A DNA stretch of 16,569 nt, taken from a virus. Taxonomy: Duplodnaviria > Heunggongvirae > Uroviricota > Caudoviricetes. The notes under the pieces were generated by a model that had not been told where the DNA came from, did no database searches, and worked only from the letters and a program-made list of their open reading frames with translations. Below are positions 1 to 16,569 of this stretch, piece after piece; position 1 is the first letter of the stretch; the number at the start of each line of letters is the position of its first letter. The DNA is taken from the IMG/VR virus record IMGVR_UViG_2541047943_000001. The stretch is one strand, 5' to 3'. The position numbers and the translations under genes are program-made.

Positions 1-3
1 GAA

Positions 4-468
4 ATGAACCGCGTACTGTGCGTGGTCATCATTGCCCTGCTGGTGGCCTGTGGTGCGCTTAGTCTGGGGCTGAATCATTACCGTGATAACGCCATTACCT
101 ACAAAGCCCAGCGCGACAAAAATGTCAGAGAACTGAAGCTGGCGAACGCGGCAATTACTGACATGCAGATGCGTCAGCGTGATGTTGCTGCGCTCGATGC
201 AAAATACACTAAGGAGTTAGCTGATGCGAAAGCTGAAAATGATGCTCTGCGTGATGATGTTGCCGCTGGTCGTCGTCGGTTGCACATCAAAGCAGTCTGT
301 CAGTCAGTGCGTGAAGCCACCACCGCCTCCGGCGTGGATAATGCAGCCTCCCCCCGACTGGCAGACACCGCTGAACGGGATTATTTCACCCTCAGAGCGC
401 GACTGATAATAATGCAAAAACAACTTGAAGGGGCACAGCTATACATTCGAGAGCAATGCCTCAGATAA
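4..468 (+). CDS. Rz: i-spanin Rz (inner-membrane spanin subunit of the lysis cassette)
   Basis: 154-aa ORF with an N-terminal hydrophobic segment and a coiled-coil periplasmic part. From [16 protein letters not shown] onward it is near-identical to lambda Rz as I recall it. ATG at 4 overlaps a TGA at 5-7 that would end the upstream endolysin gene R (ATGA overlap, as in lambda). Rz1 is embedded in the +1 frame. Confidence 0.95.
224..406 (+). CDS. Rz1: o-spanin Rz1 (outer-membrane lipoprotein spanin subunit), wholly nested in Rz in another frame
   Basis: 60-aa [27 protein letters not shown]... with a lipobox (VVGC) and proline-rich mature part ([15 protein letters not shown]). Matches lambda Rz1 almost residue for residue; the nested arrangement is the classic lambda one. 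Confidence 0.93.
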
Positions 469-775
469 AAACCGGCCAAGGATAATCCGCTGAAGATTCG
501 CCGGTGGCTAAAGTGTGCCAAGAGTTCAATTTACGCAATTACTCCTGTCGATGCTATGCACCGTCTTTGTGAAGTCAATGGATACCTGATTTATTTCTGT
601 GCGCTGTATCGTCGCTGTACTCTTGCATTAATTATGACTGTAGCCTGACGGGGAACTCCTTCTGCACAAGTGTGGGGGAATAATCAAAAACGATGCACAC
701 CGGGGTTACCGGGTACACATATTTCATCATGCCAGCGAGTCCGGTTCTGGCACGGAAGAAACCGGACGTTATGAT

Positions 776-1186
776 TTAGTGCGGAAATATTTGTGTAGTG
801 TTCTGAATGTTCTCAGTAAAGAGTAATGAATTATCAAAGGTATAGTAATACCTTTTGTTTTCGTGGATATTTGTAATCCATCTGAAAACCCCTGCTGTAG
901 CAAGATTTTTCCTGTATTCGTAAAATGATAACTCTCCTGATTTGAATCCTTTTAAGGTGGCTTCTATAAGGCATTTATTTTTTGAAAATCTTACATTTAC
1001 AACCTTACCCTGTCCTTTTATTAAAACCGTATTATCGTTTTCAAGAACAAGATGAATATTCTCTGTGGCTAAATAGTAAATGTAATGTGAGACATTGTGA
1101 CGTTTTAGTTCAGAATAAAACCAGTGATAGTTTAAATTATTTCGCACTTTATCGAATATTTGTTTAAAAATGGCAACCTGAGCCAT
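776..1186 (-). CDS. hypothetical protein, low-GC accessory (moron-like) gene of unknown function
   Basis: Six-frame ORF 776..1201 (141 aa). The more likely start is the second ATG at 1186 ([14 protein letters not shown]...), preceded by GGAAGG at about 7 nt spacing. The ORF is markedly AT-rich compared with the flanking phage DNA. No motif I can assign to a known family. From memory, a diverged homologue exists as an uncharacterised ORF at the right end of lambda; this needs a database check. Confidence 0.7.
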
Positions 1187-1243
1187 TGTAGTACCTTCCA
1201 TGTGATATGAGGGGGCGTAGTCTGCACGATTATCTAAATTGCT

Positions 1244-1477
1244 TCAATCTGGTCTGACCTGTTTTCTGAGCAATTCAGTAATGTCACTCTTTTCTTTGTT
1301 TGCTTCAGGCGAAACTCTTTTTTCTGAGCACAGTCTCCGGCGGCAGGCTTCAATGACCCAGGCTGAGAAATTCCCGGACCCTTTTTGAACAAGAGCGATG
1401 TTAATTTGTTCAATCATTTGGTTAGGAAAGCGGATGTTGCGGGTTGTTGTTCTGCGGGTTCTGTTCTTCGTTGACAT
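1244..1477 (-). CDS. ribbon-helix-helix (Arc/CopG/MetJ-like) DNA-binding protein, 77 aa
   Basis: N-terminal pattern RNIRFPNQMIEQINIALVQKGSGNFSAWVIEACRRRL fits a beta-strand followed by two helices, typical of RHH repressors and antitoxins. It lies 42-57 bp upstream of, and co-oriented with, the 776..1186 gene. The N-terminal two-thirds match the right-end ORF of lambda as I recall it; the C-terminal 27 residues differ. Confidence 0.7.
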   Translation of the reverse strand: MSTKNRTRRTTTRNIRFPNQMIEQINIALVQKGSGNFSAWVIEACRRRLCSEKRVSPEANKEKSDITELLRKQVRPD

Positions 1478-1639
1478 GAGGTTGCCCTGTATTCAGTGTC
1501 GCTGATTTGTATTGTCTGAAGTTGTTTTTACGTTAGGTTGATGCAGATCAATTAATACGATACCTGCGTCATAATTGATTATTTGACGTGGTTTGATGGC
1601 CTCCACGCACGTTGTGATATGTAGATGATAATCATTATC

Positions 1640-1860
1640 GCTTTACGGGTCCTTTCCGGTGATCCGACAGGTTACGGGGCGGCGACCTCGCGGGTTTTCG
1701 CTATTTATGAAAATTTTCCGGTTTAAGGTGTTTCCGTTCTTCTTCGTCGTAACTTAATGTTTTTATTTAAAATACCCCCTGAAAAGAAAGGAAACGACAG
1801 GTGCTGAAAGCGAGCTTTTTGGCCTCTGTCGTTTCCTTTCTCTGTTTTTGTCCGTGGAAT
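1640..1860. other. cos: cos site: cosQ (about 1647-1653), cosN with the 12-nt cohesive-end sequence GGGCGGCGACCT (1677-1688), and cosB with R3 (about 1728-1746), an AT-rich IHF-type I1 region (about 1750-1780), R2 (about 1784-1800, inverted) and R1 (about 1827-1845)
   Basis: Sequence ...GATCCGACAGGTTACG|GGGCGGCGACCTCGCGGGTTTTCGCTATTTATGAAAATTTTCCGG... is the joined lambda right and left ends. R-element repeats of the GTTTCC(T/G)TTCT type are visible in three copies, with R2 and R1 forming an inverted pair (gaaaggaaacgacag / ctgtcgtttcctttc). The site sits immediately upstream of nu1. Confidence 0.9.
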
Positions 1861-1865
1861 GAGCA

Positions 1866-2385
1866 ATGGAAGTCAACAAAAAGCAGCTGGCTGACATTTT
1901 CGGTGCGAGTATCCGTACCATTCAGAACTGGCAGGAACAGGGAATGCCCGTTCTGCGAGGCGGTGGCAAGGGTAATGAGGTGCTTTATGACTCTGCCGCC
2001 GTTATAAGATGGTATGCCGAAAGGGATGCTGAAATTGAGAACGAAAAGCTGCGCCGGGAAGTTGAAGAACTGCGGCAGGCCAGCGAGACAGATCTCCAGC
2101 CAGGGACTATTGAGTACGAACGCCATCGACTTACGCGTGCGCAGGCCGACGCACAGGAGCTGAAAAATGCCAGAGACTCCGCTGAAGTGGTGGAAACCGC
2201 ATTCTGTACTTTCGTGCTGTCGCGGATCGCAGGTGAAATTGCCAGTATTCTCGACGGGATCCCCCTGTCGGTGCAGCGGCGTTTTCCGGAACTGGAAAAC
2301 CGACATGTTGATTTCCTGAAACGGGATATCATCAAAGCCATGAACAAAGCAGCCGCGCTGGATGAACTGATACCGGGGTTGCTGA

Positions 2386-2411
<26 letters not shown>
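1866..2411 (+). CDS. nu1: terminase small subunit (cosB-binding, winged-HTH N-terminus)
   Basis: 181-aa ORF MEVNKKQLADIFGASIRTIQNWQEQGMPVLRGGGKGNEVLYDSAAVI..., essentially identical to lambda gpNu1 as recalled. It lies directly downstream of cos and its 3' end overlaps the start of A by 26 nt, as in lambda. Confidence 0.96.
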
Positions 2412-4817
<2,406 letters not shown>

Positions 4818-4837
<20 letters not shown>

Positions 4838-6137
4838 TCTCCCGCATATTGCCAGCATGGCCTTTAATGAGCCGCTGATGCTTGAACCCGCCTATGCGCG
4901 GGTTTTCTTTTGTGCGCTTGCAGGCCAGCTTGGGATCAGCCGCCTGACGGATGCGGTGTCCGGCGACAGCCTGACTGCCCAGGAGGCACTCGCGACGCTG
5001 GCATTATCCGGTGATGATGACGGACCACGACAGGCCCGCAGTTATCAGGTCATGAACGGCATCGCCGTGCTGCCGGTGTCCGGCACGCTGGTCAGCCGGA
5101 CGCGGGCGCTGCAGCCGTACTCGGGGATGACCGGTTACAACGGCATTATCGCCCGTCTGCAACAGGCTGCCAGCGATCCGATGGTGGACGGCATTCTGCT
5201 CGATATGGACACGCCCGGCGGGATGGTGGCGGGGGCATTTGACTGCGCTGACATCATCGCCCGTGTGCGTGACATAAAACCGGTATGGGCGCTTGCCAAC
5301 GACATGAACTGCAGTGCAGGTCAGTTGCTTGCCAGTGCCGCCTCCCGGCGTCTGGTCACGCAGACCGCCCGGACAGGCTCCATCGGCGTCATGATGGCTC
5401 ACAGTAATTACGGTGCTGCGCTGGAGAAACAGGGTGTGGAAATCACGCTGATTTACAGCGGCAGCCATAAGGTGGATGGCAACCCCTACAGCCATCTTCC
5501 GGATGACGTCCGGGAGACACTGCAGTCCCGGATGGACGCAACCCGCCAGATGTTTGCGCAGAAGGTGTCGGCATATACCGGCCTGTCCGTGCAGGCTGTG
5601 CTGGATACCGAGGCTGCAGTGTACAGCGGTCAGGAGGTCATTGATGCCGGACTGGCTGATGAACTTGTTAACAGCACCGATGCGATCACCGTCATGCGTG
5701 ATGCACTGGATGCACGTAAATCCCGTCTCTCAGGAGGGCGAATGACCAAAGAGACTCAATCAACAACTGTTTCAGCCACTGCTTCGCAGGCTGACGTTAC
5801 TGACATGATGCCCGCGACGGAGGGCGAAAACGCCAGCGCGGCGCAGCCGGACGTGAACGCGCAGATCACCGCAGCGGTTGCGGCAGAAAACAGCCGCATT
5901 ATGGGGATCCTCAACTGTGAGGAGGCTCACGGACGCGAAGAACAGGCCCGCGTGCTGGCAGAAACTCCCGGTATGACCGTGGAAACGGCCCGCCGCATTC
6001 TGGCCGCAGCACCACAGAGTGCACAGGCGCGCAGTGATACTGCGCTGGATCGTCTGATGCAGGGTGCACCGGCACCGCTGGCTGCAGGTAACCCGGCATC
6101 TGATGCCGTTAACGATTTGCTGAATACACCAGTGTAA
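4818..6137 (+). CDS. C: capsid maturation protease / minor capsid protein gpC (peptidase S49/ClpP-like N-terminal domain)
   Basis: Reading frame of six-frame ORF 4683..6137. The lambda-type start is GTG at 4818 (VTAELRNLPHIASMAFNEPLMLEP...), preceded by AGGAGGAG. The 439-codon length equals lambda gpC. The upstream in-frame extension of the ORF-track entry is probably not translated. Confidence 0.92.
5532..6137 (+). CDS. nu3: scaffolding protein gpNu3, translated from an internal in-frame start within C
   Basis: In-frame ATG at 5532 (MDATRQMFAQKVSAYTGLSVQ...) in the same frame and with the same stop as C. This is the nested C/Nu3 arrangement of lambda, at the position expected from lambda coordinates. 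Confidence 0.85.
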   Translation: MDATRQMFAQKVSAYTGLSVQAVLDTEAAVYSGQEVIDAGLADELVNSTDAITVMRDALDARKSRLSGGRMTKETQSTTVSATASQADVTDMMPATEGENASAAQPDVNAQITAAVAAENSRIMGILNCEEAHGREEQARVLAETPGMTVETARRILAAAPQSAQARSDTALDRLMQGAPAPLAAGNPASDAVNDLLNTPV

Positions 6138-6146
6138 GGGATGTTT

Positions 6147-6479
6147 ATGACGAGCAAAGAAACCTTTACCCATTACCAGCCGCTGGGCAACAGTGACCCG
6201 GCTCATACCGCAACCGCGCCCGGCGGATTGAGTGCGAAAGCGCCTGCAATGACCCCGCTGATGCTGGACACCTCCACCCGTAAGCTGGTTGCGTGGGATG
6301 GCACCACCGACGGTGCTGCCGTTGGCATTCTTGCGGTTGCTGCTGACCAGACCAGCACCACGCTGACGTTCTACAAGTCCGGCACGTTCCGTTATGAGGA
6401 TGTGCTCTGGCCGGAGGCTGCCAGCGATGAGACGAAAAAACGGACCGCGTTTGCCGGAACGGCAATCAGCATCGTTTAA
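6147..6479 (+). CDS. D: head decoration protein gpD
   Basis: [41 protein letters not shown]... is 110 aa and near-identical to lambda gpD. ATG at 6147 has AAGGG 6 nt upstream; the ORF-track start at 6141 adds only two residues. Confidence 0.95.
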
Positions 6480-6496
6480 CTTTACCCTTCATCACT

Positions 6497-6521
6497 AAAG
6501 GCCGCCTGTGCGGCTTTTTTT
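6497..6521 (+). terminator. intergenic stem-loop with flanking A- and T-tracts between D and E (terminator-like, possibly bidirectional)
   Basis: aaag-gccgc-ctgt-gcggc-ttttttt: a 5-bp GC stem extendable by A:T pairs, with a 4-nt loop and a 7-T run. It sits 14 nt upstream of the E start codon. Confidence 0.45.
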
Positions 6522-6534
6522 ACGGGATTTTTTT

Positions 6535-7560
6535 ATGTCGATGTACACAACCGCCCAGCTGCTGGCGGCAAATGAGCAGAAATTTAAGTTTGATCCGCTG
6601 TTTCTGCGTCTCTTTTTCCGTGAGAGCTATCCCTTCACCACGGAGAAAGTCTATCTCTCACAAATTCCGGGACTGGTAAACATGGCGCTGTACGTTTCGC
6701 CGATTGTTTCCGGTGAGGTTATCCGTTCCCGTGGCGGCTCCACCTCTGAATTTACGCCGGGATATGTCAAGCCGAAGCATGAGGTGAATCCGCAGATGAC
6801 CCTGCGTCGCCTGCCGGATGAAGATCCACAGAATCTGGCGGACCCGGCTTACCGCCGCCGTCGCATCATCATGCAGAACATGCGTGACGAAGAGCTGGCC
6901 ATTGCTCAGGTCGAAGAGATGCAGGCCGTTTCTGCCGTGCTTAAGGGCAAATACACCATGACCGGTGAAGCCTTCGATCCGGTTGAAGTGGATATGGGCC
7001 GCAGTGCGGCGAATAACATCACGCAGTCCGGCGGCACGCAGTGGAGCCAGCGTGACAAGTCCACGTATGACCCGACCGACGATATCGAAGCCTACGCGCT
7101 GAACGCCAGCGGTGTGGTGAATATCATCGTGTTTGATCCGAAAGGCTGGGCGCTGTTCCGTTCCTTCAAGGCCGTCAAGGATAAGCTGGATACCCGTCGC
7201 GGCTCTCATTCCGAGCTGGAGACAGCGGTGAAAGACCTGGGCAAAGCGGTGTCTTATAAGGGAATGTATGGCGATGTGGCCATCGTCGTTTATTCCGGAC
7301 AGTACGTGGAAAACGGCGTCAAAAAGAACTTCCTGCCGGACAACACGATGGTGCTGGGGAACACTCAGGCACGCGGTCTGCGCACCTATGGCTGCATTCA
7401 GGATGCGGACGCACAGCGCGAAGGCATTAACGCCTCTGCCCGTTACCCGAAAAACTGGGTGACCACCGGCGATCCGGCGCGTGAGTTCACCATGATTCAG
7501 TCAGCACCGCTGATGCTGCTGGCTGACCCTGATGAATTCGTGTCTGTACAACTGGCGTAA
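6535..7560 (+). CDS. E: major capsid protein gpE (HK97 fold)
   Basis: MSMYTTAQLLAANEQKFKFDPLFLRLFFRESYPFTTEKVYLSQIPGL... is 341 aa and near-identical to lambda gpE. The six-frame ORF 6508..7560 includes a short upstream extension. Confidence 0.96.
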   Translation: MSMYTTAQLLAANEQKFKFDPLFLRLFFRESYPFTTEKVYLSQIPGLVNMALYVSPIVSGEVIRSRGGSTSEFTPGYVKPKHEVNPQMTLRRLPDEDPQNLADPAYRRRRIIMQNMRDEELAIAQVEEMQAVSAVLKGKYTMTGEAFDPVEVDMGRSAANNITQSGGTQWSQRDKSTYDPTDDIEAYALNASGVVNIIVFDPKGWALFRSFKAVKDKLDTRRGSHSELETAVKDLGKAVSYKGMYGDVAIVVYSGQYVENGVKKNFLPDNTMVLGNTQARGLRTYGCIQDADAQREGINASARYPKNWVTTGDPAREFTMIQSAPLMLLADPDEFVSVQLA

Positions 7561-7562
7561 TC

Positions 7563-7583
7563 ATGGCCCTTCGGGGCCATTTT
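7563..7583 (+). terminator. intergenic stem-loop (atggccc-ttcg-gggccat) followed by TTTT between E and FI
   Basis: Perfect 7-bp inverted repeat with a 4-nt loop immediately after the E stop, followed by tttt. Confidence 0.4.
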
Positions 7584-7601
7584 CTCTCTGTGGAGGAGTC
7601 C

Positions 7602-8000
7602 ATGACGAAAGATGAACTGATTGCCCGTCTTCAGGTGCTGGGTGAGCAACTGAACCGTGATGTCAGCCTGACGGGGACGAAAGAAGAACTGGCACTCCGT
7701 GTGGCAGAGCTGGAAGAGGAGCTTGATGACACGGATGACGCTGCCGGTCAGGACACATCTCTCAGCCCGGAAAATGTGCTGACCGGGCATGAAAATGAGG
7801 TGGTGTCAGCGCAGCCGGATACCGTGATTCATGATACGGCTGAACTGGTCACGGTAGTGGCACTGGTGACGCTGCATACCGATGCACTTCACGCCACGCG
7901 GGATGAACCTGTGGCATTTGTGCTGCCGGGAACGGCGTTCCGTGTCTCTGCCGGTGTGGCAGCCGAAATGACAGAACGTGGCCTGGCCAGAATGCAATAA
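7602..8000 (+). CDS. FI: DNA-packaging accessory protein gpFI
   Basis: MTKDELIARLQVLGEQLNRDVSLTGTKEELALRVAELEEELDD... is 132 aa and matches lambda gpFI. GGAGGAG lies upstream of the ATG at 7602; the longer six-frame ORF from 7563 is an upstream extension. Confidence 0.93.
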   Translation: MTKDELIARLQVLGEQLNRDVSLTGTKEELALRVAELEEELDDTDDAAGQDTSLSPENVLTGHENEVVSAQPDTVIHDTAELVTVVALVTLHTDALHATRDEPVAFVLPGTAFRVSAGVAAEMTERGLARMQ

Positions 8001-8011
8001 CGGGAGGCGCT

Positions 8012-8365
8012 GTGGCTGATTTCGATAACCTGTTCGATGCTGCCATTGCCCGCGCCGATGAAACGATACGCGGGTACATGGGAACGTCAGCCACCATGAC
8101 ATCCGGTGAGCAGTCCGGTGCGGTGATACGTGGTGTTTTTGATGACCCTGAAAATATCAGCTATGCCGGACAGGGCGTGCGCGTTGAAGGCTCCAGCCCG
8201 TCCCTGTTTGTCCGGACTGATGATGTGCGGCAGCTGCGGCGCGGCGACACGCTGACCATCGGTGAGGAAAACTTCTGGATAGACCGGATTTCGCCGGATG
8301 ATGGCGGAAGTTGTCATCTCTGGCTTGGGCGTGGTGTACCGCCTGCCGTTAACCGTCGTCGCTGA
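8012..8365 (+). CDS. FII: head-tail connector / head completion protein gpFII
   Basis: 117-aa ORF (M)ADFDNLFDAAIARADETIRGYMGTSATMTSGEQSGAVIRGVFDDPENISYAG... matches lambda gpFII. The start here is GTG (GGGAGG 5 nt upstream) rather than ATG. Confidence 0.93.
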   Translation: MADFDNLFDAAIARADETIRGYMGTSATMTSGEQSGAVIRGVFDDPENISYAGQGVRVEGSSPSLFVRTDDVRQLRRGDTLTIGEENFWIDRISPDDGGSCHLWLGRGVPPAVNRRR

Positions 8366-8376
8366 AAGGGGGATGT

Positions 8377-8955
8377 ATGGCCATAAAAGGTCTTGAGCAG
8401 GCCGTTGAAAACCTCAGCCGTATCAGCAGAACGGCGGTGCCCGGTGCCGCCGCAATGGCCATTAACCGCGTTGCTTCATCCGCGATATCGCAGTCGGCGT
8501 CACAGGTTGCCCGTGAGACAAAGGTACGCCGGAAACTGGTAAAGGAAAGGGCCAGGCTGAAAAGGGCCACGGTCAAAAATCCGCAGGCCAGAATCAAAGT
8601 TAACCGGGGGGATTTGCCCGTAATCAGGCTGGGTAATGCGCGGGTTGTCCTTTCGCGCCGCAGGCGTCGTAAAAAGGGGCAGCGTTCATCCCTGAAAGGT
8701 GGCGGCAGCGTGCTTGTGGTGGGAAACCGTCGTATTCCCGGCGCGTTTATTCAGCAACTGAAAAACGGCCGGTGGCATGTTATGCAGCGTGTGGCCGGGA
8801 AAAACCGTTACCCCATTGATGTAGTGAAAATCCCGATGGCGGTGCCGCTGACCACGGCGTTTAAACAAAATATTGAGCGGATACGGCGTGAACGTCTTCC
8901 GAAAGAGCTGGGCTATGCGCTGCAGCATCAACTGAGGATGGTAATAAAGCGATGA
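8377..8955 (+). CDS. Z: tail completion protein gpZ
   Basis: 192-aa ORF MAIKGLEQAVENLSRISRTAVPGAAAMAINRVASSAISQSASQVARETKV... has the same length and sequence pattern as lambda gpZ. Its stop overlaps the U start. Confidence 0.94.
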   Translation: MAIKGLEQAVENLSRISRTAVPGAAAMAINRVASSAISQSASQVARETKVRRKLVKERARLKRATVKNPQARIKVNRGDLPVIRLGNARVVLSRRRRRKKGQRSSLKGGGSVLVVGNRRIPGAFIQQLKNGRWHVMQRVAGKNRYPIDVVKIPMAVPLTTAFKQNIERIRRERLPKELGYALQHQLRMVIKR

Positions 8956-9347
8956 AACATACTGAACTCCGTGCAGCCGTACTGGATGCACTGGAGAAGC
9001 ATGACACCGGGGCGACGTTTTTTGATGGTCGCCCCGCTGTTTTTGATGAGGCGGATTTTCCGGCAGTTGCCGTTTATCTCACCGGCGCTGAATACACGGG
9101 CGAAGAGCTGGACAGCGATACCTGGCAGGCGGAGCTGCATATCGAAGTTTTCCTGCCTGCTCAGGTGCCGGATTCAGAGCTGGATGCGTGGATGGAGTCC
9201 CGGATTTATCCGGTGATGAGCGATATCCCGGCACTGTCAGATTTGATCACCAGTATGGTGGCCAGCGGCTATGACTACCGGCGCGACGATGATGCGGGCC
9301 TGTGGAGTTCAGCCGATCTGACTTATGTCATTACCTATGAAATGTGA
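8952..9347 (+). CDS. U: tail terminator protein gpU
   Basis: 131-aa [57 protein letters not shown]... matches lambda gpU. Confidence 0.95.
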
Positions 9348-9354
9348 GGACGCT

Positions 9355-10095
9355 ATGCCTGTACCAAATCCTACAATGCCGGTGAAAGGTGCCGGGACCA
9401 CCCTGTGGGTTTATAAGGGGAGCGGTGACCCTTATGCGAATCCGCTTTCAGACGTTGACTGGTCGCGTCTGGCAAAAGTTAAAGACCTGACGCCCGGCGA
9501 ACTGACCGCTGAGTCCTATGACGACAGCTATCTCGATGATGAAGATGCAGACTGGACTGCGACCGGGCAGGGGCAGAAATCCGCCGGAGATACCAGCTTC
9601 ACGCTGGCGTGGATGCCCGGAGAGCAGGGGCAGCAGGCGCTGCTGGCGTGGTTTAATGAAGGTGATACCCGTGCCTATAAAATCCGCTTCCCGAACGGCA
9701 CGGTCGATGTGTTCCGTGGCTGGGTCAGCAGTATCGGTAAAGCGGTGACGGCGAAGGAAGTGATCACCCGCACGGTGAAAGTCACCAACGTGGGACGTCC
9801 GTCAATGGCAGAAGATCGCAGCACGGTAACAGCGGCAACCGGCATGACCGTGACGCCTGCCAGCACTTCGGTGGTGAAAGGGCAGAGCACCACGCTGACC
9901 GTGGCATTCCAGCCGGAAGGCGCAACCGACAAGAGCTTCCGTGCGGTGTCTGCGGATAAAACAAAAGCCACCGTGTCGGTCAGTGGTATGACCATCACCG
10001 TGAAAGGTGTTGCTGCAGGCAAGGTCAACATTCCGGTTGTATCCGGTAATGGTGAACTTGCTGCGGTTGCAGAAATTACCGTCACCGCCAGTTAA
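9355..10095 (+). CDS. V: major tail tube protein gpV with C-terminal Ig-like (Big_2-type) domain
   Basis: [45 protein letters not shown]... is 246 aa. The C-terminal [25 protein letters not shown]...TVTAS is the dispensable Ig-like domain of lambda gpV. The six-frame ORF from 9325 carries a 10-aa upstream extension. Confidence 0.95.
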
Positions 10096-10110
10096 TCCGG
10101 AGAGTCAGCG

Positions 10111-10533
10111 ATGTTCCTGAAAACCGAATCATTTGAACATAACGGTGTGACCGTCACGCTTTCTGAACTGTCAGCCCTGCAGCGTATTGAGCATCTCGCC
10201 CTGATGAAACGGCAGGCAGAACAGGCGGAGTCAGACAGCAACCGGAAGTTTACTGTGGAAGACGCCATCAGAACCGGCGCGTTTCTGGTGGCGATGTCCC
10301 TGTGGCATAACCATCCGCAGAAGACAAAGCTGCCGTCCATGAATGAAGCCGTTAAACAGATTGAGCAGGAAGTGCTTACCACCTGGCCCACGGAGGCAAT
10401 TTCTCATGCTGAAAACGTGGTGTACCGGCTGTCCGGTATGTATGAGTTTGTGGTGAATAATGCCCCTGAACAGACAGAGGACGCCGGGCCCGCAGAGCCT
10501 GTTTCTGCGGGAAAGTGTTCGACGGTGAGCTGA
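10111..10533 (+). CDS. G: tail assembly chaperone gpG
   Basis: 140-aa ORF MFLKTESFEHNGVTVTLSELSALQRIEHLALMKRQAEQAESDSNRKFTVEDAIRTGAF... matches lambda gpG. The slippery heptamer G GGA AAG lies at 10509-10515, near its 3' end. Confidence 0.95.
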   Translation: MFLKTESFEHNGVTVTLSELSALQRIEHLALMKRQAEQAESDSNRKFTVEDAIRTGAFLVAMSLWHNHPQKTKLPSMNEAVKQIEQEVLTTWPTEAISHAENVVYRLSGMYEFVVNNAPEQTEDAGPAEPVSAGKCSTVS

Positions 10534-10949
10534 GTTTTGCCCTGAAACTGGCGCGTGAGATGGGGCGACCCGACTGGCGTGCCATGCTTGCCGGGATGTC
10601 ATCCACGGAGTATGCCGACTGGCACCGCTTTTACAGTACCCATTATTTTCATGATGTTCTGCTGGATATGCACTTTTCCGGGCTGACGTACACCGTGCTC
10701 AGCCTGTTTTTCAGCGATCCGGATATGCATCCGCTGGATTTCAGTCTGCTGAACCGGCGCGAGGCTGACGAAGAGCCTGAAGATGATGTGCTGATGCAGA
10801 AAGCGGCAGGGCTTGCCGGAGGTGTCCGCTTTGGCCCGGACGGGAATGAAGTTATCCCTACTTCCCCGGATGTGGCGGACATGACGGAGGATGACGTAAT
10901 GCTGATGACAGTATCAGAAGGGATCGCAGGAGGAGTCCGGTATGGCTGA
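10111..10949 (+). CDS. T: tail assembly chaperone gpG-T, made by programmed -1 ribosomal frameshift at GGGAAAG (10509-10515) from the G frame into the T frame
   Basis: The -1 frame ORF 10515..10949 (MFDGELSFALKLAREMGRPDWRAMLAGMSSTEYADWHRFY...) has no credible independent start and begins at the slippery site, exactly as in lambda G/G-T. Its end overlaps the H start. Confidence 0.9.
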
Positions 10950-13521
10950 ACCGGTAGGCGATCTGGTCGTTGATTTGAGTCTGGATGCGGCCAGATTTGA
11001 CGAGCAGATGGCCAGAGTCAGGCGTCATTTTTCCGGTACGGAAACTGATGCGAAAAAAACAGCGGCAGTCGTTGAACAGTCGCTGAGCCGACAGGCGCTG
11101 GCTGCACAGAAAGCGGGGATTTCCGTCGGGCAGTATAAAGCCGCCATGCGTATGCTGCCTGCACAGTTCACCGACGTGGCCACGCAGCTTGCAGGCGGGC
11201 AAAGTCCGTGGCTGATCCTGCTGCAACAGGGTGGTCAGGTTAAGGACTCCTTCGGCGGGATGATCCCCATGTTCAGGGGGCTTGCCGGTGCGATCACCCT
11301 GCCGATGGTGGGGGCCACCTCGCTGGCGGTGGCGACCGGTGCGCTGGCGTATGCCTGGTATCAGGGCAACTCAACCCTGTCCGATTTCAACAAAACGCTG
11401 GTCCTTTCCGGCAATCAGGCGGGACTGACGGCAGATCGTATTCTGGCCCTGTCCAGAGCCGGGCAGGCGGCAGGGCTGACGTTTAACCAGACCAGCGAGT
11501 CACTGACGGCGCTGGTGAATGCCGGTGTGCGTGGTGGTGAGCAGTTTGAGGCGATCAGCCAGAGTGTGGCGCGTTTCTCCTCTGCATCCGGCGTGGAGGT
11601 GGACAAGGTCGCTGAAGCCTTCGGGAAGCTGACCACAGACCCGACGTCGGGACTGACAGCGATGGCACGTCAGTTCCATAACGTGACGGCGGAGCAGATT
11701 GCGTATGTTGCTCAGTTGCAGCGTTCCGGAGATGAAGCCGGGGCATTGCAGGCGGCGAACGAGGCCGCAACGAAAGGGTTTGATGACCAGACCCGCCGCC
11801 TGAAAGAGAACATGGGCACGCTGGAGACCTGGGCAGACAGGACAGCACGGGCATTCAAATCCATGTGGGATTCGGTGCTGGATATTGGTCGCCCGGACAC
11901 TGCCCAGGGAATGCTGGAGAAAGCAGAAAAGGCTTTTGATGAGGCGGACAAAAAATGGCAGTGGTATCAGAGCCGGAGCCACCGGCGCGGTAAAACCTCA
12001 GCATTTCTTGCCAATCTCCGGGGAGCATGGGAGGACAGAGCGAATGCGCAACTTGGGCTTTCAGCCGCCACGTTGCAGGCCGATCTTGAAAAGGCCAGAG
12101 AGATGGCAGCAAAGGACTGGGCCGAGTCTGAGGCATCACGGCTGAAATATACCGAAGAGGCGCAGAAGGCTTACGAACGCCTGCAGACGCCGCTGGAGAA
12201 ATATACCGCCCGTCAGGAAGAACTGAACAAGGCACTGAAAGACGGGAAAATCCTGCAGGCAGATTACAACACGCTGATGGCGGCGGCGAAAAAGGATTAT
12301 GAAGCGACGCTGAAAAAGCCGAAACAGTCCGGCGTGAAAGTGTCTGCGGGCGATCGTCAGGAAGACAGTGCTCATGCTGCCCTGCTGACGCTTCAGGCTG
12401 AACTCCGGACGCTGGAGAAGCATGCCGGAGCAAATGAGAAAATCAGCCAGCAGCGCCGGGATTTGTGGAAGGCGGAGAGTCAGTTCGCGGTACTGGAGGA
12501 GGCGGCGCAACGTCGCCAGCTGTCCGCACAGGAGAAATCCCTGCTGGCGCATAAAGATGAGACGCTGGAGTACAAACGCCAGCTGGCTGCACTTGGCGAC
12601 AAGGTTACGTATCAGGAGCGCCTGAACGCGCTGGCGCAGCAGGCGGATAAGTTCGCACAGCAACAACGGGCAAAACGGGCAGCCATTGAGGCGAAAAACC
12701 GGGGGCTTACTGACCGGCAGGCAGCGCGGGAAGCCACAGAACAGCGCCTGAAGGAACAGTATGGCGATAATTCGCTGGCGCTGAATAACGTCATGTCAGA
12801 GCAGAAAAAGACCTGGGCGGCTGAAGACCAGCTTCGTGGGAGCTGGATGGCAGGCCTCAGGTCCGGCTGGAGTGAGTGGGAAGAGAGCGCCACGGACAGT
12901 ATGTCGCAGGTTAAAAGTGCAGCCACGCAGACCTTTGATGGTATTGCGCAGAATATGGCGGCGATGCTGACCGGCAGTGAGCAGAACTGGCGCAGCTTCA
13001 CCCGTTCCGTGCTGTCCATGATGACAGAAATTCTGCTTAAGCAGGCAATGGTGGGGATTGTCGGGAGTATCGGTAGCGCCATTGGCGGGGCTGTTGGTGG
13101 CGGCGCATCCGCATCAGGCGGTACAGCCATTCAGGCAGCTGCGGCGAAATTCCATTTTGCAACCGGAGGATTTACGGGAACCGGCGGCAAATATGAGCCA
13201 GCGGGGATTGTTCACCGTGGTGAATTTGTCTTCACGAAGGAGGCAACCAGCCGGATTGGTGTCGGCAACCTGTACCGCCTGATGCGGGGCTATGCGGAAG
13301 GTGGTTATGTGGGCGGTGCCGGAAGTCCGGCGCAGATGCGGCGGGCTGAAAGCATTAATTTTAATCAGAACAATCACGTGGTGATTCAGAACGACGGTAC
13401 GAATGGTCTGCCAGGTCCACAGATGATGAAGGCAGTGTATGACATGGCCCGCAAAGGTGCCCGTGATGAAATTCAGGCACAGATGCGCGATGGTGGTCTG
13501 TTCTCCGGAGGTGAACGATGA
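10942..13521 (+). CDS. H: tail tape measure protein gpH
   Basis: 859-aa ORF, largely alpha-helical and coiled-coil with a Gly-rich C-terminal region (GIVGSIGSAIGGAVGGGASASGG). N-terminus MAEPVGDLVVDLSLDAARFDEQMARVRRHFSG as in lambda gpH. It is about 6 residues longer than lambda gpH (853 aa, recalled). Confidence 0.95.
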   Translation: MAEPVGDLVVDLSLDAARFDEQMARVRRHFSGTETDAKKTAAVVEQSLSRQALAAQKAGISVGQYKAAMRMLPAQFTDVATQLAGGQSPWLILLQQGGQVKDSFGGMIPMFRGLAGAITLPMVGATSLAVATGALAYAWYQGNSTLSDFNKTLVLSGNQAGLTADRILALSRAGQAAGLTFNQTSESLTALVNAGVRGGEQFEAISQSVARFSSASGVEVDKVAEAFGKLTTDPTSGLTAMARQFHNVTAEQIAYVAQLQRSGDEAGALQAANEAATKGFDDQTRRLKENMGTLETWADRTARAFKSMWDSVLDIGRPDTAQGMLEKAEKAFDEADKKWQWYQSRSHRRGKTSAFLANLRGAWEDRANAQLGLSAATLQADLEKAREMAAKDWAESEASRLKYTEEAQKAYERLQTPLEKYTARQEELNKALKDGKILQADYNTLMAAAKKDYEATLKKPKQSGVKVSAGDRQEDSAHAALLTLQAELRTLEKHAGANEKISQQRRDLWKAESQFAVLEEAAQRRQLSAQEKSLLAHKDETLEYKRQLAALGDKVTYQERLNALAQQADKFAQQQRAKRAAIEAKNRGLTDRQAAREATEQRLKEQYGDNSLALNNVMSEQKKTWAAEDQLRGSWMAGLRSGWSEWEESATDSMSQVKSAATQTFDGIAQNMAAMLTGSEQNWRSFTRSVLSMMTEILLKQAMVGIVGSIGSAIGGAVGGGASASGGTAIQAAAAKFHFATGGFTGTGGKYEPAGIVHRGEFVFTKEATSRIGVGNLYRLMRGYAEGGYVGGAGSPAQMRRAESINFNQNNHVVIQNDGTNGLPGPQMMKAVYDMARKGARDEIQAQMRDGGLFSGGER

Positions 13522-13847
13522 AGACCTTCCGCTGGAAAGTGAAACCCGGTATGGATGTGGCTTCGGCCCCTTCCGTCAGGAAAGTGCGCTTTGGTGATGG
13601 CTGTTCCCAGCGAGCGCCTGCCGGGCTGAATGCCAACCTGAAAACGTACAGCGTGACGCTTTCTGTCCCCCGTGAGGAGGCCACGGTACTGGAGTCGTTT
13701 CTGGAAGAGCACGGGGGCTGGAAAGCCTTTCTGTGGACGCCGCCTTATGAGTGGCGGCAGATAAAGGTGACCTGCGCAAAATGGTCGTCGCGGGTCAGTA
13801 TGCTGCGTGTTGAGTTCAGCGCAGAGTTTGAACAGGTGGTGAACTGA
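13518..13847 (+). CDS. M: tail tip protein gpM
   Basis: 109-aa ORF MKTFRWKVKPGMDVASAPSVRKVRFGDGCSQRAPAGLNANLKTYSVTLSV... matches lambda gpM. ATGA overlap with the H stop. Confidence 0.95.
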   Translation: MKTFRWKVKPGMDVASAPSVRKVRFGDGCSQRAPAGLNANLKTYSVTLSVPREEATVLESFLEEHGGWKAFLWTPPYEWRQIKVTCAKWSSRVSMLRVEFSAEFEQVVN

Positions 13848-14545
13848 TGCAGGATATCCGGCAGGAAACACTGAATGAATGCACCCGTGCGGAGCAGTCG
13901 GCCAGCGTGGTGCTCTGGGAAATCGACCTGACAGAGGTCGGTGGAGAACGTTATTTTTTCTGTAATGAGCAGAACGAAAAAGGTGAGCCGGTCACCTGGC
14001 AGGGGCGACAGTATCAGCCGTATCCCATTCAGGGGAGTGGTTTTGAACTGAATGGCAAAGGCACCAGTACGCGCCCCACGCTGACGGTTTCTAACCTGTA
14101 CGGTATGGTCACCGGGATGGCGGAAGATATGCAGAGTCTGGTCGGCGGAACGGTGGTCCGGCGTAAGGTTTACGCCCGTTTTCTGGATGCGGTGAACTTC
14201 GTCAACGGAAACAGTGACGCCGATCCGGAGCAGGAGGTGATCAGCCGTTGGCGCATTGAGCAGTGCAGCGAACTGAGCGCGGCGAGTGCCTCTTTTGTAC
14301 TGTCCACGCCGACGGAAACGGACGGCGCTGTTTTTCCGGGACGTATCATGCTGGCCAACACCTGCACCTGGACCTATCGCGGCGATGAGTGCGGTTATCA
14401 CGGTCCGGCTGTCGCGGATGAATATGACCAGCCAACGTCCGATATCACGAAGGATAAATGCAGCAAATGCCTGAGCGGTTGTAAGTTCCGCAATAACGTC
14501 GGCAACTTTGGCGGCTTCCTTTCCATTAACAAACTTTCGCAGTAA
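13847..14545 (+). CDS. L: tail tip protein gpL (C-terminal Cys cluster consistent with the reported Fe-S site)
   Basis: 232-aa ORF MQDIRQETLNECTRAEQSASVVLWEIDLTEVGGERYFFCNEQNEKGEP... matches lambda gpL. C-terminal cysteines occur in ...CTWTYRGDECGYHG...CSKCLSGCKFRNN. Confidence 0.95.
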   Translation: MQDIRQETLNECTRAEQSASVVLWEIDLTEVGGERYFFCNEQNEKGEPVTWQGRQYQPYPIQGSGFELNGKGTSTRPTLTVSNLYGMVTGMAEDMQSLVGGTVVRRKVYARFLDAVNFVNGNSDADPEQEVISRWRIEQCSELSAASASFVLSTPTETDGAVFPGRIMLANTCTWTYRGDECGYHGPAVADEYDQPTSDITKDKCSKCLSGCKFRNNVGNFGGFLSINKLSQ

Positions 14546-14549
14546 TCCC

Positions 14550-15293
14550 ATGACAGAGACAGAATCAGCGATTCTGGCGCACGCCCGGCGATGTGCGCCA
14601 GCGGAGTCGTGCGGCTTCGTGGTAAGCACGCCGGAGGGGGAAAGATATTTCCCCTGCGTGAATATTTCCGGTGAGCCGGAGGATTATTTCCGGATGGCTC
14701 CGGAGGACTGGCTGCAGGCAGAGATGCAGGGTGAGATTGTGGCACTGGTCCACAGCCACCCCGGTGGTCTGCCCTGGCTGAGTGAGGCCGACCGGCGGCT
14801 GCAGGTGCAGAGTGATTTGCCGTGGTGGCTGGTCTGCCGGGGGGCGATTCACAAGTTCCGCTGTGTGCCACATCTTACCGGGCGTCGCTTTGAGCACGGG
14901 GTGACGGACTGTTACACGCTGTTCCGGGATGCTTATCATCTGGCGGGGATTGAGATGCCGGATTTTCATCGCGGGGATGACTGGTGGCGTAACGGTCAGA
15001 ATCTCTATCTTGGCAATATGGAGGCGACTGGTTTTTACCGTGTCGCACTGACAGAGGCGCAGCCTGGCGACGTGCTGCTGTGCTGCTTTGGTTCATCGGT
15101 GCCGAATCATGCCGCAATTTACTGCGGCGACGGCGAGCTGCTGCACCATATTCCTGAACAACTGAGTAAACGAGAGAGGTATACCGACAAATGGCAGCGA
15201 CGCACACACTCCCTCTGGCGTCACCGGGCATGGCACGCATCTGCCTTTACGGGGATTTGCAACGATTTGGCCGCCGCATCGACCTTCGTGTGA
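14550..15293 (+). CDS. K: tail tip assembly protein gpK (N-terminal MPN/JAMM-like motif, C-terminal NlpC/P60-like domain)
   Basis: Open frame from ATG 14550 (MTETESAILAHARRCAPAESCGFVVSTPEGERYF...). It contains the JAMM-type EMQGEIVALVHSHPGGLPWLSEAD motif and an NlpC/P60-like C-terminal part with conserved Cys/His. The alternative, older lambda-style start is ATG 14694 (MAPEDWLQ...), giving 199 aa. The 3' end overlaps gene I by about 100 nt, as in lambda. Confidence 0.85.
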   Translation: MTETESAILAHARRCAPAESCGFVVSTPEGERYFPCVNISGEPEDYFRMAPEDWLQAEMQGEIVALVHSHPGGLPWLSEADRRLQVQSDLPWWLVCRGAIHKFRCVPHLTGRRFEHGVTDCYTLFRDAYHLAGIEMPDFHRGDDWWRNGQNLYLGNMEATGFYRVALTEAQPGDVLLCCFGSSVPNHAAIYCGDGELLHHIPEQLSKRERYTDKWQRRTHSLWRHRAWHASAFTGICNDLAAASTFV

Positions 15294-15862
15294 AAACGGG
15301 GGCTGAAGCCATCCGCGCACTGGCCACACAGCTCCCGGCGTTTCGTCAGAAACTGAGCGACGGCTGGTATCAGGTACGGATTGCCGGGCGGGACGTCAGC
15401 ACGTCCGGGTTAACGGCGCAGTTACATGAGACTCTGCCTGACGGCGCTGTGATTCATATTGTTCCCAGAGTCGCCGGGGCCAAGTCAGGGGGCGTATTCC
15501 AGATTGTTCTGGGGGCTGCCGCCATTGCCGGATCATTCTTTACTGCCGGAGCCACTCTTGCAGCATGGGGGGCAGCCATTGGGGCCGGTGGTATGACCGG
15601 TATCCTGTTTTCTCTCGGTGCCAGTATGGTACTTGGTGGTGTGGCGCAGATGCTGGCACCGAAAGCCAGGACGCCCACGGCAGCAAGTACAGATAACGGC
15701 AAACAGAACACCTATTTCTCCTCACTGGATAACATGGTTGCCCAGGGCAATGTTCTGCCCGTTCTGTACGGTGAAATGCGCGTGGGGTCGCGGGTGGTCT
15801 CTCAGGAGATCAGCACGGCAGACGAAGGGGATGGTGGTCAGGTTGTGGTGATTGGTCGCTGA
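15191..15862 (+). CDS. I: tail tip assembly protein gpI
   Basis: 223-aa ORF MAATHTLPLASPGMARICLYGDLQRFGRRIDLRVKTGAEAIRALATQLPAFRQ..., with a ubiquitin-like N-terminal part and a Gly/Ala-rich hydrophobic C-terminal part. Matches lambda gpI. Confidence 0.94.
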   Translation: MAATHTLPLASPGMARICLYGDLQRFGRRIDLRVKTGAEAIRALATQLPAFRQKLSDGWYQVRIAGRDVSTSGLTAQLHETLPDGAVIHIVPRVAGAKSGGVFQIVLGAAAIAGSFFTAGATLAAWGAAIGAGGMTGILFSLGASMVLGGVAQMLAPKARTPTAASTDNGKQNTYFSSLDNMVAQGNVLPVLYGEMRVGSRVVSQEISTADEGDGGQVVVIGR

Positions 15863-15880
15863 TGCAAAACATTTTATGTG

Positions 15881-15905
15881 AAACCGCCTGCGGGCGGTTT
15901 TGTCG
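15881..15905 (+). terminator. intergenic stem-loop (aaaccgcc-tgcg-ggcggttt) between I and J
   Basis: Perfect 8-bp inverted repeat with a 4-nt loop, ending in T residues, 18 nt downstream of the I stop and 18 nt upstream of the J start. Confidence 0.4.
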
Positions 15906-15922
15906 TTTATGGAGCGTGACGA

Positions 15923-16569
15923 ATGGGTAAAGGCAGCAGTAAGGGGCATACCCCGCGCGAAGCGAAGGACAACCTGAAGTCCACGCAGCTGCTGAGTGTG
16001 ATCGATGTCATCAGCGAAGGGCCGATTGAAGGTCCGGTGGATGGATTAAAAAGCGTGCTGCTGAACAGTACGCCGGTGCTGGACAGTGAGGGGAATACCA
16101 ATATCTCCGGCGTCACGGTGGTGTTCCGGGCAGGTGAGCAGGAGCAGACGCCGCCGGAGGGCTTTGAATCCTCCGGTTCCGAGACGGTGCTGGGTACGGA
16201 AGTGAAATACGACACGCCGATTACCCGGACCATCACGTCTGCAAACATCGACCGTCTGCGCTTTACCTTCGGTGTGCAGGCACTGGTGGAAACCACCTCA
16301 AAGGGGGACCGGAATCCGTCGGAAGTCCGCCTGCTGGTTCAGATACAACGTAACGGTGGCTGGGTGACGGAAAAAGACATCACCATTAAAGGCAAAACCA
16401 CCTCACAGTATCTGGCATCGGTGGTGGTGGGTAACCTGCCGCCGCGCCCGTTCAATATCCGGATGCGCAGGATGACGCCGGACAGCACCACAGATCAGCT
16501 GCAGAACAAAACGCTCTGGTCGTCATACACCGAAATCATCGATGTGAAACAGTGCTACCCGAACACGGC
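15923..16569 (+). CDS. J: central tail fibre / host-specificity protein gpJ, 5' part only (runs off the window)
   Basis: ATG at 15923 opens a frame with no stop to the window end: MGKGSSKGHTPREAKDNLKSTQLLSVIDVISEGPIEGPVDGLKSVLLNSTPVLDSEGNTNISGVTVVFRAGEQEQTPPEGFESSGSETVLGTEVKYDTPITRTITSANIDRLRFTFGVQ..., which is the lambda gpJ N-terminus. It is absent from the ORF track only because it has no stop. Confidence 0.93.
   Translation, partial: MGKGSSKGHTPREAKDNLKSTQLLSVIDVISEGPIEGPVDGLKSVLLNSTPVLDSEGNTNISGVTVVFRAGEQEQTPPEGFESSGSETVLGTEVKYDTPITRTITSANIDRLRFTFGVQALVETTSKGDRNPSEVRLLVQIQRNGGWVTEKDITIKGKTTSQYLASVVVGNLPPRPFNIRMRRMTPDSTTDQLQNKTLWSSYTEIIDVKQCYPNT

What the first reader, a model, noticed from the sequence alone, without database searches (positions are those of the whole stretch)
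776..1477. Low-GC two-gene cassette (RHH protein plus unknown 136-141 aa protein) between the lysis genes and cos
Seen in the sequence: two co-oriented minus-strand genes separated by about 45-57 bp, transcribed against the late operon, in a region visibly more AT-rich than the flanks. The upstream gene encodes a small ribbon-helix-helix protein; the downstream gene has no recognisable catalytic motif. A small RHH protein followed closely by a second small protein resembles type II toxin-antitoxin or defence modules and also autoregulated moron operons. The Rz-to-cos interval is a known site for lysogenic-conversion genes in lambdoid phages (bor in lambda). From memory, lambda has diverged homologues of both ORFs at its right end, but there they are separated by roughly 650 bp containing another small ORF, whereas here they are adjacent. 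Their function is not known to me.
Basis: partly seen in the sequence, partly recalled or inferred. Interest (0 to 1): 0.6.

Follow-up and report, generated by a model that had tools for sequence, protein, structure and literature searches.

The report
Known ynfO–ydfO accessory genes near cos
These are the already catalogued but still uncharacterised ynfO/ylcI-type and ydfO/ybcV-type genes that lambda and most E. coli lambda-like prophages carry beside their DNA-packaging site. The evidence fits two separable accessory ('moron') genes better than a toxin–antitoxin or defence pair.

Summary
Two minus-strand genes lie between Rz and cos. One is a 136/141-aa DUF1398 protein (776-1186/1201) at 31% GC, the lowest in the window. 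The other is a 77-aa YlcI/YnfO (DUF3950) protein (1244-1477).

Both are known families, identical to RefSeq proteins. The region matches 4791 of 5426 complete E. coli genomes. The DUF1398 protein closely matches E. coli K-12 YdfO, whose structure is solved (2HH8). That fold has no other significant relative.

The ribbon-helix-helix (RHH) call for YnfO gets only modest support.

- 32 distant DUF1398 loci lack any YnfO gene.
- YnfO occurs in 155 phage records and DUF1398 in only 43, none of them Stx phages.
- A mosaic junction lies inside the ynfO tail.
- PADLOC finds nothing.

The adjacency seen here is the Qin-type arrangement. Lambda and DLP12 hold 613 bp carrying lambdap79/ybcW where this window has 54 bp. 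A 2026 preprint reports lambdap79 as the trigger of the Vulcan NADase defence.

Published K-12 data place a perfect FNR box 61 bp upstream of ynfO and a PdhR-type palindrome upstream of the DUF1398 gene.

Verdict: known accessory genes, biochemical function still unknown.

The parts
776..1186 (-). DUF1398 (YdfO/YbcV-family) gene, 136 aa. An alternative in-frame ATG at 1201 gives 141 aa.
1187..1243 (-). Spacer between ynfO and the DUF1398 gene. It holds GGAAGG (Shine-Dalgarno) and a conserved -10-like GATAAT (1234-1229).
   Evidence: Read from the sequence. The block is homologous to lambda up to window 1260. The promoter role is inferred; the strict consensus scan found none.
1251..1259 (.). 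GGTCTGACC palindrome (PdhR-box type) at the 3' end of ynfO, upstream of the DUF1398 gene.
   Evidence: Only exact match in the window. PdhR gSELEX peaks with this box at the K-12 ybcV/ybcW and ynfO/ydfO loci; ybcV mRNA is 10-fold lower in a pdhR mutant (PMC7660256). Present in 65 of 103 phage-type loci.
1244..1477 (-). ynfO/ylcI-family gene, 77 aa. Residues 1-~52 are the basic arm plus the DUF3950 (RHH-like) domain. Residues ~55-77 are a variable tail.
   Evidence: PF13132 E=2e-20 and NF041551. Alignment A1. AF2 helices 19-32 and 34-54. hhalign against RHH proteins P=0.0036. RefSeq WP_001331705.1.
1261..1314 (.). Mosaic junction: 54 bp here stand where lambda has 613 bp carrying lambdap79/ybcW.
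   Evidence: BLASTN blocks: 1315-1920 is 97.5% identical to lambda, 599-1260 is 82% identical, and there is no homology between them.
1538..1551 (.). Perfect FNR box TTGATGCAGATCAA, centred 67.5 nt upstream of the ynfO ATG.
   Evidence: Only match in the window. The same sequence is bound by FNR in vivo (ChIP-chip) and in vitro (EMSA) at the K-12 nohA and nohB loci (PMC1802558). Present in 107 of 110 ynfO loci, which are closely related.
1511..1516 (-). -10-like hexamer GACAAT. It puts the FNR box at about -41.5 from a predicted start near 1503-1504 (class II geometry).
   Evidence: Read from the sequence. This is inference only; no transcript data.
1677..1688 (+). cosN cohesive-end sequence GGGCGGCGACCT.
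   Evidence: Exact string. Annotated cos at the homologous place in phage DE3.
469..598 (.). 130-bp stretch that stands where lambda has the 439-bp bor cassette.
   Evidence: Homology to lambda stops after Rz and resumes at window 599 = L002 1501. bor lies at L002 1093-1386.

Best explanation
The locus is two separable accessory ('moron') genes in the variable Rz-to-cos slot of a lambda-like prophage, in the Qin-type arrangement. It is not an obligate two-component system.

(1) ynfO encodes a small, very basic protein (pI 10.9). Its first ~52 residues probably form a dimeric ribbon-helix-helix DNA-binding domain, followed by a dispensable, hypervariable tail. It is most likely transcribed leftward, away from cos, in the lysogen. 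The inferred promoter is an activator-dependent class II promoter using the perfect FNR box at 1538-1551. The protein would then act as a stand-alone transcription regulator whose target is unknown.

(2) The DUF1398 gene is an AT-rich, probably H-NS-silenced and stress- or PdhR-responsive gene. It has its own weak promoter in the ~75 bp upstream, plus possible read-through from ynfO. Its product is a soluble cytoplasmic protein built from two alpha-alpha-beta3 repeats (YdfO fold, 2HH8). It has no catalytic signature, so it most likely acts by binding a host macromolecule.

The adjacency here simply reflects absence of the lambdap79/ybcW cassette that separates the two genes in lambda and DLP12.

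Shown: gene identity, fold, distribution, mosaic structure, and the TF-binding sequences with published binding in K-12.
Inferred: promoter directions, H-NS silencing, DNA binding by YnfO, and a binding rather than catalytic role for DUF1398.
For: Family and fold.

Separability:
- 32 distant DUF1398 loci, including K-12-type ycgX, have no YnfO ORF within 6 kb. The best HMM E-value is 0.55, while positive controls score 1e-36 to 1e-40.
- YnfO matches 155 phage records and DUF1398 only 43. About 68 of the YnfO records are Stx-converting phages; none of the DUF1398 records is.
- In BP-4795, the DUF3950 gene sits alone between Rz and HNH/terS.
- One K-12-like genome holds three contexts: adjacent, ybcW between, and solitary.

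Independent evolution:
- The ynfO/cos block is 97.5% identical to lambda and the DUF1398 block 82%. The junction lies inside the ynfO tail.
- Near-identical ynfO alleles sit next to DUF1398 alleles of either 99-100% or 74-75% identity.
- The YnfO tail is hypervariable.

Both genes are under purifying selection.

Accessory status:
- lambdap78 is non-essential in lambda CRISPRi and in earlier literature (PMC10695390).
- The DUF1398 gene has the lowest GC of the window.
- The bor and lambdap79 cassettes are present or absent in the same slot.

Host wiring:
- FNR ChIP and EMSA on the identical box.
- PdhR box and a 10-fold pdhR effect on ybcV.
- ybcV/ybcW up more than 1000-fold when the H-NS-interacting T4 MotB is overexpressed.
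- ydfO induced 116-fold by an ionic liquid.
- A ylcI transcript overlaps ybcW in K-12.

No PADLOC hit. Lambda-vir loses lambdap79 by recombination with Qin, which yields this arrangement.
Against: - Among close phage-type copies the pairing is very regular. 79 of 80 viral contigs with this ynfO allele have DUF1398 45-48 bp downstream on the same strand. No terminator was detected between them, so co-transcription and functional coupling are plausible.
- A small RHH-like gene followed by a small protein is the classic type II TA layout.
- FNR had only marginal effects on the reporter tested in K-12. That reporter faced the noh direction; the ynfO direction was never tested.
- No sigma-70 consensus promoter was found for either gene.
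- Overexpressed ybcV alters glycogen content. ydfO lacked transposon insertions in one TraDIS study. The protein may therefore have a stronger cellular effect than 'accessory' suggests.
- The biochemical activity of both proteins is untested.
Confidence: 0.6

Rival explanations
1. Regulator-effector mini-operon. YnfO is a transcription factor that controls the DUF1398 gene, for instance through the GGTCTGACC palindrome just upstream. The pair would work together as one autoregulated moron.
For: - Same strand, 42-57 bp apart, no detected terminator.
- 79 of 80 close loci keep the pair.
- The palindrome is retained upstream of DUF1398 in both the Qin-type and lambda-type arrangements.
- RHH-like DNA-binding domain.
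Against: - YnfO is common without DUF1398 (Stx phages, BP-4795) and DUF1398 without YnfO.
- The palindrome matches a PdhR box with published PdhR binding and is absent from 38 of 103 loci.
- Upstream regions of lambda-type and BP-4795-type ynfO share no operator-like element.
Confidence: 0.15
2. Type II toxin-antitoxin, abortive-infection or other defence pair. DUF1398 would be a toxin or effector held in check by the RHH antitoxin YnfO.
For: - Layout resembles RHH-antitoxin/toxin operons.
- The best (insignificant) Foldseek geometry for YnfO is the RHH antitoxin ParD2.
- Weak sub-threshold Pfam hit of DUF1398 residues 3-40 to HEPN_AbiA_CTD (E=0.014, 15.8 bits against a cut-off of 27).
- Prophage accessory slots often hold defence genes.
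Against: - Pairing is not conserved in either direction.
- An opposite-strand gene separates them in lambda and DLP12.
- The YnfO tail, where antitoxins usually bind toxins, is hypervariable and holds the recombination junction.
- DUF1398 alleles are shuffled against one ynfO allele.
- No PADLOC model.
- Solitary ycgX-type copies are found in a large share of E. coli genomes without a partner.
- TraDIS flagged ydfO, not ynfO, as insertion-free, which is the opposite of the TA expectation.
Confidence: 0.06
3. Packaging- or virion-related role. DUF1398 would be a 'head' or 'envelope' protein as some annotations say, and/or YnfO would be a cos-proximal DNA-binding factor that modulates terminase action.
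For: - PHROG 413 is labelled 'head protein' and lambdap78 'putative envelope protein'.
- ynfO always sits immediately next to the packaging module, divergent from terS/Nu1, in both lambda-type and HNH/terS-type phages.
Against: - Both genes are antisense to the late operon.
- lambdap78 is non-essential for lambda growth.
- The genes persist in cryptic prophages without head genes and as solitary chromosomal copies.
- DUF1398 is a soluble 136-aa protein (GRAVY -0.41) solved by solution NMR. It has no match to virion proteins in PDB or BFVD.
- YnfO homology begins at the ATG, and the cos-side upstream DNA differs completely between phage types.
Confidence: 0.04

Closest known systems
E. coli K-12 Qin prophage ynfO-ydfO (YdfO structure PDB 2HH8)
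   Same: - Same two families, same order, same strand and same short spacer next to a Nu1-type gene (L008).
- YnfO is 96-97% identical. YdfO is 75% identical by tblastn and matches at E=1.4e-69.
   Different: The DUF1398 allele differs: about 75% identical to K-12 ydfO, and 100% identical to RefSeq WP_000079508.1. Here the prophage still has lambda-like head and tail genes. In K-12 Qin the neighbourhood is rearranged (that last point is from my own knowledge).
Phage lambda right end / DLP12: ylcI - ybcW (lambdap79) - ybcV (lambdap78), plus bor
   Same: - Homologous genes in the same Rz-to-cos slot and orientation.
- The cos/ynfO 5' block is 97.5% identical.
- Same FNR box and same palindrome upstream of DUF1398.
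   Different: - Lambda has 613 bp with the plus-strand lambdap79 gene where this window has 54 bp, and a bor cassette where this window has 130 bp.
- The YnfO tail differs: 64 aa in lambda against 77 aa here.
- lambdap79 is reported as the activator of the Vulcan NADase defence (preprint 10.64898/2026.09.04.749371). This window lacks it.
Ribbon-helix-helix DNA-binding proteins (Arc/Mnt, CopG, NikR N-domain, ParD)
   Same: - In-register match of the RNIRFP strand, helix A, the G-x-x-x-x-S turn and helix B (hhalign P=0.0036; 0 of 200 shuffles reach the score).
- Predicted helices at 19-32 and 34-54 after an extended basic N-terminus.
   Different: - No significant sequence or structure database hit to any RHH family.
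- Dimerisation and DNA binding are untested.
Classic lambdoid morons (bor, lom)
   Same: - Non-essential genes in accessory slots of the late region.
- Opposite or independent transcription and atypical GC.
- Presence/absence polymorphism among related phages.
   Different: bor and lom encode envelope proteins with known serum-resistance or adhesion phenotypes (established knowledge). No phenotype is known here, and the proteins are cytoplasmic.
E. coli ycgX and other solitary chromosomal DUF1398 genes of Enterobacteriaceae
   Same: Same family, at 28-53% identity and the same length.
   Different: - Solitary, in varied host contexts, without any YnfO gene. Examples: next to iraM, or downstream of yeeE/yeeD-like genes.
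- Not in a prophage late region.

Membership tests
DUF1398 / YdfO-like (Pfam PF07166) | Full-length match to the family HMM above the gathering score | tested here: met
   147 bits against a cut-off of 22; residues 13-131 cover profile positions 1-119 of 119.
DUF1398 / YdfO-like (Pfam PF07166) | YdfO fold (two alpha-alpha-beta3 repeats) as in PDB 2HH8 | tested here: met
YlcI/YnfO family (Pfam PF13132 DUF3950; NCBIfam NF041551) | Match above the curated cut-offs | tested here: met
   72.8 bits against 25 (Pfam). 35.2 bits against 30 (NCBIfam).
Ribbon-helix-helix superfamily | Strand-helix-turn-helix sequence pattern alignable to known RHH proteins | tested here: inconclusive
   hhalign P=0.0036 in register, and 0 of 200 column shuffles reach the score. 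However, hhalign probability is only 9-12%, and there are no Pfam RHH hits.
Ribbon-helix-helix superfamily | RHH three-dimensional fold | tested here: inconclusive
   The monomer AF2 model (pLDDT 68.9) has helices 19-32 and 34-54 after an extended N-terminus. Foldseek has no hit with E<=0.001. The best geometry is ParD2, TM 0.54 normalised to the target, E=10.
Ribbon-helix-helix superfamily | Obligate dimer that binds DNA through an antiparallel beta-ribbon | not testable with these tools
   Needs a dimer model or an experiment.
Type II toxin-antitoxin module | Conserved co-occurrence of the two genes across homologues | tested here: not met
   None of 32 distant DUF1398 loci has YnfO. 155 phage records have YnfO against 43 with DUF1398. 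BP-4795 has YnfO alone.
Type II toxin-antitoxin module | Single tight operon (adjacent or overlapping genes) as a conserved feature | tested here: not met
   The genes are adjacent here (42-57 bp). In lambda and DLP12 they are about 656 bp apart with an opposite-strand gene between them.
Type II toxin-antitoxin module | Toxin related to a known toxin family or fold | tested here: not met
Type II toxin-antitoxin module | Toxicity of the downstream protein neutralised by the upstream one | not testable with these tools
   Needs an experiment.
Known anti-phage defence systems (PADLOC-DB v2) | Match to a defence-system protein model | tested here: not met
   Only Csx23 at E=0.025 (12.6 bits) for DUF1398, and nothing for YnfO.
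Moron / lysogenic-conversion cassette | Accessory slot, own orientation, atypical composition, presence/absence among related phages | tested here: met
   Minus strand between Rz and cos. GC 0.314 against 0.559. The bor, lambdap79 and DUF1398 cassettes vary between lambda, Qin-type and Stx phages.
Moron / lysogenic-conversion cassette | Dispensable for lytic growth | tested here: met
   From the literature, for the lambda homologue only: lambdap78 scored non-essential (PMC10695390).
Moron / lysogenic-conversion cassette | Own promoter active in the lysogen | tested here: inconclusive
   A perfect FNR box with published FNR binding, a PdhR box and a K-12 ylcI transcript all point that way. No consensus promoter was found, and there are no transcript data for this locus.
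Virion 'head protein' (PHROG 413 label) / 'envelope protein' (lambdap78 label) | Structural role in the particle or envelope location | tested here: not met
   Antisense to the late operon. Non-essential. Soluble protein solved by NMR, with no structural match to virion proteins. Kept in solitary chromosomal loci.

The most novel reading that the evidence does not exclude
The pair is a conditional two-gene module wired to gut physiology. An FNR-activated RHH regulator (YnfO) and a PdhR/H-NS-controlled effector of unique fold (DUF1398) would together give the lysogen an anaerobic fitness, superinfection-exclusion or anti-phage phenotype. This activity has escaped all defence catalogues. Lambda itself would then carry an unrecognised conversion or defence function at its right end.
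Probability: 0.07. Interest if true: 0.6.

Novelty: already known. Interest (0 to 1): 0.25.

Why it matters
These genes are among the last uncharacterised genes of phage lambda, and they sit in most E. coli genomes, so their function is a genuine though modest open question.

This analysis narrows it in three ways.
- It removes the toxin-antitoxin/defence expectation.
- It explains the 'adjacent versus separated' difference as presence or absence of the lambdap79 cassette, a reported trigger of the Vulcan NADase defence.
- It gives testable regulatory leads. The FNR site previously assigned to nohA/nohB is better placed to drive ynfO, and a PdhR-type site lies upstream of the DUF1398 gene.

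It also shows that the database labels 'head protein' and 'envelope protein' for this family are unsupported.

Tried and rejected
1. Read-through fusion. In this window the two ORFs share a frame and are separated by a single TGA. A 233-aa 'fusion' protein (P0013) exists in the database. It has W at the TGA, so it is a gene-calling artefact from an alternative genetic code. About half of 88 adjacent loci are out of frame or interrupted. Rejected.

2. HEPN_AbiA_CTD hit of DUF1398. E=0.014, below the cut-off, and covers only 38 residues. Not pursued.

3. Fold relatives of DUF1398.
- BFVD gave nothing at E<=0.001.
- afdb50 was unavailable.

4. Sequence searches of YnfO against PDB, as a single sequence and as a profile. 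No RHH hit.

5. Rfam scan of 1-2500. Only chance miRNA-like hits at the cosB/Nu1 inverted repeat.

6. Shared operator upstream of ynfO in lambda-type and BP-4795-type phages. The upstream DNA is unrelated.

7. Many 'hits' in unrelated taxa (Pseudomonas, Kitasatospora, Flavobacterium and others) are lambda DNA. They come as ~3.5-kb or ~48.5-kb contigs with lambda gene order, so they are contamination or control DNA, not real distribution.

8. The statement that YdfO overexpression raises oxidative-stress resistance (PMC4077768, citing Wang et al. 2010). From memory, that paper concerns YfdO of CPS-53, so this may be a name confusion.

Full report
**What is there**

The window starts in the lysis cassette of a lambda-like prophage, with Rz at 4-468 and Rz1 at 224-406. 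It runs through cos (GGGCGGCGACCT, 1677-1688) into Nu1 (1866-2411) and the head and tail genes.

Two minus-strand ORFs lie between Rz and cos: 776-1201 (141 aa) and 1244-1477 (77 aa). For the first, the ATG at 1186 is the better start. It has GGAAGG 7 nt upstream, it is the start used by RefSeq, and it is where all family members begin. That gives 136 aa and a 57-bp spacer.

The DUF1398 gene has 31.4% GC against 55.9% for the window and is the lowest 411-nt stretch in it. ynfO is only mildly low at 44.9%.

**Identity**

The downstream protein is a full-length DUF1398 member (PF07166, E=3e-43). The upstream one is a YlcI/YnfO protein (PF13132 DUF3950, E=2e-20; NCBIfam NF041551).

The DUF1398 protein matches E. 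coli K-12 YdfO, whose NMR structure is 2HH8, at E=1.4e-69.

The 1.5-kb region is 100% identical to a Qin-site prophage of E. coli ECAMP047, where the genes are WP_000079508.1 and WP_001331705.1. Some match exists in 4791 of 5426 complete E. coli genomes, and at least 80% of the region in 2051.

These are therefore known, catalogued genes. The literature available here gives no function, only expression data:
- ydfO is induced 116-fold by an ionic liquid (PMC4077768).
- ybcV and ybcW are about 10-fold lower in a pdhR mutant, with a PdhR box between them (PMC7660256).
- ybcV and ybcW rise more than 1000-fold when T4 MotB, which interacts with H-NS, is overexpressed (PMC7827196).
- Overexpressed ybcV alters glycogen content (PMC2853380).
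- lambdap78 is non-essential for lambda growth (PMC10695390).

**Structure**

The fold is effectively unique, with no enzyme, toxin or virion relative. The labels 'head protein' (PHROG 413) and 'putative envelope protein' (lambdap78) have no support. The gene is antisense to the late operon and is dispensable. Its product is soluble, and the gene is retained in places with no virion genes.

For YnfO, the AF2 monomer model (pLDDT 68.9) has an extended basic N-terminus followed by helices 19-32 and 34-54. Foldseek is insignificant; its best geometry is the RHH antitoxin ParD2 at E=10. Pfam sees only DUF3950 even at E<=10.

P=0.0036, and 0 of 200 column-shuffled controls reach the score. 'RHH-like' is therefore plausible but not proven.

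**Is it a pair?**

Among close phage-type copies, yes. 79 of 80 viral contigs with this ynfO allele have DUF1398 45-48 bp downstream.

The coupling breaks everywhere else.
- The family is confined to Enterobacteriaceae: 196 clusters at 50% identity in 1.84 billion proteins.
- 32 loci with distant DUF1398 genes (28-53% identity) have no YnfO ORF within 6 kb. They come from K-12-type ycgX, Citrobacter, Klebsiella, Kluyvera, Pseudocitrobacter and Salmonella diarizonae. The best HMM E-value is 0.55, against 1e-36 to 1e-40 for positive controls. Their neighbours are unrelated host genes.
- Conversely, YnfO matches 155 phage records and DUF1398 only 43. About 68 of the YnfO records are Stx-converting phages; none of the DUF1398 records is.
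- In BP-4795 the DUF3950 gene stands alone between Rz and an HNH/terS packaging module.
- In E. coli genomes the YnfO N-domain occurs at 9861 places, up to 12 per genome. DUF1398 occurs at 8879 places, and that count includes the widespread ycgX.

**Mosaic structure**

- Window 1315-1920 (cos plus the first 54 ynfO codons) is 97.5% identical to lambda.
- Window 599-1260 (DUF1398 plus 75 bp upstream) is 82% identical.
- The 54 bp between them (1261-1314, the YnfO tail) stand where lambda has 613 bp carrying the plus-strand lambdap79/ybcW gene.
- Likewise, 130 bp (469-598) stand where lambda has bor.

The Rz-to-cos slot thus holds up to four cassettes (bor, DUF1398, lambdap79, ynfO), and this window has two of them.

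The same ynfO allele is found next to DUF1398 alleles of 99-100% or 74-75% identity. The YnfO tail is hypervariable. Both genes are under purifying selection (dN/dS 0.18-0.32).

A 2026 preprint reports lambdap79 as the activator of the Vulcan NADase defence. It also reports that lambda-vir escapers delete lambdap79 by recombination with Qin (10.64898/2026.09.04.749371). That recombination yields exactly the adjacent arrangement seen here.

**Regulation leads**

A perfect FNR box, TTGATGCAGATCAA (1538-1551), is the only match in the window. The identical sequence is bound by FNR in vivo and in vitro at the K-12 nohA and nohB loci (PMC1802558). Those authors tested only the noh-facing reporter and saw marginal effects; ynfO was not listed as a neighbouring gene in that study.

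On the ynfO strand, the box centre lies 67.5 nt before the ATG. A -10-like GACAAT (1516-1511) places the box at about -41.5, which is class II geometry. This is my inference from the sequence.

Upstream of the DUF1398 gene, the GGTCTGACC palindrome (1251-1259) matches the published PdhR boxes of ybcV and ydfO. It is followed by a conserved GATAAT. The generic promoter scan found no consensus promoter, which fits activator-dependent or silenced promoters.

**Conclusion**

The best reading (confidence about 0.6) is two separable, host-regulated accessory genes. One is a small RHH-like DNA-binding regulator. The other is an AT-rich, normally silent gene for a cytoplasmic protein of unique fold that probably works by binding rather than catalysis.

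Rivals:
- A regulator-effector mini-operon (0.15). It is kept alive by the regular adjacency and the lack of a terminator.
- A TA/defence pair (0.06). It is disfavoured by non-conserved pairing, the intervening gene in lambda, the hypervariable tail, the absence of a toxin fold or PADLOC hit, and solitary ycgX copies.
- A virion or packaging role (0.04).

The genes are already known and the biochemical function remains open. Interest is low to moderate.

Noticed in passing
window 2386-3036 (junction at 2616-2624): The terminase large-subunit gene A encodes only 216 aa here. The otherwise 99.6-100% identical prophage of NZ_CP196265.1 encodes 641 aa. The difference is an in-frame 1275-bp deletion flanked by a 9-bp microhomology, so this copy should be unable to package DNA.
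   Followed up: partly
window 1621-1639: Fur-box-like palindrome GTAGATGATAATCATTATC, 16 of 19 matches to the Fur consensus. None of 200 shuffles gives a match. It lies between the FNR box and cosN and is identical in lambda except for one flanking base. I know of no reported role.
   Followed up: partly
window 1538-1551: The perfect FNR box, published as a nohA/nohB target with 'marginal' effect, is better positioned for the divergent ynfO/ylcI gene. That gene was not listed as a neighbour when the study was done.
   Followed up: partly
L012-L035, L045-L048 (genome-contig hits): Dozens of assemblies of unrelated taxa (Pseudomonas, Kitasatospora, Brevibacillus, Flavobacterium, Shewanella and others) contain ~3.5-kb or ~48.5-kb contigs with lambda's Rz-bor-lambdap78-lambdap79-ylcI order at 99-100% identity to the lambda proteins. 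This is lambda control or spike-in DNA left in the assemblies.
   Followed up: partly
L002 1676-2209 (lambdap78): The annotated 177-aa lambdap78 ORF starts at an upstream GTG. Its first 41 codons cover DNA homologous to the spacer and ynfO 3' end of the Qin-type arrangement. The real protein is probably the 136-aa form starting MAQVAIF. The 64-aa YnfO homologue (L002 2743-2937) is unannotated in the DE3 record, and no feature lies under the match in lambda records J02459 and NC_001416.
   Followed up: partly
protein P0013 (233 aa) and relatives: Database 'fusion' proteins with both PF13132 and PF07166 carry W at the TGA stop of ynfO. They are products of gene calling with a TGA=Trp code on E. 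coli phage DNA.
   Followed up: yes
L001 15091-15426; L042 7105-7428: An IraM (anti-adaptor) gene lies in the same prophage between the antiterminator/tRNA region and the lysis genes. The solitary K-12-type DUF1398 paralogue ycgX also sits about 700 bp from iraM. This suggests the ycgX-iraM region is a remnant of a lambdoid late region.
   Followed up: no
L155 4001-4201: In the PICI-like element vB_KppS-Ant, a clear YnfO-family ORF (HMM E=2.7e-12) lies antisense inside an annotated 324-aa hypothetical CDS. One of the two calls is probably wrong.
   Followed up: no
window 1785-1841: An imperfect inverted repeat just upstream of Nu1 gives the only, chance-level, Rfam miRNA-like hits. It also self-matches in reverse orientation in the BLASTN comparison with lambda.
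   Followed up: no
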